From Escherichia phage ph0021, in the sequence record OP557970.1: a stretch of 64,000 nucleotides of DNA. One strand, given 5' to 3'. Within the stretch, counting starts at the first letter, position 1. Every line of letters starts with the position of its first letter. The notes under the pieces are model-generated. The model was not told where the DNA came from, made no database searches, and saw only the letters and a list, made by a program, of their open reading frames with translations. The translations under genes and the position numbers were made by a program. Positions 1-64,000 of this stretch are shown piece by piece.

Positions 1-36
1 TCTATTATATACTATCCAAATCTTAAAGTAAACAAG

Positions 37-44
37 TATAAATA
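37..44 (+). promoter_or_regulatory. T4-type late promoter (TATAAATA) upstream of gene 34
   Basis: Exact TATAAATA octamer about 35 nt upstream of the gene 34 ATG. Confidence 0.6.
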
Positions 45-78
45 CTTATTATTGAAAACACAATAGGAGCCCGGGAGA

Positions 79-3000
79 ATGGCCGAGATTAAAAGAAAGT
101 TCAGAGCAGAAGATGGTCTGGACGCAGGTGGCGATAAAATAATCAACGTAGCTTTAGCTGATCGTACCGTAGGAACTGACGGTGTTAACGTTGATTACTT
201 AATTCAAGAAAACACAGTTCAGCAATATGATCCAACTCGTGGATATTTAAAAGATTTTGTAATCATTTATAATAATCGTTTTTGGGCAGCAACGGATAAT
301 ATTCCAAAACCTGCTGGAAATTTTAATAGAATTCGTTGGAAAGCATTACGTACTGATGCTGTATATACAACTGTATCATCTGGACCATATCAATTAAAAT
401 CCGGAGAAGCAATTTCAGTAGATACATCAGTTGGCAATGACATTGAGTTTACTTTACCACCTTCTCCACTTGATGGAGAAACCGTAATAATTCAAGATAT
501 CGGTGGAAAACCTGGCATAAATCAGGTTAAAATAAATTCTTCAAATCAGAGTATTGTCAATTTTAGAGGTGAACAGGTACGTTCAGTTCTAATGACTCAT
601 CCAAAGTCACAGATGATATTCATTTTTAATAATCGTTTGTGGCAAATGTATGTTGCTGATTATAGCAGAGAAGCTGCGATTGTTACTCCATCGACTGCAT
701 ATCAAGCACAATCTAATGATTTTATCGTGCGTAGATTTACTTCCGCTGCGCCGATTAATGTTAAGCTTCCAAGATTTGCTAATCATGGCGATATTATTAA
801 TTTCGTTGATTTAGATAAATTAAATCCACTTTATCATACAATTGTCACGACATATGATGAAACAACTTCAGTACAAGAAGTTGGAACTCATTCTATTGAA
901 GGCCGTGCATCGATTGACGGTTTCTTGATGTTTGATGATAATGAAAAATTATGGAGATTGTTTGACGGGGATAGTAAAGCACGTTTACGCATTATAACAA
1001 CTAATTCTAATATTCGTCCAAATGAAGAAGTTATGGTATTTGGTGCGAATAACGGAACAGCCCAAACAATTGAACTTCAGCTTCCAACCGATATTTCCAT
1101 TGGTGATACTGTTAAAATTTCCATGAATTACATGAGAAAAGGACAAACAGTTAAAATCAAAGCTGCCGGTGAAGATAAAATTGCTTCTTCAGTTCAATTA
1201 CTGCAATTCCCAAAACGCTCAGAATATCCGCCTGAAGCTGAATGGGTGACTGTTCAAGAATTAGTTTTTAACGGTGAAACTAATTATGTTCCGGTTTTAC
1301 AACTTGCTTATATAGAAGATTCTGACGGAAAATACTGGGTTGTACAGCAAAACGTTCCAACAGTTGAAAGAGTCGATTCTTTAAATAATTCTACTAGAGC
1401 AAGATTAGGCGTAATAGCTTTAGCTACACAAGCTCAAGCAAATGCTGATTTAGAAAATTCTCCACAAAAAGAATTAGCAATTACACCAGAAACATTAGCT
1501 AACCGTACTGCTACAGAAACTCGCAGAGGTATTGCAAGAATAGCAACTACTGCTCAAGTAAATCAGAACACCACATTCTCTTTTGCAGATGACCTTATCA
1601 TCACTCCTAAAAAGCTGAATGAAAGAACTGCTACAGAAACTCGTAGAGGTGTCGCTGAAATTGCTACGCAGCAGGAAACTAATACAGGTACTGATGATAC
1701 TACAATCATCACTCCTAAAAAGCTTCAAGCTCGCCAAGGTTCTGAGTCATTATCTGGTATTGTAACCTTTGTATCTACGGCAGGTGCTACTCCAGCTTCT
1801 AGTCGTGAATTAAATGGTACAAATGTTTATAATAAAAACACTAATAACTTAGTTGTTTCACCTAAAGCCTTGGATCAGTATAAAGCTACTCCAACACAGC
1901 AAGGTGCAGTAATTTTAGCAGTTGAAAGTGAAGTAATTGCTGGACAAAGTCAGGAAGGATGGGCAAATGCTGTTGTAACGCCAGAAACGTTACATAAAAA
2001 GACATCAACTGATGGAAGAATTGGTTTAATTGAAATTGCTACGCAAAGTGAAGTTAATACAGGAACTGATTATACTCGTGCAGTCACTCCTAAAACTTTA
2101 AATGACCGTAGAGCAACTGAAAGTTTAAGTGGTATAGCTGAAATTGCTACACAAGTTGAATTCGACGCAGGCGTCGACGATACTCGTATCTCTACACCAT
2201 TAAAAATTAAAACTAGATTTAATAGTACTGATCGTACTTCTGTTGTTGCTCTATCTGGATTAGTTGAATCAGGAACTCTCTGGGACCATTATACCCTTAA
2301 TATTCTTGAAGCAAATGAGACACAGCGTGGCACACTTCGTGTGGCTACACAGGTTGAAGCTGCTGCAGGAACATTGGATAATGTTCTAATAACTCCTAAA
2401 AAGCTTTTAGGTACTAAATCTACTGAAGCGCAGGAAGGCGTTATTAAAGTTGCAACTCGGTCTGAAACTGTAGCTGGAACGTCAGCAAATACTGCTGTAT
2501 CTCCAAAAAATTTAAAATGGATTGTGCAGAGTGAACCTACTTGGGCAGCGACTACTGCGATAAGAGGTTTTGTTAAAACTTCGTCTGGTTCAATTACATT
2601 CGTTGGTAATGATACAGCTGGTTCAACACAGCCATTAGAATCATATGAGAAAAATGGTTATGCAGTATCACCATATGAATTAAATCGCGTATTAGCAAAT
2701 TATTTGCCGTTAAAAGCAAAAGCCGTAGATAGTAATTTACTGGATGGTCTAGATTCGCTCCAGTTCATTCGTAGGGACATTGCACAAACAGTTAATGGTT
2801 CACTAACCTTAACACAACAAACGAATCTGAGTGCCCCTCTTGTATCATCTAGTACTGCTACGTTCGGTGGATCAGTTTCAGCAAATAGTACACTAACTAT
2901 TTCTAATACTGGAACAGCAACTCGTCTGATTTTTGAGAAAGGACCTCAAACTGGAACAAACCCGGCTCAAACGATGACAGTCAGAGTGTGGGGAAATCAA

Positions 3001-3948
3001 TTTAGTGGGGAATCAGACACAACACGTTCTACCGTATTTGAAGTTAGTGATGAAACGTCTAGTCATTTTTATTCTCAGCGCAATAAAGCTGGAAATATAA
3101 CATTTAATATCAACGGTACAGTAACACCGATAAATGTTAATGCTTCAGGAACATTGAATGCAAATGGTGTAGCAACATTTGGTAATTCAGTCACTGCAAC
3201 TGGTGAAATTATTTCTCGAAGCGCAAATGCTTTCCGTGCTATTAACGGAAATTATGGTTTCATTGTTCGCAATGATGGGTCAGTAACGAATTTTATGCTT
3301 ACTGCATCGGGTGATCAGACTGGTGGATTTAATGGATTACGTCCTTTAGCTATTAATAATGCATCTGGTCAAGTAACGATTGGTGAAAGCTTAATCATTT
3401 CCAAAGGTGCTACTATAAGTTCAGGTGGTTTAACTGTTAACTCGAGAATTCGTTCTCAGGGTACTAAAACCTCTGATTTATATACCCGTGCGCCAACATC
3501 TGATACAGTAGGATTCTGGTCAATCGATATTAATGATTCAGCCACTTATAACCAGTTTCCGGGTTATTTTAAAATGGTTGAAAAAACTAATGAAGTTACT
3601 GGACTTCCATACTTAGAACGTGGTGAAGAAGTTAAATCTCCTGGTACATTGACTCAGTTTGGTAACACACTTGATTCACTTTACCAAGATTGGATTACTT
3701 ATCCAACGACTCCAGAAGCACGTACCACTCGCTGGACACGTACATGGCAGAAAACCAAAAACTCTTGGTCAAGTTTTGTTCAGGTATTTGACGGAGGTAA
3801 CCCTCCTCAACCTTCAGATATAGGAGCGATCCCATCTGATAACGGAATAATAGGTAATCTTACTATTCGCGATTTCTTGCGAATTGGTAATGTTCGCATT
3901 ATTCCTGACCCAGTGAATAAAACTGTTAAATTTGAGTGGATTGAATAA
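79..3948 (+). CDS. 34: long tail fiber proximal subunit gp34
   Basis: 1289-aa ORF; N-terminus MAEIKRKFRAEDGLDAGGDKIINVALADR and length match T-even gp34; internal RTATETRRG...ITPKKL repeats. Confidence 0.93.
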   Translation: MAEIKRKFRAEDGLDAGGDKIINVALADRTVGTDGVNVDYLIQENTVQQYDPTRGYLKDFVIIYNNRFWAATDNIPKPAGNFNRIRWKALRTDAVYTTVSSGPYQLKSGEAISVDTSVGNDIEFTLPPSPLDGETVIIQDIGGKPGINQVKINSSNQSIVNFRGEQVRSVLMTHPKSQMIFIFNNRLWQMYVADYSREAAIVTPSTAYQAQSNDFIVRRFTSAAPINVKLPRFANHGDIINFVDLDKLNPLYHTIVTTYDETTSVQEVGTHSIEGRASIDGFLMFDDNEKLWRLFDGDSKARLRIITTNSNIRPNEEVMVFGANNGTAQTIELQLPTDISIGDTVKISMNYMRKGQTVKIKAAGEDKIASSVQLLQFPKRSEYPPEAEWVTVQELVFNGETNYVPVLQLAYIEDSDGKYWVVQQNVPTVERVDSLNNSTRARLGVIALATQAQANADLENSPQKELAITPETLANRTATETRRGIARIATTAQVNQNTTFSFADDLIITPKKLNERTATETRRGVAEIATQQETNTGTDDTTIITPKKLQARQGSESLSGIVTFVSTAGATPASSRELNGTNVYNKNTNNLVVSPKALDQYKATPTQQGAVILAVESEVIAGQSQEGWANAVVTPETLHKKTSTDGRIGLIEIATQSEVNTGTDYTRAVTPKTLNDRRATESLSGIAEIATQVEFDAGVDDTRISTPLKIKTRFNSTDRTSVVALSGLVESGTLWDHYTLNILEANETQRGTLRVATQVEAAAGTLDNVLITPKKLLGTKSTEAQEGVIKVATRSETVAGTSANTAVSPKNLKWIVQSEPTWAATTAIRGFVKTSSGSITFVGNDTAGSTQPLESYEKNGYAVSPYELNRVLANYLPLKAKAVDSNLLDGLDSLQFIRRDIAQTVNGSLTLTQQTNLSAPLVSSSTATFGGSVSANSTLTISNTGTATRLIFEKGPQTGTNPAQTMTVRVWGNQFSGESDTTRSTVFEVSDETSSHFYSQRNKAGNITFNINGTVTPINVNASGTLNANGVATFGNSVTATGEIISRSANAFRAINGNYGFIVRNDGSVTNFMLTASGDQTGGFNGLRPLAINNASGQVTIGESLIISKGATISSGGLTVNSRIRSQGTKTSDLYTRAPTSDTVGFWSIDINDSATYNQFPGYFKMVEKTNEVTGLPYLERGEEVKSPGTLTQFGNTLDSLYQDWITYPTTPEARTTRWTRTWQKTKNSWSSFVQVFDGGNPPQPSDIGAIPSDNGIIGNLTIRDFLRIGNVRIIPDPVNKTVKFEWIE

Positions 3949-3956
3949 GAGGTATT

Positions 3957-5072
3957 ATGGAAAAATTTATGGCAGAGTTTGGACAAGGATACGTCCAAAC
4001 GCCATTTTTATCGGAAAGTAATTCAGTAAGATATAAAATAAGTATAGCGGGTTCTTGCCCGCTTTCTACAGCAGGACCATATGTTAAATTTCAGGATAAT
4101 CCTGTCGGAAATCAAACATTTAGCGCAGGTCTTCATTTAAGAGTTTTTGACCCTTCAACAGGAGCATTAGTTGATAGTAAGTCATATGCTTTTTCTACTT
4201 CAAACAATACAACATCTGCCGCTTTTGTTAGTTTCATGAATTCTTTGTCAAACAATAGACTTGTTGCTATATTAACTAGCGGAAAGGTTAATTTTCCTCC
4301 TGAAGTGGTATCTTGGTTAAGGGGAGCAGGAACTTCAGTTTTTCCATCAGATTCAGTATTGTCAAGATTTGACGTATCATATGCTGCTTTTTATACTTCT
4401 TCTAAAAGAGCTATTGCATTAGAGCATGTTAAACTAAGTAATAGAAAAAGCACAGATGATTATCAAACTATTTTAGATGTTGTATTTGATAGTTTAGAAG
4501 ACGTCGGAGCTACGGGATTTCCTAAAAGAACATATGAAAGTGTCGAGCAATTTATGTCAGCGGTTGGTGGAACTAATAATGAAATTGCGCGTTTGCCAAC
4601 TTCATCCGCGATAAGTAAATTATCTGATTATAATTTAATTCCTGGTGATGTTCTTTATCTTAAAGCACAGTTATATGCTGATGCTGATTTACTCGATCTT
4701 GGAACTACAAACATATCCATTCGTTTTTATGATGCATCAAATGGATATATTTCCTCTACCCAAGCTGAGTTTACTGGGCAAGCTGGGTCTTGGGAATTAA
4801 AGGAAGATTATGTAGTTGTTCCTGAAAATGCAGTCGGATTTACTATATATGCGCAGAGAACTGCTCAAGCTGGTCAAGGCGGAATGAGGAATTTAAGCTT
4901 TTCTGAAGTATCAAGAAATGGCGGCATTTCAAAACCTGCCGAATTTGGCGTCAACGGTATTCGCGTTAATTATGTCTGTGAATCGGCTTCACCTCCAGAT
5001 ATAATGGTACTTCCTACACAAGCCTCTTCTAAAACTGGCAAAGTGTTTGGGCAAGAATTTAGAGAAGTTTAA
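3957..5072 (+). CDS. 35: long tail fiber hinge protein gp35
   Basis: 371 aa, immediately downstream of 34; T4 gp35 is about 372 aa. Confidence 0.88.
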   Translation: MEKFMAEFGQGYVQTPFLSESNSVRYKISIAGSCPLSTAGPYVKFQDNPVGNQTFSAGLHLRVFDPSTGALVDSKSYAFSTSNNTTSAAFVSFMNSLSNNRLVAILTSGKVNFPPEVVSWLRGAGTSVFPSDSVLSRFDVSYAAFYTSSKRAIALEHVKLSNRKSTDDYQTILDVVFDSLEDVGATGFPKRTYESVEQFMSAVGGTNNEIARLPTSSAISKLSDYNLIPGDVLYLKAQLYADADLLDLGTTNISIRFYDASNGYISSTQAEFTGQAGSWELKEDYVVVPENAVGFTIYAQRTAQAGQGGMRNLSFSEVSRNGGISKPAEFGVNGIRVNYVCESASPPDIMVLPTQASSKTGKVFGQEFREV

Positions 5073-5077
5073 ACTGA

Positions 5078-5101
5078 GGGAGCCTTCGGGTTCCCTTTTT
5101 C
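5078..5101 (+). terminator. rho-independent terminator-like hairpin after gene 35
   Basis: GGGAGCC-TTCG-GGTTCCC stem-loop followed by TTTTTCTTT on the plus strand. Confidence 0.6.
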
Positions 5102-5103
5102 TT

Positions 5104-5111
5104 TATAAATA
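5104..5111 (+). promoter_or_regulatory. T4-type late promoter (TATAAATA) upstream of gene 36
   Basis: Exact TATAAATA about 24 nt upstream of the gene 36 ATG. Confidence 0.6.
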
Positions 5112-5134
5112 ATATTAAAATAAAGGGGCATATA

Positions 5135-5785
5135 ATGGCTGATTTAAAAGTAGGTTCAACTGTAGGTGGATCTGTCATTTGGCATCAAGGAAATTTTCCA
5201 TTGAATTCAGCCGGTGACGATGTACTCTACAAATCATTTAAAATATATTCAGAATATAATAAACCACAGGCAGCTGATAACGATTTCGTTTCTAAAGCTA
5301 ATGGTGGTACTTACACCGGTCCAATTACTATTAATTACGGGGTAAATAGTTATCTTCAATTAAGTAATAATGAAACCCCCATTCGAATTCGTTCTGGTGG
5401 CGGTACCGGTAATACTCTTGTAGTTGGCGGCTCTTCCGGTGGTATTAGTTTTAGACCTGCAGGTAGTGAAATCACTACTGGACAAATTACCATTACGCCA
5501 GAAGGTTTGACAACATTTACCAGGGCTGTAACGGCTCCATCGGTAACTGTTACATCTACTCCTTCCGCAGCATCTGATGTTACTCGTAAAGATTATGTTG
5601 ATGGAGCAATAAATACTGTTACAGCAAATGCAAACTCTAGGGTATTACGCTCTGGAGACACTATGACAGGAAATTTAACTGCGCCAAACCTTTTTTCACA
5701 GAATCCTGCATCTCAACCTTCACACGTTCCACGATTTGACCAAATCGTAATGAAGGATTCTGTTCAAGATTTCGGCTATTATTAA
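5135..5785 (+). CDS. 36: long tail fiber distal connector gp36
   Basis: 216 aa; start [21 protein letters not shown]; position between 35 and 37. Confidence 0.88.
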
Positions 5786-5793
5786 GAGGACTT

Positions 5794-8760
5794 ATGGCTA
5801 CTTTAAAACAAATACAATTTAAAAGAAGCAAAACTGCAGGTCAACGTCCTGCTGCTTCAGTATTAGCCGAAGGTGAATTGGCTATAAACTTAAAAGATAA
5901 AACAATTTTCACAAAAGATGACTCAGGTAGTGTTATAGAATTAGGTTTAAAATATGGAGGAACAATTGATGGTTCTTTAACTGTTAATGGAAACATAATT
6001 GGAAATTTAACAGGTAACGCTGCAACTGCAACGAAATTAAAAACAGCACGAAAAATTAATGGTATATCCTTTGATGGGTCAAAAGATATCACGCTAACTC
6101 CATCTGACATAAATGTCAATAGCACAACGTTTATAAAAAATAACGGCGAATTACCTGTTGATGCTAATTTAGATGAGTATGGGCCTGTTGAAGAATATCT
6201 TGGAGTTTGGTCGAAAGCAACTTCAACCAACGCTCAACCAGCAAATAAATTTCCAGAAGAAAATGCTGTAGGTGTTCTAGAAGTATTTGTGGCCGGTCAA
6301 TTTGCTGGTACTCAGAGATATACAACTAGATACGGAAATGTTTATATTCGTTCCTTGACTGCTACATGGAACGGAGTAAATGGTCCGTGGAGTGTGTGGC
6401 GAAATATTCAATCCGGTACTCGTCCACTGTCAACAACAATTGATCTTAATGATCTAGGAGGCGCTGAACACCTTGGTTTGTGGCGAAATAGTTCAAATTC
6501 CATTGCTACCTTTGACAGAAATTTCCCAGAAGAGGGGTCGTCAGCTCAAGGTCTTTTGGAAGTATCTGAAGGTGGAAACTATTCTCGTACACAAAGATAT
6601 ACAACCAGATTTGGAGTTGTTTATACTCGCTGTCTTACTGCTGCATGGGATGCATCTGCGCCTAAATGGGGACCGTGGCAACAAGTCGGTAATGTCACAC
6701 CGGCGACTTTCTATGATGGAGATCTGAATGATTTTAAAACTCCTGGGTTATATAATATTTTAGGCACTGATGCCGTTATTAACTGTCCTACAGGTGAAGG
6801 TTTGCCGACTGTTATTGTTGGTTTGCTGGAAGTTAAACAGCGTGCTTCTGGCGGTGCTATTTTCCAAAAATTTACTACTGCCGGAACAGGTGCAACTACT
6901 CGCGATCGTATTTTTGAGCGTGCATATACTGGTGGTGCGTGGGGTGCATGGAACGAAGTATATACATCTTATTCTCTGCCAATTACTTTGGGTATGGGTG
7001 GTATTAAAGCTCAATTAGCGGAGTTAGATTGGCAAACCTTTGATTTTGTCCCTGGTAGTATGTTTAGTGTTCCTTTGAACAAAATAAAGAATATGCCCGC
7101 AAATATGGATTGGGGCACGATTGATGGAAACCTGGTTATGTTTTCCGTTGGTCCTAGCGAACACACTAGCACAGGACGTACTGTTCAGATTTGGCGTGGT
7201 ACTGTATCCCAGACAAACTACCGTTATTTTGTCGTTCGTGTATTCGGTAATTCAGGAAATAGAACTTGCACAGTTCGTCGTGTTGTTCTTGAAGACGGAT
7301 CACATACTTGGACTGCTAAACAAGATTTTAATGGCGCAGTTAACTTTAACTCTACTGTTAACCTTAATAACACTACCACATTTAAAACAGAAGTTAAATT
7401 TCGCTCATTGAATGCATTCCGTATGTATGGCGGAAAATTTGGTACATTTTTACGTAATGATGGAGAGAGTCTTTATATTCTTTCCACCGACGAAGATGAT
7501 CAAGATGGAAACTTTAATACAAATAGACCTTTCCGTTATGAATTAAGAACTGGTGATGTTACTTTAGGTGGTATTAGTGGTGCTAACGTTTTAAAATTAA
7601 AACGTGATTCTCTCACCGCATTTTTTGGTGGTGATATTAACATGAAAGGCTTGATGACTTTTGACGCCGGACGTTTAGGATCACGAGATTATTTTAAATT
7701 TAACCATTGGGGTGATAGTAATAATGCGCGTGATAACATTATTCAGTTAGAAGACAGCAAAGGCGCTCATTTTTCCACTGAACGTACTTTAGCGACTGGT
7801 GCAATTAAGACTAAATTTTTTGGTGAAATTGAATCCGATGGTAAATTGGTTATTAAACGTCCGGGTGATTCTATTGTATTATCAGCACCTGCTAATAATT
7901 CTTTGCATATTCGCGGTGATATAGACGGGACTGGTAACTGGTATATTGGTAAAGGTGGTACTGATAATGGATTAGCGTTCTATAGTTATGCTACTAATGC
8001 TGGTGTATACATTACAAACGCAGGAGATATCTCGCTAAGTCCAAAGGGTGCCGAAATGGCTCAGGTCAATAACGTTCGATTATATGTTCATGGTGAACGT
8101 TGGACCGCTAGTCAACCAGGTGATTGGGGCAGTCAGTGGCAAGTGGAAGCGCCAATATTCGTCGATCATGGTTATGTTGGATCAGATAGCTATTATCCAA
8201 TTATTAAAGGAAGAAGTGTAGTCACCAATCAAGGGTTTGTAACTGCCGTCGATCTTGGTATTCGTCGTGTCAATAACAATTGGGGACAAGCAATTATTCG
8301 TGTTGGATCTGCGGAGGCATCGCCAGCGGCTGGACACCCTAACGCGGTATTTGAATTTCATTACGACGGTACTTTCTATTCTCCTGGTAATGGTAACTTT
8401 AACGATGTGTATATTCGTTCCGATGGTCGTCTTAAGATTAATAAAAAAGAGCTAGAAAACGGAGCACTTGAAAAAGTATGCCGACTGAAAGTTTATATTT
8501 ACGATAAGGTTAAGTCTATTAAAGACCGTAGTGTTATTAAACGCGAAGTTGGTATTATTGCTCAGGATCTTGAAAAAGAATTACCGGAAGCTGTGTCTAA
8601 AGTTGAAGTTGATGGATCTGATGTTCTGACAATTTCTAACTCCGCTGTGAATGCTCTTTTAATTAAGGCTATCCAAGAAATGAGCGAAGAAATTAAAGAA
8701 TTAAAAACGCCTTTCTTCACTAAAATTGCTCGCAAAATTAGTAAATATTTTAAATTCTAA
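5794..8760 (+). CDS. 37: long tail fiber distal subunit gp37 with C-terminal intramolecular-chaperone-like region
   Basis: 988 aa; start [22 protein letters not shown]; C-terminal region after [22 protein letters not shown] resembles the cleaved C-terminus of T2-type gp37. Confidence 0.9.
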
Positions 8761-8794
8761 CAACAAGGGGCAACGCCCCCTTTGGAGATAAATT

Positions 8795-9595
8795 ATGGCA
8801 GTAGTTGGTGTTCCTGGTTGGATTGGTAGTTCATCCGTAAATGAAACAGGACAACGATGGATGAGTCAAGCGGCTGGTCAATTAAGATTGGGTGTTCCTT
8901 GCTGGATGAGTCAATTTGCAGGTCGCTCACGAGAAATTATTCATACACTTGGAGCAGACCATAACTTCAATGGTCAATGGTTCCGAGATAGATGTTTTGA
9001 GGCCGGTAGTGCACCTATAGTGTTTAATATTACAGGTGATTTAGTATCATATTCTAAAGATGTTCCTTTATTCTTCATGTACGGGGATACGCCTAATGAA
9101 TATGTTGTTCTTAATATTCATGGTGGTGTTCATATGTGGGGTCGTGGTGGTAATGGTGGATACACTCACTCAGGAGGCGACGGTAACGGTACACAAGGCG
9201 GTCATGTTATTCAAAATGATATCGGCGGACGGCTTCGTATTTGGAACTACGGTGTTATAGCTGCTGGCGGTGGCGGTGGCGGTGGTATTGCATATCGTCC
9301 ACACTCAGGGGCAAACTGGCAAGATATCGGTGGCGGTGGTGGTCGACCTTTCGGTGGCGCTGGCGGTGGCGGTTATTCCGGTGGTGCTGCTTCGTATGAA
9401 GGTCCGGGTGGTGGTTATGACTATGGTAACGCACACTCCGGCGCTGGTGGTAATGCTGGTGCTGCTGGTCAGAATGCATGGTCTGACGGCGGTAAAGTTC
9501 TTAAAGTTGGTGTTGGTGGTGCGTCTGGTCATGCAGTGTTTGGATCTTCTCCAACTTGGGGTGTTGTTGGAACAATTTACGGACCAAGAGTATAA
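8795..9595 (+). CDS. 38: tail fiber tip adhesin gp38 (T2-type, glycine-rich motifs separating variable segments)
   Basis: 266 aa; several GGGGGG/GxGGG islands; T4 gp38 is 183 aa whereas T2-type adhesins are about 260 aa. Confidence 0.88.
9256..9375 (+). repeat. imperfect (GGY)n codon repeats encoding the gp38 glycine-rich motifs
   Basis: Runs of ggcggtggcggtggcggtggt and ggtggcggtggtggt inside gene 38. Confidence 0.6.
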
Positions 9596-9599
9596 TGTG

Positions 9600-9607
9600 A
9601 ATAAATA
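9600..9607 (+). promoter_or_regulatory. late-promoter-like element (AATAAATA) upstream of t
   Basis: One mismatch to TATAAATA, about 18 nt upstream of the t ATG. Confidence 0.3.
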
Positions 9608-9625
9608 CCCTTAAAAGGAGGGTCT

Positions 9626-10282
9626 ATGGCAGCACCTAGAATATCATTTTCGCCCTCTGATATTCTATTTGGTGTTCTAGATCGCTTGTTCAAAGATAAT
9701 GCTACCGGGAAAGTTCTTGCTTCCCGGGTAGCTGTCGTAATTCTTTTGTTTATAATGGCGATTGTATGGTATAGGGGAGATAGTTTCTTTGAGTACTATA
9801 AGCAATCAAAGTATGAAACATACAGTGAAATTATTGAAAAGGAAAGAAATGCACGCTTTGAATCTGTCGCCCTGGAACAACTCCAGATAGTTCATATATC
9901 ATCTGAGGCAGACTTTAGTGCGGTGTATTCTTTCCGCCCTAAAAACTTAAACTATTTTGTTGATATTATAGCATATGAAGGAAGATTACCTTCAACAATA
10001 ACTGAAAAATCACTTGGAGGATATCCTGTTGATAAAACTATGGATGAATATACAGTTCATTTAAATGGACGTCATTATTATTCCAACTCAAAATTTGCTT
10101 TTTTACCAACTAAAAAGCCTACTCCCGAAATAAACTACATGTACAGTTGTCCATATTTTAATTTGGATAATATCTATGCTGGAACGATAACCATGTACTG
10201 GTATAGAAATGATCATATAAGTAATGACCGCCTTGAATCAATATGTGCTCAGGCGGCCAGAATATTAGGAAGGGCTAAATAA
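9626..10282 (+). CDS. t: holin T
   Basis: 218 aa, same length as T4 holin; N-terminal cytoplasmic region, single TM segment (VAVVILLFIMAIVWY), large C-terminal domain. Confidence 0.93.
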   Translation: MAAPRISFSPSDILFGVLDRLFKDNATGKVLASRVAVVILLFIMAIVWYRGDSFFEYYKQSKYETYSEIIEKERNARFESVALEQLQIVHISSEADFSAVYSFRPKNLNYFVDIIAYEGRLPSTITEKSLGGYPVDKTMDEYTVHLNGRHYYSNSKFAFLPTKKPTPEINYMYSCPYFNLDNIYAGTITMYWYRNDHISNDRLESICAQAARILGRAK

Positions 10283-10555
10283 TTATTTGTTCGTATACAT
10301 CTCTAGATATCGATATACACCCTCAAAACCCTCGTTGAATTCGTCGATGAGGGTTTTCTTATCTTCTTGAGTTAATTCAGAAACAATTTTACGGAATGAA
10401 TTCTGATTTAACTTTCTACCTTCATGCGTTACTCCAATCTCATTCAGAAATGCAATAAAATTAGCACGATTCTCAACAATATCTTCTCTGGAAAATTTAA
10501 TCAAAATAGACGCAACAGTAATAATTTCACGAACTGTATCAATATTTTTATTCAT
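10283..10555 (-). CDS. asiA: anti-sigma-70 factor AsiA
   Basis: 90 aa; MNKNIDTVREIITVASILIKFSREDIVENRANFIAFLNEIGVTHEGRKL matches T4 AsiA. Confidence 0.95.
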   Translation of the reverse strand: MNKNIDTVREIITVASILIKFSREDIVENRANFIAFLNEIGVTHEGRKLNQNSFRKIVSELTQEDKKTLIDEFNEGFEGVYRYLEMYTNK

Positions 10556-10567
10556 TAACTATACCAC

Positions 10568-10720
10568 TCAATTAGTTGACTTTGTTATAATATCATCAGA
10601 CGTTTGTTTTGTAAACTGGTCTGTGTTATTTTCTTCAAAAATTTTTTCTACGAATTCCTTGAACGACTCACGTTCCTGAGCTACATTATGCTCGATTACC
10701 ATTTCAAGATTATGACTCAT
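10568..10720 (-). CDS. small hypothetical protein (50 aa) between asiA and arn
   Basis: ATG overlaps the arn stop (ATGA); acidic 50-aa ORF; below the ORF-track size cutoff. Confidence 0.4.
   Translation of the reverse strand: MSHNLEMVIEHNVAQERESFKEFVEKIFEENNTDQFTKQTSDDIITKSTN
10587..10616 (-). promoter_or_regulatory. T4-type early promoter upstream of asiA
   Basis: Minus-strand GTTTAC, 18 bp spacer, TATTAT. Confidence 0.5.
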
Positions 10721-10995
10721 TCGAAATAATCTTCAATTTCGTAATCATGGACGTAAATCATTATAGTTTTTAATACATCATCAATACTTTTTCCTGGAGC
10801 TGGAATTACGTAAAAATATCCTGCTTTTGAGAGGTCTTTATAAGTTCCAACCAAGAAATCATTATTCTCGAGATGTAATTCTTCAACTAATTCATTAACA
10901 ATTGAATGGTATAAATTTGGTAGAAACTTATATAGCTTTTCTAGAATATCAATTTTGATTGTATATTGAACCACAGATTGAGAATCAATAATCAT
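10717..10995 (-). CDS. arn: anti-restriction nuclease Arn (McrBC inhibitor)
   Basis: 92 aa; MIIDSQSVVQYTIKIDILEKLYKF...; size and position match T4 Arn. Confidence 0.88.
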   Translation of the reverse strand: MIIDSQSVVQYTIKIDILEKLYKFLPNLYHSIVNELVEELHLENNDFLVGTYKDLSKAGYFYVIPAPGKSIDDVLKTIMIYVHDYEIEDYFE

Positions 10996-11078
10996 AGACC
11001 TTCCCCTTATGTTTCTGTTTGCGATTAGATTCTTTAAACGCTTTCTTCTTATCCTTATGAACAGAAGCTTTATTAAAA

Positions 11079-11297
11079 TTATGTTTTGCGACTAAATTGT
11101 TCATAGTGCTGAATTACCTCTCTCAAACATTTGCATGTGAATGAAAACTTTTTAGCTACACCACATTCAAATATGTGTTCTCTTAAATCACGTGTATCAG
11201 TATATCCCATCTCAACAATAAAATGCCGTATTAGATTTTTATCTTTATCATTGAGAGAATTAAAATAATCGGATTTTGAATTAATTTCCCTGGCCAA
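11079..11297 (-). CDS. hypothetical protein (arn.1 position)
   Basis: 72-aa ORF in the early-gene orientation; Cys cluster ECG...FTCKC. Confidence 0.5.
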   Translation of the reverse strand: MAREINSKSDYFNSLNDKDKNLIRHFIVEMGYTDTRDLREHIFECGVAKKFSFTCKCLREVIQHYEQFSRKT

Positions 11298-11577
11298 ATT
11301 GAATCACCTTCAGTTGACGTTTTAATTCTTTTATCATCTCTTCGTTCATCGCAATATAAAGATCGCGTAAAGCAGGTTTTAACATTCCATTTACTGGAGA
11401 ACTAAATGGACATACATAATCTTTTCCTACGAGCTTTTTGGTGAATTCCATATCACAGAACTGAAATGCCGGTTCATTGGCATAAATTCCCCAATTAGTT
11501 GACATCATTTTATTGGCATATTCCAACGCCTGGATTTGATTCTTAATTCCATCAATTTGAAACTTTTTAATATTCAT
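11281..11577 (-). CDS. hypothetical protein (arn.2 position)
   Basis: 98-aa ORF, tightly packed with neighbours. Confidence 0.5.
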   Translation of the reverse strand: MNIKKFQIDGIKNQIQALEYANKMMSTNWGIYANEPAFQFCDMEFTKKLVGKDYVCPFSSPVNGMLKPALRDLYIAMNEEMIKELKRQLKVIQFGQGN

Positions 11578-12038
11578 TAGTAAAGGTCCTCAGAGTAAAG
11601 TTCTTTTTCACTACCACCGTGTTCAATACGTACTTGTCCGGCGTAAGTTGCAATAATCATTGCTTCTTCACGTGTCCAGTAATTGCTATACTGATCAATA
11701 AACCCTTGGTCATCATCACAAACTTGCTGAGTAACTAATTGGGGTTTAACTACATCTAAAACTTCTGCCATATCTTTAGAATAATGACGAGCACCTGGAA
11801 TAACAAGAGTTCGTCCATCTTTTAATTTAAAACGGTTGGCGGCACAAACAATTCGTCGTTGATACTTTTGGTTTTCATCCCAGTATGCGGTCTGCCAACA
11901 GATTTCAGGAACTTCTTTCAGAATATCTTCTTCTGTGCATTTATAACCATGTGCTTTAAATTTTTCAACAAGACTTTCTGGAGTTTCACGAGATAAAGGA
12001 ACATTCAGCATTTTTAAACGATTAATAAATGGGTTCAT
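11577..12038 (-). CDS. hypothetical protein (arn.3 position)
   Basis: 153-aa ORF; ATGA-type overlap with the downstream gene. Confidence 0.55.
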
Positions 12039-12364
12039 TTAAACCATCCTTTAATACGCTGCCACAGAGTTTTCTGTTGAGCTTTGTTAACACCAATTGA
12101 GCGAATAACTGGTTGAGATTCCTGGAATTCTTTATAATCAGCAAGGTAAATTTCGTAAGCCGATTGAACAAAGGTACTAATCGCTGCCATGAAGTTCTTG
12201 CGAATTCCCATAGAGGCTTCAGAACCACCACGGATGATTAAATATTTACCAGTCTTAATCTTTACGATAGTTCCAAGATAAGCTCCATGGTACCAGATGT
12301 CCCACCCCTCTTGAGTGGGTTCTGCACAACGACGAAGTTCATTAACAATTTCTAACTTGTTCAT
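12035..12364 (-). CDS. hypothetical protein (arn.4 position)
   Basis: 109-aa ORF upstream of motA in T4 map order. Confidence 0.55.
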
Positions 12365-12374
12365 TATTTATTCC

Positions 12375-13010
12375 TCACAGTTCAGATGCTACGGTGATTA
12401 CCGCTTCAATGTTTTCTGCCGAGCGTTTAATGTCAAGATACACATTACCGTTTTTAGCGATTTTACATGACATTCCGATATCAATAAATTTCTGAATATG
12501 ATGTTCCATCATTTTGTATCCAAAAATTCGCATATTTCCATTATTGTTAATTTCAAAATTACGAATTCCGTGAGTGCGTTTTTCTAAAATAGCGAGATAG
12601 TTACTACGATAAGTTTCAACCTTTTTAAGAACAAATCCATTTTCATCTAAAAGTTTTAGCATAAGGTCTTTATCTTCTTCCATATCGGAAGTAATCTCAC
12701 GAGCTTTACGAGTTGCTCGTTTTTTCAGTAGTTCAGGAGCATTTTCCTGTGCATATAAAGTTGCTGCATTTGAAATAATATCCTGAGCTTCTCCTGTAAT
12801 GATTAATCCATCACCAGATTTCTCTACCAGACCTTTTTTAATCAATACCCCAATATTACTATTAACTACTGCATTACCTAAATCTGGATGCACCTCACGA
12901 ACTTCTGCGGCTGTAATGAAATCTTTCTTAGCAATGGTAATTAAAATCGCAGCAGTTTTTTCATTCAGAACATCGTTAGAAGCTTTGATGATGTAAGTTA
13001 CTTTAGACAT
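12375..13010 (-). CDS. motA: middle-transcription activator MotA
   Basis: 211 aa; MSKVTYIIKASNDVLNEKTAAILITIAKKDFITAAEVREVHPDLGNAV matches T4 MotA. Confidence 0.95.
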   Translation of the reverse strand: MSKVTYIIKASNDVLNEKTAAILITIAKKDFITAAEVREVHPDLGNAVVNSNIGVLIKKGLVEKSGDGLIITGEAQDIISNAATLYAQENAPELLKKRATRKAREITSDMEEDKDLMLKLLDENGFVLKKVETYRSNYLAILEKRTHGIRNFEINNNGNMRIFGYKMMEHHIQKFIDIGMSCKIAKNGNVYLDIKRSAENIEAVITVASEL

Positions 13011-13046
13011 TTTAATCTCCGTTTCAGTTCATTTATTTGATAGGTC

Positions 13047-13076
13047 TATAGTATCATGTTTAAAGCAGAAGTAAAC
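13047..13076 (-). promoter_or_regulatory. T4-type early promoter upstream of motA
   Basis: Minus-strand GTTTAC, 17 bp spacer, TACTAT. Confidence 0.5.
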
Positions 13077-13115
13077 ACTTTTTTGCACTCTTTTTCAAGA
13101 GCTCTAATAAAGTAC

Positions 13116-13343
13116 TTACTTAATGTTCAGATTACGAACTTCGATTTCGTCTTCATGGGCAAAATCAAACTGTTTGAATTCTGTGTCACCTTTAAATTTA
13201 AAAATCATTGTGAAGAAAGTCAGAACACCAGGTTTTTCTTCACGAACTCCACAGATATCATATTCAATACCATCTACAACCAGTTTGTTAGCAGTCAGAG
13301 CATTTTTAGCTTTAACGATTTCGTTTTCGATTTTAAATTTCAT
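13116..13343 (-). CDS. hypothetical protein
   Basis: 75-aa ORF preceded by an early promoter. Confidence 0.5.
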   Translation of the reverse strand: MKFKIENEIVKAKNALTANKLVVDGIEYDICGVREEKPGVLTFFTMIFKFKGDTEFKQFDFAHEDEIEVRNLNIK

Positions 13344-13393
13344 TTTTTGTATCTCCGGGTTGTTTGTTTCAGTTCATTTATTTGATAGTTGTA

Positions 13394-13422
13394 TAGTACC
13401 ACAGTATGCTTTGGTTGTAAAC
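13394..13422 (-). promoter_or_regulatory. T4-type early promoter
   Basis: Minus-strand GTTTAC, 18 bp spacer, TGG-TACTAT plus the conserved leader ACAACTATCAA. Confidence 0.5.
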
Positions 13423-13444
13423 CGTTTTGTGAAAAAATTTTTGA

Positions 13445-13473
13445 AATAAAAAAGGGAGAGCCTCGGCTCTCCC
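13445..13473 (-). terminator. rho-independent terminator
   Basis: GGGAGAGCC/GGCTCTCCC stem followed by TTTTTTATT on the minus strand. Confidence 0.7.
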
Positions 13474-13478
13474 TAAAA

Positions 13479-13628
13479 TTACTGCATGACTGTGATAACT
13501 GTCATGATAACACGTTGAATTCCGAACGCAAGAAGACCTCCTGCTACGGCAGGAACAACACCTAAACCCGCCAGTAAAATGCCACCAGATACTAATGCAG
13601 CGCTTGTAATACCTATGAATGGACTCAT
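13479..13628 (-). CDS. small membrane protein (49 aa) translationally coupled to gene 52
   Basis: ATG overlaps the gene 52 stop (ATGA); Gly/Ala-rich hydrophobic peptide MSPFIGITSAALVSGGILLAGLGVVPAVAGG. Confidence 0.45.
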   Translation of the reverse strand: MSPFIGITSAALVSGGILLAGLGVVPAVAGGLLAFGIQRVIMTVITVMQ

Positions 13629-14953
13629 TTGATTTCCTCTAAATCTTTGGTGTATTCTGTAACTACATCAGTAGTTTTCCAATATTCGTTTTCTTCTTTT
13701 TTAGCTTTAGCTTCTTCAGCAAGTTTCTTTGCTTCGTCGGAAGTCATATGAAAAATATTCATTCCGACTAGTTTATCAACATAAGAAGAATACATCTCAA
13801 TTTTAGAAAGTTCTTCAGTCAGTTCTTTGCGAGTTTTACCCTGTACAACGATTTCACCTGAAATTACTTTCTTAATGAAATGTGCCTTGGCAAAAGCTAA
13901 ACGAAAAGCTGACTCAGTTTCTTTAATTTTATTATCAATTCGTTTTTGGACATAAGTTTTACGAACTTCAACGAAGTCTTTGATTAAATCAACTACGTTA
14001 TCGTAAACTTGTAGTTTTCCTTTCTCATTAATAACCGTAATATTCTGAGAACGACGCTCAATCAACCCGAAGTCTTTCATAATTTTTGCATGGCGTTCTT
14101 CTTCATTATCGCTCAAAGAGTATTCTTTTCGGAATTTAACTTTGAATCCAAAACCATGCTCACCACAAGCATCATCCCATGTAATGAAGCCTTTATCTTC
14201 AAGTGGGTCTAAGATTTTACTCACATAAATTTCACGATCATACTTATACGGAATCTCAGTGATATGCATTTGAGTTCGTGAAGTAAACTTATATGTTCCA
14301 CGAATTTCATATTGCCCATCAATTTCAACGACTTCACCACGAAATTCTGGGAATTCTACCTTCGGTTTAGTTACTTTCTTTCCTTGAAGAGCTTGTAATA
14401 CAGCTTTCTTGACAGAAGAAACACTATGAGGAAGAATGTAAGTTGCATAACCAGTTGCAATACCGGAAACGCCATTAAGAAGAACAGTAGGAATAATAGG
14501 CAAATAGAAAGCAGGCGGAATGTGTTCTTTATCTTGATGTACCGGAGCATATTCAGTATCTTTATATACGTTATAGAAATTTTTACTTACACGAGCAAAA
14601 ATATAACGACTTGCTGCTGCCTTTTGGACAGTACGAGAACCAAAGTTTCCTTGACCGTCTAACAGAGGAAAGTTATTATTCCAAGTGTTAGCCATCAAAG
14701 CACCTGCGTCTTGCGCAGAGTTTTCACCATGATGATATCCAAGGTCCGCTACACCGCCTGCGATAGAAGCGAGTTTGTGAAACTTATCTTTATTTCCTCG
14801 TGCCAAATCAAGAGCTCGAGCAATAACAAATCGTTGAACTGGCTTAAATCCGTCAATCATATTTGGAATGGCACGATTTTCAACCGTGTACATAGCATAA
14901 GCCAATGCTTCATTATCAATGATACTTTTTAAATCGCGATTATTCAGTTGCAT
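13625..14953 (-). CDS. 52: DNA topoisomerase II medium subunit gp52
   Basis: 442 aa, same length as T4 gp52; GyrA-like breakage-reunion region. Confidence 0.95.
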   Translation of the reverse strand: MQLNNRDLKSIIDNEALAYAMYTVENRAIPNMIDGFKPVQRFVIARALDLARGNKDKFHKLASIAGGVADLGYHHGENSAQDAGALMANTWNNNFPLLDGQGNFGSRTVQKAAASRYIFARVSKNFYNVYKDTEYAPVHQDKEHIPPAFYLPIIPTVLLNGVSGIATGYATYILPHSVSSVKKAVLQALQGKKVTKPKVEFPEFRGEVVEIDGQYEIRGTYKFTSRTQMHITEIPYKYDREIYVSKILDPLEDKGFITWDDACGEHGFGFKVKFRKEYSLSDNEEERHAKIMKDFGLIERRSQNITVINEKGKLQVYDNVVDLIKDFVEVRKTYVQKRIDNKIKETESAFRLAFAKAHFIKKVISGEIVVQGKTRKELTEELSKIEMYSSYVDKLVGMNIFHMTSDEAKKLAEEAKAKKEENEYWKTTDVVTEYTKDLEEIK

Positions 14954-14957
14954 AAAT

Positions 14958-15098
14958 TTACCATACTAGTGAATGTAGTGCCATAATAACATCAGAAATG
15001 AAAAGCACGACTTGAATTAATCCGAACATTACTCCATAATATAGTGCTACCAATAAAGTAGCAAGGGCTAATGAATAGCCCAAGATTTTCTTAATCAT
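14958..15098 (-). CDS. small hydrophobic peptide (52.1 position)
   Basis: 46 aa; ATG overlaps the upstream stop; below the ORF-track cutoff. Confidence 0.4.
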   Translation of the reverse strand: MIKKILGYSLALATLLVALYYGVMFGLIQVVLFISDVIMALHSLVW

Positions 15099-15249
15099 TA
15101 GTAGATAACAACACAAATGTTAAATATGCACACATACCCTGGGCTAAAGCTTGTGAAAACACACTGCTAGCATCGATACAGATAGTTAAAACACATGCTA
15201 CTATCCAACAAATAAATGAAATAACTCCTAATAATTTTGCGATATTCAT
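15091..15249 (-). CDS. ac: small membrane protein, position and size of T4 ac (acriflavine sensitivity)
   Basis: 52 aa, hydrophobic; RBS GTGAGGAAAA; T4 ac is about 51 aa at the same map position. Confidence 0.5.
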   Translation of the reverse strand: MNIAKLLGVISFICWIVACVLTICIDASSVFSQALAQGMCAYLTFVLLSTND

Positions 15250-15256
15250 ATTTTCC

Positions 15257-15337
15257 TCACTGGCGTCCGAAGACGCCTTTAGTTTTAAGATTATTACGAT
15301 AGAACTGCATCACATGTTCGTTATGGAAATTACTCAT
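15257..15337 (-). CDS. stp: Stp peptide (activator of the host PrrC anticodon nuclease)
   Basis: 26 aa [26 protein letters not shown] matches remembered T4 Stp; start overlaps the ndd stop. Confidence 0.7.
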
Positions 15338-15795
15338 TAATATGCCTGCAAAACGAATTTAAAATTATCAGCCAACATACGGTTCATTTCTTCAAGTGTT
15401 TGATACTCAGAATGATGATTACGAGTAAACGCTAAAGCTAACTGTCCTTTTCCAAATCCCGTCGTCAGAGGTTTCATCTTAGAAGCAGGCAGATAAAATA
15501 CTGCGTATGGAACATTGTTATTTGCAATAGTACGTGCAAGCTGAGACCGACGTTGACGAATATGACTTAGAACTGCACTGAATCCTTGCTTAGAACGCTG
15601 ATTACCTACATAAAATCGTGCAGACACGCATGGATTACTAAATGGACGACCATCTAATTTACTCACTAAAAAGTAAAATCCAGGTTTAGATAAAAAGTCT
15701 TTATGCGGAGTTCCCAAAAACCATTCACCGTTCTTGATTGTACCAATAACGGTAGCGCCAGCATTATTCAGATCAGTAGCAGTCATATATTTCAT
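15337..15795 (-). CDS. ndd: nucleoid disruption protein Ndd
   Basis: [33 protein letters not shown] matches T4 Ndd; start set at the internal Met with RBS GAGGAAA, trimming the track ORF to about 152 aa. Confidence 0.85.
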
Positions 15796-15855
15796 ATTAA
15801 TTTCCTCTAAATTATTTTCTACTCCAAGGCCGCATGAATACACGCGGCCATTAAA

Positions 15856-16071
15856 TTAATCGTCGCAGTCGACGCTCAATTCCCAAAACTCTTCTACGGT
15901 ATAAGTTTCAGTATCATTTTCAATACAGAAACGTTCATTACTATTATTTGCTAAAGTAGCGTTAACTGTCATTTTCTCGCTGGTGCTCTTAAGAGGTGAA
16001 ATACGAATTAACTGATCACCACTATCCAAGCAAAAAATTTCACCAACTTTTACATCTTTAAAGATTTTCAT
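15856..16071 (-). CDS. hypothetical protein (ndd.1 region)
   Basis: 71-aa ORF with RBS GAGGTG. Confidence 0.5.
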   Translation of the reverse strand: MKIFKDVKVGEIFCLDSGDQLIRISPLKSTSEKMTVNATLANNSNERFCIENDTETYTVEEFWELSVDCDD

Positions 16072-16079
16072 AATTCACC

Positions 16080-16190
16080 TCAAGGAGTATAAAATCCAAA
16101 TGCAGTTGTTGACCATCCCATCCAATATGGAAAATTTGCGCCAATGTAAAACATAAGAATATAAAACCAACCACTCAGCAAATTCATCAT
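16080..16190 (-). CDS. small hydrophobic peptide (36 aa)
   Basis: MMNLLSGWFYILMFYIGANFPYWMGW...; ATGA overlap with the upstream stop. Confidence 0.35.
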   Translation of the reverse strand: MMNLLSGWFYILMFYIGANFPYWMGWSTTAFGFYTP

Positions 16191-16384
16191 TTTACACCAT
16201 TCCAAATTGTTTCAACCACGGATTTTAAACCATTTTGATGAATATCCATTCCGACTACCGTCATCAAATAAATTCCAACTACAACTGAACCTAAGGCAAA
16301 AATCAGCATGAAAATGAATAAAGCCGGAAAAATATTATCGAAAAACCATTCAATAAATGTAAAAGCACTGCGTTTACGCTTCAT
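16187..16384 (-). CDS. small membrane protein
   Basis: Track ORF trimmed to the Met preceded by GAGGAAAAT; one TM helix. Confidence 0.45.
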   Translation of the reverse strand: MKRKRSAFTFIEWFFDNIFPALFIFMLIFALGSVVVGIYLMTVVGMDIHQNGLKSVVETIWNGVK

Positions 16385-16391
16385 ATTTTCC

Positions 16392-16505
16392 TCACATAAA
16401 TCCAAAGTAAACGTTTAATACATCAATCATTAAAACGATTGGGAATATACTCAAAACTATTAGTATTATAACTACATTCCATATAGCTTTAACAATCTTT
16501 TTCAT
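16392..16505 (-). CDS. small membrane peptide (37 aa)
   Basis: MKKIVKAIWNVVIILIVLSIFPIVLM...; RBS GGAGG; directly downstream of an early promoter. Confidence 0.4.
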   Translation of the reverse strand: MKKIVKAIWNVVIILIVLSIFPIVLMIDVLNVYFGFM

Positions 16506-16533
16506 TTTCTGTTCCTCCGTAGTTGATAGGGTA

Positions 16534-16563
16534 ATAGTACCACGGAAGAACAGTCTTGTAAAC
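16534..16563 (-). promoter_or_regulatory. T4-type early promoter
   Basis: GTTTAC, 18 bp spacer, TGG-TACTAT. Confidence 0.5.
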
Positions 16564-16748
16564 AACTTTTTTAAAAATATTCGTAATAAATGTGAATACC
16601 AATCACTACTGCCGAAACTTGTGCAACCCACCATGCACACGCAATAAGTACAGAATTCAAAATTTTCATAATAACCTCATCACAAAAGTAAATGTTAAAC
16701 AAATTACTGGAATACTAATTAACCAAACAAAACACCAACATAATGAAC

Positions 16749-17012
16749 TCATAGTTCAATCTCAACGATTTCCAAGTGTTTTTGTTTTATTGCCTTTTTA
16801 ACACAATCATGGACTAAATATGACCATGAATCATTATATTCTCCATTAACTAATCGTTGGAGATCTTCACGTGATGATAAGTAAGGTTGATCTGATTCCC
16901 ATTTTGATAAAAATACTGCAGTAAAAATATCTCCTTCATCTGTAGTTGAAGTCGTAAATGCAATAAATTCACCGGTAATTTTATGTTTAGCGTAATAAAA
17001 TTTAAATTTCAT
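16749..17012 (-). CDS. hypothetical protein
   Basis: Track ORF trimmed to the internal Met (MKFKFYYAKHK) with RBS GGAGG, because an early promoter lies inside the 5' extension. Confidence 0.5.
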   Translation of the reverse strand: MKFKFYYAKHKITGEFIAFTTSTTDEGDIFTAVFLSKWESDQPYLSSREDLQRLVNGEYNDSWSYLVHDCVKKAIKQKHLEIVEIEL

Positions 17013-17039
17013 TTTTACTCCTCCGTAGCTGATAGTTGT

Positions 17040-17069
17040 ATAGTACCACGGTCCTTGTGGTATGTAAAC
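17040..17069 (-). promoter_or_regulatory. T4-type early promoter
   Basis: GTTTAC, 18 bp spacer, TGG-TACTAT plus the conserved leader. Confidence 0.5.
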
Positions 17070-17086
17070 TGTTTTGTGAAAATTTT

Positions 17087-17644
17087 TTAAATGGAAAGAT
17101 ACCATCCATTGTAGTTGCTTTTTCTTACAACCTTACGAAGGTCTTCTCTGTCACCGATGAACTTCGGAGTGTACTGGATGACACCTGGATGAATTTCTTT
17201 AGTGTTGAATATAATTATACAGTCAGCGACTTGATGATTTAGAATGGGCCCTAGATTTATTCCAGAACCGTATGGATACTCTCCGCTGCATCCTGTTGTT
17301 ACAGAAATCCAACGTGAGCCAGTTTGATGTGTCTTAACTTCTACACGAAGCCCACAGTATTTTGGATGTGCTAAAACATCCCACGCGTATGTATATGGAT
17401 CATCGACATCTTCTTGACCTTTATTAACATACCCGCTTAGCCAATCTGCTACAAAAAACTCTGCGTATACAGCAATACGACATCTTTCAATAACTTCTGC
17501 TTTATCCTGGTTCGGGTTTTGTTTTAAAGAGTATCTTGCAGTATCAGCAATTTTGACCTTCATTTCACTAGTCAAGTCACTGTTCGATAGGGTAAATGTC
17601 GGAATCTGAAATAGTCTCTGTAAACCCGGATTCGTTTTCTGCAT
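17087..17644 (-). CDS. denB: endonuclease IV DenB
   Basis: 185 aa, same length and map position as T4 DenB. Confidence 0.85.
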   Translation of the reverse strand: MQKTNPGLQRLFQIPTFTLSNSDLTSEMKVKIADTARYSLKQNPNQDKAEVIERCRIAVYAEFFVADWLSGYVNKGQEDVDDPYTYAWDVLAHPKYCGLRVEVKTHQTGSRWISVTTGCSGEYPYGSGINLGPILNHQVADCIIIFNTKEIHPGVIQYTPKFIGDREDLRKVVRKSNYNGWYLSI

Positions 17645-17906
17645 TTAGACTTTCCTTTTTACCACTGAGATAAGCGTTATATACTTTAAGAGTGCCGTAA
17701 TAAATTCGGTCATTTTCATCTAAAGACTCGCGGTCAAGTTCATCAAGCTCCTTTTTATCCATGACTATAACATCATTACAGTAAAGAAACCCAAGTTTTT
17801 CGTGACCAAACTCAAATTTATTACAGTACACAATATTAGCGTGATGATTTCCGTGCAGTTTAATCTCTTTTATGTCGGAATCACCGATATTCATACAATA
17901 AATCAT
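17577..17906 (-). CDS. hypothetical protein (denB.1 position)
   Basis: 109-aa ORF; its 3' end overlaps the denB start. Confidence 0.45.
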   Translation of the reverse strand: MIYCMNIGDSDIKEIKLHGNHHANIVYCNKFEFGHEKLGFLYCNDVIVMDKKELDELDRESLDENDRIYYGTLKVYNAYLSGKKESLNAENESGFTETISDSDIYPIEQ

Positions 17907-17916
17907 AATTTTTCCT

Positions 17917-17941
17917 TAAAACAAAAGGGCCGAAGCCCTTT
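17917..17941 (-). terminator. terminator-like hairpin
   Basis: AAGGGCCGAAGCCCTT stem-loop followed by a T-run on the minus strand. Confidence 0.5.
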
Positions 17942-17944
17942 ATT

Positions 17945-18139
17945 TTACTTGAATTGTGCAATTCTTTTCTCTAGACATTCAGCATAAGATTTCATTGAGA
18001 TGAACTGTGAAAGTAGCAGTTCTTGCTCAACTACACTAACTGTTAGAAACTTTGCGCTTTCTAAAAATTTACTCAGTGCATTAATTTTGAGCATTAATTG
18101 ATCGTATTCTTCTTTTACTCGTGCTTGATAACCTAACAT
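17945..18139 (-). CDS. hypothetical protein
   Basis: 64-aa ORF with a predicted coiled-coil character. Confidence 0.5.
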   Translation of the reverse strand: MLGYQARVKEEYDQLMLKINALSKFLESAKFLTVSVVEQELLLSQFISMKSYAECLEKRIAQFK

Positions 18140-18167
18140 AATTTTCCTTAGTTAAGGGCCGAAGCCC

Positions 18168-19106
18168 TTATTTAAATTGTTCAGTAACGTCTTCAACTAC
18201 TTCGTATTGGCAGGTACGCATTTTAGCGTCGTTATAATCAATCGGAATTGATACCACATCGCGAGGATGCACTTTAACTTTTACGACTCGGCTGGTTGAA
18301 CTGCCAAAGTGACGAATATAAGATTTAGAACACACATGCAGACCACGAGAACAAGTTTGTGTATCATCGTCATTCACACGAGTACGTGGCATTTTAACTA
18401 CTTTACCCGGACTGTTATCAAAGGTATTTGAGTGACAGTCAAAGTAATTGCTGCGAACTACTTTCCAAGCATAGAAGTAGCCATCTTCTGTAATTTCAAT
18501 ATCGTTTGCTACCAAGAAATCAAAGAGTCGAGATACCGCTTTTTGGCTTGGGTTTTCCAGCAGATTTTCCAAGAACGGAAAATAAAATTCAAAGTTTTCG
18601 CCTTTTTCCATCGAGTCAAGAATACGATCAACCAAACCAGACCGCAATTCAATATTTTGATAGAACAAGCTTCCACCTTCAATTCGAACATCGCCGGAAA
18701 TATATTTTTCAACAGCGCGACGAACATTAATTTTTTGTGCTGCTTCTTCCAGCTTATCCGCTACAAGCAGATTAAGAATTTCCTGGAAGTTTGAATGAGT
18801 ATTAGGAGTTGCGTTATAAGTTACACCGTCAACAGTAATTGAAATGAATTTTTTAGATGCATTCCAAATAATGTCAGATTTAGCAACTGGAGCAATAACT
18901 GCATCGCTATTAACTTTAACTGTAATATCACCACTAATAGTAACTTTAGAGCGTTCTGCTTCTTCAGCATTTTTCAAAACACGACGGATTGTGTCAACCG
19001 ATACACCTTGCCAATCAGCCAATTCCTGCTGGGTGTAATTACCACTTGAATACAGTTTAACAATTTCAGCTTGTTCGTTTTTGGTCAGGCATTTAATATT
19101 GTACAT
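18168..19106 (-). CDS. rIIB: rIIB protein
   Basis: 312 aa, same length as T4 rIIB; immediately follows rIIA. Confidence 0.93.
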   Translation of the reverse strand: MYNIKCLTKNEQAEIVKLYSSGNYTQQELADWQGVSVDTIRRVLKNAEEAERSKVTISGDITVKVNSDAVIAPVAKSDIIWNASKKFISITVDGVTYNATPNTHSNFQEILNLLVADKLEEAAQKINVRRAVEKYISGDVRIEGGSLFYQNIELRSGLVDRILDSMEKGENFEFYFPFLENLLENPSQKAVSRLFDFLVANDIEITEDGYFYAWKVVRSNYFDCHSNTFDNSPGKVVKMPRTRVNDDDTQTCSRGLHVCSKSYIRHFGSSTSRVVKVKVHPRDVVSIPIDYNDAKMRTCQYEVVEDVTEQFK

Positions 19107-19117
19107 AATTTTCCTTA

Positions 19118-21295
19118 TTAGGCCGCAAGGGCCTTCATAGTTTTAGCGATTTGAGAAACTTCATCATCACTTAAAGAGTTGCGATAACCGATGAAGTCGG
19201 AAACAATACGGAATTTCTTGGTAAACTCAGCAACCATTTTATCACTGTTTTTTGAAGCATTATTTGACAATACATCAAAAAGATTAGTTACTGTCCAGAT
19301 GTCATGACCAATGGTATCTTTTCCACCATTAAAATATACACCGCGCAATGAACTAACTATATTAGCGAGTCGTGTATATTCTTCAGAAACTTCATCTGTA
19401 CTGAAGTACTTCATCATAAAATCTAACTCAGGATACTTGATAATTTTATCAATATATCGTTGAGCTGAACTTGAATAACCTACGTACTTATCATAATCTA
19501 CATCATCAAAAGCATCTACATATAAATCACGCAAAGCTTCAAAAATACACTGGCACTGACCGAGTTCTTTTACCTTTTTCTGTAAAAGCGGACGAATAAC
19601 ATAAAATTCATTAATGCCAATAAGATTAGCCATACGAATCAAAATATTCATAGATGGATGACAAAGAGATGTAGTACCATCCATAGAGAAAATATCAGAA
19701 CGATGCATATACGCTACATAACCAGTAATTTCATCTGCTTCTGATGTGAGCGTAAATAATTCCTCTTTTTCCCAGCGCCCGTCTTTAATTTCAAACTTAA
19801 ATGCTGTAGCAGCTTTAGGACGAGGAGCTTTACTTTTAACTACCTTTGGAATATAGCTTTTAACTAAAGCTTCGATTTCTGACAAATAATGAATGTTAAC
19901 TTCATCACTTTCAAACATCGCCATAATATCAGGGAGTAAATCAATCTGCGATTCTACTTCTGGGTTAATAAACAGAAGGCGTTCGTTATGATGAATATTC
20001 AAAGTGTTATTAAATTCACTATCATCTAACGCTCGTGCTAATCCACGAACAATATTAACACGATTTTTAATATTATCAATAACGATATTAATTTTTGTTG
20101 TATTAATACCAAACAGACGATAACTTGATGCAACGGCTGAAGTTTCATGACTTTGCTTAATGCGTTTCAGTCGAGGGTCAAGATTTACTTCATACACAAC
20201 TCCTGCATTGCATAACTTACTATCAGGTTCAAACATGCTTTGCATCTTTTTATATGACAGATTTTTAGTCGTGAATTTAACTGAATTACTAATCATATAA
20301 TCTCGAGCAGAATACCCCATCTTCATCAATTCACGATATGTGTGACGAGGAGATGTGGATTCTTTAAATCGTTTTACATCTTCATTAAATGCTTTCTCAC
20401 TGAGTTCTTTAACTCGTTCAATAATATTTTTACGAGTACGATCATCCAGTGAAAGAGCCTCGCGAGATGGAGCAATATCAAGTGAACCCATTGGAAACTT
20501 AATGTAATTCACTTCATTGCGAATGCTTAGCCAGTTACGGTCTCTAATAACACCATCGATAGGATAAACAATACCGCCATAGATAGCATATAATCCACCA
20601 CGATCAGGCCAGTATCTTTCTGGATTTACACCGTAATAGTCATCAAAATCCGGAAAATAATCAATTTCGCGGTCAAGACCATTAATGATAGCCAAATCTT
20701 TGAATGGTCGCATGATATAAGAAACTTCATAAGCAAAGTTTCTAAAGTCTTTTTCTTCAACTGGAACTACGATTTCAATACCAGTTTTATCATCTGGACC
20801 CATTTCTTTTACGAATGTAGGTTTAATCTGTGGACCATCACCATCCATGTAAGCTACATAACCACGAATTTCGCCTTTATGATATGAAGTAATACTAAAT
20901 GTATCAGTATAACTAAACGGAGATTTAGAACCTAAACCAAATCCACCAATGAAATCGTTAGATTCAGCCTTAGATGAACTAAAGTATGAATTATACAACC
21001 CAGGAGAATTATCATCACCCTGAATATCAAAATCGCTCATACCTGGACCAAAATCACGACAAACAAATCGCGGATCTAATCGTCCTGGAACTTGAATGAT
21101 AAATTTTTCAGGATTTCCATTGAGAGCATGGGCATCAATCATATTGGTAATCAATTCACGGACTACTGCGCGAATCTTGTTTGTATACAAATCAGATGAC
21201 AGAATTTTAAATACTTTAGGAGATGCTGTGATGCTAAATGCTTTTGATTTAGAACCATTGCCAAGAATTGTTTCTTTTTCAGTGGTGATAATCAT
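19118..21295 (-). CDS. rIIA: rIIA protein
   Basis: 725 aa, same length as T4 rIIA; N-terminal ATPase-like region. Confidence 0.93.
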
Positions 21296-21305
21296 AATTT
21301 CCTCA

Positions 21306-21509
21306 TTAATTCATATTGCGTTTAATAACTTCAGCGACTTCTAGTAGTTCATCTTTAGTTGCAGTGTCAGATTGAATTTTATCTCTAATATCCTTAAAGC
21401 GGTTTTTAAACTCTTCAGCTTCTCCCATATCGAAAAAGCGTTGAATGATTCTATATTCTCGATGAACTGCTTTATCAAAAAGTTCTAAATTTACTTTATA
21501 TGATTTCAT
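21306..21509 (-). CDS. hypothetical protein (rIIA.1 position)
   Basis: 67-aa ORF downstream of an early promoter. Confidence 0.55.
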
Positions 21510-21534
21510 TTCAATATCCTCATTTGCCCAATTA

Positions 21535-21564
21535 ATTATACCACATCCTTGTGGTAAAGTAAAC
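21535..21564 (-). promoter_or_regulatory. T4-type early promoter
   Basis: GTTTAC, 18 bp spacer, TGG-TATAAT. Confidence 0.5.
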
Positions 21565-23384
21565 TACTGGCTCATCCATTCTTTACGAAGGTCAGCATTA
21601 TCTCCCATGAGCATTTCAAAAAGCTCTTTCCAATTCTCAGGAAGTTTAACAACATCATATACTGGGTTTTGAATCATCTCACGATATTCAGATTTTTCCA
21701 AAGAGCCAAGTCCTTTAATATAACGGATGCTATGTTTAGGTAGAGCATCTTTGGCACTCTCATATTCAGCGACTGTATAAAACCATTCTTGTTTTTTACC
21801 AATTTGAGCGATGATTACAGGAGTTTTGACAAAACGAATTCGTCCTTGCTCAAACAATTCTGGCCAATTACTAAAAAATCCGAGCAAAGAAGGATAAATG
21901 CTTCCTAGACCATCATGGTCGGCATCAGTCATAATAGCAATATTATGATAATTTAAGTTTTCAGCCTTTTCACCGAGAACTAATCCAGTGATTGCGCAAA
22001 TATCAAATAGTTCTTTGTTTTTAAGCATATCTGCATAAGACATACCCCAACTGTTGAGAACTTTACCGCGCAATGGATAACCACCGTGAAGTTCTTTATC
22101 ACGAACATCAATAAGATATCCGATAGCCGAATCACCCTCAGTTAAGAATAGTGTAGTGTCAGCATCTTTACCGCAAAGATTCGCTTTAATATGTTTATGA
22201 ACCTTAGCTTTAGAAGCCTTTTTAGCTGCTTTAGTTTCTGCTGCTTTTTCTGCTGCCAATTTACGGGCCAAGGCAGCTTCAATAATCGGCATTAAAATTG
22301 CTTCATTATTTAGAATAGCGCGTGAAATCTTTTTAGCATCAAGTTGAATATGACTACGAATTTCGCCAAATGGAGAAGTCAAACGCTCTTTAGTTTGAGA
22401 ATCAAATCGCATGTTTTTCATATCACGGACAAACATAACGATAGTCAAACATTCTTTGACACGTGCTTTAGTCACATCAATTTTGAACTTACGTTTGATT
22501 TGCGGAATAAGGTCTTCACAAATATCATCCATAACACAGTCAATGTGATGGCCACCATTCTTAGTGTGAATGTTATTGACGTATGTTAATTGACGAAAAC
22601 CATCCGGTGAACGACCAACCGCAATAGAACAATTTTCTTGTTCTTGAACAATAGCATGCTCATCATATTGGCGTGCATATTTCTTAAAATTGCCCTGAAC
22701 CTTTTTACCATTAAAGGTAAATTGAATATCAGGATAAACTACTGCAAGTGTCTGGAGACGATCTAGTGTAATGTCAAGATAAACTTGAGATAGCTCATTA
22801 GTTTCAAATGACATAAAATCAGGAATGAAAGTAACACGTGTTCCTTTCCATTTTCCAGGAATATCTTCCCATGATTTATTTTCCATACCATTTGAACAAC
22901 GAACTACAATATTATTTTGACCGTCGCCAGTTTCACCAACAAACATCACAGAAAAAATGTTTGTCAAACTAGAACCAACACCGTTCATACCGCCAGTGAC
23001 GCGTTCTTTATCATCACCGAAGTTACCACCTGCTTTTGGAATAGTCCATGCAGCAACAGGACCAGGAATTTCTTCACCGGTAGGTGTTTTGACCATCGCT
23101 TGTGGAATACCACGACCGTTATCTTCAACTGTTACTTGATTGTTTTTAATAGTAACATTAATTTTATTCGCGAATTTAAACTTAGTACGAATACCTTCAT
23201 CTACTGAGTTATCGATAATTTCATCAATAAGCTTAACAAGACCAGGTACATACTGAACACTTTCCCATTTACCAAACAGAAAGCGCTCATGCATTTCATT
23301 AGCAGAAGAGCCAATGTACATGCCACTACGCTTTTTGATATGTTCAATATCGCTCAGAATTTTAATTTCATTCTTAATCATCAC
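21564..23384 (-). CDS. 39: DNA topoisomerase II large subunit gp39, uninterrupted (covers T4 genes 39 and 60)
   Basis: 606 aa single ORF; GyrB-like ATPase N-terminus; T4 gp39 (516 aa) plus gp60 (160 aa) are contiguous here, as in T2/T6. Confidence 0.93.
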   Translation of the reverse strand: MMIKNEIKILSDIEHIKKRSGMYIGSSANEMHERFLFGKWESVQYVPGLVKLIDEIIDNSVDEGIRTKFKFANKINVTIKNNQVTVEDNGRGIPQAMVKTPTGEEIPGPVAAWTIPKAGGNFGDDKERVTGGMNGVGSSLTNIFSVMFVGETGDGQNNIVVRCSNGMENKSWEDIPGKWKGTRVTFIPDFMSFETNELSQVYLDITLDRLQTLAVVYPDIQFTFNGKKVQGNFKKYARQYDEHAIVQEQENCSIAVGRSPDGFRQLTYVNNIHTKNGGHHIDCVMDDICEDLIPQIKRKFKIDVTKARVKECLTIVMFVRDMKNMRFDSQTKERLTSPFGEIRSHIQLDAKKISRAILNNEAILMPIIEAALARKLAAEKAAETKAAKKASKAKVHKHIKANLCGKDADTTLFLTEGDSAIGYLIDVRDKELHGGYPLRGKVLNSWGMSYADMLKNKELFDICAITGLVLGEKAENLNYHNIAIMTDADHDGLGSIYPSLLGFFSNWPELFEQGRIRFVKTPVIIAQIGKKQEWFYTVAEYESAKDALPKHSIRYIKGLGSLEKSEYREMIQNPVYDVVKLPENWKELFEMLMGDNADLRKEWMSQ

Positions 23385-23450
23385 TTATCCTCGTTTGGTT
23401 TCGGGAATATTATACTCCGGTAATCATAAAGCTAAAGGCCCGAAGGCCTT

Positions 23451-23711
23451 TTATTTAAAACGAATAGTTGAATCCTTAAAGAACAGTCCAGAACATACTG
23501 TTCCTTCTACTTTCTGCCCAGTAGGTCCAATAGCACGAAATCCAGTATGTTGGAAATCATTTTCAGAGCAACCGAACCAGTTATATCCAGTGATTTCAAT
23601 ATTAGTAAAACCGCTTGAAGACAAAACTTTGGTTGCATTATCAGCATCAGTACATCCTACTAAAGACACTACTAATACTAATGCTGCAATAGAACGATTA
23701 ATATATTTCAT
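23451..23711 (-). CDS. putative lipoprotein (39.1 position)
   Basis: Signal peptide with lipobox LVGC (MKYINRSIAALVLVVSLVGCTD). Confidence 0.55.
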   Translation of the reverse strand: MKYINRSIAALVLVVSLVGCTDADNATKVLSSSGFTNIEITGYNWFGCSENDFQHTGFRAIGPTGQKVEGTVCSGLFFKDSTIRFK

Positions 23712-23713
23712 AA

Positions 23714-23890
23714 TTACCCTTTAAGCAAGTCGTAAAATCCGCCATTCACATGCTTAGGAGCGGAAACTAACCGAATAGCAATCCGATGACAATCAGGACA
23801 TACATCAGTATCCCTTTCAGAAATTTTCTTGATTTTTTCATATTCATGTCCGCAATCTTCGGATTGGCATTTATAATCATACATTGGCAT
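23714..23890 (-). CDS. small zinc-ribbon protein (58 aa)
   Basis: MPMYDYKCQSEDCGHEYE...DVCPDCH: a CxxxxC ... CxxC arrangement typical of FmdB-type zinc ribbons; below the ORF-track cutoff. Confidence 0.45.
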   Translation of the reverse strand: MPMYDYKCQSEDCGHEYEKIKKISERDTDVCPDCHRIAIRLVSAPKHVNGGFYDLLKG

Positions 23891-23892
23891 AA

Positions 23893-24312
23893 TTATTCCT
23901 TAAAGTGTGCTTTCAACATCTGATACAAGGACCATGCTTGTTCATTATTTTCAATAATAACTTTCATGATCGGGAATTCTGTGAAATCTTCTATTTGTTC
24001 TTGCTCTTCCTGCTCTTGTTCTTCAGCTGCCTGATATGGATTTTCCACTTCATTAAAGAACTCAGCTTCGCTCGTTGAAAGCCAAATAAAATCTTCATCC
24101 AAAATATCTTTACCGGAGGATAACGCCAATCTTCCAGTAGATGTCACAATTTTAGTAGGACGACCAAGATGGTCAATATCTATAACTTTAAAAGGTTCCA
24201 TACCTAAACGCCGCGCATAGATTCCGTTATCAGTATGGTCTTTAATAAAATTTTCTTGAGCTTGTTTATTTTTAAATTGATACCATTTATTAACTTCGAA
24301 TTTAATAGCCAT
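23893..24312 (-). CDS. hypothetical acidic protein (goF position)
   Basis: 139 aa; T4 goF is about 141 aa at this position; Glu/Gln-rich tract. Confidence 0.5.
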
Positions 24313-24530
24313 TAATAAATTTCCTTCCAGTAAGTTGTGCCATCTTCAGTAATTTCACGAAATACACCGTAAATTGGTTGTTTATCCCCAACCTTTTCAT
24401 ACACATAAACCGAAGTCAAGTGAGTAAACTTAGCAGTGTGTTCCTTTTGAACTACTACCAAATCTGGATCGAATAATACATCTTCAAATTCATCATTAGT
24501 GCAATTCTGAACAATTTTACGTTTCATCAT
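24312..24530 (-). CDS. hypothetical protein (cef position)
   Basis: 72 aa; T4 cef is about 71 aa at this position. Confidence 0.45.
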
Positions 24531-24628
24531 AATTTCCTCATTAATTGAACATTGGAGCGATGCGTTTCAGAAGAGTATCAGCGCACCTTTAACGAATTAT
24601 CCATTTTATTCTTCAAGTTGTTTTCTGT

Positions 24629-24671
24629 ATCAGTAGTTGATATTGATATAGTACCATAATCAACTACTGAT
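24629..24671 (-). repeat. 13-bp inverted repeat flanking a promoter-like -10 element
   Basis: ATCAGTAGTTGAT ... ATCAACTACTGAT with a 17-bp spacer containing TATAGTACC. Confidence 0.5.
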
Positions 24672-24701
24672 GTATATAGTTTTATGAAAAAATTTTAAAC
24701 T

Positions 24702-25193
24702 TTATGCATAGCGAGCTTTGCTGTAGTGTTTAATCCAACTTTCAGGAATGACTTTGTATGTTCCTAAAAATACCGCGTTGTATAACTTAACGCCATCTTC
24801 TACCCATTGATCAGTAATGTATGCACACATAGCGCGAGTACGCTGAGGAAGTGGTTGTCCACCTTCGGTAAATTCAAACTCATAAGGAGCAATGAACTTG
24901 ATAGCTTGACCAAGTTTCCACTTAAAGTCTACACCTACATGCGAAGTATCAATCGTTTCAATTCCTTTAGCAGGAACAGCTTTCAAAAACGCAGGCTCAA
25001 GAAATTTCCATCGAACATAACCAAACTGGGGCTTAGACATTCCATCTTTAGCAATGATACGTACTTTTACTTCAGAATCTTCATCTTTAACACCGTGTTT
25101 AAGCTGAATGCTTACAACTTCGACCAATTTTCCTGCTGCTTTAGAACGGGATTTATCAGATACACGAGCAATTTCACCGATATTAATATTCAT
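24702..25193 (-). CDS. motB: MotB-like DNA-binding protein
   Basis: 163 aa (T4 MotB 162 aa) at the expected position upstream of dexA. Confidence 0.6.
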   Translation of the reverse strand: MNINIGEIARVSDKSRSKAAGKLVEVVSIQLKHGVKDEDSEVKVRIIAKDGMSKPQFGYVRWKFLEPAFLKAVPAKGIETIDTSHVGVDFKWKLGQAIKFIAPYEFEFTEGGQPLPQRTRAMCAYITDQWVEDGVKLYNAVFLGTYKVIPESWIKHYSKARYA

Positions 25194-25266
25194 AATTATC
25201 TCTCACTTGTTAAAAAGATTTTATACTCCACAGGACCATTATACTCTGGTCCCAAGAGTTTGTAAA

Positions 25267-25815
25267 CTAGCTTACACGAACATTAATCACTGCGCTACGA
25301 GGAACTACAGAGTATTCTCCAGCATGAACTACGTTCAGAAGTTCAACACCATCTTCAATCCACTGGTCTGTTACCCAACCACAGATAGGATTATCAAAAG
25401 GACGACGGATAGACACAGCAGCACACAACAAGTCTGTAGGGTCTTGTTCTTCAACTTCTTGGAACAGGATGAACTCATCTTCATAAACCAGGTTTTTCTT
25501 TATTTTGTTATTATCTAACCGGCGACCGTGGATGACGTAAGATTTGTCAAACCACTCACTTTTGGCAAATTCTTCAACAATAAATTCGCCTTCGCCAAAA
25601 ACATCAGTCAGAGTTTTATGACCAGAAATCAAGGCATTAGTTTTAATTTTAGGTTCAACCAGTTTGTAGGTTTTGCCGATTTCAATAGCGGTAGTCATAG
25701 TAGTTTCCTTAATTTCCAGTGGTTTAACAGGGCATACATAAGTGCTTACAACATCAAAATCAATCAGTTTAGCTACTGGATTTGGTGTGTATTCAGGATT
25801 ATAATTAAATTTCAT
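25267..25815 (-). CDS. MotB paralog (motB.1 position)
   Basis: C-terminal CGWVTDQWIEDGVELLNVVHAGEYSVVP aligns with MotB CAYITDQWVEDGVKLYNAVFLGTYKVIP. Confidence 0.55.
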   Translation of the reverse strand: MKFNYNPEYTPNPVAKLIDFDVVSTYVCPVKPLEIKETTMTTAIEIGKTYKLVEPKIKTNALISGHKTLTDVFGEGEFIVEEFAKSEWFDKSYVIHGRRLDNNKIKKNLVYEDEFILFQEVEEQDPTDLLCAAVSIRRPFDNPICGWVTDQWIEDGVELLNVVHAGEYSVVPRSAVINVRVS

Positions 25816-25817
25816 AA

Positions 25818-26318
25818 TTATCTCATTTCAATAAAATCTACGAGTTCAGCATGGGATTTACGGAACATTACTTGATGTCCACCAATGATAACTTCATCTT
25901 CAGGAACTTCATATACAGCGAGATAAAATCCTTTAGAAGCTAATTCTTCACGCTCTTCTCGTGTGAACCATCTCATCATATCATATTCACTAGCGAAAGC
26001 AAAATGATAAAGACCTATAAACCATCCGGGAATATGATATTCTACTCCAACATAATCTTTCTTGAACTTAGTATTAATTACTATATTAGCGTTTTTAACT
26101 AATAGTTTATCTTCGTGCGGTAAAGGAATTCTTTTATTATTATCGCTATGATGCATAAAATTAGGTCTGTCATAACCTACGTGTAATAGCCACTCTTCGC
26201 TCCATGAATCTATTATACTCCTGTACGGCGTTATTTGAACACAAAGATTTCGACGTATTGTTATAGCATCTTCATAATCAAGAATACTAAACGATGATTC
26301 AACACGATAAATTTTCAT
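25818..26318 (-). CDS. hypothetical protein (motB.2 position)
   Basis: 166-aa ORF directly downstream of an early promoter. Confidence 0.55.
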   Translation of the reverse strand: MKIYRVESSFSILDYEDAITIRRNLCVQITPYRSIIDSWSEEWLLHVGYDRPNFMHHSDNNKRIPLPHEDKLLVKNANIVINTKFKKDYVGVEYHIPGWFIGLYHFAFASEYDMMRWFTREEREELASKGFYLAVYEVPEDEVIIGGHQVMFRKSHAELVDFIEMR

Positions 26319-26346
26319 TTTATTATCCTCGGTTAGCTATGGTGTT

Positions 26347-26376
26347 ATAATACCATAACTAACCGAGGAAGTAAAC
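26347..26376 (-). promoter_or_regulatory. T4-type early promoter embedded in a 16-bp inverted repeat
   Basis: GTTTAC, 18 bp spacer, TGG-TATTAT; flanking CCTCGGTTAGCTATGG / CCATAACTAACCGAGG. Confidence 0.5.
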
Positions 26377-26382
26377 AACTTT

Positions 26383-27066
26383 TTATCGTTTAGTTGGAAG
26401 AGATAGAGGATCGCATTCTTCCTCTGATGGAGCGTCTTCAAGACCCATAGCATACCGCAAAGCATACTTCATCATCAGGATGTCTTTCGCACAGTCATGA
26501 ATGGAATCATGTGCAACAAATCCATCCAAGGTTCCTTTTGGAAGAGGACATGTGGTCATATCACGAACGAGTAGAAGTGCTTCAATTCTGGTACGAATAT
26601 CACGCTGATTCCAGAATTTACATGGTTCTAACTTAAATGTGTCAAGTTCATTCTCAGAAACGCCATTAAAACGTTGAATATCGCGAATGAGATCGACTAA
26701 AATTGGAAAATCAAACGACATTCCACGGCACCAGCCTTGAGATTTCCAAGGATCGATATTATGCGCATTGATGTAATCATTAAATTTTGCAATACCGTCA
26801 ATAGTGCTTACATCTTCATCGGATGGTGCAATATTTTTTCTAGCTTCAGGGGATTGATTCTTCCACCATTCGATAGTGCTTTTAGTAAAAAGACGATGTC
26901 CTTTTTGGCTTTTTAAATCAAATTTGATTTTAATGCCGCGTGAAACTAATTCATCAAATGTTTCAACTACTTCTGGGTTAGGGTCAAAAGCAATTACAGC
27001 TAAATCAATAACAGCTGCTTTTTCACCGCTTCCCATTGTTTCAAAATCTATAATAAAATCAAACAT
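26383..27066 (-). CDS. dexA: exonuclease A DexA
   Basis: 227 aa, same as T4 DexA; start MFDFIIDFETMGSGEKAAVIDLAVIAFD (DEDD-type 3'-5' exonuclease). Confidence 0.9.
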   Translation of the reverse strand: MFDFIIDFETMGSGEKAAVIDLAVIAFDPNPEVVETFDELVSRGIKIKFDLKSQKGHRLFTKSTIEWWKNQSPEARKNIAPSDEDVSTIDGIAKFNDYINAHNIDPWKSQGWCRGMSFDFPILVDLIRDIQRFNGVSENELDTFKLEPCKFWNQRDIRTRIEALLLVRDMTTCPLPKGTLDGFVAHDSIHDCAKDILMMKYALRYAMGLEDAPSEEECDPLSLPTKR

Positions 27067-27341
27067 TAAATTTTCCTCGCTAAATCACGAATTTGGCCTA
27101 CAGTATAATCTTGAATATAAACTATATTAATAGGTTCATCAATAAATTTTGCCATAGATTCAATATCTTTTTGTATTTCTTCAAGACTGTATATTATCTT
27201 TAAAGCTTTTTCGCGAATAGTAACATTATCAGGTCCTGGATTTTCCTCAATGACAGCTTTGACATTTGTCATAAGAGATTTAAACTGATGCAAACTTAAT
27301 TCAATCATTAATAATCGCCTTATAAAGATGGCTAATTTCAC
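27066..27341 (-). CDS. hypothetical protein (dexA.1 position)
   Basis: 91 aa; weakly similar to the next ORF. Confidence 0.5.
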   Translation of the reverse strand: MKLAIFIRRLLMIELSLHQFKSLMTNVKAVIEENPGPDNVTIREKALKIIYSLEEIQKDIESMAKFIDEPINIVYIQDYTVGQIRDLARKI

Positions 27342-27561
27342 CTAAAACATAATCACTGATTGTAACAGTTTTTACTTCACCACAAAAGAATTCTAACGCA
27401 ATCAAATCTCGTTCAATTTCTTCCAATTGAAGCATTAACTTGCCTGATTCAGTTTTCACATTTTTGCGATTTTTGCTATAAGCTATTTCATAAATTTCGC
27501 TTATTTTATCTTGAAGAAGATAAAACTGATCTTTAGTTATTTCCACGAATAGCTTCCTCAA
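27301..27561 (-). CDS. hypothetical protein (dexA.2 position)
   Basis: 86 aa; shares the L.EI..D...F....V..V.I.DY..G.I..L pattern with the previous ORF. Confidence 0.5.
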   Translation of the reverse strand: MRKLFVEITKDQFYLLQDKISEIYEIAYSKNRKNVKTESGKLMLQLEEIERDLIALEFFCGEVKTVTISDYVLGEISHLYKAIIND

Positions 27562-27793
27562 ATTTAATCAATAATTTACAGACGCTTTCATCTAATGTAA
27601 TTACCGTATCTGTATTACTATGATATGATTGTTTTTCAATTCGTTTAATTGCTAATATAGTATCACTTATAAGATAAAGCTTATGAAGCAGCTCAGCTCC
27701 TGTTACCATAACATTAAGATTATCTTGCTTATTAGTATGCTTCCTTATACCATCTATTAAACGATTTAAATATTTTGAATTGATGTTAATCAT
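27533..27793 (-). CDS. hypothetical protein
   Basis: 86-aa ORF packed between dda and the dexA.x genes. Confidence 0.5.
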   Translation of the reverse strand: MININSKYLNRLIDGIRKHTNKQDNLNVMVTGAELLHKLYLISDTILAIKRIEKQSYHSNTDTVITLDESVCKLLIKFEEAIRGNN

Positions 27794-27799
27794 ATATCC

Positions 27800-29119
27800 T
27801 CACACATAAAATACGTCATAACGACCACGGGTAACACCAACATAAAGAAGTTGTTGAGCCAATTCAGCATCTGCATAATGAATACAAGGCGTATAGATGA
27901 AAGCACGATCTACAGACATACCCTGAGCTTTATGGAATGTTGATGCAGGAAGTGCTTTCACTTTACTAAACTGTGATTTAGCATCCCAAAAATCACTCCA
28001 CGGAGCTTTTCCGCCTTTATTCCAGTTCTTATAAGTTTCTGCCGTTTTACCTAAAAATAGGTTAAACTTATATAGCTCTTCATCAGATGAAATTATTTTA
28101 ATCTTTTCGCGATAATATTCATCATCGCCGTAAGTTTCTACTGTTAAATCCCAATGACGAATTAAGTATTCTCCAGGAACACCACGAGCTTTAACAAATG
28201 TTGATGTATATTCTGCTTCTATAATACGAACTAATTGTCCATTATTAAAAATAATTTCTGACACAGGCTTTCCATCAATTTTATATGTTTTAATTAATGG
28301 TTCCTGCATTACAATAATTTCACCGACAATAAAATCTTTATCAGTTTCAAAAATCTTTTTACGAATAATGCTATTTAACTTGTCAACAGATTTATTCGTA
28401 AATGCCATTACGCGATTTTCAAACAAATCATCTAGAGATTTGACGATTGAAAAATAATTTACCATAAAATCGCGTAAAGCGGTATCACCAGTAAATCCAC
28501 GTACTCCATGCCCGTCAACAATTTTATCATAAATCCACTTACCGTTACGAACGTCAGTAGCTACATCAATAATAGGAGCATTACTGCGTTTAACTTCAGT
28601 GAGTTCACACTGATAAAAATCTTTATGTGTAAAGAATGGACTGATATAAGCAGTGTTTTCTCCTGGGTCAACAGGTCTAATTTGCTTATTATCACCTATT
28701 CCAATTATAGTACACCACGGCGGGATAGTTGAAAGCAGAATTTTAAATAGCTTTCTATCATACATTGACACTTCGTCACAGATTAATACCCTGCATTTAG
28801 CTAAATCTGGTACTTCCTTCTGTTCAAAAAGAACATTTTCTTCATATGTTACTGGGTTAATTTTAAGAATACTATGAATAGTACTCGCTTCTTTTCCTGA
28901 TAGTTTTGAAAGAATCTTTTTAGCTGCATGAGTAGGAGCTGCTAAAATAATACCAGTTTCACCTGTAGATATTAGGGCTTCAATAATAAACTTAGTAAGA
29001 GTAGTCTTACCGGTACCAGCAGGTCCATTAATAGTTACATGATGTTTCTTTTCTTTAATAGCCTTCATAACGATGTTAAAGGCATTTTTCTGGCCTTCGG
29101 TCAAATCATCAAATGTCAT
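27800..29119 (-). CDS. dda: DNA helicase Dda
   Basis: 439 aa, same as T4 Dda; Walker A GPAGTGKTT. Confidence 0.95.
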   Translation of the reverse strand: MTFDDLTEGQKNAFNIVMKAIKEKKHHVTINGPAGTGKTTLTKFIIEALISTGETGIILAAPTHAAKKILSKLSGKEASTIHSILKINPVTYEENVLFEQKEVPDLAKCRVLICDEVSMYDRKLFKILLSTIPPWCTIIGIGDNKQIRPVDPGENTAYISPFFTHKDFYQCELTEVKRSNAPIIDVATDVRNGKWIYDKIVDGHGVRGFTGDTALRDFMVNYFSIVKSLDDLFENRVMAFTNKSVDKLNSIIRKKIFETDKDFIVGEIIVMQEPLIKTYKIDGKPVSEIIFNNGQLVRIIEAEYTSTFVKARGVPGEYLIRHWDLTVETYGDDEYYREKIKIISSDEELYKFNLFLGKTAETYKNWNKGGKAPWSDFWDAKSQFSKVKALPASTFHKAQGMSVDRAFIYTPCIHYADAELAQQLLYVGVTRGRYDVFYV

Positions 29120-29427
29120 CGTAAATTCCCTGCAATTGGTATACTAACAATACGCCCAGTATCTAAAATTCGCTGATATAATCTTTGTGTGTCTACGTCA
29201 GGCTTAACATGTTTAACTTCTATTTTATTAAACCAAAACTTGCGTGGAGTCTCAACTAATCTTGGAATTCCCTTACCTAAAGCTAATCGATACTGCTCTT
29301 TAAGAGTAGTAAATACTTTATCAGCAATATTCCATTCAAAAAATACAGCAGGACGATGTTCATCAAGCGGAACTGGCGCCGTAAATCCGTCTTTGTCTCG
29401 GTAAACTATCGCATATACATAAACCAT
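29116..29427 (-). CDS. hypothetical protein (dda.1 position)
   Basis: 103-aa ORF overlapping the dda start by 4 nt. Confidence 0.55.
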   Translation of the reverse strand: MVYVYAIVYRDKDGFTAPVPLDEHRPAVFFEWNIADKVFTTLKEQYRLALGKGIPRLVETPRKFWFNKIEVKHVKPDVDTQRLYQRILDTGRIVSIPIAGNLR

Positions 29428-29428
29428 A

Positions 29429-30175
29429 TTATCCTCGGATAAGTTTAAAAATTGAACAATTTAGCGGATATCCTCTTTTCAGTTTAAGTTTATCAATAAA
29501 AGACAAATTTTGATACCGCTCTACACCTTGAATAATTTTATCACACATATCATATTGCATTTCTGCTTCTGACAGCTTTTTCACAATTTTCCAATCCGAG
29601 CCTTTAAGAAGAACGTTCAATTTAACAACTTCAGCGCCTTCTGCTATACGAGAACCATCAATACGAGCTTTAAGTGCTATAATCGTTAGCTTAACGTCAG
29701 AAGTTTGTTTTGATTTAGAAAGCTGAGAAATGTGCTCAATTCGGTTTTCACGTTTTTTCTGTATAGCTTTAATTTGATTATAAGTCTTTTTGATTTTAGC
29801 CCATTTCTTTTCATCTAAATTTAGTTTATGAACTTTTTTCGCAGATGAACGACCAATTCGCAAAGCAAATAAATCACGCTTTTCAATCAACTCTTCTAAA
29901 GTATAATCAGAACGAAATGTATTATACTTTTTCTTTACTGCAATAACATTCCCTTTAATGTATCCAACGTTATTATCAAAACGTTCTAATGATAATTTCT
30001 CTCCTTCAATACGATTATCAAAAGGTTCTCCCGAGTAAGCACAAACTTTCTGATCTAAAATGTTCTTAATGTAATTGAAGTCTAAGTTAAAATCTTTAGA
30101 ACGTCTTTTTGCAGATGCCTGAGTATGCTCTAGACGACGTTTAATTTTACGAATTTGGTTATTAGACAGCTTCAT
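29429..30175 (-). CDS. srd: Srd-like protein
   Basis: 248-aa basic protein at the T4 srd position between dda.1 and modA; preceded by an early promoter. Confidence 0.5.
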   Translation of the reverse strand: MKLSNNQIRKIKRRLEHTQASAKRRSKDFNLDFNYIKNILDQKVCAYSGEPFDNRIEGEKLSLERFDNNVGYIKGNVIAVKKKYNTFRSDYTLEELIEKRDLFALRIGRSSAKKVHKLNLDEKKWAKIKKTYNQIKAIQKKRENRIEHISQLSKSKQTSDVKLTIIALKARIDGSRIAEGAEVVKLNVLLKGSDWKIVKKLSEAEMQYDMCDKIIQGVERYQNLSFIDKLKLKRGYPLNCSIFKLIRG

Positions 30176-30211
30176 ATTTTTCTCACATCTTACGGACGGT
30201 TAACTACTTAT

Positions 30212-30241
30212 ACTATAACATTTTTACCTTAACTTGTAAAC
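30212..30241 (-). promoter_or_regulatory. T4-type early promoter upstream of srd
   Basis: GTTTAC, 18 bp spacer, TATAGT. Confidence 0.5.
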
Positions 30242-30298
30242 AACTTTATGTAAAAATGCTTTAAAACTTTCATGGTATAATGAATCTAAGTCCTTCCA

Positions 30299-30901
30299 TT
30301 ATAGATTAAATCCTTCAAAGTCAAGAGTATAGATAGTGTATGTTGAATACTTTTTATACTCATATCTATCTGCAATTCTAAATACACTTCCAGCCGGTAT
30401 CATTACTTCTTGTTCATCTGAAACTAATTCCATATTACGATAACGATGACTATCCGGAAACTTAAAGTTTGGATTGTATTCTTTACAGCGTAGAGCTTTT
30501 ATAGCATACTCCTGGAAATTGAATACCATAGGAGCTTTGAATTCAAAAATAACCTGTGTGTTATACTCTAAACCGGAAGCAAAATGTAGAGCTATATTTT
30601 TATCATATGAAGCTGATACGACTTTATCAAATGTAATAATATCAATTCCTTGATTTAATACTTGCTTAGTCTCAGCTGGAACACCTCTCCAAAGAGGTTT
30701 ATCGTTTGGAACCAAACGAGATTTGATTATTTCATTTAACCAAGTATGGTCATCTGGCTTATTAGTAATACAATGAATTAAAAGTTCAATTTCAGATAAA
30801 TTAAACCCTTCAGAAAGTAATTCTTCACGAATAGAAGCACGCACCGATGCATCCATTGATTTTATTTTAAAATCTTTTAGTTGCATTACTGAGTATTTCA
30901 T
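30299..30901 (-). CDS. modA: ADP-ribosyltransferase ModA
   Basis: 200 aa, same as T4 ModA; map position. Confidence 0.8.
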   Translation of the reverse strand: MKYSVMQLKDFKIKSMDASVRASIREELLSEGFNLSEIELLIHCITNKPDDHTWLNEIIKSRLVPNDKPLWRGVPAETKQVLNQGIDIITFDKVVSASYDKNIALHFASGLEYNTQVIFEFKAPMVFNFQEYAIKALRCKEYNPNFKFPDSHRYRNMELVSDEQEVMIPAGSVFRIADRYEYKKYSTYTIYTLDFEGFNL

Positions 30902-31521
30902 TCAACTACCTCAATATCATAAACTTTAAATATTCCAAACGAATCGTGTAATTTTTCTTTTGAAATAGAAGTTATTTTATACTTTCCAATTGGAATCATC
31001 CATTCTTGTTCACGCACAATCATCATTAAGTTATCAGTACGCTCTGAATCTAATCCATCAGTATCTTCATACGTGTACTTAAACTCAGTATTAGGAGAAG
31101 AAAGTATAATATCGCTGATATGGTCAGAATAATTAAAAGCTTTATCAGTTTTTAAGCGAAATATTATTTCAGTGAAATACTCAACATAAGAAAAACCGCA
31201 TGCTGTGTGCAAACTAGTAGTAAATGAATCTACCCTGTTCGTTGAAAACACTTCTCCAACTTGTAAATCTTTAATAAGTTCTTCTGTTGATTTTGATATA
31301 CCACGATATAACTGATATGGTGATTTAGTTAAATGCTTTTTAATGATTTTATTCAACTGCTGATGAAGAGATTCATTCTTTTTGGCTTCCATACATTGCC
31401 AAAGAATTGACTGTTCAAAGTCAGTAAATTTTTCACAGACCTTTTTATACATATCATATTGAAAATCAACGCTTTCAGCTTTTATAGATAACTGTTCAAC
31501 ATCTGCAAGATTAATAATCAT
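30898..31521 (-). CDS. modB: ADP-ribosyltransferase ModB
   Basis: 207 aa, same as T4 ModB; 4-nt overlap with modA. Confidence 0.8.
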   Translation of the reverse strand: MIINLADVEQLSIKAESVDFQYDMYKKVCEKFTDFEQSILWQCMEAKKNESLHQQLNKIIKKHLTKSPYQLYRGISKSTEELIKDLQVGEVFSTNRVDSFTTSLHTACGFSYVEYFTEIIFRLKTDKAFNYSDHISDIILSSPNTEFKYTYEDTDGLDSERTDNLMMIVREQEWMIPIGKYKITSISKEKLHDSFGIFKVYDIEVVE

Positions 31522-31547
31522 GATAGCCTCCGTATACTTCAGAAGCT

Positions 31548-31577
31548 ATCATATCACCGTTAGAAAGGAAAGTAAAC
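31548..31577 (-). promoter_or_regulatory. T4-type early promoter upstream of modB
   Basis: GTTTAC, 18 bp spacer, TATGAT. Confidence 0.5.
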
Positions 31578-31588
31578 AACTTTTTGAA

Positions 31589-31771
31589 TTATTTTGCCCA
31601 GGGAGCCCAGGGCGGAGGGTCAAGATGGTATGAAGCTAGTTCTTCTAGAAGAGCATCTGGGGCTTCAATTCCATAATTCTGTAATACTATACGGTATTCT
31701 TTCTTATAATCACTAGAATCATTCTGGTTATTCGTAGAATGATTATCTTCTAACATCTCAAATAAATCCAT
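31589..31771 (-). CDS. hypothetical protein
   Basis: 60-aa ORF. Confidence 0.4.
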   Translation of the reverse strand: MDLFEMLEDNHSTNNQNDSSDYKKEYRIVLQNYGIEAPDALLEELASYHLDPPPWAPWAK

Positions 31772-31779
31772 ATTAATTC

Positions 31780-32250
31780 CTAGCGATAAAAACCAAATTG
31801 ACGATTAGCTTCAATAATCTTTCTTTCTTCTTCGGACATTCTCCAGCGTAGTCCAACATCAAAATGGGCCCAGACCATCTTAACAAATGCATTTATGTCT
31901 TTAATATCTTCAATGATGAATGTTTTACTTTTAAAAGGCTGACTCGCTAATTTAACTTTATCATCTTCAAACAGGTCAAAAAGACCATATTCATGAGCTC
32001 TTTTATAGCCTTTAATAGTTAAAGCTTCAGAAGAAGAAAACGGTGAATCAGTATTCTGCAAAATATCTTCAGTATGCTTTATAATTAGAATAATATTTTC
32101 TGGATATTTTCTTTCTTTTATATCTTTAATTAAAAAATCCGGATTTTCTGCTAAAGGAATAATTAATGAGCATTTTTTATCAAGTGTATTTACTGATTTA
32201 CCTTCTTTAGACATAAATTCTATTGAATAATGTTTTGCTACTTCAATCAT
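31780..32250 (-). CDS. hypothetical protein (mrh region)
   Basis: 156-aa ORF in the modB-soc interval. Confidence 0.5.
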
Positions 32251-32407
32251 GTGATTTCCTTTTGCCTACTAATGGACCATCGGGAATTTTGTTTTCCTGG
32301 ATATATTTCTCATTTTCTTCCATCATTTTACTGCCAATTTTAAGAAGCAAATTCAGTGCTTCATTTGCTTTTGCTTTAGCCTCTTCCAATGTCATATCTT
32401 TGTTCAT
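32243..32407 (-). CDS. small hypothetical protein (54 aa)
   Basis: ATGA overlap with the upstream stop and 8-nt overlap with the downstream start; below the ORF-track cutoff. Confidence 0.35.
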
Positions 32408-32607
32408 GATTTATCACCATAGATGTCTCTCATCAATTTAAGCGCTGAGCGTTCTAATTTCTTTTCTTTCTCAGCACTAATCATTGATTTCATCCATTCT
32501 TCCGATTCGTTCTGCATTTCTTTATTTGCTTGTTCAACCCAACCATCATCAATGTACATTGAGTTTGGTCTACTAAACCATTCAAGTATTTTCTTCAGAA
32601 CTTTCAT
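32404..32607 (-). CDS. hypothetical protein
   Basis: 67-aa ORF. Confidence 0.4.
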
Positions 32608-33067
32608 TTGTTTTACCTAAAACGACAGTAGGAGCATCGTCAAATTCATGAATTTTTAGCAAATTTGGATGTAAACTATTCCATACAGAAGAAATAAAAT
32701 ATGATAAAGCGTCTTCACTCGCAATTATAAATTTATTTCCTTTATCTATTTTCCAACTATATACTGAATCGTATGAATAAAATGATAAAGGTTTATCATT
32801 ATATTGTTCTGCGCTAACATTAATGTATTCGGATTTAGTAAATGCTTCAATTGCTCTAAACGGAATATTTGGCACAGTTTCAATAATACCAATCTTTTTA
32901 AGTTTTATTTCAGCATCTTCTGGAACTGGCATTGAAACGAAATTTTCTACGAGATACATTGGGTCACAATAACCCTTATCAATCATTACAGCTACAGTAA
33001 TTGGAACATCTTTAGCAAATGACATACTATTACTGCTAATATACATTTCAAACAAAATTGCTTCCAT
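32582..33067 (-). CDS. hypothetical protein
   Basis: Track ORF trimmed to the internal Met (MEAILFEMY). Confidence 0.5.
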
Positions 33068-33075
33068 AATTTTCC

Positions 33076-33417
33076 TCAATCGCAAGATGTAGATGAACAA
33101 CTAGAATCGCAAGAACTTCCACATGAATCGCCTGCCCATACATGAACAGGAACATTAGTATCATATGAATCAGAACTAGACTGTGTATTCTGTGTGTTAG
33201 ATGATGTAGTAGGTGTTGACCAGCGCCAAGGATTTTTATAATATTCTTGGGCTTCTTCATAAGTCATAGTAACTGCTTCTACTGTTCCATCTCCCATATA
33301 AACATACTCAACTGCAGTTAAAGGAAGGTAGTCATTTGAAATAGGAACTACACCTTCCCCAGGAGTCGTAGAGAAAAAATCCGTAAAGAAACTTTTAAAC
33401 CAATTAAAGATAAACAT
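33076..33417 (-). CDS. hypothetical protein with a Ser/Thr-rich linker and cysteine-rich C-terminal tail
   Basis: C-terminus ...[47 protein letters not shown]. Confidence 0.5.
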
Positions 33418-33623
33418 TACAAAAAGCCTCTCTTGAATTCGACTTGCTTTTCACCATAATCATATCGAATCTCTGCATTAAATTCGACAGAACCATCTGC
33501 GTACATCATAAATGAATGCACAATAACTTCTGTAGACCATGGCTGTAATTCATATTTCTTCATTACATGTCGTGAAATGATAATATCTAAATCTTCATTC
33601 GGTTTAATCCAACGATTTAACAT
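33417..33623 (-). CDS. hypothetical protein
   Basis: 68-aa ORF directly downstream of an early promoter. Confidence 0.5.
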   Translation of the reverse strand: MLNRWIKPNEDLDIIISRHVMKKYELQPWSTEVIVHSFMMYADGSVEFNAEIRYDYGEKQVEFKRGFL

Positions 33624-33649
33624 AGTGCTCTCCTCTATAAGATAATTCT

Positions 33650-33679
33650 ATTATACCATACTCATTTTGATATGTAAAC
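33650..33679 (-). promoter_or_regulatory. T4-type early promoter
   Basis: GTTTAC, 18 bp spacer, TGG-TATAAT. Confidence 0.5.
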
Positions 33680-33689
33680 CATTTAAATG

Positions 33690-33712
33690 AAAAAGGACTC
33701 CCGAAGGAGTCC
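33690..33712 (-). terminator. rho-independent terminator after soc
   Basis: GGACTCC-CGAA-GGAGTCC stem-loop followed by TTTTT on the minus strand. Confidence 0.65.
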
Positions 33713-33718
33713 TTGAAT

Positions 33719-33962
33719 TTATTCACCAGTTACTTTCCACAAATCTTCATTTGCAGCAATCCATTCAGTACGTTGATTTTCTTCATATACTGTAGAATAT
33801 GCTGCTTTTTCTGAAGGGAACGTCTGGTAATGAGCACCAGAAATTTTGTGAACATCAGAATAAAGAGGGAAAGCTACAGAAATTTCTTTACCCTGAATTG
33901 TTACCACCATCAACTGCTTGGTCAAATGTTTTAATATTAACATAACCGCGAGTACTAGCCAT
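33719..33962 (-). CDS. soc: small outer capsid protein Soc, reading frame apparently interrupted
   Basis: ATG at 33962 gives MASTRGYVNIKTFDQAVDGGNNSG then a stop; a second frame from about 33900 gives ...GKEISVAFPLYSDVHKISGAHYQTFPSEKAAYSTVYEENQRTEWIAANEDLWKVTG, which matches the Soc C-terminus. Confidence 0.6.
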
Positions 33963-33978
33963 GTAATTCTCCTTTTAT

Positions 33979-34188
33979 TTAAATTACATGATTATTTATA
34001 ATAAATTCTCGCGGAACGTTAAAATACCCGATTTTAGTTAATATAACAACATCACCGTTAATAATTACCGGAGAATAATCTTCTGGAGCATTAAATTTCC
34101 AATGGGCTCTAATATTATATCCATCAGAACCAAATGCTCGAGTAGCCGGTCTCCCGGCTTTTTGCCACGCGTAGAAATCAAATTTCAT
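33979..34188 (-). CDS. hypothetical protein (soc-56 interval)
   Basis: 69-aa ORF; T4 has segF at this locus. Confidence 0.5.
   Translation of the reverse strand: MKFDFYAWQKAGRPATRAFGSDGYNIRAHWKFNAPEDYSPVIINGDVVILTKIGYFNVPREFIINNHVI
33993..34000 (-). promoter_or_regulatory. T4-type late promoter (TATAAATA) upstream of soc
   Basis: Exact TATAAATA on the minus strand about 30 nt upstream of the soc ATG. Confidence 0.55.
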
Positions 34189-34379
34189 TTTGAATGCTCT
34201 ATAATTAATTTTAAAGCTTCTTCACTGACAAAAATTTCGTCAGGACCTTCTATAACTTCAACCGTACGAAGTTGATTAGTTAAGAGCTCACATACGAGCT
34301 CCTTGTTATAATCTTTAAATAGTTGGTCAATACGTTTCTTATGGGCTTTCTTAAGCTGACGCTTATTTAAACGAGCCAT
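34185..34379 (-). CDS. hypothetical protein (soc-56 interval)
   Basis: 64-aa basic ORF with overlaps at both ends. Confidence 0.5.
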   Translation of the reverse strand: MARLNKRQLKKAHKKRIDQLFKDYNKELVCELLTNQLRTVEVIEGPDEIFVSEEALKLIIEHSK

Positions 34380-34897
34380 TAATAACCTCGGTCTTGACGG
34401 GCGAAATTTTCGGCATTTTTCAGATAATAAAGTTTAAAGATTTCTTCTGCTGTAAGACCAAGACCCTGGAACATATTCAGAACGAAATGAAGAATATCAA
34501 TCATTTCAAATTTAATTTCTAACTGGTCTTGTGGAGACAAATCAGTAATCAGAGTTTCACGACGTTCACCATGCTGCGACTTCCAAGGTTTCCATACAGC
34601 AGATGCGTCTTTTTCACCATTACTCATACCACCAAGAGAAGTCAGAAGTTCACGGAATTCATCATCAATATAATCTTTCTGATTGCGTAGCCAATCAACA
34701 ACTTCACCGGCAGTAGCCAAGTCATCAGGATGACGATTATATTCAGGTTTATCTTTAGCTAAACGAACCTGTAAAGATTTCTGCATGTCAAGCATTACCT
34801 GTAGCGGGTCTTTTTCATCACCGAGAATATCCCAATACTCATTTTGAGCTTTATCAGCGCCTTCGATCAGTTGACTACATTCGTTGAAATGTGGCAT
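34379..34897 (-). CDS. 56: dCTP pyrophosphatase gp56
   Basis: 172 aa; MPHFNECSQLIEGADKAQNEYWDILGDEKDPLQVMLDMQ... matches T4 gp56 (171 aa). Confidence 0.9.
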   Translation of the reverse strand: MPHFNECSQLIEGADKAQNEYWDILGDEKDPLQVMLDMQKSLQVRLAKDKPEYNRHPDDLATAGEVVDWLRNQKDYIDDEFRELLTSLGGMSNGEKDASAVWKPWKSQHGERRETLITDLSPQDQLEIKFEMIDILHFVLNMFQGLGLTAEEIFKLYYLKNAENFARQDRGY

Positions 34898-34898
34898 G

Positions 34899-35549
34899 TT
34901 ATTTTTCCTTTCTTATGAAGTTTTCTATCATATGTCTATAGCAGATATTAGGATAACCTGCCTTGACAGCTATTTTATTAAATTTTGTGCGCTTAGGTCT
35001 ATTATTATAAACCCATAATTCATAAAGCGCATCATAACTATTCCATATTTCTCCTCGCCTAGGATTTGGTAAACCATATCGAGGTGAATTTTTACCGCTA
35101 AATCTTCCTTTTCGGGCTTTACTCATATTAGCCTTGGCTTCATCGGATATAATTTTACCTTTATGAGCTAGACGCATTTTGGCTTTAGTTTCTTCTGGGG
35201 TCTTTTTGCCTTTAATCCATGACGGCTTGCCATATCTAGGATTATTTTCACCCGAGAAAAGAACAGAGTTTTGGATTTTAAGGGTTTCTATTAATCTACT
35301 TGTTAATTTAACACCTTTATTATATCGCATTAAATTTACAGCATAATGCAATCCTCTCACATCTGGATATATTTTAGTTAATAATCTATGAGCTATAAAA
35401 TGCTCACGCGCAGTTAACTCAACAAGATTGTTTTTGTCATCTGCTCCTCCTATACATCTAGGAATTATATGATGACGTTCTTTATATCCGCCAAGATGCC
35501 GGCATTTAGCTTTTGTAATTAAAGCCGAGTAAATTTTTTGGTAATTCAC
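34899..35549 (-). CDS. HNH-family homing endonuclease with NUMOD-like DNA-binding repeats
   Basis: HNH core ERHHIIPRCIGGADDKNNLVELTAREHFIAH; repeated NNPRYGKPS / KNSPRYGLPN motifs with GK..SEE.K.K.S.A.KG spacing; freestanding between 56 and 61. Confidence 0.75.
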   Translation of the reverse strand: MNYQKIYSALITKAKCRHLGGYKERHHIIPRCIGGADDKNNLVELTAREHFIAHRLLTKIYPDVRGLHYAVNLMRYNKGVKLTSRLIETLKIQNSVLFSGENNPRYGKPSWIKGKKTPEETKAKMRLAHKGKIISDEAKANMSKARKGRFSGKNSPRYGLPNPRRGEIWNSYDALYELWVYNNRPKRTKFNKIAVKAGYPNICYRHMIENFIRKEK

Positions 35550-35589
35550 ATATATCCTTTCAATTCATGGGTTAGTAGATTAATTATAC

Positions 35590-35597
35590 AATAAATA
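35590..35597 (+). promoter_or_regulatory. late-promoter-like element (AATAAATA) upstream of the plus-strand ORF
   Basis: One mismatch to TATAAATA, about 22 nt upstream of the ATG at 35620. Confidence 0.3.
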
Positions 35598-35619
35598 TAT
35601 AAAGCAATAAGGAGGACAT

Positions 35620-35820
35620 ATGGTACAAAAATTAATGGCACTTGTTGATGCCATAAAAGGTAATAAAAAACGTATAGCTTTTACTATTTCTGCTATGGTA
35701 GGAATTTTACTCTGGAACTTTATTTTATCACCCATTGCAATTGCACATGGTATTAATATTCCAGTAGTTACTCTTGATACATTCGTAGATTTAGCATTTG
35801 CTTTAGTTGGGTTAATTTAA
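35620..35820 (+). CDS. small membrane protein, the only plus-strand gene inside the early region
   Basis: 66 aa; strong RBS AAGGAGGA 7 nt before the ATG; TM segment ISAMVGILLWNFILSPIAIAHG; stop overlaps the gene 61 stop from the opposite strand. Confidence 0.45.
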   Translation: MVQKLMALVDAIKGNKKRIAFTISAMVGILLWNFILSPIAIAHGINIPVVTLDTFVDLAFALVGLI

Positions 35821-36845
35821 ATCTTAGCATATTTAGATAACCGCATTTTAGCCATCAACCCCTGTGCAATATTATTTTTCATATATTCCATAATTTGTTC
35901 AGGGGTTGCACCTTCCTTTCTAATCATATCATTAACATCTTTTGATTTCCAGGGAGATTTATCCCAAAACATAACTCTTTCTCCTGCATCAACTAATTTA
36001 GTCATTCGCTTGATAGTGTCAGGATGACGAGGTTCATTATCTAAAACCCACACTCGTCTATCTTTAAATGGAACAACTTCTAGGTCTAATTGACCACCCG
36101 TAATAGCTATACCATTTTCAATAAAAAGCGAATCTATAGGTCCTTCTAGAACATATACATCACCATCTTTAACTCGTTCGACTCCATATATTTTTGTTGC
36201 CTCAGGATAAGCTTTAATGGTGATATATTTTTGAGGAGCATCTTTCTTTAATGCACGTCCTTGAAAAGACTCAGCTTTTCCATTAGCATTATAAATTGGA
36301 ATAACAAGACGAGGCTCAGGTATTTCCTTTTTATATGTTCCCGGTGCTATGCTATTAACTAATTTAGGCCATTCGGTTGTAAACCAAAGATATTTCCATT
36401 TATCCTTTGGAATACAACGAGCTTTTACATATTTTATAATTGGATGGTCTTCCGCCAGTTTATCTAATCTAACACATGACGGAAGAGATTTAATTATTTT
36501 CTTCTCAGGTTGTTTAGGAAGTTCTTTAGGTTTTTCTACTGGACGACTTTTACCTTTTTCTTTTCTTATTTCAAAGATATACTCACGATATAAATCAGGT
36601 TCAAACTCCTTTAAATATATTCCGATTGGTGCATGATAGTTACAGTTATAACAATGAATATTTCCTTCATTATTATCGCCATAATACCATCCACGGGCTT
36701 TATTTTGGTCGGTTTTTGAATCTCCACAAACAGGGCATCTAAACCGCAATTTAAAAGTTGAACTATTATTTACTTGTGTGAATTTAGGTAAATGAGCTAA
36801 TGCACGGTATGCAAACTCATTATCAATCCAAGGTATTGATGACAT
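35817..36845 (-). CDS. 61: DNA primase gp61
   Basis: 342 aa, same as T4 gp61; zinc ribbon CPVCGDSK...CYNC. Confidence 0.95.
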   Translation of the reverse strand: MSSIPWIDNEFAYRALAHLPKFTQVNNSSTFKLRFRCPVCGDSKTDQNKARGWYYGDNNEGNIHCYNCNYHAPIGIYLKEFEPDLYREYIFEIRKEKGKSRPVEKPKELPKQPEKKIIKSLPSCVRLDKLAEDHPIIKYVKARCIPKDKWKYLWFTTEWPKLVNSIAPGTYKKEIPEPRLVIPIYNANGKAESFQGRALKKDAPQKYITIKAYPEATKIYGVERVKDGDVYVLEGPIDSLFIENGIAITGGQLDLEVVPFKDRRVWVLDNEPRHPDTIKRMTKLVDAGERVMFWDKSPWKSKDVNDMIRKEGATPEQIMEYMKNNIAQGLMAKMRLSKYAKI

Positions 36846-36847
36846 TT

Positions 36848-37012
36848 TTACTCTTCTTTTTCTTTAGATTCCTCTTTTTTCTTTTTAGGAATCTGTTCAG
36901 GACCTTTATTTACTACAGCGCCTGACGTTGTTCCAGTAGAGATATTTTCAGGATTACCACCTGAATCTCCAGCTACCATATCTTCTTTAATAAATTCTTT
37001 ATATGTTTTCAT
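36848..37012 (-). CDS. small hypothetical protein (61.1 position)
   Basis: 54-aa Lys/Glu-rich ORF; below the ORF-track cutoff. Confidence 0.4.
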   Translation of the reverse strand: MKTYKEFIKEDMVAGDSGGNPENISTGTTSGAVVNKGPEQIPKKKKEESKEKEE

Positions 37013-37013
37013 A

Positions 37014-37370
37014 TTAACCTCTATTCATAAAAGCATTAAAAATTTGGTCATCAATAGATGGTGCAGTAATATTTTCTGCATCATTTAGCAAATCATTAAT
37101 TTCATCAGATAGCATAACACATGTACCTTTATTTCCTGTAATTGTTACTGCGCAATTACGAACGTTTTCTTTATTAAATTTTAGGTTAATATTTTCGTAG
37201 TGAAAATCCTTTAATGCTGAATATATTTTTAAAATAAAATTGTCTTTTACTACAATAAACCCAACCTCACTATTAAAACGTGGTTCATGGAAACTGTAAT
37301 AAACCTTTTCATCTATAAAATCGTATGAAATTTTTTCCATTTTTAAATATGAAAATTCAGAACTATACAT
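37014..37370 (-). CDS. hypothetical protein (61.2 position)
   Basis: 118-aa ORF. Confidence 0.5.
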   Translation of the reverse strand: MYSSEFSYLKMEKISYDFIDEKVYYSFHEPRFNSEVGFIVVKDNFILKIYSALKDFHYENINLKFNKENVRNCAVTITGNKGTCVMLSDEINDLLNDAENITAPSIDDQIFNAFMNRG

Positions 37371-37382
37371 ATTAACCTCTAA

Positions 37383-37676
37383 TTACTCACCTACCACTTC
37401 AGCGATAATATTTTTATTATTAAAGTTTTTATCGCAATACAGAACATAATTATACTGCATTACACCACCAGACTTAAGCTGTTTTTGCACTTCGGCTTTC
37501 ATTTCAGGACGATCACGCTCAACGATATTCATAATATCCGCTTCAATTTGAGTTTCAACTTCAGTCTGATCCGCAGTCATAGACCATTCACACAAATCTT
37601 TATCATATCCTGCCATAGCAGGCTGAGCAGCACAAGAAGCCAAAGCAAAAATTGTAGCAAAGATAAATTTTTTCAT
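37383..37676 (-). CDS. sp: Spackle periplasmic protein (superinfection exclusion)
   Basis: 97 aa with signal peptide MKKFIFATIFALASCAAQPAMAG; T4 Sp (61.3) is a 97-aa periplasmic protein at this position. Confidence 0.75.
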   Translation of the reverse strand: MKKFIFATIFALASCAAQPAMAGYDKDLCEWSMTADQTEVETQIEADIMNIVERDRPEMKAEVQKQLKSGGVMQYNYVLYCDKNFNNKNIIAEVVGE

Positions 37677-37736
37677 GATAATCTCCTCAGTAGTTTATGT
37701 TTATATAGTATCTCAATTTCCAATAAAAGTAAACAG

Positions 37737-37994
37737 TTATTTTAAAACTTCTGCGTAATCACATGTTACAAACTGTTTCTCTAGCTTAACGATCTTACGA
37801 AAATACCTTTTACACTGACGAATCTGCCTCTTCGTAGGGCGAACAGCAAACTTAATAAATTCCACTCGACCAAATGGAGGGTTTTCTTCTGCTGGAATAT
37901 CTAACACCAATTCCCACGTATCTGCAATAAGTGCTTTGAATTGCGTATTTTTCCTGACGTTATACGGAGTAGGTTTAAATAAAACAATATGCAT
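37737..37994 (-). CDS. hypothetical protein (61.4 position)
   Basis: Track ORF trimmed to the Met with RBS GAGGA so it no longer overlaps dmd. Confidence 0.5.
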   Translation of the reverse strand: MHIVLFKPTPYNVRKNTQFKALIADTWELVLDIPAEENPPFGRVEFIKFAVRPTKRQIRQCKRYFRKIVKLEKQFVTCDYAEVLK

Positions 37995-37995
37995 A

Positions 37996-38178
37996 TTATC
38001 CTCGGCAATCCACTTCACACACTTTCTTGTCATCAATGAAAGCTTTAACTAATGCTTTATTAACTTCAGCATATTGAGTAGTAGCCCATTGAACGTCATC
38101 TTTCATCATTGTGATTTCTTTAGTAAACATGCTTTCATTCTTAAACCACCCCATAAAAACTACCTTTACCAATTCCAT
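37996..38178 (-). CDS. dmd: Dmd antitoxin (inhibitor of RnlA/LsoA toxins)
   Basis: 60 aa; size and position immediately upstream of 41 match T4 dmd (61.5). Confidence 0.8.
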   Translation of the reverse strand: MELVKVVFMGWFKNESMFTKEITMMKDDVQWATTQYAEVNKALVKAFIDDKKVCEVDCRG

Positions 38179-38206
38179 AACAATCTCCTCATTTAACCAA
38201 CAAGAC

Positions 38207-38237
38207 TACTATACCATAGTCTTGTCAGCTTGTAAAC
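38207..38237 (-). promoter_or_regulatory. T4-type early promoter upstream of dmd
   Basis: GTTTAC, 18 bp spacer, TGG-TATAGT. Confidence 0.5.
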
Positions 38238-39664
38238 TAAAATTTTAATTCATTTGCCAAAGCATCTAACTGAGCTCGTGTGGATTCATTTCTTTGATAA
38301 CGATTCTGCTCAGCCTGAATCTGTTGTGAACCTGCTACTTCGTTCACTTCAGTTGGAGTAGAATCTTGTTCAATTTCTACCCATTTCTGATTTCCCTTTT
38401 GAACACCCATCAAAAACTTATTCCATTTGTTCTTATCACCATATCGTGATTTGATTTGCTTAATGAGTTGTTGTTCAGCAGCTGCTAGCTCCTCGGTTTC
38501 AATGACCGCAAGCATAAAATCGGCTGTTGCTGGAAGACCAGCAGATTCTGCAATATCGCTCATGTTAACATCAGAAGAATCCCAAGCTTGTTTACCAACC
38601 TGTGCTGCAGTCCAAAGAACAGTTTCGGTTTCAACAGCCAGAGCACGCAATTCCTCTGCAATAGCTTTAACAGTTGTGTAACTATTTTCTGAATAAACTC
38701 TAATGCGGCAAGATTTACAAATACCTAGATAGTCGACAATAATGATTGTTGGAACAAAATTCTTCTTGAGCTTTAATTCATTTAAAAGTGATCGAAATGT
38801 ATTAGCGTCTGCTCCACCAGTAGGATATTGCTTAACGATTAAACGACCGAGAGTAGATTTCTCACGCCATTTTTCCATTTTTCCTTTATACTCAGTGTAA
38901 GAAATATGTCCATCATCAATGTCATCAAGAGAAACATCAAGCATATTAGCATCAATACGCTTAGCACAGACTTCTTCTGCCATTTCCATGGAAATATAAA
39001 GAACATTATGTCCGAGCTGTAAATAATCTGCCGCTAATGAACACAATCCTAATGATTTACCAACGTTAACGCCAGCCATTAAAACGTTCAGTGTTCCAGT
39101 TTCAGCTCCGCCTTTCGTAATTTTGTTTAGAATTCTGAGTTTAAATGGAACCTTACGAGCTTTATTCATATAAGATAGCCAACGTGCTTCATAGTCATCC
39201 ATCCAATCATGGCCAACGTAGCTATCAAATGAAATTGATAATGCTTGGCGCATGATGTCAGGAATAGCACCTACATCTGGCATTTTCTTATTTCGTTTTT
39301 CTGGAGGAAGCTCAGCATTGGTTTGAATTTCGATTATTTTAGACGTAGCATTAAACATCGCCCTTTGCTGAACATATTTTTCTGTTTCTTTTATTAACCA
39401 ACTGTGGTCTTCTGGAGAATCAGCTAGTTTTGAAATAAGTGTTTTTACACCAGAATATTCTGTTTCAGTAAATGAACTATTTTCTAATGCAACATTTAAC
39501 GCATTAATAGATGGAACGCTATGGTACTCATTAACATGAGATTTAATTAATTTGAATGTATTTTTAGCTGGACCACTTTCAAAATATTCTGAATCCATAT
39601 ATGGCCAAACTTTTGAAAAATAAGCTTGATCAAATATGAGATGAGAAAGAATAATTTCTACCAC
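38237..39664 (-). CDS. 41: replicative DNA helicase gp41
   Basis: 475 aa, same as T4 gp41; DnaB-like Walker A GVNVGKS. Confidence 0.95.
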   Translation of the reverse strand: MVEIILSHLIFDQAYFSKVWPYMDSEYFESGPAKNTFKLIKSHVNEYHSVPSINALNVALENSSFTETEYSGVKTLISKLADSPEDHSWLIKETEKYVQQRAMFNATSKIIEIQTNAELPPEKRNKKMPDVGAIPDIMRQALSISFDSYVGHDWMDDYEARWLSYMNKARKVPFKLRILNKITKGGAETGTLNVLMAGVNVGKSLGLCSLAADYLQLGHNVLYISMEMAEEVCAKRIDANMLDVSLDDIDDGHISYTEYKGKMEKWREKSTLGRLIVKQYPTGGADANTFRSLLNELKLKKNFVPTIIIVDYLGICKSCRIRVYSENSYTTVKAIAEELRALAVETETVLWTAAQVGKQAWDSSDVNMSDIAESAGLPATADFMLAVIETEELAAAEQQLIKQIKSRYGDKNKWNKFLMGVQKGNQKWVEIEQDSTPTEVNEVAGSQQIQAEQNRYQRNESTRAQLDALANELKF

Positions 39665-39673
39665 ACTTACTCC

Positions 39674-40036
39674 TTAAAAGAATTTAAATTTTTTCTTTGA
39701 CCTTTTATTAAATGCATCTTGTAGTTGCATTGTAATACATTTTTCTACATGAGGAGCTAACTCAGCTTTTCTTTCTTGGTCAAGAACAGCAAAGTCCATT
39801 ACAACCTTTCCATCAACCCAATCCAGTTTAGTTACATACACTATATGTGTAGAGCCATCTTCTAGTTTAATGACAATCTCCTGGATAACATTTTCCATAG
39901 CAGATTTAATTATCTTAAGAGACTTATTAAAAAGACGTTCTTTTCTTTCTTCTTCCCCCTCCGAAGAGGGGGATTCATCGATAATTTCTAGATCTAAATC
40001 TAAATCATCTTTATTCATTAAATTCTTCCATATCAC
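39674..40036 (-). CDS. 40: head vertex assembly chaperone gp40
   Basis: 120-aa ORF at the T4 gene 40 position between uvsX and 41. Confidence 0.6.
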   Translation of the reverse strand: MIWKNLMNKDDLDLDLEIIDESPSSEGEEERKERLFNKSLKIIKSAMENVIQEIVIKLEDGSTHIVYVTKLDWVDGKVVMDFAVLDQERKAELAPHVEKCITMQLQDAFNKRSKKKFKFF

Positions 40037-41192
40037 TTAACTGCTCGAGGTCAGTTTCTAAATCAGCAGCTGATTTACTTTTACTTTCTGGAGATTTAAA
40101 TTTTTCAACCTTTGAGTTAATCAATTCATCAACTTCAGCTTCAACAATTTCATTACTATCAATAGCACCTAACTGATAAGCACGTTTAATAGCATCTCGG
40201 AATGGTTGATGCTTAAATAAAGGACCCCAGAATGTAGTGCAGTTGGTATCTTTTGCACGCCAAGATTTTTCTTCGCGAATCATCTCGCCGGTTTCTTCGT
40301 CAAGAAATTCACGAGCATACCAACCATTTTTAGGTTTTACTACAAATCCTAATTCTAGAGCCATATCTAACAATCCAGAATAAGGATCGATACCACCGTC
40401 AAATTTAACATCAATAAAGAATTTACTTTTTTCTTTAACGGTACGAGATTTTTCTACATTTAGAACAAATTGATACCCCTGAAGATCAGAACCATCTTTA
40501 ATCTGACGTTTACCGATAATGAATACGGTATCAGCCGAATACATTACGCCTGTACCACCTGTCATCACGGTTTTACTAAACATTTCAATTGTTTCAATTG
40601 TATGGTTAACCGCAACACATGGAATATTTTTAATGCTAAAATAAGGAGTAACAATACGGAATAATGACTTCAGTGATTTAGCACGAGTCATATCTGCCAC
40701 AGATTTTTCATTCAAGGCATCTTCCGTTTCTTTCTTAGAAGCCATATTACCGATTGAGTCGATGAATACAATAACCTTTTCACCACGCTCAATAGCTTCA
40801 AGCTGATTCACCATATCAATTTTCAGCTGTTCAACTGACTGAATTGGCGTATGAATTACTCGTTCCGGGTCAACTCCCATGGATCGCAAATAAGCTGGAG
40901 TAATACCAAATTCACTATCATAGAATAGACAAACCGCGTCAGGATATTTGTTCAAATATGCCGCAACCATAGTCAAAGACATATTTGATTTAAAGTGTTT
41001 AGAAGGCCCTGCGAAAATAGTTAAACCAGACTGCATACCGCCATCAATCGCGCCAGAAATAGCAATATTAAGCATTGGGATTTTTGTACGGATTACATCC
41101 TTTTCATTAAAGAATTTAGATGTAGTCAGTTCAGCAGTCATTTTAGAAGTGGAAGCTTTAATCAAACGGGATTTTAAATCTGCAATAGACAT
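40011..41192 (-). CDS. uvsX: RecA-like recombinase UvsX
   Basis: 393 aa; MSIADLKSRLIKASTSKMTAELTTSKFFNEKDVIRTKIPMLNIA... matches T4 UvsX. Confidence 0.95.
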   Translation of the reverse strand: MSIADLKSRLIKASTSKMTAELTTSKFFNEKDVIRTKIPMLNIAISGAIDGGMQSGLTIFAGPSKHFKSNMSLTMVAAYLNKYPDAVCLFYDSEFGITPAYLRSMGVDPERVIHTPIQSVEQLKIDMVNQLEAIERGEKVIVFIDSIGNMASKKETEDALNEKSVADMTRAKSLKSLFRIVTPYFSIKNIPCVAVNHTIETIEMFSKTVMTGGTGVMYSADTVFIIGKRQIKDGSDLQGYQFVLNVEKSRTVKEKSKFFIDVKFDGGIDPYSGLLDMALELGFVVKPKNGWYAREFLDEETGEMIREEKSWRAKDTNCTTFWGPLFKHQPFRDAIKRAYQLGAIDSNEIVEAEVDELINSKVEKFKSPESKSKSAADLETDLEQLSDMEEFNE

Positions 41193-41269
41193 TCATTTTT
41201 TCCATAGGCATCATTATATTTTCCTCACTGGTTAAAGATAGAGTAATTATAACACAATAAATTTAGGCA

Positions 41270-42118
41270 TTAATCAACTGCTATCGGATGAATAGCATTA
41301 AACTTATGAAATGCTTCTGATTTTTCTTTACGTGAAACACACATGCGAAGAACCTTTAGTGGTTCATCTTCTTCACCCAACGATTTTCGTTTTTCAATAT
41401 TAGAAGTTTTCCAACGAGCTTGTTCTGGAAACTCTCTATTGATTTGCTCAAGCGCTCTATTATGTTTAGAATTACTACGAATTGAACTGCACCCGCCAGG
41501 AGCTTGTGCTTTTCCAGATACAACCAGATATTTGAACAAGGCCAAATGCGGATAACCTTGATTAATTAAATTGAGAAATGCATACATATCTTCGCATAAA
41601 TCAATTTTTCCATACCCAATTTGTTCTGTCGTAAGTTTTCCGAGGTCATACCATGTATTCGTGAATCCATATGAATTTTCACGATAATTACCCCAAGATG
41701 AAGTAATTTTAAAAATTGGTAAACGAGCATGGCCATGATAATATCCGCAATCCATGGCATCCTCAACATATTGAATCAATTCATAGAACTGTTCACGAGT
41801 TAATTGATTGACTTTATCTACACAACGACGATCATCTCTTTTTCGCATTGAACTCATACGAATAGTAGTATCATCGTCAATCATCCAAATTCGTTGACCT
41901 GCATACATATCAGTAATTGCTTTACGAGTTCCAGAAATTCCATTTACATCATCAGGAATAGTTATAATTTTAGCTTTAGACCCATAGGCATCATAATAAG
42001 CTTTTTCTTCGTGTTCACGTACTACAATATGTGGTTCATAATCAGTCGGAAACATATCAAGGGCAGAAACTGCCCCTACACGTTGATAGCTTGGAATTAC
42101 GAATTGAATCATTTCCAC
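41270..42118 (-). CDS. DNA glucosyltransferase, T2/T6 beta-alpha type (DxD fold)
   Basis: 282 aa at the locus where T4 has 351-aa beta-gt; contains RIWMIDDDTTIR (DxD signature). Confidence 0.6.
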   Translation of the reverse strand: MEMIQFVIPSYQRVGAVSALDMFPTDYEPHIVVREHEEKAYYDAYGSKAKIITIPDDVNGISGTRKAITDMYAGQRIWMIDDDTTIRMSSMRKRDDRRCVDKVNQLTREQFYELIQYVEDAMDCGYYHGHARLPIFKITSSWGNYRENSYGFTNTWYDLGKLTTEQIGYGKIDLCEDMYAFLNLINQGYPHLALFKYLVVSGKAQAPGGCSSIRSNSKHNRALEQINREFPEQARWKTSNIEKRKSLGEEDEPLKVLRMCVSRKEKSEAFHKFNAIHPIAVD

Positions 42119-42849
42119 TCACCTTTATAGTCTTTTTTCACAATATGAGTTTCGCCAGTATTCCACCAATGATCAACCAAGTAAAAATGACGAGAATATA
42201 CATGAAGACTTCCAACATTCCATATAATAGAACCTGCTTTATACTGACGAGTTGAATCGCCGGCATTCAAATCAGATACTAATTTATCTAATACGTATTT
42301 TTGCCATGCATAATCATTACGGAATCCGAAGACCACGTCATTTGAGCGCATGCTTACTACTGCATTGACTTTCTTATCACGAATCAGGTACTGTACTGTA
42401 TTAGTACACATGAAATCTGACATACCATCTTTATTGTAGTCAAATTGCATGGATGGACGAGTATAAATCATGATACCACGTCGAGAATCAGGATTTTGAC
42501 CAAGTTCAGCTAAACACATATCATACTGGGCATAGTTATCTTCTGACCAAATAGCCCAACCATAATTCGAGTTAATTTCGCCTTTAGAAGATGCTACCTG
42601 CTGCCAAATCTTTGGTGTTTCGCCTGGAATATCTTTAACAAACAAGCTCTTAGATTTATACCATTCAAGTTCACGCTGAATGTATTCATCATTAAGAGCG
42701 CCAAAAATAAACGGTTCATCTGCTACAAATGATGCGCCAATAATTTCAATAGTTTTAACACCGGTTTTATCAACTACGAAATCTTTTTCTTTTAATGCAA
42801 GCCCCAAATGAAGACGGATTTCTTCAACTGTCATAGAGTCACTAATCAT
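42109..42849 (-). CDS. 42: dCMP hydroxymethylase gp42
   Basis: 246 aa, same as T4 gp42; thymidylate-synthase-like fold. Confidence 0.9.
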   Translation of the reverse strand: MISDSMTVEEIRLHLGLALKEKDFVVDKTGVKTIEIIGASFVADEPFIFGALNDEYIQRELEWYKSKSLFVKDIPGETPKIWQQVASSKGEINSNYGWAIWSEDNYAQYDMCLAELGQNPDSRRGIMIYTRPSMQFDYNKDGMSDFMCTNTVQYLIRDKKVNAVVSMRSNDVVFGFRNDYAWQKYVLDKLVSDLNAGDSTRQYKAGSIIWNVGSLHVYSRHFYLVDHWWNTGETHIVKKDYKGEWK

Positions 42850-43002
42850 TTAAACCTCAATTGATACATTCATATTTAACTTGTAACAGTAATAAGCTCC
42901 AACCTAAAATAATAGTTGGAATCATAAGAGGAACCGTTACACTATAGTATATACTTATTATAATCATCAAGATTAAAAGCAACACTGCTATAATTTTGCT
43001 TT

Positions 43003-43254
43003 TCATTCCTTCTCTCTGATGATAATTACTTGATTTGGTTGTGCAGACTTTTTAGTTTCACCAGCAATTGACCAAATAAATGTAATAAACCAACCAATAA
43101 TTGACCAGTTAAACAGTAAAGATGTGAAAAAGATTCCTACTGTCGATTTTGACCCACGCATCAAGGCAATAAACCATGGAAGCATGTATATAATAATAGC
43201 CAACACACCTGAAACTAAAACCATAAAAATTGAACCTGCTACTAAAGTTTCCAT
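43003..43254 (-). CDS. imm: immunity protein Imm (superinfection exclusion)
   Basis: 83 aa, two TM segments; matches T4 Imm. Confidence 0.85.
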   Translation of the reverse strand: METLVAGSIFMVLVSGVLAIIIYMLPWFIALMRGSKSTVGIFFTSLLFNWSIIGWFITFIWSIAGETKKSAQPNQVIIIREKE

Positions 43255-43261
43255 GTTTTCC

Positions 43262-43642
43262 TCACTTAGTCAAATTTTTTACACATGAATTATAAGAATT
43301 CACTACATACTCCATCGGAGCATTTTTACCGGTACGCCATTGGTAATTATTAGCCCAATTTGCCCAAAGCTCGGCGCAGTAGTTTTCAATTTTTTCTTCG
43401 CGTGTAATTACATCCGAATTACGATATGCTTGAGCAGATTCATCTGGACGAATAGCTTCGTCAAAATTTGCCTGCATTTGTTCTACTGTTTGCTTTGGAG
43501 CTTCTTTATAACACTTGACATTAGGATTATAAAATTTGCTTGAACAGTTTACAATTTTTCCTACATCAGACTGATTTACTACCGGTCCTTGAGCTACACA
43601 ACCAGTAAGACCTAATGCAATAACCAAAATAGCGATTTTCAT
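43262..43642 (-). CDS. putative lipoprotein (imm-43 interval)
   Basis: Signal peptide with lipobox LTGC (MKIAILVIALGLTGCVAQ). Confidence 0.55.
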   Translation of the reverse strand: MKIAILVIALGLTGCVAQGPVVNQSDVGKIVNCSSKFYNPNVKCYKEAPKQTVEQMQANFDEAIRPDESAQAYRNSDVITREEKIENYCAELWANWANNYQWRTGKNAPMEYVVNSYNSCVKNLTK

Positions 43643-43652
43643 AATAATTTCC

Positions 43653-43901
43653 TCAAATGCAAGTAGTAATTACTCCAGTAGTGCTTATGCAGATATTACC
43701 CATTTGCACACCTAAAGACCCATTTGTATTCACATGAAGATTATCATCAATTTTAACTGATATTTTACCATTAGTGTGAATAACGGTGCTAGATTCAATC
43801 ACAGGTTGGGTATCATTTTCAACACTAACAAATGGAACTGCTGCTAATGCAACTAAACAAACTGCTAAGCATCCCATAACAATTTTCATTTTATTCTCCA
43901 A
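43653..43901 (-). CDS. secreted or membrane small protein
   Basis: 82-aa ORF with an N-terminal hydrophobic signal-like segment; downstream of an early promoter. Confidence 0.5.
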   Translation of the reverse strand: MENKMKIVMGCLAVCLVALAAVPFVSVENDTQPVIESSTVIHTNGKISVKIDDNLHVNTNGSLGVQMGNICISTTGVITTCI

Positions 43902-43926
43902 ATCTGTATCAGTAGTTGATAGTTGT

Positions 43927-43956
43927 ATAGTACCATAGAAGAACAGTCTTGTAAAC
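43927..43956 (-). promoter_or_regulatory. T4-type early promoter
   Basis: GTTTAC, 18 bp spacer, TGG-TACTAT plus the conserved leader. Confidence 0.5.
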
Positions 43957-44036
43957 AGTTTTGTGAAATTTTTTAGGGAATTCTAAAGGTCCAGAATCAT
44001 CTGTTTTTCATAAGTATAGATTTATATTACTTGTAT

Positions 44037-44060
44037 GAAAAAGGGACCCGGAGGTCCCCC
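44037..44060 (-). terminator. rho-independent terminator after gene 43
   Basis: GGGACC-CGGA-GGTCCC stem followed by TTTTT on the minus strand. Confidence 0.65.
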
Positions 44061-44073
44061 TAGATTTATTCTA

Positions 44074-46770
44074 TCAGCCAAACAGGAAGTCTAACGAAGC
44101 TTTTTCTTCATAATCCATACCAGCCGATTCACACATACCCGCAAGCGGTTTAACAAACGATTTTTGGAACAAAGTTGAGTAGTCAATCCAAGACAGTACG
44201 TCAGAACGAATTTCTTTTGGAAGTTCTGTGCCCGACGGCCAAGCAATGCACTTATCACCAAATGGATTTCCTTCACGCAATGGAAGAACCATTACTTTAT
44301 TTCCATCCAAAATTGGAGCTACACCTAAACCGCTAACAGCTCGACGATAAGTTAGCACACCACGAATATGGAACGGACATTTAAATCCTGGCCAACCTTT
44401 ATCATCATATTTCGCTATATCGTTCGCAGTTTTTACTTCAGCAATAACTTTATAGTCAAGTTGACGATATTCTTTCTCAAAGTTCTTATAATACTCTTGA
44501 ACAGACTCTTCGCCTTCTTGAAGAATACGACGAATACTTTCTTCGAGAGCTTCTTGGACCGCTTTAGGCGTTGAACTTTGCTGAGTTTCCATACCCATGA
44601 TTTTTAGATGCGGTTCAGCAAATCGCTTATCTTCCATATCATAAACGTTCAGAGCATAACGCTTTTTCGCTTTCCAAAATCCACCAACGCCCTTTGAACC
44701 AAGTGGAGGGCAAGAAATAGCTTCACGGTCCATATGCATCAGATGCTCGCGGTTATTCATATAATCACATAACTCACGATATGCAACATCAATCATAGGT
44801 TCCATCTTTTTCTTACCAAACTGATTCATGAATTCAACTAAATCGTTCTGCTCTTTGAATCGGTCAAGACCAACTTTTTCAATAACTTTATCTACACAAA
44901 CATATACCGAATCAGTATCACCTGCTGCAATGAAATCTTCTCCATTAGTTCCGCACACTTTATTCAGATACTCATTAATTTTACGAGCAATCCACTGAAT
45001 ACCAACTTGGCCGAAAATTGTGATAGCAGTAGCATTTCGCAAATCATAGTAACGGAAATGAATATTACCAAGAGCACCATAAAGACTGTTAATAAGAATT
45101 TTACGGTTCAGTTGATTTGTGTTAGCAAGTGTAGCTGCTTTTTCACATTCTTCAATCAGACTATTGAGAACGGATTCGGTGTAATTCGATAGTTCATTTA
45201 AGAAATCATCACTGAACTTAACATATCGTTCAACTTCAGGTTTAGTTGAACAAGACCCTGCGCCTTTCATAATAATCTTTTTAATAGCTTCGGCATTCAT
45301 TTCTTCAGCGAACATTTTCTTTTTCCAATCTTTACGCTGGAAAAATACTTTAGCAATTTCCTTTGGAATGATACCTTCTTGATGCTTATCGTACATCCAT
45401 CCATTCGGAGAACAAGAATATTCTTCACTTGGCTTAGGAGCTGTTCCTGCGATATATTCATGAATTGGATGAACTTTAAACTGACCACGAATAGTCTCAG
45501 GACTAATGTTAACCTGACGAATAATGCTCGGATACAGAGACGTCAAGTCAAAACTCATAATATATCGACGAGCAATTGGTTTAGGTTCAAATACAAATGC
45601 ACCCGGAAAACTTTGTTTAACGTGCGAACCTTGTTGAGGAATAACCTTATGTTCACCTTTCAATGAGTTAAAAATAATAGCATCCCAAGTTTTAATAGGA
45701 CTCATTACACCAGAAAAAGGCATTTTAGCGTAATAAGACATACTTAAAACTAGATCGATAAACCCGCGAATTTTATCAATTGCTTGAACTGATTCTACGT
45801 CAATGATGTTATAACTAATGTATCGCTGATGATTAGTCTCACGAAGTTTATTAATAGGACCGTCGTATGGTAATTTACCTTTTTTGGTTTCATGCTGAGC
45901 AACTGATTCCAAAGAGAATGACGGCAAATTAGTAAAAGCGAATTTCTTATACAAATCTAAATAATCAAGAATAGATACGCCATCAATAGAATAAATTTCT
46001 TTGCTACCGTACATATTTTGGATAAGTTTAGATTTTACTCGACCGATTGGAGAGAAGCGTTTCATACTACGTTCACCGAGAACTATTTTAACGCGGTTCA
46101 TGATATACGGAACGTCAAATCCCTCAATATTCCAACCAGTAAAAATAGCAGGTCGTTTCTGTTCCCAGAGATTGATATATTCCATGAGCATATCACGCTC
46201 ATTATCGAATGGCATATAAATTACTCGGTCAAGAATTTCTTGAGGAACTTCATCACCACCTTCACAGTCAAGCTTAGCAGATAACTTTGCATCCCATTTT
46301 GATACTGAACCATACATTGAATTCAAAAGGTCGAAAACATAAAAACGATCATCAATTGAATCGTAATGAGTGATAGCATCAATTTCATATTCAGCTTTCA
46401 TTGGGTCAGGAAATTTATCACCAGTAACCTCAATGTCACAGTTAGCTACACGAACAAATTTTCGGTCATAAACAATTTCTGAACCGTATGTATCACTGAT
46501 ATAAGCAAGTTTAAAATCGTTCATACCGAGAGCTTCGAGACCGATGTCTTCCATTCGTTTCATCCAATCTCGAGCATCTTTCATTGATGGAAATTTTTGA
46601 GGAGCGCAGTTTTTACCATAGATGTCTTTGTACTTTGACTCTTCCTTACAATGCCTAAACATAGTTGGAAGATATTCTACTTCACGAGTACGTTCCTTTC
46701 CGTTTTCATCAATATAACGTTCAACAATGTTATTTCCGACTGTTTCAATAGAGATATAAAATTCTTTCAT
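44074..46770 (-). CDS. 43: DNA polymerase gp43
   Basis: 898 aa, same as T4 gp43; family B polymerase motifs (DTDS, YGG/A, exonuclease FDIE). Confidence 0.97.
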   Translation of the reverse strand: MKEFYISIETVGNNIVERYIDENGKERTREVEYLPTMFRHCKEESKYKDIYGKNCAPQKFPSMKDARDWMKRMEDIGLEALGMNDFKLAYISDTYGSEIVYDRKFVRVANCDIEVTGDKFPDPMKAEYEIDAITHYDSIDDRFYVFDLLNSMYGSVSKWDAKLSAKLDCEGGDEVPQEILDRVIYMPFDNERDMLMEYINLWEQKRPAIFTGWNIEGFDVPYIMNRVKIVLGERSMKRFSPIGRVKSKLIQNMYGSKEIYSIDGVSILDYLDLYKKFAFTNLPSFSLESVAQHETKKGKLPYDGPINKLRETNHQRYISYNIIDVESVQAIDKIRGFIDLVLSMSYYAKMPFSGVMSPIKTWDAIIFNSLKGEHKVIPQQGSHVKQSFPGAFVFEPKPIARRYIMSFDLTSLYPSIIRQVNISPETIRGQFKVHPIHEYIAGTAPKPSEEYSCSPNGWMYDKHQEGIIPKEIAKVFFQRKDWKKKMFAEEMNAEAIKKIIMKGAGSCSTKPEVERYVKFSDDFLNELSNYTESVLNSLIEECEKAATLANTNQLNRKILINSLYGALGNIHFRYYDLRNATAITIFGQVGIQWIARKINEYLNKVCGTNGEDFIAAGDTDSVYVCVDKVIEKVGLDRFKEQNDLVEFMNQFGKKKMEPMIDVAYRELCDYMNNREHLMHMDREAISCPPLGSKGVGGFWKAKKRYALNVYDMEDKRFAEPHLKIMGMETQQSSTPKAVQEALEESIRRILQEGEESVQEYYKNFEKEYRQLDYKVIAEVKTANDIAKYDDKGWPGFKCPFHIRGVLTYRRAVSGLGVAPILDGNKVMVLPLREGNPFGDKCIAWPSGTELPKEIRSDVLSWIDYSTLFQKSFVKPLAGMCESAGMDYEEKASLDFLFG

Positions 46771-46848
46771 AGATATTCCTTAGTTTATAGCCCGAGTTAT
46801 TAGGCTCTTGATATATTATACTCCAATTAAGGGGCCGAAGCCCCTTGC

Positions 46849-47217
46849 TTAATTACCAATCGTATATTTAGGAACGAGTTTCCATTCATGTTTTTGTTTA
46901 AAAGAAATAACTCGGAAGTTATTAGTTAAATCTTTCATAAAAGTTCTTTGACCAGGAACGATTTCAATCAGTCCCCAATCTTCTAACAGCCATGCAATCG
47001 AATCACGACGAACTTCATCTTCTTCTGTCATTTCAACCTGGCGACCATCCATACGAAGCATTTCTTTAAAATGAACGATATAATATAGTCCTTTTTTCTG
47101 AAGAATATGACAGGACTGATACAGAACTTTATCTTTATTATTAGCAATTCCCATACGAGTCAAAGTTTCTTTTACTTTCAGAAAATCTTCAGGTTTTTTA
47201 AGAGTAATTTCAATCAT
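46849..47217 (-). CDS. regA: translational repressor RegA
   Basis: 122 aa, same as T4 RegA. Confidence 0.9.
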   Translation of the reverse strand: MIEITLKKPEDFLKVKETLTRMGIANNKDKVLYQSCHILQKKGLYYIVHFKEMLRMDGRQVEMTEEDEVRRDSIAWLLEDWGLIEIVPGQRTFMKDLTNNFRVISFKQKHEWKLVPKYTIGN

Positions 47218-47218
47218 T

Positions 47219-47782
47219 TTACCATTCCAATGCTAGTTTTTTGAGTTGTTTCTGTTCTTTTACGTTCTTAGTCACTTCTTTCAAAAAATCATCCGTGACT
47301 AATCCTTTAAGTTCTTTTAATACTAAAGGAAGTTTTCCATTTTTAGTAAGAATTGATTTATAGTTAATTGCATCATTTGTATTAACTTGATACCGCTTAG
47401 CAAGTAACTTAATAATCAATACTTCAGTGGAATCTTCAACTAGTTTTGCCCATTTACCATATCTTTTACCACGAGGAACTGCAGCCATTAGATAATTAAA
47501 ATGGGCTTCATCGCTTAAACCTGATCCAATTAAATTCATAGCATATACAGCTGGCATGCACTCTGGAAATTGTGATAATGCATTTTCAACCATGAATTTT
47601 GAATAATCTTTTTGAGCAATAGAGCATTTAGTTTTATTATTAATAGCTCCAATTATTTCAAAAAACTCATTTTCAGCTTTTTCTTTAAAAGAATCAGCAG
47701 CGGATTGGACAGCTGTCCAATCTTTTGAATACCAAGCAACTTGATGCTCGTTTAATTGAATATCATCTTCAAATAAGCTCAT
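47219..47782 (-). CDS. 62: clamp loader small subunit gp62
   Basis: Start set at [22 protein letters not shown] (T4 gp62, 187 aa), trimming the track ORF. Confidence 0.9.
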
Positions 47783-47783
47783 A

Positions 47784-48743
47784 TCACTTCCACTGCATTT
47801 CACATGCTAACTGAATGAAAAGATAAGCTAAATGCAATTCAGTATTAGCTGCAATACCATGATACTGATTATTTTCGCCGACAATTTCGTACATACGAAT
47901 AATACTCTGTGGAGTTACACGTGAATAGATTTCTTCGGCAAGTTTACCCACGAACCACGAATAATCGGCTGCATATTTTGGTGCTAAAGCTCTGAGTTGT
48001 TTAACATCTTTATTTTTGAGAGACTCAAGAACATCATCAATAGCACCACGATCGTTAGTAACCAGTGATAAAATACCAGCATCCAAAACACCTTTAGATG
48101 AATAACTATCGAGCTCGCCAATAGTTTTACGAAAATCAGGAAAATTCTTTTTAACCAAAGCTGCTACAACTTTCATATCAGCTATAGCAATACCTTCATG
48201 TTTACAGATTTCAGTCAATCGACGAATCATCTGCTTCATCATTTCAATTTTATCTTCATCGGTCGGTTGACCGAATGTGATAACTCGACAGCGTGACTGA
48301 AGTGGTTTAATAATACCATCAATATTGTTAGCAGTAATAATAATACTACAGTTTGAACTATAAGCTTCCATAAAGGAACGAAGATGTCGCTGAGACTCTG
48401 CTAATCCTGAACGGTCAAATTCATCAATAACGATTACTTTTTGACGACCATCAAATGAAGCTGCGCTAGCAAAATTAGTCAAAGGACCACGAACGAAATC
48501 AATTTTACAATCTGATCCATTCACAAACATCATATCAGCATTTACATCATGGCACAATGCTTTTGCTACAGTTGTTTTACCTGTTCCTGGAGAAGGAGAA
48601 TGAAGAATAATATGTGGAATCTTACCTTTACTTGTAATAGATTTAAAGGTTTCTTTATCAAAGGCGGGAAGAATACATTCATCGATAGTAGATGGACGAT
48701 ATTTCTGTTCAAGAATGTGTTCTTTTTCATTTACGGTAATCAT
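47784..48743 (-). CDS. 44: clamp loader large subunit gp44
   Basis: Start set at [17 protein letters not shown] (T4 gp44, 319 aa); AAA+ Walker A GTGKTT. Confidence 0.9.
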
Positions 48744-48794
48744 AATTTCCTCATTCAAGTTTTAGTGTAAATTATAAAGGGCCGAAGCCCTCTA

Positions 48795-49484
48795 TTAAAA
48801 ATCGTGGGTAGAATCAGCTTCAAGAGCTACTACATAATTCGCGTGTTCACCTTCAAATTTAGCAGCACCTTGTTTACCTTTTGCCCAGAGCAGAAGTTTA
48901 TAATTTCCTGGTTGCATTTTCATATTTGCCATATTGATAATGAAATTAAATGTATTTTCACCATCATAATCACCAAGAGTCAAAGAATATTTAACACGGG
49001 TCAGAGCAGAATCTTCTACTTTATTAAAACCGTTAATTACGATTTTACCTTCTTTTACCGTGATAGCAATTGTATCAATCTGCAGACCACGAGATACACG
49101 CAACAGCTGTTGAAGGTCTTCAGCTTTAATTTCAGTAACAACAGATGCTACTGGGAATGGAATTGGTTTATTAGGAGCAACTACTGTACTCGGATCGGCT
49201 GCTGGCCAAAAAATTGTTGAACGGGCATCAGCAATTTTAATATTTCCATCTTCTGACTGGGAAATTTCTGCATCATCATCATTAACTAAAGACAGAATAC
49301 CGAGAAAACCATTCAAATCGTAAATTGCTACATCAAAATCAATAGTGTCAGAAATATTTGCTTCCGCATAAGTTGTACCATTAACTGCACGAGTCATAAT
49401 AAATTGACCGGATTTAAGCATAATACCAGAGTTAATAGTAGCGAAATTTTTAAGCAGAGCAGTAGTATCTTTAGACAGTTTCAT
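48795..49484 (-). CDS. 45: sliding clamp gp45
   Basis: 229 aa; MKLSKDTTALLKNFATINSGIMLK matches T4 gp45. Confidence 0.95.
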   Translation of the reverse strand: MKLSKDTTALLKNFATINSGIMLKSGQFIMTRAVNGTTYAEANISDTIDFDVAIYDLNGFLGILSLVNDDDAEISQSEDGNIKIADARSTIFWPAADPSTVVAPNKPIPFPVASVVTEIKAEDLQQLLRVSRGLQIDTIAITVKEGKIVINGFNKVEDSALTRVKYSLTLGDYDGENTFNFIINMANMKMQPGNYKLLLWAKGKQGAAKFEGEHANYVVALEADSTHDF

Positions 49485-49539
49485 GTAATTTCCTTCAATT
49501 CAAATGAGATTTAATTTTATAACTAATTTAATAAAGCAA

Positions 49540-49929
49540 TTAACGATTAAAATCAGCAGCAATTGTTTCCGCAACAATTTGAGCAGCAACAATTAGACGT
49601 TCATCTGCATTACCACAATAATCATCTTCAAGGCGTTCGCCACATGAAGTCATAATAAATTTAGCACCAGCATTTAGAGATTCTGTCGTATGTTTGCGCA
49701 TTAGTTCAATCCATTTATTACTTACTTCACGATCGATAGCTTCATAATATGCATGACGAGCAGGTGCAGATTTAATTTTGTTCTGAATAACTTCCATTGC
49801 GTTATCAGAAAGAGACAAAACCCATGCGCGACGAATTTTATTTTGGTTTTGCGGATTTGAGTCAGAACGCACGTGTTTTGGCTGAATATCTTTTACATCA
49901 ACAGTATAATTCACAGTAATTTTAGTCAT
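49540..49929 (-). CDS. rpbA: RNA polymerase binding protein RpbA
   Basis: 129 aa, same size and position as T4 rpbA. Confidence 0.7.
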
Positions 49930-49938
49930 AATACACCT

Positions 49939-50127
49939 TTAGTCATAATAATCAGTAACAGTCCAAGCTTCATTTCTATTGGACATTATTTTTGTATATT
50001 CTGCTTTAAATGCATTCCTAAGCATAGATTCAGTAACTATATGCTCTTCATTAGAAAAATTATTTCTCAGAATATATCGTTTTATTTCAGGAATAGTTAA
50101 TAGATGCTGTCCAGTTGAATATTCCAT
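49939..50127 (-). CDS. hypothetical protein (45.2 position)
   Basis: 62-aa ORF. Confidence 0.5.
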   Translation of the reverse strand: MEYSTGQHLLTIPEIKRYILRNNFSNEEHIVTESMLRNAFKAEYTKIMSNRNEAWTVTDYYD

Positions 50128-50182
50128 GTTTTTCCTCCATAGAGATTATACTCTAATAAATTAAAGCATAATCTCTTATAAA

Positions 50183-51865
50183 TTAAACCATTACAGTAAA
50201 TCGACCAACTTTCTTCATTTGAAGATGCTGACCGTATGCTTGCGGGTCATGGTCTCTATGCGAAATAACAAAAACATTAGTATTTTTTAAACTATCTAAA
50301 ATAGTTGAAATAGCTTTTACACCTTCAACGTCGGTCGCTGAATCAAAAACTTCATCAAGAATTAGTGTGTTTATTTTAACGCCTGAAACTTTTTCAGCAA
50401 TATCACGCCAAGTAAATAAAAGAGCAATATCAATTCGCGCTTTTTCACCTTGACTGAATGAAGCATAACTAAAATCTTCACGACCACGTGATTTAATTGT
50501 CTCATTAAATTCTTCATCTAATGTAAACACATAATCCGCTTCCATTATTTTAAGATAATGGTTAATCTGCTTATTAAATAATGGAATGTACTTTTTAATA
50601 ATAGCACCTTTAATACCAGAATCTTTGAGCATATCAGTCAAAATTCCTCGGTGGTATTTTTCCATTACTAAATTAGTTTTTGTCTTAACAATTTTATCAA
50701 GTTCTTCTTGAAGCAGTGCTATTTCATCAGCATGGTCAATAAACTCAGAAGATGCTTTTTCTATAGCCGCTTTAACCTTTTTAGCTTTATCTACTGCTGC
50801 GATCAGAGATTGCTTTTTATTGCGAATATCATTTGCCAACGACTGCTGGGTTTTAATATTATCTCGGTATTCATCAACAAGAACTTTTAAATTATCACGA
50901 TGTGTTGAAAGCTGTTCAAATGAATGCGTACATTCAGAAATTTTATCTTTAATTTTAGAAACAACTTTATCACCTGAACTTAATTGTGACAAGCAGGTTG
51001 GGCATAATCCACCTTCGTGATACATATTAATGACTTTATTATACGAGTCAATTTTTGATTTAATTAAAACTGCTTCTTGACCGATTTTATTAAATGCATC
51101 AGTCGGGTCTTCATCTAAAACAATATTAACTAATCTTTCATTAGCTTCTTCTATTTCCGATTTTAGCGTTCTAGCTTCTTTTGCCAAATCATCATACATA
51201 TTTTGAAGACGAGTAAGGTTGTCACCCGTTAATTTTTTCTGGCGTTCAACGTTATCATTATATATTTTAATTTGTTGGATAATACTATCTTTTTTAACAT
51301 CAAGCACTTGGTTTTGTGAATTTAATTCACGTATTAGTGCTTTATTAAGCTTATCCATTTCAGCTAATGTTCCTACCTCAAGCAGGTCTTCCACAAGCTT
51401 TCTTCGCGCAGGGGTCGACAAACCCATGAAAGGGGTATACCCTGCTGTACCAAGGACAACAATCTGCTTGAAACTGGCATATGACATTCCGATAAGCTGT
51501 TCAAATTCTGCTTGGAAATCTTTACTGCTGGCAGATTCATTAAGACGTGCACCGTTAACGGTGATTTCGAAAACGTTTGGTTTTTGTCCTCTTTTGATAT
51601 AGTACTTTTTCTCATCATATTCCATCCACAGTTCAACTAAAAGTTCTTTCTTATTTGTGCTGTTTATTAATTGACCTTTCTTTACATCACGAAATGGCTT
51701 GCCAAAAAGCCCAAATGTGATGGCTTCTAACATAGTAGACTTACCACCGCCATTTCGTCCAGTAATAAGAGTTTTTTGAACCTTATCTAATTGAATGTCA
51801 ATAGGATTTCCACCTACTGACATTATATTTTGATACCTAACTCGGTTTAGTTTAAAATTCTTCAC
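50183..51865 (-). CDS. 46: recombination nuclease subunit gp46 (Rad50/SbcC-like ATPase)
   Basis: 560 aa, same as T4 gp46; Walker A GRNGGGKST and a coiled-coil centre. Confidence 0.95.
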   Translation of the reverse strand: MKNFKLNRVRYQNIMSVGGNPIDIQLDKVQKTLITGRNGGGKSTMLEAITFGLFGKPFRDVKKGQLINSTNKKELLVELWMEYDEKKYYIKRGQKPNVFEITVNGARLNESASSKDFQAEFEQLIGMSYASFKQIVVLGTAGYTPFMGLSTPARRKLVEDLLEVGTLAEMDKLNKALIRELNSQNQVLDVKKDSIIQQIKIYNDNVERQKKLTGDNLTRLQNMYDDLAKEARTLKSEIEEANERLVNIVLDEDPTDAFNKIGQEAVLIKSKIDSYNKVINMYHEGGLCPTCLSQLSSGDKVVSKIKDKISECTHSFEQLSTHRDNLKVLVDEYRDNIKTQQSLANDIRNKKQSLIAAVDKAKKVKAAIEKASSEFIDHADEIALLQEELDKIVKTKTNLVMEKYHRGILTDMLKDSGIKGAIIKKYIPLFNKQINHYLKIMEADYVFTLDEEFNETIKSRGREDFSYASFSQGEKARIDIALLFTWRDIAEKVSGVKINTLILDEVFDSATDVEGVKAISTILDSLKNTNVFVISHRDHDPQAYGQHLQMKKVGRFTVMV

Positions 51866-52125
51866 AAAAGATTCCTTTTAATGTATCTTTTAGACCATTC
51901 TATCATATCATCATAATCTAAAAAGTATTCATCAAATTCAGCCATGCAAACAACACCTTGTGCTGCTTTTGATGTGATATAAATTATTCCAACATATCTA
52001 GAATCTTCTTCGGTATAATCAATATTTGCTATGAATTCATCATTAATGTCAAATGTCGAAAACTTCACAGTATGCATCCTTAATACAAGATACAGCCATA
52101 TCTTGTAATGATTTAGGTGTGTCAT
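51862..52125 (-). CDS. hypothetical protein (46.1 position)
   Basis: 87-aa ORF; overlaps the next ORF, so the true start is uncertain. Confidence 0.45.
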   Translation of the reverse strand: MTHLNHYKIWLYLVLRMHTVKFSTFDINDEFIANIDYTEEDSRYVGIIYITSKAAQGVVCMAEFDEYFLDYDDMIEWSKRYIKRNLL

Positions 52126-52312
52126 TATCTAAAATGTTAAAGTTAAAAGATACGGCCCAATCAGTGCAGACCGTTACCTTTTTAATACAATTATCTTCAA
52201 CCTCTAACGGTTCAAACCAATATTCAATAATTTCTTTATGCCCAATATCATCTTTTACTTCGCATTCAAAATGCTGACTCATCATAACATTTTTAAATTC
52301 ATCAAAAGTCAT
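52049..52312 (-). CDS. hypothetical protein (46.2 position)
   Basis: 87-aa ORF. Confidence 0.45.
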   Translation of the reverse strand: MTFDEFKNVMMSQHFECEVKDDIGHKEIIEYWFEPLEVEDNCIKKVTVCTDWAVSFNFNILDNDTPKSLQDMAVSCIKDAYCEVFDI

Positions 52313-53328
52313 TGTGTTGCCTCTACATATAACTGATTTGCATATTGAATAAGTGCTTCGCGATCAGAATCAGTGATGTCTGGAATTGCATTAATGTATT
52401 CTTCCATCAATGTCTGAAGAGATTGAACTTCAACTTCTTCACTATCATCTGACTCGACAGAGTTATCAATCTTTGACACAACTCGTAATGAATGCACAAC
52501 TTTTTCTAGTTCAGATTCGAACTTCGTCAGATTTTTGTCTACCTCAGTTACTATAACACGTACTGATAGATTTGTAAAATCTTTATAGTCAATTTTTCCC
52601 TTAAATGGGTATTGAATTCGACGATGCCAGGTAGTATTGTTTGGAATAAATTCCATTCGTTCTGTTTCTGTATCAAACATCCAGAACCCACGAGGGTCAT
52701 TCTCGTCACCTGCAGTTAGTGTCCATGGTGTCCCAATATATCTGACGTTAGCAGCCTCAGAGATAGTATGGAAGTGACCAGACCACACTTCTTTATAAGT
52801 CTTAAGGAAATCAGGTTCAAGACCGTGAGATTTCATTCCTTTATAAAAATAAAATCCGTTCAGTTCCCAGTGACCAATACAAAAAGAAGCAGATGAAGTT
52901 TTGATGTGCTCAAGAATTTCACCAGTATTTTCTTCACACATCCAAGGAATTAAATCAATTAAACATCCGTCAAAATCTACCGTAGTAGGCTTATCATATA
53001 CTTTAACATTAGGATATTTAGCCAAAAGCTCAGTAGAGGCATTTGGATGCATTACATTTTTGTAGTGGAGATCGTGATTTCCTACAATAGTATGTAATGT
53101 GATTCCAGCAACATCAAGCATTTGAACTATTTCACGGGCAAACTCCATAGTTTTATGTGTGATTGCTTTTCGCACATCAAAAATATCGCCGTATTGAATC
53201 CATACAGTAATTCCATTTTTCTTAGAATATTCTATTGCTTGTTTAATTCCATCAATTTGAATACCGCGAATCCACTCATCATCAGCTTTAACGCCTAAAT
53301 GCCAATCACCTAAATTTAAAATTTTCAT
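52309..53328 (-). CDS. 47: recombination nuclease subunit gp47 (Mre11/SbcD-like)
   Basis: 339 aa, same as T4 gp47; phosphoesterase motifs GDWHLG and GNHD. Confidence 0.95.
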   Translation of the reverse strand: MKILNLGDWHLGVKADDEWIRGIQIDGIKQAIEYSKKNGITVWIQYGDIFDVRKAITHKTMEFAREIVQMLDVAGITLHTIVGNHDLHYKNVMHPNASTELLAKYPNVKVYDKPTTVDFDGCLIDLIPWMCEENTGEILEHIKTSSASFCIGHWELNGFYFYKGMKSHGLEPDFLKTYKEVWSGHFHTISEAANVRYIGTPWTLTAGDENDPRGFWMFDTETERMEFIPNNTTWHRRIQYPFKGKIDYKDFTNLSVRVIVTEVDKNLTKFESELEKVVHSLRVVSKIDNSVESDDSEEVEVQSLQTLMEEYINAIPDITDSDREALIQYANQLYVEATQ

Positions 53329-53465
53329 ATATCAAGAACCGTCATTGAAATGCAAAATAAAATTATTGAAATAAATCCATCTGGAGTGCTAAAGAACCCA
53401 ATCCAACATGCTCTAGTGAATAGATAAAATGCAAGAAAAAGTATCACATATCCAAGAAATATCAT
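53325..53465 (-). CDS. small hydrophobic peptide (47.1 position)
   Basis: 46 aa MIFLGYVILFLAFYLF...; stop overlaps the gene 47 ATG; below the ORF-track cutoff. Confidence 0.4.
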   Translation of the reverse strand: MIFLGYVILFLAFYLFTRACWIGFFSTPDGFISIILFCISMTVLDI

Positions 53466-53504
53466 TATATCAAACTCCGTATAAAGCTAAAGGGCCGAAG
53501 CCCT

Positions 53505-54707
53505 TTATTTTGTAATAATGTCAAACTGCTCTTTAAAGCAGAAGCTTGAATCTTGGTGCTGATACAAAAATTCATAAGCTTTTTCGCGTTCACGGTCATA
53601 AAGAGCTCGGTCAGATGACAGTTCTTTAATACGTTCAAATGTTGATTCCATGTCATTTTCATCAAACCAAACAATACCGCTATCATGAGAAATTAATGGA
53701 GTGTTATCAACACGGAATTTTAAATTTTCGCCAGTAGATTTCCAAAATACCGGAATTGTTCCACATGCACCAAGCTCGAGATGAGTATATTCTAAAGAAC
53801 GTTGTAGATATTTTTTATCCAACTTACTCAACTGATAACCAAAACCGGATTTACTCATACGTTCAAGCATTTCGCTATTTACATAACGGTCAAGAATTTG
53901 CGTTGGCAAATTAGAAGCAATTTTAATTTGGTCTACTTGATGAAGACGATAATACTCGTATGGAATTCCTTTTTCTTTAATAGGAATGAACGCTGGAGAA
54001 CGTTCCAGACCTTCCATAATAGTACTTAGTCCTGCAGGTTTAAGATGTTTTTCGTGAAAATCAAACATCTGGTAAAAACCTTTCCATGTAGTCGTACGAC
54101 CAATCCAACGGTTGATATTCATGTTAATTTCAGAAACATCTTTCCAGTAGGTTGATCGAACCTTTGCAATATCCATCGGAGGCTGAAAGTTATATACTGT
54201 CGGTGCTTCTTCAATATCATCAAACAGAGAAACTGTTTCAGGATACCATTCTTTCATCAGAACTTTATTAAAATCGCCATTATCAGAATGGCTAAAAATA
54301 ACATCAGCTCGACGAACAGTTTCTTCTAATCCCAAATTTCGACGCAAAGAAAGAGAAGAATGGTCATGTTGATAAACTACAACACGAACAGAAGGTTTAA
54401 TGTTATCAATAATTTTTTTATAGTTATTAATAGTGTCTTCTTCAACCGAAGTAGCAGGAACTGAATTAATAATTAGAATATCACAATCATTTACCAGCTT
54501 AAGTGTTTTATCATATTCTTTTGCCAATAAAACCGGAATTGAAAATGATTTATAATCATGCGCGCAATTACGAGTAAATGATTTATCTTTAGCATAAACC
54601 AAAGTTACTTCATGACCATTTTTAATAAACCAATCACGTTGCTCGAGTGAGAATTTTGTTACACCACAACCTTCAAGACCTCGAGCCATAAAAATACATA
54701 CTTTCAT
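53505..54707 (-). CDS. a-gt: alpha-glucosyltransferase
   Basis: 400 aa, same as T4 alpha-gt; N-terminus MKVCIFMARGLEGCGVTKFSLEQRDWFIKNGHEV. Confidence 0.85.
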   Translation of the reverse strand: MKVCIFMARGLEGCGVTKFSLEQRDWFIKNGHEVTLVYAKDKSFTRNCAHDYKSFSIPVLLAKEYDKTLKLVNDCDILIINSVPATSVEEDTINNYKKIIDNIKPSVRVVVYQHDHSSLSLRRNLGLEETVRRADVIFSHSDNGDFNKVLMKEWYPETVSLFDDIEEAPTVYNFQPPMDIAKVRSTYWKDVSEINMNINRWIGRTTTWKGFYQMFDFHEKHLKPAGLSTIMEGLERSPAFIPIKEKGIPYEYYRLHQVDQIKIASNLPTQILDRYVNSEMLERMSKSGFGYQLSKLDKKYLQRSLEYTHLELGACGTIPVFWKSTGENLKFRVDNTPLISHDSGIVWFDENDMESTFERIKELSSDRALYDREREKAYEFLYQHQDSSFCFKEQFDIITK

Positions 54708-54950
54708 TTAATATCCTCTTTGTTTTGGTTTATTTTACCAAAAATTTATAAAGCAATATAGGAGCCGAAGCTCCTATCCGCATAATACACCATACAAAGG
54801 CTCATTAGAGCTTCTAAATTTTATGCGCTTATATGTTATAGTTCCTTCTGCTTTAGCTTTATCATTAGACTCTTTAAAGAGTCTCATCATTTCCTCTTTA
54901 GAGGAACGAATTTTATTATAATCTATTTCAGAAGTCTGGGTGTTCATCTT

Positions 54951-55157
54951 TCATAACTGCCACCATTTTTTGACTTGATAAGAATCAACCCACACTTTCA
55001 TATTAGGGTCTGCTCTTACAATAGGAGGATTAACTTCTTTAATTGAACTATCATGGTATTCTTTTTCAGAAATTTTCACACAAAGATGACCATTCAAAGA
55101 TTCAGTAAATCCTGCATTAATTTTAAGACGCTTGAATTTTACGTGTGTAAGCATCAA
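54951..55157 (-). CDS. hypothetical protein
   Basis: 68-aa ORF, probably starting at the second codon (ATG) of the track ORF. Confidence 0.4.
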   Translation of the reverse strand: MMLTHVKFKRLKINAGFTESLNGHLCVKISEKEYHDSSIKEVNPPIVRADPNMKVWVDSYQVKKWWQL

Positions 55158-55440
55158 TCATATCCTCAATTTGCGATCTAGTAGTCTTCCAAAGAATACT
55201 GATGAGTTCATCGTTATATGGCTGTTTTAGAATATCCCGACTTTTCTTGATAGCATATTCGTATTGAGCAAAATTATTGTTTTCAGCTGCAATCTGAGCG
55301 TGCTTATAAAGACGATTCAGTTCGCGTTTGTTTTTAGACAATAACTTATTTGCTTTTCTTTCTGCTTCAAGACGGTTCTTTTCTTCAATAGAAGAAATAA
55401 GCTTTTCCACTTCATCATTAATTTCGGGTTTATCAGTCAT
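55123..55440 (-). CDS. hypothetical coiled-coil protein
   Basis: 105-aa ORF. Confidence 0.45.
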   Translation of the reverse strand: MTDKPEINDEVEKLISSIEEKNRLEAERKANKLLSKNKRELNRLYKHAQIAAENNNFAQYEYAIKKSRDILKQPYNDELISILWKTTRSQIEDMIDAYTRKIQAS

Positions 55441-55441
55441 A

Positions 55442-55687
55442 TTATTTCTCTAATATAAAATAAAAATCATCATCTGTTAAATGATACCGATAGTTTAATT
55501 CTACACCATTAGATTTAAAAGCGGTATCATACGGATTTTCTGGATCAATATCAATGTCAAGAGCTAAAACTTCCCTGAGATACATTTTAAGTAAATAGGG
55601 AATAGCTTCAACTTCAGGTATTTCTTCCAAGAATCCGGAGAGGTTAATCGTTAGCCTCATATAAAAAATCCAAACTAGGAGAATCAT
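55442..55687 (-). CDS. hypothetical protein
   Basis: 81-aa ORF; its 5' end overlaps the gene 55 3' end, so the start is uncertain. Confidence 0.4.
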
Positions 55688-56201
55688 CTACAACACTTTT
55701 CTTTTCAGCCCCCGGTGTTCTATAGGTTGATTCTTCGTAATGCGTCATTTTATCGTAGATGTCTTGAATAAAAGTTTCATCTACTAACGCAACCATATCG
55801 TCGTCACGACTGTCATAGACATTGTGAACGAAGTAACTATATTTCTTTGCAACTTCCTTACGTTCTTTTTTAATACGTTGGACGAATGCATTAAAACAAG
55901 CTTGAGTTATATATGCATGTGGGTTTTTATATTTCGTTTCATCAAAATTATGAAGCCCCTTAATAGAAGCTTCTATACCATCTGCAATCATTTCTTGTTT
56001 CCAAGACTGGGTGTATCCTGAAAAGTTGAAACGTTTAGATAAGCCTTCTGCAATAAGCATAATGGCTAATCCGATAGTATCATTCTGACGAACTACTTTA
56101 TTTGGGTCTTTATTATTTGCTAATTCTGTTTTCCAATCAATAATAGCTTGTAAAAGCTCTTTATTGTTTACGTAATTATATTTAGGCTTAGTTTCTGACA
56201 T
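55644..56201 (-). CDS. 55: late-transcription sigma factor gp55
   Basis: Start set at [23 protein letters not shown] (T4 gp55, 185 aa). Confidence 0.9.
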
Positions 56202-56279
56202 TTTCACCTCTTAGCTCAATTCATAGATCTATTATATCATAATATTTGAAGATCTATCTTAAAGCATAGAGGATATCAG

Positions 56280-56549
56280 TTATCTAAGTAAACAGTATGC
56301 TTGGAACACTTTCTCCATCATCTTTTTAAATTCATGAATATCTATATAATGACTAGTTAGATCAGCATGATATAAAAAGTCTAAAAACTTTTCATGTGTA
56401 CTAACATATTCACTTTCATTTAATTCAGAAACATGGCTTTCCCAATATCCAACACCAGTCTTATTTGGGAAAAATGAAATTTTCATGTATTGGTCAACAT
56501 AGAAAATGCCATAATTTTCAATAGTAATAGAAATATTAATAAATTTCAT
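56280..56549 (-). CDS. hypothetical protein
   Basis: 89-aa ORF. Confidence 0.45.
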   Translation of the reverse strand: MKFINISITIENYGIFYVDQYMKISFFPNKTGVGYWESHVSELNESEYVSTHEKFLDFLYHADLTSHYIDIHEFKKMMEKVFQAYCLLR

Positions 56550-56761
56550 ACATTCATCAACTTAGCCGCTTCAAGAGCTGCATCTAGTGAATCAAATTGA
56601 TCAACATATTCAATCAATTCGCCGTAATTGGCATATAACCACCATTGGCTAAATTCATACTCAAGGATGAATCCGTTTCCTTCAATTTGAGTTAAACCAA
56701 TGCCATTTGTATTTACTTCATACCCAGCAAGACGCAAATCGTTAATAAGAGCTTCGTTCAT
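56546..56761 (-). CDS. hypothetical protein
   Basis: 71-aa ORF with a 4-nt overlap. Confidence 0.45.
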   Translation of the reverse strand: MNEALINDLRLAGYEVNTNGIGLTQIEGNGFILEYEFSQWWLYANYGELIEYVDQFDSLDAALEAAKLMNV

Positions 56762-56763
56762 AA

Positions 56764-57090
56764 TTATACCTTAGTAATTTTCAGGTCTGCAAATTTTTTC
56801 TTGCGTTGATTTTTCATGCGACGAATAGTTTTATCGGAAATTTCATGCTTTTGATAAGCTTTAGATTCTACACCAAAAGCTTTAACATCAAATTCTGACA
56901 AGATATATTGAACCAACAATTCACGGATAGTATTACGTCCAATCTTCTGATCATTCTGTTTCATCATTTGATGAAGCTCTTTTTCCCATTTATCCAAAAT
57001 TTGAGGAGTTACAATATCGCCTTTTTCTAACAAAGAAACTACTTTATCATATGCGTAAGAATTGATGGCGTTTTTAATTTGAATAGTCAT
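56764..57090 (-). CDS. hypothetical protein
   Basis: 108-aa ORF with a basic C-terminus. Confidence 0.5.
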   Translation of the reverse strand: MTIQIKNAINSYAYDKVVSLLEKGDIVTPQILDKWEKELHQMMKQNDQKIGRNTIRELLVQYILSEFDVKAFGVESKAYQKHEISDKTIRRMKNQRKKKFADLKITKV

Positions 57091-57142
57091 ACATTATCCT
57101 CAATTGCATTAAAATTTTATTATCCAAAAAGGGCCGAAGCCC

Positions 57143-57343
57143 TTAGCTAAACCGTTTGGCACCCTTCCAGCCTTCGTACATCATTGCAACTGATAATGAC
57201 AAAGCTCCTTCGCATGCTGCATACTTATTATTCCAGAACCAATTTAGAAAAACTTCATCCTCAATACCATTGTGTTTCATGTTCTGGAAAAATTTGGCGC
57301 GTTCTTCAGCAATTCGCTGCGATAATTTAGATTCAGGATTCAT
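57143..57343 (-). CDS. hypothetical protein
   Basis: 66-aa ORF. Confidence 0.45.
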   Translation of the reverse strand: MNPESKLSQRIAEERAKFFQNMKHNGIEDEVFLNWFWNNKYAACEGALSLSVAMMYEGWKGAKRFS

Positions 57344-57475
57344 TTAAATTTTCCAGTTACCATTTTCATCAATAAATTTAATCCAGTCATTTACTGACCA
57401 CTTGGTCGTATCGCCCTTTGGAGCAACATTTAAAGTATATAATCCCTGTTTAAAAAGCATGCGTTTGATATTCAT
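57344..57475 (-). CDS. small hypothetical protein
   Basis: Track ORF trimmed to the Met with RBS GAGGAAAAT; about 43 aa. Confidence 0.35.
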   Translation of the reverse strand: MNIKRMLFKQGLYTLNVAPKGDTTKWSVNDWIKFIDENGNWKI

Positions 57476-57482
57476 ATTTTCC

Positions 57483-57776
57483 TCAGCTATAACGATAACA
57501 CTCGTTTGATTTACGCTTAGCAACTCGTTGAGAAGTATTGTAATCAAAATCATCGTCAATGTAAACTGATTTTTTCAACTTTCTTACTTCACCACGTAAT
57601 TGGCGATTTAACTCATCTTTAACTTCTGAATCAATGCCTTTCATTCTACGCCATTTATCTGAGCGAAAAATGTTTTCAACCATATCTTTATGACTTACAC
57701 CATCAGGAGCTTTACGCTTTCCGAAATAGTCATAATCACGAACTTTCAAGTCTTTACGACGATACGTTTTACCCAT
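57483..57776 (-). CDS. hypothetical highly basic protein
   Basis: Track ORF trimmed to MGKTYRRKDLK; Lys/Arg-rich. Confidence 0.45.
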   Translation of the reverse strand: MGKTYRRKDLKVRDYDYFGKRKAPDGVSHKDMVENIFRSDKWRRMKGIDSEVKDELNRQLRGEVRKLKKSVYIDDDFDYNTSQRVAKRKSNECYRYS

Positions 57777-57951
57777 GGAGTTTAATTTCCTTAGCAACTG
57801 AACTAAATACAGCACGATCACAAATCATCTGTTTATTTAACTTAAGTATAAGATAATAAACTTCAAAACCGTTTACATAAGTAACACGAACAACATTACC
57901 GTTAATAAGATAATATTGTCCCTTTTTAATTTCTTTATCAACCACAACCAT
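57769..57951 (-). CDS. hypothetical protein
   Basis: 60-aa ORF downstream of an early promoter. Confidence 0.45.
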   Translation of the reverse strand: MVVVDKEIKKGQYYLINGNVVRVTYVNGFEVYYLILKLNKQMICDRAVFSSVAKEIKLHG

Positions 57952-57981
57952 ATCAAATCCTCAAAGGCAATTCATGTGTTA

Positions 57982-58011
57982 ATAATACCACAGTTTGAAC
58001 TTCTTGTAAAC
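57982..58011 (-). promoter_or_regulatory. T4-type early promoter
   Basis: GTTTAC, 18 bp spacer, TGG-TATTAT. Confidence 0.5.
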
Positions 58012-58082
58012 AACTTTGTGAAAATTATTTTAGGGAATGATAAGAAAGGAACGATAGCTTAGAATGGTAATATACAGAATGT

Positions 58083-58107
58083 GAGAAAGAAAGGCCCAGA
58101 GGGCCCG
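58083..58107 (-). terminator. rho-independent terminator after nrdH
   Basis: GGCCC-AGA-GGGCC stem followed by TTTCTTTCTC on the minus strand. Confidence 0.5.
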
Positions 58108-58109
58108 TC

Positions 58110-58433
58110 TTAGTCTTCTATGATATCTCTATCATATCCAAGTGAAATGAGAGTTTCTTTGAAGTGTTTAATGTTCTTTTGTCTAGAATCATTAATGAAA
58201 ATGACTGGATAACGAATGTTAAGAGATGTGAATCCAGCGCGTTTAGCAAGAGATACAATCAGCGGACGATCATACTCAATCTTACCGTTATTTGTAAGAA
58301 CTTTATAGAAAGTAAAAGGAGCATTGAGCTCCTTTAGAAGTTTTGTAACTGATTGACATCCAGGACAACGACCTACTTCATCTGGAATTCCATAGACTTC
58401 AATCTTATTCTTTAAGTTCGAGTTTTGTTCCAC
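58110..58433 (-). CDS. nrdH: glutaredoxin-like NrdH
   Basis: CPGC redox motif (VYGIPDEVGRCPGCQS); no in-frame ATG near the conserved core, so a GTG start with RBS AAGGAA is proposed. Confidence 0.55.
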   Translation of the reverse strand: MEQNSNLKNKIEVYGIPDEVGRCPGCQSVTKLLKELNAPFTFYKVLTNNGKIEYDRPLIVSLAKRAGFTSLNIRYPVIFINDSRQKNIKHFKETLISLGYDRDIIED

Positions 58434-58716
58434 GAGAAATAATTCCTTGGTAAGCCCAATAAGGAGGATTAACAGAATCCTCACCAGAGTTTTCTTCAGG
58501 AAAATAAACCTGGATAACAAATCCAGACTCATCAAAGGTAAAATAAACCGTAGGCAGTTCACCTAACAAATCGGCACGAGCGTTGATTTCTTCGAGGTCT
58601 TGTTCACGTCCAGCCCAAAAACTAGGATTTAGATTACATTCGTAAAAATAATAGTCATTACCGAACATATCAAACCCATTCCAACTCTCTACCACGTACC
58701 GCTCAAAACTAATCAT
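58405..58716 (-). CDS. hypothetical protein
   Basis: 103-aa ORF. Confidence 0.45.
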   Translation of the reverse strand: MISFERYVVESWNGFDMFGNDYYFYECNLNPSFWAGREQDLEEINARADLLGELPTVYFTFDESGFVIQVYFPEENSGEDSVNPPYWAYQGIISRGTKLELKE

Positions 58717-58718
58717 AA

Positions 58719-58934
58719 TTAAGCCTTTTTATCAAGAACAGAATTCAGTTTGTTAGTAATTTTATCCAGACGCTCATTGAACTCATTAGAAGATAAGCCC
58801 TTTTCTGGAGAAATTAAACTAATAACGAAAAATATAGCAATAAAAGGAATAAGGAAAATAGCTCCAACTGCCATAAACAGAAAGAATGTTACAGTTGTAA
58901 GAAAATCAGCTAAACCTTTACGAAATTTATACAT
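58719..58934 (-). CDS. hypothetical membrane protein
   Basis: 71 aa with one TM segment (FFLFMAVGAIFLIPFIAIFFVISLI). Confidence 0.45.
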   Translation of the reverse strand: MYKFRKGLADFLTTVTFFLFMAVGAIFLIPFIAIFFVISLISPEKGLSSNEFNERLDKITNKLNSVLDKKA

Positions 58935-59049
58935 ATTTTACCCTTAATTGATTAACCAAGCATTGATAAGCACTAAACTATATTGCGAATAAAATTCTGG
59001 ACCAAAATGAAAAATCATATCATTTATAGTATCCATAATGTAATTCAAT

Positions 59050-59520
59050 TTAATCATGTGTCCACACCCCATCGGTATTTGACCAAAGTCGCTGATTATC
59101 TGATCCTCGCCACAGCTTTTTGGTCGGAAGATTTTTCTCATACTTCCCATCAATAATAACATCAACATATTTAAGCATTTCTAGTTGTTTAATATCTTCA
59201 AACTTATATCCTGTCCACAACCAAATGCTTTTATTGGGATAAAGATTTTTTACTGTTTGAACCACAGAGTGAATCACATCTCTGTTATCAGGATAAAGAG
59301 GGTCACCCCCAGTTATAGTTAATCCTTCTATATAATCATTATTCAAACATTCAATTAATTGTTCTAGTGTTTCACCAGTGAATGGAATACCATTTCTAGC
59401 ATTCCATGTTGATTTATTATAACACCCTTCACATTTATGCAAACAACCTGTAACGAAAAGAACGGTCCTGCAGCCAGGACCATTAACAAAATCGCAAGGA
59501 TAAAATCTATCATAATTCAT
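59050..59520 (-). CDS. nrdG: anaerobic ribonucleotide reductase activating protein NrdG
   Basis: 156 aa, same as T4 NrdG; radical-SAM cysteine cluster CLHKCEGC. Confidence 0.9.
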   Translation of the reverse strand: MNYDRFYPCDFVNGPGCRTVLFVTGCLHKCEGCYNKSTWNARNGIPFTGETLEQLIECLNNDYIEGLTITGGDPLYPDNRDVIHSVVQTVKNLYPNKSIWLWTGYKFEDIKQLEMLKYVDVIIDGKYEKNLPTKKLWRGSDNQRLWSNTDGVWTHD

Positions 59521-61334
59521 TGGTGCTTAACCCTATGCATGATTTCTTTATTTTTGCCGAGATTAAATCCGCGTTCGTTCGGATTTCCCAAATAACCACA
59601 TGTTCTTCTTATGGTGTTCATCTTTTTAGGATCAGTTTCTCCACAAATAGAACAAACAAATCCGTTTTCAGTAGGAGTCATTTCATGGGTACTTCCGCAT
59701 GTAAAACACTTATCTACTGGCATATTAACACCAAAATAATCTAAATGCTGTGCAGCATAATCCCAGACAGCCTCAAGACCTTTTAGGTTATTTTTCATAT
59801 CAGGAAGTTCAACATAAGAAATGTGACCACCTGTCGCAATGAAATGATATGGGGCTTCGCGAGAAATCTTTTCAAACGGAGTAATATTTTCTTCTACTGA
59901 AACATGGAAACTGTTAGTGTACCATCCTTTATCGGTAACATCTTTTACACTTCCATATTTCTCAGTATCAAGTTTACAGAAGCGATAACAAAGGTTTTCA
60001 GCAGGAGTCGAATACAAACTAAAAGCAAACCCAGTTCTTTCAGCCCATTGTTTAAGACGAGCATTCATTTTAGTTAAAATTTCCTGTCCAATATCACGAC
60101 CGACAAGAATATTCAATTCGTGAATACCAATGTATCCTAAGGACACTGAACTTCTACCGTTTTTAAATAACTCAATTATATCATCATCAGGTTTAAGACG
60201 AACCCCAAATGCACCTTCTTGGTAAAGAATAGGAGCAACAGTCGCTTTAACTCCTTTTAAGGAACTAATTCTACACATCAAAGCTTCAAAACATAAATCC
60301 ATTCGCTCATTGAACAATTCAGTAAATTTCTGTTCATTGAACTGTGTTCCAATATAAGAATCCAACGCAATACGAGGAAGATTCAGTGTTACAACACCAA
60401 GATTATTACGTCCATCAAGAATTTCATTACCGGTTGAATCTTTCCACGCGCTCAAGAAACTGCGACAACCCATTGGAGAAACAGGAATAGATGAGCCGGT
60501 GATAGCTTTATTGTTCTTAGCTGAAATAATATCAGGATACATCCTTTTGCTTGCACACTCTAGAGCAAGCTGCTTAATATCATAGTTCGGATCGTCTTTA
60601 TAAAGATTAACACCTTCTTCAACGAACATAACAAGCTTAGGGAAAATAGGAGTTATCCCATCACGACCAAGACCTTTAATACGATTTTTCAGAATTGCTT
60701 TCTGAATCATTCGTTCAGTCCAGTCAGTTCCCGTACCAAATGTAATTGTTACAAAAGGTGTTTGTCCATTTGAACTAAAGAGAGTATTTACTTCATATTC
60801 ATAAGCTTGGAATGCATCGTATACGTCTTTTTCTGTTTTAGATTGGGCATAATTCAATGCATCGGCGATTTGCCATTTTTCTGCATCCTCAATATGTTTT
60901 GCATAGGTGCGTTTAACATAAGGAGAAAGTACTTTATCTACATTAGCAAAAGTCGTTCCGCCATATTGATGGGAAGCAACTTGCGCAGTAATTTGTGCCA
61001 TAATTGCAGTAGCAACTCCAATTGATTTAGGAGTTTCAATCTGTGCATTACCTAGCTTAAATCCGTTTTCAAGCATTCCTTTTAAATCTACTAAACAGCA
61101 ATTAGTAAATGGAAGAGCAGGGGAATAATCAATATCGTGGAAATGGATAATTCCGCTTTCATGTGCTTTCATAATAAAAGACGGGACCATATTTTTGGCA
61201 ATGTGTTTAGACACAATACCAGCCATAAGGTCCCGTTGAGTTGGAAAAACACGAGAATCTTTATTAGCATTCTCGTTTAAAAGGTCTTTATTAGTTTTAT
61301 GAATCAATCCTTCAATTTCTTTTTCAATTGTCAT
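59517..61334 (-). CDS. nrdD: anaerobic ribonucleotide reductase NrdD (intronless)
   Basis: 605 aa uninterrupted ORF; C-terminal glycyl-radical region; 4-nt overlap with nrdG. Confidence 0.95.
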   Translation of the reverse strand: MTIEKEIEGLIHKTNKDLLNENANKDSRVFPTQRDLMAGIVSKHIAKNMVPSFIMKAHESGIIHFHDIDYSPALPFTNCCLVDLKGMLENGFKLGNAQIETPKSIGVATAIMAQITAQVASHQYGGTTFANVDKVLSPYVKRTYAKHIEDAEKWQIADALNYAQSKTEKDVYDAFQAYEYEVNTLFSSNGQTPFVTITFGTGTDWTERMIQKAILKNRIKGLGRDGITPIFPKLVMFVEEGVNLYKDDPNYDIKQLALECASKRMYPDIISAKNNKAITGSSIPVSPMGCRSFLSAWKDSTGNEILDGRNNLGVVTLNLPRIALDSYIGTQFNEQKFTELFNERMDLCFEALMCRISSLKGVKATVAPILYQEGAFGVRLKPDDDIIELFKNGRSSVSLGYIGIHELNILVGRDIGQEILTKMNARLKQWAERTGFAFSLYSTPAENLCYRFCKLDTEKYGSVKDVTDKGWYTNSFHVSVEENITPFEKISREAPYHFIATGGHISYVELPDMKNNLKGLEAVWDYAAQHLDYFGVNMPVDKCFTCGSTHEMTPTENGFVCSICGETDPKKMNTIRRTCGYLGNPNERGFNLGKNKEIMHRVKHQ

Positions 61335-61804
61335 TTTAAACTCTTTCTAAGCTGCTTCTTGAATGAAGCTATTAATTGTGTTTTGGTGTCAGATTCATTA
61401 TATTCAAATCCTCTTTGAAGCATCTCAGCCATCATTTCCTCTTTTCCTAAACGAGAAAATTCCTTTGATTTATCTCCAACGAAGTTAGGGTGAATATTAT
61501 TTTGGGTGTAATCGGATTTTAAATAAGTAAGTAAATTTTCTAACCATTCAAGATAATCAACCCCTTGTCCCTTTAAGCCAGAACGATTAAATTTATGCTT
61601 CATTTGGCCTTCTGCGGCATTACAGAGATTACAAAGCAATCCACGTACCTTTCCTGCTTTTGGTCCATTTAATTCATGGTCATGATCAAGATGATTAGCT
61701 TGAACATCAGGATTTAGTTCTCGTTGGCAAATTAAGCATTTACCGTTTTGCGCATCATAAAATTTCTGTTTTTCTTCTTTATATAATTTGCCAGTCAATA
61801 ACAT
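61331..61804 (-). CDS. 49: endonuclease VII (Holliday junction resolvase) gp49
   Basis: 157 aa, same as T4 gp49; zinc-binding CLICQ...CNLCN. Confidence 0.9.
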   Translation of the reverse strand: MLLTGKLYKEEKQKFYDAQNGKCLICQRELNPDVQANHLDHDHELNGPKAGKVRGLLCNLCNAAEGQMKHKFNRSGLKGQGVDYLEWLENLLTYLKSDYTQNNIHPNFVGDKSKEFSRLGKEEMMAEMLQRGFEYNESDTKTQLIASFKKQLRKSLK

Positions 61805-61846
61805 AATAAAACCCTTACCTTAAATAGATAAGGGTATTTATTATTT

Positions 61847-62332
61847 TTAAGTATTGTAAAACATTTGATTCAATCGCTTATATTGCCGAATCTTTTGGTC
61901 AGAAAAAGAAATTTGGGTTTCAAGCCATTCAATATATTCTGCCGCAGCTTGCATCAAATTTCCTTCATAGCCATCGTTATTTTCTTGTGCAGCTAATTTA
62001 GCTAATGCGTATGGAATACGTTCACCTTGAAAATCGGCTTTAGGCTTCTGAACAACTTGATTAGTTCTCTCTACAACTTCTTCAATTTCACCATTTTCTA
62101 CTGATTCAGTATTCCACAAGCACCAATACGTAGTTGGCTTATCGTAGATGTTAATAATCTTTCCATCAGAAAGTTCAATTTCAATAATTCCAGTATCAGG
62201 TTCTATATCATCTTCACATTCTTTTGCAAGTTCACGAACTTTAAAGACAGTACCTGCACTAAGTTCCGGCCAGTAATTACATAGCTCTTTATCAGCACGA
62301 TTAATTCTAAACCACTTATCTACTGTAATCAT
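61847..62332 (-). CDS. hypothetical protein (pin/49.x region)
   Basis: Track ORF begins at a non-ATG codon; trimmed to the first ATG (MITVDKWF). Confidence 0.45.
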   Translation of the reverse strand: MITVDKWFRINRADKELCNYWPELSAGTVFKVRELAKECEDDIEPDTGIIEIELSDGKIINIYDKPTTYWCLWNTESVENGEIEEVVERTNQVVQKPKADFQGERIPYALAKLAAQENNDGYEGNLMQAAAEYIEWLETQISFSDQKIRQYKRLNQMFYNT

Positions 62333-62627
62333 GTCCCATCTCCATATCAATTAAGTCATTTATTGTAGGTTCATTATATACTGTTTCTTCATCAGTGTAA
62401 ACCGGTTCTTCCGGCTCTGGCTCTACAGTTTCCCATCTAGCCGCCCACCAAGGTTTAACCCCGAAGCTTATTAAGTTCTTCATAATCAATCCAGGATTCT
62501 AATCCTGATGGCAAATCAGATTCAATTTCCCAAAGAAGTTCTTCAATTTTCTGAAGACGATCTAGTTCTTCGGCTGGAATAGTAACCATTGACGGAGTTC
62601 TTGATACACTAATATCGTAAATCATAT

Positions 62628-62843
62628 TTACCCCAATTTAACCATACAATCGCCGTATTTCCACTTAGAAATAGACTTTTCACCATTAGAATAATAAACT
62701 TCGAGTTTAGCACGATTATTTTTAATTTGAATAACCTTGGCTGTCATCAAAGTTCCATACCCATAATAAACTGCAACTTCATCACCTACATATACCGCGC
62801 TTCCGCGGTAATCATGAATATAGTCAGTTCCTTCGAGCATCAT
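62628..62843 (-). CDS. hypothetical protein
   Basis: 71-aa ORF with a 4-nt overlap with nrdC. Confidence 0.45.
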   Translation of the reverse strand: MMLEGTDYIHDYRGSAVYVGDEVAVYYGYGTLMTAKVIQIKNNRAKLEVYYSNGEKSISKWKYGDCMVKLG

Positions 62844-63103
62844 TTAAAATATTCTCGCAGTTGGTCAAATCCACCAATATGACTTCCATCAGGAGCAAAT
62901 ACCTGGGGCATTGTCAAGCCGATTTGAGTATCACGACCTAGTTTAGTCAGAAGCTCAGCGATTTTCTCATCATCAAAAACACCTTTTTCCGGCATAATGT
63001 TGATAAATTCAAACGGCTGTTTCTTCACGGTCAAAAGACGTTTTGCATTATCACAATACACACATTTATGGATGTTGCTATCATAACCATATACTTTAAA
63101 CAT
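62840..63103 (-). CDS. nrdC: thioredoxin NrdC
   Basis: 87 aa; MFKVYGYDSNIHKCVYCDNAKRLL matches T4 NrdC (CVYC active site). Confidence 0.9.
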   Translation of the reverse strand: MFKVYGYDSNIHKCVYCDNAKRLLTVKKQPFEFINIMPEKGVFDDEKIAELLTKLGRDTQIGLTMPQVFAPDGSHIGGFDQLREYFK

Positions 63104-63104
63104 A

Positions 63105-63347
63105 TTATTCCTTAATTCCTAGTACTTGTTTAAAAGTCTCGTCGTAATCAAGACTTTGGCCCGTTTGTTCTTTATGTTTGTATATAATATCACTTACTTC
63201 TGATAGCATATTTTTATATGAACGAGTTAAAGCAGATTTAAGCACGCTGTATCTATCAGGAAATTTACCATGTTCATTATAATAAGCTATTGCTAATTCA
63301 CGGACTGCCTTTTCAGCAGCCTCCATATATTCTTTACGCTTGGTCAT
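63105..63347 (-). CDS. hypothetical protein (nrdC.1 position)
   Basis: 80-aa ORF. Confidence 0.5.
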
Positions 63348-63349
63348 TT

Positions 63350-63739
63350 TTAATCCAAAATATTATTAGGCATTGGTTGAACACCCACAAGTTCTTTAAA
63401 GAACTCAGTAGAGTCAGGCAATTTAACCATTTCCGGAGCATGCTTACTGAATTTATGTTTACATTGACGGCATTTATATTCAAGCTCTGGTTTACGCCAG
63501 TTAATCAATTGAACTTGTTCAGTACCGCATTCAGGGCAATTAGGAACGTTTTTAGAAGCTCTTTCACGCCGTTCAACCATAGCCATAATAGCATCCCATG
63601 CTGGAGGTTTAAAATCTAAATCGTCGCAGCCGTGAATCTTTCCACGCATTTCCAAATCGTCTTCTTCACCAGCCATAATAATTTTAATTAGACTGGAATT
63701 ACTTGAAGCTGCAATGTCTTCTAATAAACGCTTTTTCAT
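63350..63739 (-). CDS. hypothetical zinc-finger protein
   Basis: 129 aa with CPECG...CRQC (a CxxC ... CxxC pair). Confidence 0.5.
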
Positions 63740-64000
63740 TTCAATACCTCAATAGCATTACGTAAACCATTTGCTTTGGCGGTTAAAGCCTTAAGAACTT
63801 TAGTATGCTCTTCAATTTGTTTTTCAACTTCAATCAAACGGGCATTGAGATATTCACGTTCTTCTTTCATAGTATCATTCCCATGATTGGGTTTTGGTGC
63901 AGATTTAAATTCACTAGGGTCCTTTAACTTAATAACAAATTTAGTTTCAAACAGTGAAAGACCATAATTCGTATTATCATCAAATGATTTAACTACATCC
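63739..64000 (-). CDS. 3' portion of a minus-strand ORF that starts beyond the window end
   Basis: Open frame ending ...TAKANGLRNAIEVL then stop near 63739; no start inside the window. Confidence 0.3.

Follow-up and report, generated by a model that had tools for sequence, protein, structure and literature searches.

A probable T2/Ox2-type tail-fibre adhesin, gp38, and its predicted self-processing partner gp37 in Escherichia phage ph0021

[quoted passage not shown] Gene 38 is an ATG..TAA open reading frame on the + strand (8795..9595) encoding 266 amino acids, exactly the frame given in the sequence-only reading, and a Shine-Dalgarno sequence GGAG, read from the sequence, stands 7 nt before the ATG (8784..8787, + strand). 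The product matched Pfam GP38 (PF05268; E=2.5e-67, 227 bits against a cut-off of 25, with profile positions 1-218 of 218 covered), Pfam Gp38_N (PF21721; E=3.2e-19, 69 bits against a cut-off of 25) and PHROG 2056 (E=2e-109), and the frame is therefore no chance ORF. Two solved homologues were found by sequence, gp38 of PP01 (9v85, PMC12892980; E=3e-65) and gp38 of S16 (6f45_D; E=5e-43). We put the probability at roughly 0.87 that gp38 is a tail-fibre adhesin of the T2/Ox2 type paired with a self-processing gp37, the binding and the cleavage being transferred from homologues. The data directly support the family and the domains assigned to gp38, its predicted fold, the cleavage motif in gp37 and the near-identity to characterised OmpA adhesins.

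The feature as such is ordinary and already described, and what is known of gp38 adhesins is not extended by it. The adhesin concept was published, for the same gene family, by Riede et al. 1987, and the processing of gp37 by Drexler et al. 1986; the model of glycine-rich motifs and hypervariable segments (HVS) was given by Trojet 2011 (PMC3157838), structures of gp38 have been published (Dunne 2018; PMC12892980), and so has its receptor code (PMC12032242; 2026 bioRxiv screen 10.64898/2026.04.02.716166). The exact gp38 sequence is also present in GenBank with the correct functional label (OR584013.1). What the locus offers is a prediction from sequence alone: the receptor would be OmpA, in the Ox2 or "type 1" class, and the gp37 processing site can be placed at R875/S876.

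Glycine accounts for 69 of the 266 residues of gp38 (26%), with a share of 13% in residues 1-117 and of 36% in residues 118-266, and forms 15 runs of at least two residues, including runs of seven (158-164), five (179-183) and four (190-193). Column entropy was computed from an alignment of 60 sequences of the gp38 family, which also served as input for AlphaFold2 (AF2). The most variable columns of this alignment were residues 123-134 (HVS1; 9161..9196), 165-178 (HVS2; 9287..9328), 191-217 (HVS3; 9365..9445) and 226-240 (HVS4; 9470..9514), all on the + strand, and the glycine-rich motifs around residues 116-122, 135-136, 158-164, 179-190, 216-225 and 241-245 were invariant or nearly so; the central run G158-G164 (9266..9286, + strand), encoded by GGCGGTGGCGGTGGCGGTGGT, was invariant across all 60 sequences. 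The multiple poly-Gly islands with short variable segments between them, which had been read from the sequence alone, are thus borne out both by the glycine runs and by the entropy profile. Five receptor loops have been defined experimentally in PP01 gp38 (PMC12892980), and they map to residues 127-130 (loop A, in HVS1), 167-177 (loop B, in HVS2, which also holds N174 and an RPHSGA block), 191-194 and 209-213 (loops C and D, in HVS3, which also holds G193) and 227-234 (loop E, in HVS4) of the gp38 studied here.

Along the protein, four parts can be told apart, all on the + strand. Residues 1-42 (8795..8920) form the N-terminal attachment domain identified by Pfam Gp38_N, with three tryptophan "prongs", W9, W22 and W37, which were conserved and aligned with the tryptophans of S16 gp38 in every sequence of the adhesin panel (described below) that covers those columns; in S16 the tryptophans plug gp38 into the gp37 trimer (PMC6851490, PMC7917993). 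Residues 43-117 (8921..9145), marked by low column entropy and by beta strands in the AF2 model, are a conserved linker and beta-helix part, and residues 118-245 (9146..9529), delimited by entropy, AF2, Foldseek and the adhesin alignment, are the specificity region of glycine-rich motifs and hypervariable segments, predicted to form a polyglycine-II sandwich. The conserved C-terminal strands (residues 246-266; 9530..9592; entropy and AF2 model) close the beta-helix. The AF2 monomer model had a mean pLDDT of 87.4 and a pTM of 0.80, with pLDDT above 90 from residue 50 and only the first 14 residues poorly defined, and its predicted fold is a beta-helix with a polyglycine-II sandwich. A Foldseek search of the model against the PDB returned 9v85 (E=2e-25, TM 0.74/0.89) and 6f45_D (E=2e-20), and beyond these two the next match in the PDB had an E value above 2; the polyglycine-II sandwich has been reported to be unique (PMC6851490), and the restriction of the matches to two gp38 structures agrees with that. 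The assignment to the T2 type of adhesin and not to the chaperone of T4, made earlier from the letters alone, agrees with the GP38 and Gp38_N domains, with the lack of similarity to T4 gp38 and with a fold that matches PP01 and S16 gp38.

Upstream, gene 37 (5794..8760, + strand) encodes the precursor of the distal subunit of the long tail fibre, 988 amino acids long, with matches to PHROG 1699 (E=2.7e-224) and to Pfam Gp34_trimer and Peptidase_S74. The last roughly 110 residues of gp37 had been said to resemble the region that is removed proteolytically in T2-type fibres, and the resemblance could be made precise: Peptidase_S74 (PF13884, "chaperone of endosialidase") was found at residues 876-934 (E=5e-11), and gp37 has an exact DVYIR^SDGRLKI motif (residues 871-882; 8404..8439, + strand) that aligns to DLNVS^SDRRIKK of S16 gp37 (PDB 6f45_A). 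In S16 the last 113 residues of gp37 serve as an intramolecular chaperone and are removed by self-cleavage at that site, and the same site has been aligned to DVYIR^SDGRLKI of related Tequatroviruses and fPS phages (PMC7917993); cleavage of gp37, with a single gp38 at every fibre tip of the virion, has been demonstrated in T2 and S16 (for S16, PMC7917993). By this alignment, processing is predicted to occur between R875 and S876 and to release residues 876-988 (8419..8757, + strand), a C-terminal intramolecular chaperone domain of 113 amino acids (~12.8 kDa) that would leave after trimerisation; the computed products are a mature gp37 of 875 amino acids (~95 kDa) and the 113-residue fragment.

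Taken together with the structures of the homologues, these features suggest how the tip may be assembled. The chaperone domain of gp37 would help its own protein to trimerise and would then cut itself between R875 and S876, freeing residues 876-988, so that a flat tip of the gp37 trimer ending in DVYIR would become exposed. One gp38 would dock on this tip by its N-terminal domain (W9, W22, W37), and its C-terminal half would fold into a beta-helix topped by the polyglycine-II sandwich built from the glycine-rich motifs, from which loops at about residues 127-130, 167-177, 191-194, 209-213 and 227-234 would project distally and bind an outer-membrane protein. In this scheme the gp37 cleavage, the 3:1 stoichiometry and the binding to OmpA are inferred from homologues. 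It may be that gp38, besides being the adhesin, is also required for the gp37 tip to assemble, a dual role that is compatible with the main explanation; since gp37 has its own intramolecular chaperone domain, an obligatory external chaperone function of gp38 is less necessary, and we regard such a role as possible but rather unlikely.

On the left of gene 37, gp35 (3957..5072) and gp36 (5135..5785) were identified by Pfam and PHROG matches, and gene t, the holin gene, follows on the right (9626..10282, + strand; Pfam Phage_holin_T, E=4e-117). An exact-motif search found TATAAATA, which we take from established knowledge of T4 late promoters to be a T4-type late promoter, 5' of gene 36 (5104..5111, + strand); within 2001-11000 it occurs once on the + strand, and a late g36-g37-g38 transcript likely starts there. 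Scans for sigma-70 promoters and terminators around gene 38 gave nothing above chance. RNA folding indicated a small G+C-rich hairpin (GGGGC..GCCCC; 8766..8781, + strand) between the stop codon of gene 37 and the ribosome-binding site of gene 38. Its stem is kept in 10 T-even phages including T4, with a loop of either the UUCG or the CAAC form, but it showed no excess stability over shuffled sequence (z=-0.5), and it was rejected as a terminator or regulator, being no more stable than the shuffles and without a terminator call although the stem is conserved.

Which receptor gp38 would bind can be approached through its variable segments. That these segments determine the outer-membrane protein bound, as the sequence-only reading held, is the published model (PMC12032242, PMC3157838, bioRxiv 10.64898/2026.04.02.716166), and those of the present gp38 group cleanly with OmpA binders. 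We aligned the specificity region (residues 118-245) with a panel of adhesins whose receptor assignments were taken from the same three sources. Identity over residues 118-245 was 100% to DalCa, VEc20 and Sf21 (E. coli / Shigella hosts; a search for their names in two papers gave no receptor data for these three), 98% to Ox2 (OmpA), 85% to RB32 (OmpA, LPS-sensitive), 84% to AV119 and 83% to FL08 (both OmpA "type 1"). It fell to 51% for RB51 (OmpF), 45% for T6 (Tsx), 44% for M1 (OmpA, of another lineage), 43% for FL18 (OmpA "type 2"), 42% for PP01 (OmpC), 40% for T2 (FadL/OmpF) and 38% for S16 (OmpC). The comparison with adhesins of known specificity that had been proposed as a check thus sets 83-98% to Ox2, RB32, FL08 and AV119 against 38-51% to the binders of other receptors, and in the hypervariable segments alone the separation is wider still, with 83-100% identity to the Ox2/type 1 group and 0-37% to every other adhesin of the panel. 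PP01 gp38, the best sequence match in the PDB and an OmpC binder, was considered as a predictor of the receptor and rejected, the likeness lying in the conserved scaffold and the loops being 7-33% identical.

Among the OmpA contacts of FL08 at R165-A170, five of six are kept in the present protein (R168, H170, S171, G172 and A173; V166 is replaced by P169), and the contact D217 corresponds to N220 both here and in Ox2. Ox2 uses OmpA, and closely related gp38 proteins share their receptor (PMC12032242). From the identities in the specificity region, the five FL08 contacts that are kept and this rule of relatedness we predict that the receptor is very probably enterobacterial OmpA, in the Ox2 or "type 1" class; the change at FL08 D217 speaks against it. 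OmpA may not suffice, since full infectivity of Ox2 requires more than one receptor (Trojet et al., PMC3157838).

At the DNA level, the second-best match of gene 38 was X05675.1, deposited in 1987 as "Bacteriophage Ox2 gene 38 for receptor-recognizing protein" (99.3% identity). Six nucleotides differ between the two, and two of the differences alter the protein: N174 (K in Ox2) lies in the loop-B equivalent and G193 (R in Ox2) in the loop-C equivalent, both predicted receptor loops. N174 and G193 are found as well in DalCa, VEc20, Sf21, FL08 and AV119. K174 recurs in RB32, and R193 occurs within the panel solely in the 1987 Ox2 record, where it may reflect either variation particular to the strain or a mistake in the early sequencing. 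Ox2 and RB32 are also the two panel members described as requiring more than OmpA (Trojet et al., PMC3157838); K168 of PP01 has been suggested to touch LPS (PMC12892980), and position 174 aligns beside it. That K174 adds a contact with LPS is speculation.

A gp38 that is an adhesin for something other than OmpA, be it another porin, LPS (reported for host-range mutants of Ox2) or a surface molecule of Pseudomonas, appears improbable. Such a receptor could be argued from the place of both Ox2 differences in predicted receptor loops, where a single substitution can redirect the choice of receptor (Q206L in RB51 switches it from OmpF to OmpW; bioRxiv 10.64898/2026.04.02.716166), from the description of Ox2 and RB32 as OmpA-dependent and LPS-sensitive, and from an identical sequence recorded, with its paper, under a host in Pseudomonas syringae pv. 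garcae and a low EOP on E. coli. Against it, N174 and G193 occur in FL08 and AV119, whose dependence on OmpA is experimental, the specificity region shows 100% identity to those of DalCa, VEc20 and Sf21, which were isolated on E. coli or Shigella, with E. coli K12 among the hosts listed for them, a single record among the 407 DNA matches to gene 38 carries a Pseudomonas label, and the replication module too is 96-97% identical to that of coliphages.

The record in question, "Pseudomonas phage PsgM02F" (OR584013.1), is 100% identical to the window in gene 38 (CDS0225 of that record) and its neighbours, and annotates the gp38 ORF as "tail fiber protein; host specificity". Its stated host is P. 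syringae pv. garcae, plating on E. coli ATCC 25922 reached an EOP of only 0.11%, and the paper on this phage remarks that no other Pseudomonas virus is placed within Tequatrovirus (PMC10815195). Of the 407 DNA matches to gene 38, PsgM02F is the only one labelled as Pseudomonas, and a 24-kb segment of replication genes shares 96-97% identity with E. coli phages, FL08 among them. No signs of adaptation to pseudomonads, or to any other new host, were seen in the matches to gene 38, the specificity region or the 24-kb replication segment.

The Pseudomonas host of PsgM02F is not accounted for by a coliphage adhesin specific for OmpA. Either the host assignment of PsgM02F requires re-checking or the adhesin or fibre has an unexpected second target. 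That the label is correct and an Ox2-type adhesin or fibre recognises a non-enterobacterial receptor, e.g., an OmpA homologue of the OprF type or the LPS core, seems very improbable; infection of P. syringae pv. garcae, if true, would mean a host range across orders without a change of the adhesin. As PsgM02F was deposited as a Pseudomonas phage for the biocontrol of coffee blight, yet has the host-recognition module of a coliphage, caution is advised about the stated host.

We also considered whether the glycine codons themselves promote exchange, as the sequence-only reading had supposed in calling the GGY repeats prone to recombination. GGT and GGC make up 59 of the 69 glycine codons of gp38 and 69 of the 106 of gp37, and the G+C content of the specificity region is 55.5% as against 35% for the whole window. 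The longest exact internal repeat in gene 38 is 15 nt, a length reached by 3% of codon shuffles and so barely greater than they would lead one to expect, and with repeats so short a repeat-driven rearrangement within the gene is weakly suggested.

Between phages the pattern is clearer. Compared with T6, the DNA of the window is 84% identical over the first 300 residues of gp37 and 85-96% over residues 301-988 (the chaperone domain included), 88% over residues 1-117 of gp38, 54% over gp38 residues 118-245 and 99.5% in gene t; identity drops near gp38 residues 115-125, at the first glycine-rich motif, and returns near residues 241-260. The gp38 of VEc20 is 97-100% identical to the window, and the break in the gp37 tip lies inside the chaperone domain (window ~8600-8630). 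Gene t is uniformly conserved (98-99.5% DNA identity across all phages compared), and the variable cassette thus has its right-hand boundary there. From the mosaic patterns of T6 and VEc20 the adhesin cassette appears, as a comparative observation, to move as a unit, with some of its edges in conserved sequence including a glycine motif; exchange of cassettes at conserved or glycine motifs was proposed by Tetart et al. 1998 and by Trojet et al. 2011 (PMC3157838). The supposition about the GGY repeats therefore holds in part: the mosaicism between phages fits it, but the internal repeats do not exceed 15 nt and one breakpoint lies inside gp37, outside the glycine motifs.

T4 is one of the known systems compared. 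Its gp38 has the same gene name and the same place between gene 37 and gene t, but an unrelated sequence; it is a chaperone outside the virion, and T4 gp37 itself binds the receptor. The sequence-only reading had itself singled out an alignment with the T4-type chaperone as adverse, and BLASTP against T4 gp38 (NP_049864.1, 183 amino acids, from NC_000866) gave no meaningful alignment (E=3.7). The Pfam GP38 domain is absent from T4 gp38, and T4 gp37 has Collar and Phage_fiber domains (PF07484, PF03335) and no S74, whereas gp37 of the present phage has S74 and neither of those. That the present gp38 is a T4-type folding chaperone of gp37 that stays outside the virion, with the gp37 tip binding the receptor, is accordingly so improbable as to be negligible, for it has in its favour the gene name, the position 3' of gene 37 and the label "distal long tail fiber assembly catalyst" on gp38-family homologues in some deposited genomes, and against it the BLASTP result, the domain missing from T4 gp38, an S74 self-chaperone in place of the T4 tip of gp37 and a predicted fold equal to that of solved adhesins.

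The structural counterparts of our T2/Ox2-type adhesin are the gp37-gp38 of S16 (6f45) and the gp38 of PP01 (9v85), which share with it the domain of tryptophan prongs, the beta-helix and the polyglycine-II sandwich, and have the gp37 chaperone domain and the cleavage motif in common as well; both are OmpC binders, and their loops are unrelated to those described here (0-33% identity in the hypervariable segments). Closer are FL08, AV119 and RB32, dependent on OmpA by experiment, which have the same loop lengths and conserve the RxHSGA block, while FL08 and AV119 differ in the N-terminal attachment domain (75-78% identity) and in several loop substitutions.

The gp38 proteins of the coliphages vB_EcoM_DalCa and VEc20 and of the Shigella phage Sf21 differ from the present gp38 by one or two residues overall, and not at all in the specificity region. 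DalCa and Sf21 also share its gp37 (98% DNA identity; 98.1% for gene 37 of the coliphage DalCa), whereas gp37 of VEc20 has 1027 amino acids and a different tip, with ~50% DNA identity over gp37 residues 701-875. The closest named relative of gp38 is Ox2 and not T2, whose gp38 is 40-48% identical. Ox2 gp38 (X05675.1, CAA29158.1) likewise has 266 amino acids, 264 of which are identical; its gp37 fragment agrees in 242 of the last 251 residues of gp37 (9 differ), and the start of its gene t is also alike. Ox2 gp38 is an OmpA-recognising adhesin, and the one on which the adhesin concept of the T-even phages was built (Riede et al. 1987; Drexler et al. 1989, 1991).

The record OR584013.1, which is identical to the window, was deposited as a phage of Pseudomonas syringae pv. 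garcae, and plating of this phage on E. coli ATCC 25922 gave a reported EOP of 0.11% (PMC10815195). Of the 407 DNA matches to gene 38, no other record carries a Pseudomonas label. The alignment showed adhesins of E. coli and Shigella phages with 100% identity to the specificity region of the window gp38, and the replication module is 96-97% identical to that of coliphages. The Pseudomonas host label and the gp38 adhesin of OR584013.1 do not fit each other. Among the protein database matches to gp38, one cluster (P0047) carries an NCBI name that assigns it to 'Bacillus cereus', probably because of phage contamination of an assembly. In P0076 (303 aa), a Peptidase_S74 segment is fused to a gp38 domain, which is probably a gene-calling read-through over the g37/g38 junction.

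In the gp37 tip (residues 701-875), the DNA of VEc20 and RB32, both with a gp37 of 1027 aa, is only about 50% identical to the window. Despite this divergent tip, the gp38 of VEc20 is 97-100% identical to that of the window. The recombination breakpoint is at window 8600..8630, inside the intramolecular chaperone domain of gp37, the last third of which therefore travels with gp38. The proximal connector or hinge protein gp35 (3957..5072) showed a Pfam match to ILEI (PF15711, 'Interleukin-like EMT inducer') at residues 58-112 (E=5e-8; score 33.7 bits, cut-off 27), a surprising domain assignment for the hinge protein of a phage fibre.

Several long ORFs occur in alternative frames on both strands of the gene 38 region 9060..9614, including one on the plus strand (9270..9614, 114 aa) and two on the minus strand (9255..9479, 74 aa; 9305..9532, 75 aa). 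Their translations are of low complexity (VAVAV..., HRHRH...), and they arise as by-products of the GGN codon periodicity and are not genes.

The G+C-rich hairpin GGGGC-loop-GCCCC (8766..8781) lies in the interval from the g37 stop codon to the g38 ribosome-binding site, and showed no excess stability over shuffled sequence (z=-0.5). Its stem is kept in all ten T-even phages compared, T4 among them; the loop is a C(UUCG)G tetraloop in T4, T2 and RB51, and CAAC in the window, Ox2 and DalCa.

Two gp38 positions were compared across the panel of aligned adhesins. R193 (codon 9371..9373) was seen in the 1987 Ox2 record alone, and may for this reason be either a change in that strain or an error of the old sequencing. 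At position 174 (codon 9314..9316), which aligns adjacent to K168 of PP01 gp38, a suggested LPS contact (PMC12892980), the window shares N174 with DalCa, VEc20, Sf21, FL08 and AV119; K174 is common to the two phages of the panel that have been described as OmpA plus LPS-sensitive, Ox2 and RB32 (PMC3157838).

Follow-up and report, generated by a model that had tools for sequence, protein, structure and literature searches.

A run of small genes is packed between asiA and motA in T4-type phages, and only one of them has been characterised, namely arn, whose product is a DNA-mimic inhibitor of McrBC. The locus in Escherichia phage ph0021 (OP557970.1; the window denotes the whole 64,000-nt stretch that was analysed) raises the question of what the neighbours of arn do and whether they also serve against host defence. 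A first-pass annotation had listed five ORFs of 50–153 aa besides Arn, described them as unannotated and put them forward as reasonable candidates for inhibitors of host defence, since phage anti-defence genes commonly cluster. The ORF list confirms the five frames; they are not unannotated, since all five are named in the T4 reference (NC_000866) and are annotated coding sequences in OR584013, a T4-type phage record whose DNA is 100% identical to the window at this locus.

The locus is the T-even "arn operon", and the five ORFs are orthologues of T4 asiA.1, arn.1, arn.2, arn.3 and arn.4, with 82–98% protein identity to the T4 locus by blastp. Between asiA and motA they are arranged and oriented exactly as in T4 (T4p256 and T4p258–T4p261), and many Tequatrovirus genomes with about 97% DNA identity to the window have the T4 gene order as well. 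The position and orientation from motA to asiA are common to T4, OR584013 and about 45 T4-like loci from IMG/VR, and the order gp52, motA, arn.4, arn.3, arn.2, (arn.1), orf39, ..., asiA is kept across these loci, which come from several genera.

All genes of the run lie on the minus strand. The upstream flank is motA (12375–13010), whose stop codon is 10 nt ahead of the arn.4 start. Then follow arn.4 (12035–12364; 109 aa), arn.3 (11577–12038; 153 aa), arn.2 (11281–11577; 98 aa), arn.1 in a 72-aa form with a predicted TTG start (11079–11297), a 39-aa ORF (10985–11104), arn (10717–10995; 92 aa) and asiA.1 (10568–10720; 50 aa), and the downstream flank asiA (10283–10555) starts 12 nt past the asiA.1 stop. 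The run therefore contains seven small overlapping genes rather than six, is located downstream of motA and terminates at a predicted early-type promoter of asiA itself. Tight translational coupling had been proposed for these genes, and the junctions confirm it: successive overlaps measure 4, 1, 17, 26, 11 and 4 nt, and the gaps to the two flanking genes are 10 and 12 nt.

The seventh gene, which the first-pass annotation overlooked, is the 39-aa ORF (orf39). Its match to Pfam DUF7230 scores 44.9 bits, above the gathering cut-off of 27 (E=1.2e-11), and it also matches phrog_1359; the frame shares 26 nt with arn.1 and 11 nt with arn. Homologues with 57–100% identity are found in 1,196 phage records, a single copy in each, and its dN/dS is 0.098. 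The T4 reference annotation lacks it, and it accordingly has no entry in the gene tables of T4 genome-wide screens that were examined. The peptide is highly basic, with 12 K/R in 39 residues and a pI of 10.2, and is most likely a polycationic binder of nucleic acid or the ribosome. A presumed likeness to ArfA or to T7 gp1.1 is not claimed here.

The earlier statement that none of the five ORFs has a recognisable domain holds for families with an assigned function, and it fails in so far as all five belong to catalogued families of unknown function (PHROGs 3762, 4452, 1844, 839 and 1594, matched at E=1e-36 to 1e-73; precomputed Pfam families PF26092, PF26821 and PF26819 on homologues). Searches of the five against Pfam, NCBIfam and PADLOC gave no match above threshold, and no confident homology to a housekeeping protein emerged for any of them. 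Queries of PDB sequences, whether by single sequence or by profile of Arn.3, Arn.4 and Arn.1, returned nothing below E=0.26, and the predicted models of Arn.3 and Arn.4 had no fold match. Sub-threshold matches of the seven ORFs to Thr_dehydrat_C, Prok-E2_B, Nif11 leader and PD-T4-9_B (E 0.003–0.2) were rejected as chance.

All seven genes are under purifying selection, with dN/dS of 0.035–0.34 across every ORF of the run. Median pairwise values from up to 74 orthologues are 0.11 for asiA.1, 0.16 for arn.1, 0.34 for arn.2, 0.20 for arn.3 and 0.26 for arn.4, next to 0.21 for asiA and 0.26 for motA in the flanks; the five ORFs are therefore real genes and not chance ORFs. That some of asiA.1, arn.1 and the 39-aa ORF are chance frames or decaying remnants could be suggested by their very small size, by the similarity of AsiA.1 to the N-terminal helix of longer (88–137 aa) proteins, by the asiA.1 3' end doubling as the asiA promoter, and by the T4 reference arn.4, which has ATA at its start codon and is annotated with a 68-aa product, whereas the arn.4 of the window retains ATG and encodes 109 aa. 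However, the low dN/dS of the three frames, the proteome classes assigned in T4 to AsiA.1 and Arn.1 (PMC9697503 supplement) and the retention of orf39 in 1,196 phage genomes largely refute this explanation, which we regard as hardly credible.

Consensus matching places an early-type promoter, GTTTAC-N17-TACTAT, upstream of motA (13048–13076, minus strand), where transcription of motA and of the genes that follow likely enters; from there to asiA the minus strand shows no terminator-like site. A predicted T4 early-type promoter of asiA, GTTTACA-N17-TATTAT, was found by consensus scans inside the 3' end of asiA.1 (10587–10616, minus strand) and overlaps the last ~17 codons of that gene. The run showed no canonical MotA-type middle promoter. 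A TGCTTTA box in arn.2 has a spacer of 9 nt, compared with the canonical 11–13 nt, and is not claimed as such a promoter. Rfam had no match in 10000–13800. In T4, Arn.2, Arn.3 and Arn.4 are classified as "early RNA / early protein", Arn.1 as "early RNA / middle protein" and AsiA.1 as "early RNA / late protein" (PMC9697503 supplement). In the T4 HIDEN-SEQ screen, arn, arn.1–4 and asiA.1 are "Non-essential" with 95–100% of TA sites hit, while asiA is "Essential"; in T4 CRISPRi-ART, arn, arn.1–4 and asiA.1 are all "Not Fit". The six genes annotated in T4 are thus each individually dispensable on laboratory E. coli.

The explanation that we favour, and consider somewhat better than an even prospect, is a seven-gene arn operon with mixed non-essential host-interaction factors. 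The run would then encode a mixture of such factors rather than one machine, and each of them, Arn.3 excepted, would probably work in stoichiometric amounts, bound to some host or phage macromolecule during early infection. The mechanisms suggested below for individual proteins are drawn from composition and conservation.

An anti-defence role for genes of the run is plausible, and the same guess is already in print: a preprint of June 2026 (bioRxiv 10.64898/2026.06.19.733364) calls the gene functions unknown and offers it. That one or more genes of the run act in counter-defence is a possibility to be taken seriously, at somewhat less than even expectation; that most or all five ORFs are dedicated inhibitors of defence systems, clustered with arn as an anti-defence island, is more doubtful. 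The co-transcription of arn with the ORFs in T2 (same preprint), their early expression in T4 (PMC9697503 supplement) and their dispensability on K-12 are consistent with such an island. So are the Arn-like partner gene seen in 29 T4-like loci and the hypervariable cassette slot that separates orf39 from asiA. The ORFs have, however, no similarity to known anti-defence proteins or to solved structures (PDB sequences), and Arn.3 and Arn.4 have no fold match. Two HIDEN-SEQ comparisons, one of the reference with a delta-rnlA library and one of K-12 with the clinical isolate CFE299, showed no insertion depletion for any gene of the cluster (log2FC ~0, q=1). The anti-Septu gene nrdC.1, identified by HIDEN-SEQ and likewise a small T4 ORFan that has no domain or fold match and is dispensable on K-12, became conditionally essential on CFE299 with a log2FC of -4.8, whereas the arn-cluster genes gave -0.08 to +0.33 (q=1). 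No arn-cluster gene occurs in the main text of the HIDEN-SEQ study, and none is among its RexAB, RnlAB, DarTG1, CBASS, Mokosh or other clinical-isolate candidates. In addition, arn.3, arn.1 and orf39 are conserved across genera with dN/dS of 0.10–0.20, and arn.3 also across phage families; slow evolution and breadth of this kind are more in keeping with a conserved target than with an arms race.

The position of the run suggests another role, in which the ORFs assist host takeover at the level of gene expression: beside MotA and AsiA, they would target RNA polymerase, DNA, mRNA or ribosomes and not immunity. In all T4-like loci they are placed between, and co-expressed with, the middle-transcription factors motA and asiA. 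Early expression (PMC9697503 supplement), a possible helix-turn-helix-like pattern in Arn.1 and the density of K/R in the DUF7230 peptide point in the same direction. Against this, no match to families or structures that bind DNA or RNA polymerase was found, and knock-down or disruption of the ORFs gives no growth defect, unlike disruption of asiA and motA. Furthermore, Ackermannviridae, Phapecoctavirus and phiKZ-like phages have Arn.3 homologues with no MotA or AsiA nearby, as judged at the level of the locus by blastp and record annotations. We consider this role unlikely as a general account of the run and retain the mixed set of host-interaction factors.

Among these factors, arn.1 requires a different gene model. 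In T4 and OR584013 only a 43-aa form is annotated, starting from ATG 11210, whereas we read the gene as 72 aa from a predicted TTG start at 11297. The TTG is preceded by the Shine-Dalgarno sequence AAGGTG, and the long frame overlaps arn.2 by 17 nt. Arn.1 homologues of 65–75 aa from other genera have ATG or GTG at the homologous start codon, the RefSeq record NC_054914 annotates a long arn.1 of 74 aa, and phrog_4452 matches over residues 1–72. Codons 7–29 of the N-terminal extension have a dN/dS of 0.11. Homology and a good Shine-Dalgarno sequence thus argue for the TTG start, and EINSKSDYFNSLNDK would be an N-terminal peptide of the long form, encoded upstream of ATG 11210.

This gene model bears on the control of the arn operon in T2, for which regulation by the host small RNA ArcZ and RNase E has been shown experimentally and the RNA from arn.4 to arn is abundant (bioRxiv 10.64898/2026.06.19.733364). 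The geometry in T2 is as in the window, with the ArcZ site, a 70-nt stretch before the short-form arn.1 ATG, and a GCATT motif 11 nt upstream of that ATG. The ArcZ pairing site reported for T2, CCAGGGAAAT, is at 11284–11293 on the minus strand (site from the same preprint), and the putative RNase E motif GCATT is at 11222–11226, also on the minus strand. The T2 study takes the 70 nt as intergenic and counts five genes, whereas in the window the 70 nt correspond to the conserved N-terminus of Arn.1, and arn.1 and arn have a further gene, DUF7230, between them. The ArcZ site corresponds to +285..+294 of arn.2, its last 10 nt ahead of the stop codon, and at the same time to nt +5..+14, codons 2–5, of the long arn.1, and the GCATT motif also falls within the long frame. 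Among the loci examined, the complement of the ArcZ seed was found in Tequatrovirus-type loci only. In Tequatrovirus, the pairing of ArcZ would fall precisely on the beginning of the long arn.1 frame, and ArcZ would for that reason probably act on a translated region feeding the coupled arn.1, DUF7230 and arn genes rather than on a spacer. The predicted RNA structure of the region around the site is no different from that of shuffled sequence (z=0.09). Pairing of a small RNA within the first five codons usually lowers translation. The effect of ArcZ reported for the transcript is positive (bioRxiv 10.64898/2026.06.19.733364), which counts against this reading.

The Arn.1 protein had been singled out for a Cys cluster, ECG...FTCKC. 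The cluster is present, and among 12 diverse homologues only two of its three cysteines, C45 and C57, are invariant, while C55 is not conserved. H41 is invariant in the same homologues and H64 is nearly so. The pattern L-x2-H-I-x-E-C-G-(V/I)-A-K-R-F resembles a helix-turn-helix; Arn.1 has no match to a helix-turn-helix family in Pfam or NCBIfam, and its profile gave a single non-significant match to PDB sequences (E=6.4). Because of the invariant H41, C45 and C57 and the helix-turn-helix-like pattern, Arn.1 is most likely a small protein that binds nucleic acid or metal.

Arn.3 is the exception in the set. Behind a variable helical N-terminus it carries a conserved domain of ~95 aa (residues ~58–153), as judged on sets of 43 and 147 members. 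H85 and R123 are invariant in the 147 diverse members, and R84, Q111-G-F-x-D115, Q135 and a C-terminal L-x-S-E-x-L-Y are nearly so; the Arn.3 of the window carries every motif of the family (R-H, Q-G-F-x-D, R, Q and the C-terminal SE-x-LY). The family (phrog_839, E=1e-73 for the window protein; PF26092 precomputed on homologues) has 3,446 cluster representatives, and the domain occurs in at least 1,591 cultured phage genomes, a single copy in each. Outside phages it is nearly absent: 185,579 species genomes of bacteria and archaea contained two matching loci, and 72,556 plasmids a single one. By these sequence matches, the domain is widespread and restricted to virulent phages. Its predicted structure is confident and has no detected fold relative. 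A Pfam scan of the 147 members gave singleton noise only, and the N-terminal fusion partners in proteins of 225–434 aa had no Pfam match and PHROG matches exclusively to unknown-function families. Foldseek places the Arn.3 model on three BFVD proteins of the "large polyvalent protein associated domain" type (E=3e-3, 1.6e-2 and 0.12), with probabilities of 0.95–1.0 but low TM-scores of 0.35–0.37 on query length; no Pfam LPD model matches Arn.3 or its 146 relatives, and Arn.3 stands alone as a protein.

The conserved R-H, Q-G-F-x-D, R and Q constellation with the fixed C-terminal SE-x-LY suggests that the most likely role of Arn.3 is to bind or process a ligand that bears phosphate, either a nucleotide or a nucleic-acid end. 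Its neighbours differ between lineages. In Phapecoctavirus-type phages (ESCO13 and IMG/VR loci L051 and L057) the homologue is translationally coupled to a cassette of metallophosphoesterase, Rnl1-type RNA ligase and P-loop kinase; in a phiKZ-like phage an HD_4 hydrolase is directly downstream, and in another lineage a NADAR gene is ~1.3 kb away. Beyond T4-like phages, no family of neighbouring genes is common across lineages. These neighbours, and the weak Foldseek matches to polyvalent-domain proteins (E=3e-3 to 0.1), count in favour of the proposed anti-defence island; the differences between lineages speak against it. The RNA-repair cassette and the HD_4 hydrolase, together with the invariant and nearly invariant residues H85, R123, R84, D115 and Q135, could also indicate that Arn.3 is a small enzyme for repair or modification of RNA ends or nucleotides, for example one working with healing-and-sealing enzymes, and that the other ORFs are unrelated passengers. 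However, the adjacency is confined to two lineages, pnk and rnl are located elsewhere in T4, there is no fold kinship to nucleotidyl or phosphoryl transferases, the domain is just ~95 aa and the fusion partners contain no recognisable domains; we judge this account rather improbable. Equally improbable in our estimate is a bolder combination of two separate proposals. One would make the core of Arn.3 an enzyme or ligand sponge of new fold, used by large virulent Proteobacteria phages against a widespread host response; in the other, ArcZ would act in Tequatrovirus directly on the translation start of the mis-annotated 72-aa Arn.1 and so gate the translationally coupled arn.1, DUF7230 and arn.

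The Arn.4 family is limited to T-even-type phages, and its predicted fold is alpha + beta-meander + alpha. The arn.2 gene (phrog_1844, E=3e-51; PF26819 on homologues) is the fastest evolving of the conserved genes of the run (dN/dS 0.34). A similarity of Arn.2 to gp47, an Mre11-like nuclease, was attributed to chance: E=2.7e-4 within the window, yet E=0.046 with the Arn.2 profile against that sequence. Arn.4 and Arn.2 are most likely adaptors that bind protein. The arn ORF alone matches DM_Arn (PF22134, E=1e-53; also phrog_3151), whereas asiA.1 and arn.1–4 give no match to this family at E<=1. Arn.4, Arn.2, Arn.1 and the 39-aa peptide are basic (pI 9.6, 8.9, 8.5 and 10.2) and therefore not DNA mimics. 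What the five ORFs have in common with Arn is the transcript and the character of a small early protein. Arn.3 has a pI of 5.3. Only AsiA.1 (phrog_3762) is acidic with a pI of 4.6, similar to Arn with 4.55. Its conserved N-terminus MSHNLE recurs in longer proteins (50–137 aa) that occupy the equivalent position in other genera. By blastp, arn and asiA.1 appeared to be confined to close relatives of T4, which proved wrong when iterative profiles found divergent Arn-like genes in 29 T4-like loci and AsiA.1-like genes in 30. The slot between orf39 and asiA is hypervariable in T4-like loci, and a fast-diverging Arn-like gene accompanies the run in most T4-like genera.

The five ORFs as first noted amount to the rediscovery of named hypothetical genes in the best-studied phage, long catalogued in T4 and with the anti-defence hypothesis already published, and alone they add little. 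What is new is the seventh gene, the re-annotation of arn.1, the features of the Arn.3 domain and the conservation of two of the three cysteines of Arn.1. The DUF7230 peptide, widely conserved in phages yet left out of the T4 reference annotation, provides a concrete handle on the run. The longer arn.1 frame would alter the reading of the ArcZ and RNase E result, with the small RNA pairing where translation starts and the motif for RNase E located in translated RNA. The Arn.3 domain is among the larger phage-only families, and its enzyme-like invariant residues make it a well-defined target for structural and biochemical studies.

The window phage is of the T4 type (Tequatrovirus). The stretch at 10200-13100 matches OR584013 ('Pseudomonas phage PsgM02F') at 100% and shares ~97% identity with many T4-like phages of Escherichia, Shigella and Yersinia; 832 phage records match it, and at least 80% of the stretch is covered in 477 of them. 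The host entered for OR584013 is Pseudomonas coronafaciens pv. garcae, yet the stretch is typical of Tequatrovirus and the host assignment seems odd. Between motA (12375-13010) and asiA (10283-10555), the minus-strand ORFs are the T4 genes arn.4 (12035-12364), arn.3 (11577-12038), arn.2 (11281-11577), arn.1 (11079-11297), arn (10717-10995), which encodes the McrBC inhibitor, and asiA.1 (10568-10720). The first-pass annotation had described the five ORFs around arn (10560-12364) as unannotated, domain-less candidates for inhibitors of host defence. That observation is correct overall, but 'unannotated' is wrong because the T4 reference names the genes and OR584013 carries them as CDS; in addition, a seventh gene was missed and the Cys cluster pointed out in one ORF is conserved only in part. 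The entities (asiA.1 and arn.1 to arn.4) are already known, and 'uncharacterised' is the right label for them. The GenBank/UniRef label 'anti-restriction nuclease' is common on Arn.1 to Arn.4 homologues across many phage records; its source appears to be the gene names (arn.N), not evidence.

With the Arn.3 profile, 78 related IMG/VR loci were collected, orthologues were found by blastp and median pairwise dN/dS was computed. The values are 0.035 for arn, 0.11 for asiA.1, 0.16 for arn.1, 0.20 for arn.3, 0.26 for arn.4 and 0.34 for arn.2, the fastest-evolving conserved member, with 0.21 for asiA and 0.26 for motA in the flanks. A similarity of Arn.2 to gp47 is due to chance, being lost with the Arn.2 profile. 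T4 omics places Arn.2, Arn.3 and Arn.4 in the early RNA/early protein class, Arn.1 in early RNA/middle protein and AsiA.1 in early RNA/late protein, so that all five have an assigned protein class (PMC9697503 supplement). The tight translational coupling noted earlier is confirmed by the gene junctions, which overlap by 4, 1, 17, 26, 11 and 4 nt or leave gaps of 10 and 12 nt.

Of these proteins, Arn.3 is the most telling. A very widespread domain makes up its C-terminal ~95 residues; it has 3,446 representatives of 50%-identity clusters (E<=1e-3) and occurs in the genomes of at least 1,591 cultured phages, with a single match in nearly every genome. Carriers include Tevenvirinae, Ackermannviridae, Phapecoctavirus, phiKZ-like and Acinetobacter T4-like phages. 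Outside phages, a pattern-based scan of the genomes of 185,579 bacterial and archaeal species gave only two loci, and tblastn found the domain in 1 of 72,556 plasmids. H85 and R123 are invariant among 147 diverse members, and R84, Q111-G-F-x-D115, Q135 and the extreme C-terminal L-x-S-E-x-L-Y are nearly so. Viral models returned uncharacterised phage proteins plus three weak 'large polyvalent protein associated domain' matches (E=3e-3 to 0.12), and no known domains were found in the fusion partners. We read the domain as a putative enzyme-like or ligand-binding module. Gene neighbourhoods vary by lineage. In Phapecoctavirus (ESCO13, L092, 3432-5678) it is coupled to a directly following cassette of metallophosphoesterase, T4-Rnl1-type RNA ligase and AAA_33 (P-loop) kinase; in a phiKZ-like phage (L093, 3345-4466) an HD_4 hydrolase gene follows directly; in a ~150-kb phage (L025, 3881-6261) a NADAR gene lies 1.3 kb downstream; and in Det7 the gene is two genes past the gp52-like topoisomerase subunit. 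These contexts hint weakly at a function in nucleic-acid repair or in conflict. Two forms are seen of a ~60-aa module whose motif is Y-x-IPA-x-NE-x-(D/N)A-x-VRLGQI-x-GD: some T4-like phages have it as an ORF of its own between motA and arn.4 (L017, 3481-3657; L020, 3130-3309; L021, 3124-3309), and in P0041 it is the N-terminal part of an Arn.3-domain protein; the fusion may indicate a functional link.

The missed gene, orf39 (10985-11104, minus strand), encodes 39 aa between arn.1 and arn, with an overlap into each. Its profile matches are Pfam DUF7230 (E=1.2e-11, above threshold) and phrog_1359; identity is 64-100% across essentially all T4-like loci examined, and dN/dS is 0.098. The gene is present as exactly one copy per genome in 1,196 cultured phages, which include phages of Escherichia, Klebsiella, Enterobacter, Cronobacter, Serratia and even Aeromonas. 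The peptide is very basic (K/R at 12 of 39 residues, pI 10.2) and lacks annotation in T4 and OR584013.

Arn.1 is annotated in T4 and OR584013 as 43 aa from ATG 11210. The ORF opens at TTG 11297, with a Shine-Dalgarno AAGGTG 7 nt ahead, and in other genera homologues of 65-75 aa begin at precisely the corresponding codon, there an ATG or GTG (ATG-AAG-ACT-CTT-AAT-TCA-AAA in one genus, TTG-GCC-AGG-GAA-ATT-AAT-TCA-AAA in the window). No part of the protein is better conserved than the added N-terminal segment (YFNSLN...K..I..FI.E.GY), whose codons 7-29 have a dN/dS of 0.11 versus 0.21 in the annotated part, and the long form is already the one in RefSeq NC_054914 and phrog_4452. The true arn.1 is thus predicted to be longer than annotated, with 72 aa from TTG 11297. 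Positions 11210-11297 (minus strand), 'intergenic' between arn.2 and arn.1 in the T4 and T2 annotation, encode the conserved Arn.1 N-terminus. Among 12 diverse Arn.1 sequences, C45, C57 and H41 are invariant and H64 nearly so; of the cluster, C45 and C57 hold up while C55 (the first Cys in 'FTCKC') lacks conservation. Arn.1 may have a small H/C metal site or a helix-turn-helix-like fold; searches gave no family match or PDB profile match for either.

The longer frame bears on regulation by the host sRNA ArcZ. In T2, ArcZ pairs with arn.2 at +285..+294 and shields the transcript from RNase E, whose GCAUU target motif lies at the end of a '70-nt intergenic region' (bioRxiv 10.64898/2026.06.19.733364, June 2026). 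The window counterparts are CCAGGGAAAT at 11293-11284 and GCATT at 11226-11222 (both minus strand), with the same 70-nt spacing. The T2 preprint takes the 70 nt before the short arn.1 as intergenic, whereas under the long-form reading they would be coding: the ArcZ site would fall at arn.1 nt +5..+14 (codons 2-5), and translation would run through the RNase E motif (11222-11226), which would lie inside the arn.1 frame. Of the loci examined, only those of Tequatrovirus type have the ArcZ seed complement. Neither significant RNA structure around the ArcZ site nor an Rfam match in the region was found.

About 45 T4-like loci keep the order gp52, motA, arn.4, arn.3, arn.2, (arn.1), orf39, ..., asiA, t. 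Between orf39 and asiA lies a hypervariable slot with one to three small genes, many of which prove on profile iteration to encode highly diverged Arn-like or AsiA.1-like proteins; the Arn-like ones have ~90 aa and mostly end in (L/I/F)EDY(F/L/I). Arn is therefore a conserved cluster partner that evolves fast, in contrast to arn.3, arn.1 and orf39, which evolve slowly. AsiA.1 is acidic (pI 4.6), and its N-terminus MSHNLE recurs in the longer proteins that other genera encode at this position; only MSHNLE is common, the longer C-terminal parts being unrelated. The last ~17 codons of asiA.1 (10568-10616, minus strand) are also the bases of the early-type asiA promoter, GTTTACA-N17-TATTAT, a consensus match. 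In the T4 reference (NC_000866, L003 ~3334-3460 versus window 12241-12364) the arn.4 start is ATA rather than ATG, so that T4 Arn.4 is annotated as 68 aa (109 aa in the window phage); the 41 N-terminal codons are intact in T4, with synonymous changes only. Nearby, a 75-aa ORF between motA and motA.1 (13116-13343, minus strand), found in several relatives and not in T4, has an early-type promoter ahead of it, together with a strong terminator-like hairpin with a 9-bp GC-rich stem and T-run (elements at 13393-13422 and 13448-13474). GC content peaks locally (at up to 56% versus ~33% nearby) around a glycine-rich 266-aa ORF (8795-9595, plus strand) that OR584013 calls 'tail fiber protein / host specificity'; T4 has gene 38, of unrelated length, at this position.

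Published T4 screens bear on the proposed anti-defence role. In HIDEN-SEQ, a transposon mapping screen, arn, arn.1-4 and asiA.1 are non-essential, with 95-100% of TA sites hit, and asiA is essential. Between K-12 and the clinical isolate CFE299, log2 fold-changes for the arn cluster range from -0.08 to +0.33 (q=1), the value for nrdC.1 (anti-Septu) being -4.8, and no arn-cluster gene is among the paper's named candidates. CRISPRi-ART, a second genome-wide screen, scores all of arn, arn.1-4 and asiA.1 as 'Not Fit'. The T2 preprint describes the functions as not known and counter-defence roles as 'conceivable' (bioRxiv 10.64898/2026.06.19.733364); the anti-defence reading is reasonable, already in print as conjecture, and neither backed nor contradicted by the present evidence. 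The present analysis adds an Arn.3 domain that defines a large family restricted to virulent phages, without a detectable fold relative and with an enzyme-like signature; the conserved DUF7230 peptide; and a re-annotation of arn.1 that bears on ArcZ.

Follow-up and report, generated by a model that had tools for sequence, protein, structure and literature searches.

Escherichia phage ph0021 carries, on the minus strand around the nucleoid disruption gene ndd, a run of very short open reading frames, which raises the question of whether these frames encode proteins and, if so, which ones. The window examined here is a stretch of 64,000 nucleotides of this phage (sequence record OP557970.1). A sequence-only reading of it had placed micro-ORFs between gene 52 and ndd, upstream of ndd and at two further sites, had likened them to T4 genes, and had suggested that they are membrane-targeted host-takeover or anti-defence factors.

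The micro-ORFs correspond one for one to T4 genes

Sequence comparison showed that positions 13400-17700 of the window match the Tequatrovirus Pseudomonas phage PsgM02F at 100% identity and many Tequatroviruses of E. coli at 98-99%. An IMG/VR scan with Ndd as query gave just 5 loci, and GenBank phage records were therefore used instead; 493 of these records covered at least 80% of positions 14954-16760. The seven micro-ORFs of the sequence-only reading (52.1, ac, stp, ndd.2, ndd.4, motA.1 and 47.1) were recovered on the minus strand with the coordinates and lengths that it had given (Table 1). Its gene naming was right as well: in the T4 annotation (AF158101) the same seven genes stand in matching order, and the micro-proteins of the window are 96-100% identical to their T4 counterparts. 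When compared with T4 52.1, ac, stp and the ndd.x genes, as had been proposed, each micro-ORF proved to be the ortholog of an annotated T4 gene. Three other micro-genes of the cluster, ndd.2a, ndd.5 and ndd.6, had been missed. The T4 products gp52.1, MotA.1, Ndd.2, Ndd.2a, Ndd.4, Ndd.5, Ndd.6 and gp47.1, whose order, strand and coupling junctions are shared with the window, are termed "hypothetical predicted membrane proteins" in T4.

Larger genes lie among the micro-genes, and one of them, ndd, divides the cluster into two parts. The product of another, Ndd.1, was seen early in the T4 proteome (PMC9697503 Table S2). An 87-aa ORF at the upstream end of the locus occurs in 13 of the fetched related loci; T4 is without it between ndd.6 and denB and has a 106-nt gap there instead.

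Taken together with the evidence below, we hold with high confidence that the locus is the Tequatrovirus copy of the T4 early non-essential block motA.1/52/52.1/ac/stp/ndd/ndd.1/ndd.2/ndd.2a/ndd.4/ndd.5/ndd.6, and that its micro-ORFs are genuinely protein-coding and lie in polycistronic early units. The micro-gene cluster is already known and offers nothing new, the T4 genes having been annotated for decades.

Table 1. Features of the micro-gene region in the window. pN/pS values refer to the annotated frame and are pairwise substitution sums, which are phylogenetically non-independent; KD19 is a crude hydropathy scale, by which membrane insertion is predicted only.
Feature	Coordinates	Strand	Description	Evidence	pN/pS	KD19 maximum
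terminator	13453..13474	-	intrinsic terminator after motA.1	9-bp GC-rich stem then T run; fold -17.6 kcal/mol		
motA.1	13479..13628	-	49 aa, Gly-rich, hydrophobic	48/49 identical to T4 MotA.1; phrog_3487, E=7e-31	0.09	2.26
gene 52	13625..14953	-	topoisomerase II medium subunit, 442 aa; flanking anchor gene	translation matches T4 gp52		
52.1	14958..15098	-	46-aa hydrophobic membrane micro-protein (predicted)	45/46 identical to T4 gp52.1; DUF7396	0.13-0.17	2.35
ac	15091..15249	-	acridine-sensitivity membrane protein, 52 aa	96% identical to T4 Ac over 51 residues; phrog_2501, E=3.7e-25	0.11-0.36	2.74
stp	15257..15337	-	26-aa hydrophilic peptide	26/26 identical to T4 Stp; PF08133; phrog_6763	0.09-0.15	-0.85
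stp hairpin	15262..15277	-	GGCGUC-UUCG-GACGCC tetraloop hairpin	scan; fold -11.5 kcal/mol		
ndd	15337..15795	-	nucleoid disruption protein, 152 aa	95% identical to T4 Ndd	about 0.17-0.19	
ndd.1	15856..16071	-	71 aa, acidic, soluble	96% identical to T4 Ndd.1; phrog_2183 match		
ndd.2	16080..16190	-	36 aa, aromatic-rich, moderately hydrophobic	35/36 identical to T4 Ndd.2; phrog_4135	0.09	1.17
ndd.2a	16187..16384	-	65 aa	DUF7248; phrog_2401	0.11-0.24	
ndd.4	16392..16505	-	37-aa single-pass membrane micro-protein (predicted)	36/37 identical to residues 6-42 of T4 Ndd.4	0.46 within genus (few substitutions; one antisense frame lower)	3.06
early promoter	16534..16562	-	T4-type, for ndd.4 and downstream genes	promoter scan; conserved in 12 related loci		
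ndd.5	16571..16669	-	32 aa, hydrophobic	31/32 identical to T4 Ndd.5; phrog_5011	0.04	
ndd.6	16666..16752	-	28 aa, hydrophobic	27/28 identical to T4 Ndd.6; phrog_8851	0.29 within genus (23 differences; tied with another frame)	
87-aa ORF	16749..17012	-	soluble, RB69ORF270c-like	phrog_2390, E=1.8e-43		
early promoter	17040..17068	-	T4-type, for the 87-aa ORF, ndd.6 and ndd.5	promoter scan		
47.1	53325..53465	-	46 aa, hydrophobic, between a-gt and gene 47	46/46 identical to T4 gp47.1; phrog_6693		1.97

Early promoters, a terminator and overlapping starts organize the cluster

Early promoters were defined by a GTTTAC-type -35 element, a 17-nt spacer, a TG-extended TAnnAT -10 element and an A/T-rich upstream element. 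The minus strand has three near-identical T4-type early promoters, located at 17068-17040, 16562-16534 and 13421-13393. The first gene downstream of the promoter at 17068-17040 is the 87-aa ORF. The promoter at 16562-16534 consists of TTTACA, 17 nt and a TG-extended TACTAT with A/T-rich sequence upstream; the first gene behind it, ndd.4, has a GGAGG Shine-Dalgarno sequence 8 nt upstream of its start. The number of promoter-like sites in the region, 29 versus a shuffled expectation of 24.7, was not above that expectation, and the promoter argument therefore rests on the three near-identical conserved sites. At the other end, the terminator after motA.1 closes the early unit running ndd, stp, ac, 52.1, 52 and motA.1. 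The micro-genes thus fall into two or three polycistronic units, starting at 17068-17040 and 16562-16534 and ending at the terminator. An RNA family that might explain the region was also sought and rejected: an Rfam scan of positions 12300-19200 gave only CrcZ, on the terminator hairpin, at 21.6 bits versus a gathering score of 95.

At the level of translation, ATGA overlaps join five gene pairs (87-aa ORF/ndd.6, ndd.6/ndd.5, ndd.2a/ndd.2, 52/motA.1 and 47.1/47). Overlapping stop and start codons had been claimed for the three genes between ndd and gene 52, and this claim stood in part: ndd and stp overlap by 1 nt (TAATG) and ac and 52.1 by 8 nt, whereas stp is separated from ac by a 7-nt spacer and 52.1 from gene 52 by a 4-nt spacer. 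At the 7-nt spacer, the Shine-Dalgarno sequence of ac, GAGGA, overlaps the stp stop codon, which forms part of it (TGAGGAAAATATG). At 52.1, stp, ndd.2 and ndd.6, Shine-Dalgarno sequences are weak or absent. Since 52.1 starts inside the 3' end of ac without a Shine-Dalgarno sequence of its own, its translation is probably coupled to that of ac. Across the cluster, starts that have a GAGG-type Shine-Dalgarno sequence or overlap the upstream stop (ATGA, TAATG or the 8-nt overlap) suggest translational coupling.

Conservation supports coding capacity

Among the ORFs listed, 69 with a length of 20 aa or more overlap positions 13000-18000. With so many short ORFs in 5 kb, an ORF of such size is not significant by itself, and the case rests on conservation and context. 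In pairwise substitution sums, which are phylogenetically non-independent, pN/pS in the annotated frame was 0.04-0.5 for the micro-genes, comparable to the value for ndd (about 0.17-0.19), whereas most of the other frames gave about 1 or higher; the annotated frame had the lowest value of the six frames in 9 of 11 genes. The within-genus values of ndd.4 and ndd.6 are equivocal (Table 1). Substitutions in the micro-genes fell mainly at the third codon position.

The conservation in related phages by which the sequence-only reading had proposed to judge these frames was indeed found, as the micro-ORFs recur in hundreds of genomes with mostly synonymous changes; Stp-like peptides occur in about 800 phage records, 52.1 in 910 and ndd.4 in 596. 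Conservation at the protein level reaches Mosigvirus, Gaprivervirus and related genera, with 44-93% identity across genera: ndd.4 retains 61% in other genera and ndd.6 44-54% in Mosigvirus and Gaprivervirus loci, and 52.1 falls to about 50% in Klebsiella T4-like phages. Every micro-protein matched a PHROG family, and three exceeded the gathering cutoff of a Pfam profile, namely Stp (PF08133, "anticodon nuclease activator"; 75.3 bits, cutoff 25, profile positions 1-26 of 26), 52.1 (DUF7396; 81.9 bits, cutoff 27, positions 1-46 of 46) and Ndd.2a (DUF7248; 71 bits, cutoff 27).

The T4 transcripts of all cluster genes are classed as "early", and the protein class of the hydrophobic micro-proteins is "NA", i.e., undetected (PMC9697503 Table S2). 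Non-detection is expected because the peptides are tiny and hydrophobic; yet the proteome provides no positive evidence either.

Stp is identical to the T4 anti-restriction peptide

Stp and Ac of T4 have an experimental literature. T4 Stp is a 26-residue inhibitor of the type IC enzyme EcoprrI and so unmasks the PrrC anticodon nuclease (PMC3014915). The sequence-only reading had named Stp as the releaser of PrrC, in agreement with this literature, and the 26-aa sequence that it quoted was exact, all 26 residues being those of T4 Stp. Activity needs the 18 N-terminal residues, and mutations cluster at residues 4-14 (PMC3014915). These 18 residues are the same in the window as in T4 and are invariant in the fetched Tequatrovirus loci; Gaprivervirus VR7 differs at 3. 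The gene also occupies an equivalent position in both phages, overlapping the ndd stop codon upstream of ac in a shared early unit, and no difference from T4 was seen at the sequence level.

From its 100% identity to the tested T4 peptide, we infer that the Stp of the window would inhibit type IC restriction (EcoprrI, EcoR124I) and activate latent PrrC. T4 Stp acts by binding the host type IC restriction complex, by which DNA restriction is blocked, and in prr+ hosts this block unmasks the tRNA-Lys anticodon nuclease PrrC. The phage counters PrrC through polynucleotide kinase and RNA ligase 1, a pair that makes the carriage of Stp tolerable on prr+ hosts. Neither EcoprrI nor PrrC is known from Pseudomonas, the reported isolation host. 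The source genome carries both genes of the tRNA repair pair, as annotated in OR584013 (RNA ligase, 152195-153319; polynucleotide kinase, 155036-155944), outside the 64-kb window.

The tetraloop hairpin within stp sits in the last codons of the gene (residues G-V-F-G-R-Q) and ends 2 nt ahead of the stp stop codon and ac Shine-Dalgarno sequence. T4-type stp alleles have this hairpin, and VR7 has a version with a UUUG loop. A constraint of this hairpin on the Stp C-terminus was considered; T2-type alleles lack the hairpin, and there were no compensatory changes to count.

Stp-like peptides of 25-26 aa with the N-terminal motif MS(N/S)xHNEH(V/I)MQxYR are also found in T1-like and other siphoviruses (TLS, Stevie; Kagunavirus, Tlsvirus, Nouzillyvirus, Segzyvirus), all above the PF08133 cutoff at 35-66 bits, and their genes in Drexlerviridae are located near the polynucleotide kinase gene. 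They differ from the Stp of the window, which is of the T4 type, in belonging to other phage families, in their neighbour genes and in a divergent C-terminal third. We discarded them as a novelty, the position near pnk included, because the link has already been published for TLS and Stevie (PMC4319613).

Ac and the hydrophobic micro-proteins

The micro-proteins had been described as hydrophobic, which is true of all except Stp, a hydrophilic peptide (GRAVY -1.03), and of Ndd.2 only to a moderate degree. On the crude KD19 scale, maxima of 1.97-3.06 in MotA.1, 52.1, Ac, Ndd.2a, Ndd.4, Ndd.5, Ndd.6 and 47.1 predict a bilayer-spanning segment of about 19 or more residues; Stp lacks such a segment and the signal in Ndd.2 is weak.

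Ac has two hydrophobic segments, equal to the pair in T4 Ac, and its gene is likewise flanked by stp and 52.1. It differs from the 51-aa T4 protein (…LLSND) by one added residue near the C-terminus (…LLSTND). Other Tequatroviruses and Mosigvirus also have a second type of ac allele, which is highly divergent (34-45% identity). In T4, loss of ac is reported to confer acriflavine resistance and its expression to sensitise the host (10.1101/2025.06.30.662393; PMC13250531). A membrane location has been proposed for Ac, together with a block of the efflux pump AcrAB-TolC; this model comes from one preprint, which builds it on expression experiments and structure prediction and whose abstract describes no direct binding evidence (bioRxiv 10.1101/2025.06.30.662393). 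The Ac of the window would insert in the inner membrane, and infected cells would accumulate acridines, reportedly via a block of AcrAB-TolC. The earlier guess of membrane-targeted takeover or anti-defence factors fits two of the proteins: Ac, through its proposed membrane location, and Stp, which is anti-restriction as guessed but soluble and not membrane-targeted.

For 52.1, MotA.1, Ndd.2a, Ndd.4, Ndd.5, Ndd.6 and 47.1, we infer one- or two-helix inner-membrane micro-proteins that would be made in the first minutes of infection and be dispensable in the laboratory. Ndd.2a, for example, has a basic N-terminus (MKRKR) followed by a single long hydrophobic stretch and ends in a polar tail. By analogy with Ac, these seven most likely modulate host envelope proteins. 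Each could also bind one particular machine of the host inner membrane, for instance a transporter, an efflux pump or a defence or abortive-infection sensor anchored there, and disable or rewire it in the manner proposed for Ac, the seven jointly forming a toolkit of membrane-targeted takeover or anti-defence factors; we regard this analogy-based proposal as tentative and rather doubtful. In that case the gene 52.1, directly upstream of gene 52, would be the most likely of them to have a conserved host target, since its cross-genus conservation (72-93%) exceeds that of Ndd (60-63%).

Alternative readings of the short frames

Two other explanations were weighed against protein-coding genes. The micro-ORFs might have arisen by chance as open frames in the AT-rich leader DNA between genes, with function residing in the promoters, terminators and RNA hairpins. 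The abundance of short ORFs in the surrounding 5 kb, the conserved promoters and stable hairpins of the region, one of them within stp, and the failure to detect the peptides in the T4 proteome (PMC9697503) would all be in keeping with this. However, third-position changes dominate and the annotated frame generally has the lowest pN/pS, the ORFs are intact in hundreds of genomes and conserved as proteins across genera, no Rfam family matches the region, and stp and ac were already defined by genetics (PMC3014915; reported for ac in 10.1101/2025.06.30.662393). We consider chance frames extremely improbable.

The shortest ORFs (ndd.6, ndd.5, ndd.2 and 52.1) could instead be translated "relay" ORFs that retain ribosomes on the polycistronic early mRNA. 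Expression of the larger neighbours (ndd, gene 52 and gene 47) would then be set by translational coupling or by protection from Rho and RNases, and the peptide sequence would be of minor importance. The five ATGA, one TAATG and one 8-nt overlap that tie micro-ORFs to their neighbours are consistent with such a role, as are the weak or missing Shine-Dalgarno sequences at 52.1, stp, ndd.2 and ndd.6. Most micro-genes are without a known phenotype, and in a CRISPRi-ART screen frd.2 is reported to be the sole T4 gene of unknown function with an effect on fitness (PMC11879866); the cluster genes are not named in the main texts of the T4 CRISPRi-ART and HIDEN-SEQ papers, and a literature search with the ndd.x gene names matched solely papers on neurodevelopmental disorders. 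Against the relay role, amino acids are under purifying selection in ndd.5, ndd.2 and 52.1 (pN/pS 0.04-0.17 in the same non-independent sums), 52.1 varies less between genera than Ndd does, and Stp and Ac, which are of like build, have peptide-dependent activities described as demonstrated (PMC3014915; for Ac, 10.1101/2025.06.30.662393). Relay ORFs are in our judgement quite unlikely, and we retain the reading of the micro-ORFs as protein-coding early genes.

Corrections to gene annotation

The comparison also bears on the T4 reference. AF158101 has "ndd.3" and a 40-aa "ndd.2a" where the window has a single 65-aa ndd.2a. This 65-aa ORF is intact in 12 relatives, among them two other T4 records, and carries an in-frame stop in the T2 record PV958097; the G after ATGAA is missing in AF158101 only, and it is this 1-nt gap that splits ndd.2a in the T4 reference. 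Judged from these aligned records, the "ndd.3" of T4 probably reflects a frameshift artefact in the reference. Similarly, the upstream ATG of the T4-annotated ndd.4 reads ACG in the other alignable relatives, and ndd.4 is 37 aa in the window because that ATG is missing. The T4 reference would be corrected by merging "ndd.3" and the truncated "ndd.2a" into one 65-aa gene and by annotating ndd.4 as 37 aa.

The sequence-only reading had called the micro-genes invisible to the ORF track, which is true and merely an effect of its length cutoff; stp and ndd.6 are also unannotated in the source GenBank record, and stp is without annotation in most related records among the matches listed. Gene callers routinely lose stp (26 aa) and ndd.6 (28 aa). 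As a discovery the cluster matters little, and its hydrophobic micro-proteins are reasonable, though not new, targets for small-protein studies. The practical value lies in annotation: because stp is dropped by gene callers, hundreds of T4-like phages that are candidates for therapy carry a known anti-restriction factor that their records do not report.

Correspondence with T4 early genes

The stretch at 13400-17700 was 100% identical to phage PsgM02F (OR584013.1) and 98-99% identical to many Tequatroviruses of E. coli, Shigella and Yersinia. Since PsgM02F was published as a Tequatrovirus, with Pseudomonas syringae pv. garcae as its isolation host (PMC10815195), we regard the window as part of a T4-like genome. 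The P. syringae host claim is unusual for a T4-like phage, given the 98-99% identity to E. coli phages; the efficiency of plating of PsgM02F on E. coli ATCC 25922 was only 0.11% (PMC10815195).

The window was aligned to the T4 annotation (AF158101), both translated, and the micro-genes corresponded one-to-one. The sequence-only reading had itself proposed T4 52.1, ac, stp and ndd.x as the genes to compare, and its gene identities proved right; the coordinates, minus strand, lengths and Stp sequence were also as it had given them. It had overlooked ndd.2a, ndd.5 and ndd.6 in the same cluster. Three genes are not present in T4 at their positions, and all sit in variable slots adjoining early promoters.

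Coordinates of the micro-genes, neighboring ORFs and Stp-like ORFs (window positions unless a related locus is named)
Feature	Position	Strand	Relation to T4 or other remarks
75-aa ORF	13116-13343		Between motA and motA.1; phrog_10955; not in T4 here
motA.1	13479-13628	minus	48/49 identical
52.1	14958-15098	minus	45/46 identical
ac	15091-15249	minus	52 aa vs 51 in T4, 96%
stp	15257-15337	minus	26/26 identical
ndd	15337-15795	minus	95%
ndd.1	15856-16071	minus	96%
ndd.2	16080-16190	minus	35/36 identical
ndd.2a	16187-16384	minus	T4 counterpart split (ndd.3 + truncated ndd.2a)
ndd.4	16392-16505	minus	36/37 identical
ndd.5	16571-16669	minus	31/32 identical
ndd.6	16666-16752	minus	27/28 identical
87-aa ORF	16749-17012	minus	Between ndd.6 and denB; phrog_2390, RB69ORF270c-like; not in T4 here
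109-aa ORF	17577-17906		DUF7418, phrog_2237; 3' end overlaps denB start by 68 nt; not in T4 here
47.1	53325-53465	minus	46/46 identical
Stp-like ORFs	L019 2501-2578; L020 1975-2052; L021 2501-2581; L022 2501-2581		MS[NS]xHNEH[VI]MQxYR…

Coding evidence

The presence of an ORF alone was uninformative here, because 69 ORFs of 20 aa or longer overlapped one 5-kb stretch. The frames might be chance ORFs within leader DNA, or the shortest might be mere translational relays for larger neighbors. Substitutions were examined between the window and as many as 16 related loci, drawn from T4, T2 and further Tequatroviruses, from Mosigvirus and Gaprivervirus, and from five IMG/VR contigs; they fell mainly at third codon positions. 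The ratio of nonsynonymous to synonymous change (pN/pS) in the annotated frames was 0.04-0.5, comparable to that of ndd (about 0.17-0.19), and when all six frames were compared as a control, the annotated one was lowest in 9 of 11 genes; these pairwise sums are phylogenetically non-independent and thus supportive rather than a formal test. Only ndd.4 and ndd.6, with few substitutions each, were equivocal in the within-genus control; their cross-genus protein identities were 61% and 44-54%, respectively. The relay and chance-ORF explanations are both disfavored because the amino-acid sequences are strongly constrained and the ORFs are intact in hundreds of genomes, and cross-genus conservation of 52.1 (72-93%) exceeding that of Ndd (60-63%) also speaks against them.

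At least 80% of 14954-16760 was present in 493 phage records, 52.1 in 910 records (with identity falling to about 50% in Klebsiella T4-like phages) and ndd.4 in 596. Every micro-protein matched a PHROG family, and Stp (PF08133), 52.1 (DUF7396) and ndd.2a (DUF7248) exceeded Pfam gathering cutoffs. A scan of Rfam gave no family accounting for the region. The conservation in related phages on which the sequence-only reading had staked its interpretation is thus present, in these records and families and across genera. Its observation is accurate and its interpretation correct. The finding is already known, since every product belongs to a family named in T4, Pfam or PHROGs, and the micro-gene feature is ordinary and fully foreseen by knowledge of T4.

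Promoters, gene junctions and RNA structure

Three near-identical T4-type early promoters (A/T-rich upstream, GTTTACA, 17 nt, TG-extended TACTAT) lie on the minus strand at 17068-17040, 16562-16534 and 13421-13393. Promoter-like matches in the region showed in total no excess over shuffled expectation, and it is therefore these three conserved, closely similar sites that carry the argument. A strong terminator is located at 13474-13453 on the minus strand. ATGA overlaps join the 87-aa ORF to ndd.6, ndd.6 to ndd.5, ndd.2a to ndd.2, 52 to motA.1 and 47.1 to 47; the ndd/stp overlap is TAATG, and 52.1 starts 8 nt inside ac. Overlapping stop and start codons, claimed for 52.1, ac and stp, are therefore a property of the cluster and apply to those three genes only in part, with spacers of 7 nt from stp to ac and 4 nt from 52.1 to 52. 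At the identical TGAGGAAAATATG junction of ac and ndd.2a, the stop codon of the preceding gene forms part of the Shine-Dalgarno sequence.

In T4, the early transcript class includes motA.1, 52.1, ac, stp and ndd.2-ndd.6; mass spectrometry detected Ndd and Ndd.1 but none of the proteins of these early-class genes (PMC9697503 Table S2). The 60-nt ndd.1-ndd spacer contains a stable stem-loop at 15825-15846 on the minus strand with 9 predicted pairs (GGCCGCGUG…CAUGCGGCC), and folding of the whole 15796-15860 gave -19.4 kcal/mol. This stem-loop is not a typical terminator because it lacks a T run, and it might serve in RNA processing or stability; at the equivalent position, one Mosigvirus record has a terminator annotated.

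Annotation corrections

In AF158101 (T4 locus L002, 5433-5629, matching window 16187-16384), a single G is missing directly behind the ndd.2a start codon (ATGAA-CGT), so that the start region reads ATGAACGT versus ATGAAGCGT elsewhere. The missing G yields a 26-aa, frame-shifted 'ndd.3' and a truncated 40-aa 'ndd.2a'. The G is present, and ndd.2a encodes a single 65-aa protein (DUF7248), in the window, in two other T4 records (KJ477684, 'wild', and OZ035787) and in the remaining relatives examined. T2 also has the G; nevertheless, its record PV958097 has an in-frame stop there. T4 'ndd.3' is thus unlikely to be a genuine gene. The T4-annotated ndd.4 start (MEEQK-MKK…) is ACG instead of ATG in the window and other alignable non-T4 relatives (16505-16520), and in T4 this upstream ATG overlaps the GGAGG Shine-Dalgarno sequence and would lie within a few nucleotides of the promoter -10 element. 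The alignment indicates that the conserved ndd.4 product is the 37-aa form starting at 16505.

The OR584013 record leaves stp and ndd.6 unannotated and calls a 118-aa ORF (16749-17105) that spans the 17040-17068 early promoter and reaches into denB; the protein conserved there has 87 aa and starts at 17012, with a GGAGG Shine-Dalgarno sequence. Among the matches listed, stp was unannotated in most related records. In several phage records, homologues of ndd, ndd.1 and ndd.4 (the last a 37-aa membrane peptide) have inherited the product name 'naphthalene 1,2-dioxygenase', an obvious annotation-pipeline artefact.

Stp

Stp is hydrophilic (GRAVY, overall hydropathy, -1.03) and hence not a membrane peptide. 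The window allele is identical to that of T4. The repair pair that counters PrrC, polynucleotide kinase with RNA ligase 1, is present in OR584013. T4 Stp (26 residues) is necessary and sufficient for activation of latent PrrC; it targets the type IC restriction complex and relieves EcoprrI and EcoR124I restriction, leaving type IA enzymes unaffected, and its activity resides in the N-terminal 18 residues, the last 8 being largely dispensable (PMC3014915). Across the Tequatrovirus loci fetched, the N-terminal 18 residues were invariant and the tail polymorphic. The last stp codons (G-V-F-G-R-Q) form a tetraloop hairpin at 15262-15277 on the minus strand (GGCGUC-UUCG-GACGCC, -11.5 kcal/mol) ending 2 nt before the stp stop codon/ac Shine-Dalgarno sequence; T2-type alleles (…KNFGILG…) lack it. 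The dispensable tail may be shaped by mRNA structure. In phage UGKSEcP2 the stp stop codon is missing, and the frame continues through 59 codons. The Mosigvirus loci (L015, L016) lack stp altogether.

Stp-like ORFs of 25-26 aa, all above the PF08133 cutoff and mostly unannotated, occurred in Kagunavirus, Nouzillyvirus, Tlsvirus and Segzyvirus siphoviruses, and in two Drexlerviridae the ORF lies 1.2-2.4 kb upstream of a polynucleotide kinase gene. They are not a novelty, this having already been published for TLS and Stevie (PMC4319613).

Ac and other hydrophobic peptides

Ac has two hydrophobic segments. According to a 2025 preprint (10.1101/2025.06.30.662393; cited in PMC13250531), ac expression makes E. 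coli acriflavine-sensitive and ac deletion makes T4 resistant, and its authors propose that Ac inserts into the membrane, where it blocks AcrAB-TolC. Two very divergent ac allele types (34-45% mutual identity; related loci L009, L010 and L015) occur among Tequatroviruses, and T2 record PV958097 has in-frame stops in both ac and ndd.2a; loci with allele oddities in stp, ac or ndd.2a also include L017 (2599-2751) and L011 (722-793).

A hydrophobic stretch long enough to span the bilayer was present in 52.1, motA.1, ndd.2a, ndd.4, ndd.5, ndd.6 and 47.1 (KD19 maximum, on a crude hydropathy scale, 1.97-3.06), and ndd.2 is rich in aromatic residues but no more than moderately hydrophobic. Among T4 genes of unknown function, a CRISPRi-ART screen reported only frd.2 as relevant to fitness (PMC11879866), implying that the genes for these peptides are dispensable in laboratory conditions. 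By analogy with the proposal for Ac, the seven peptides with such a stretch might modulate host envelope proteins.
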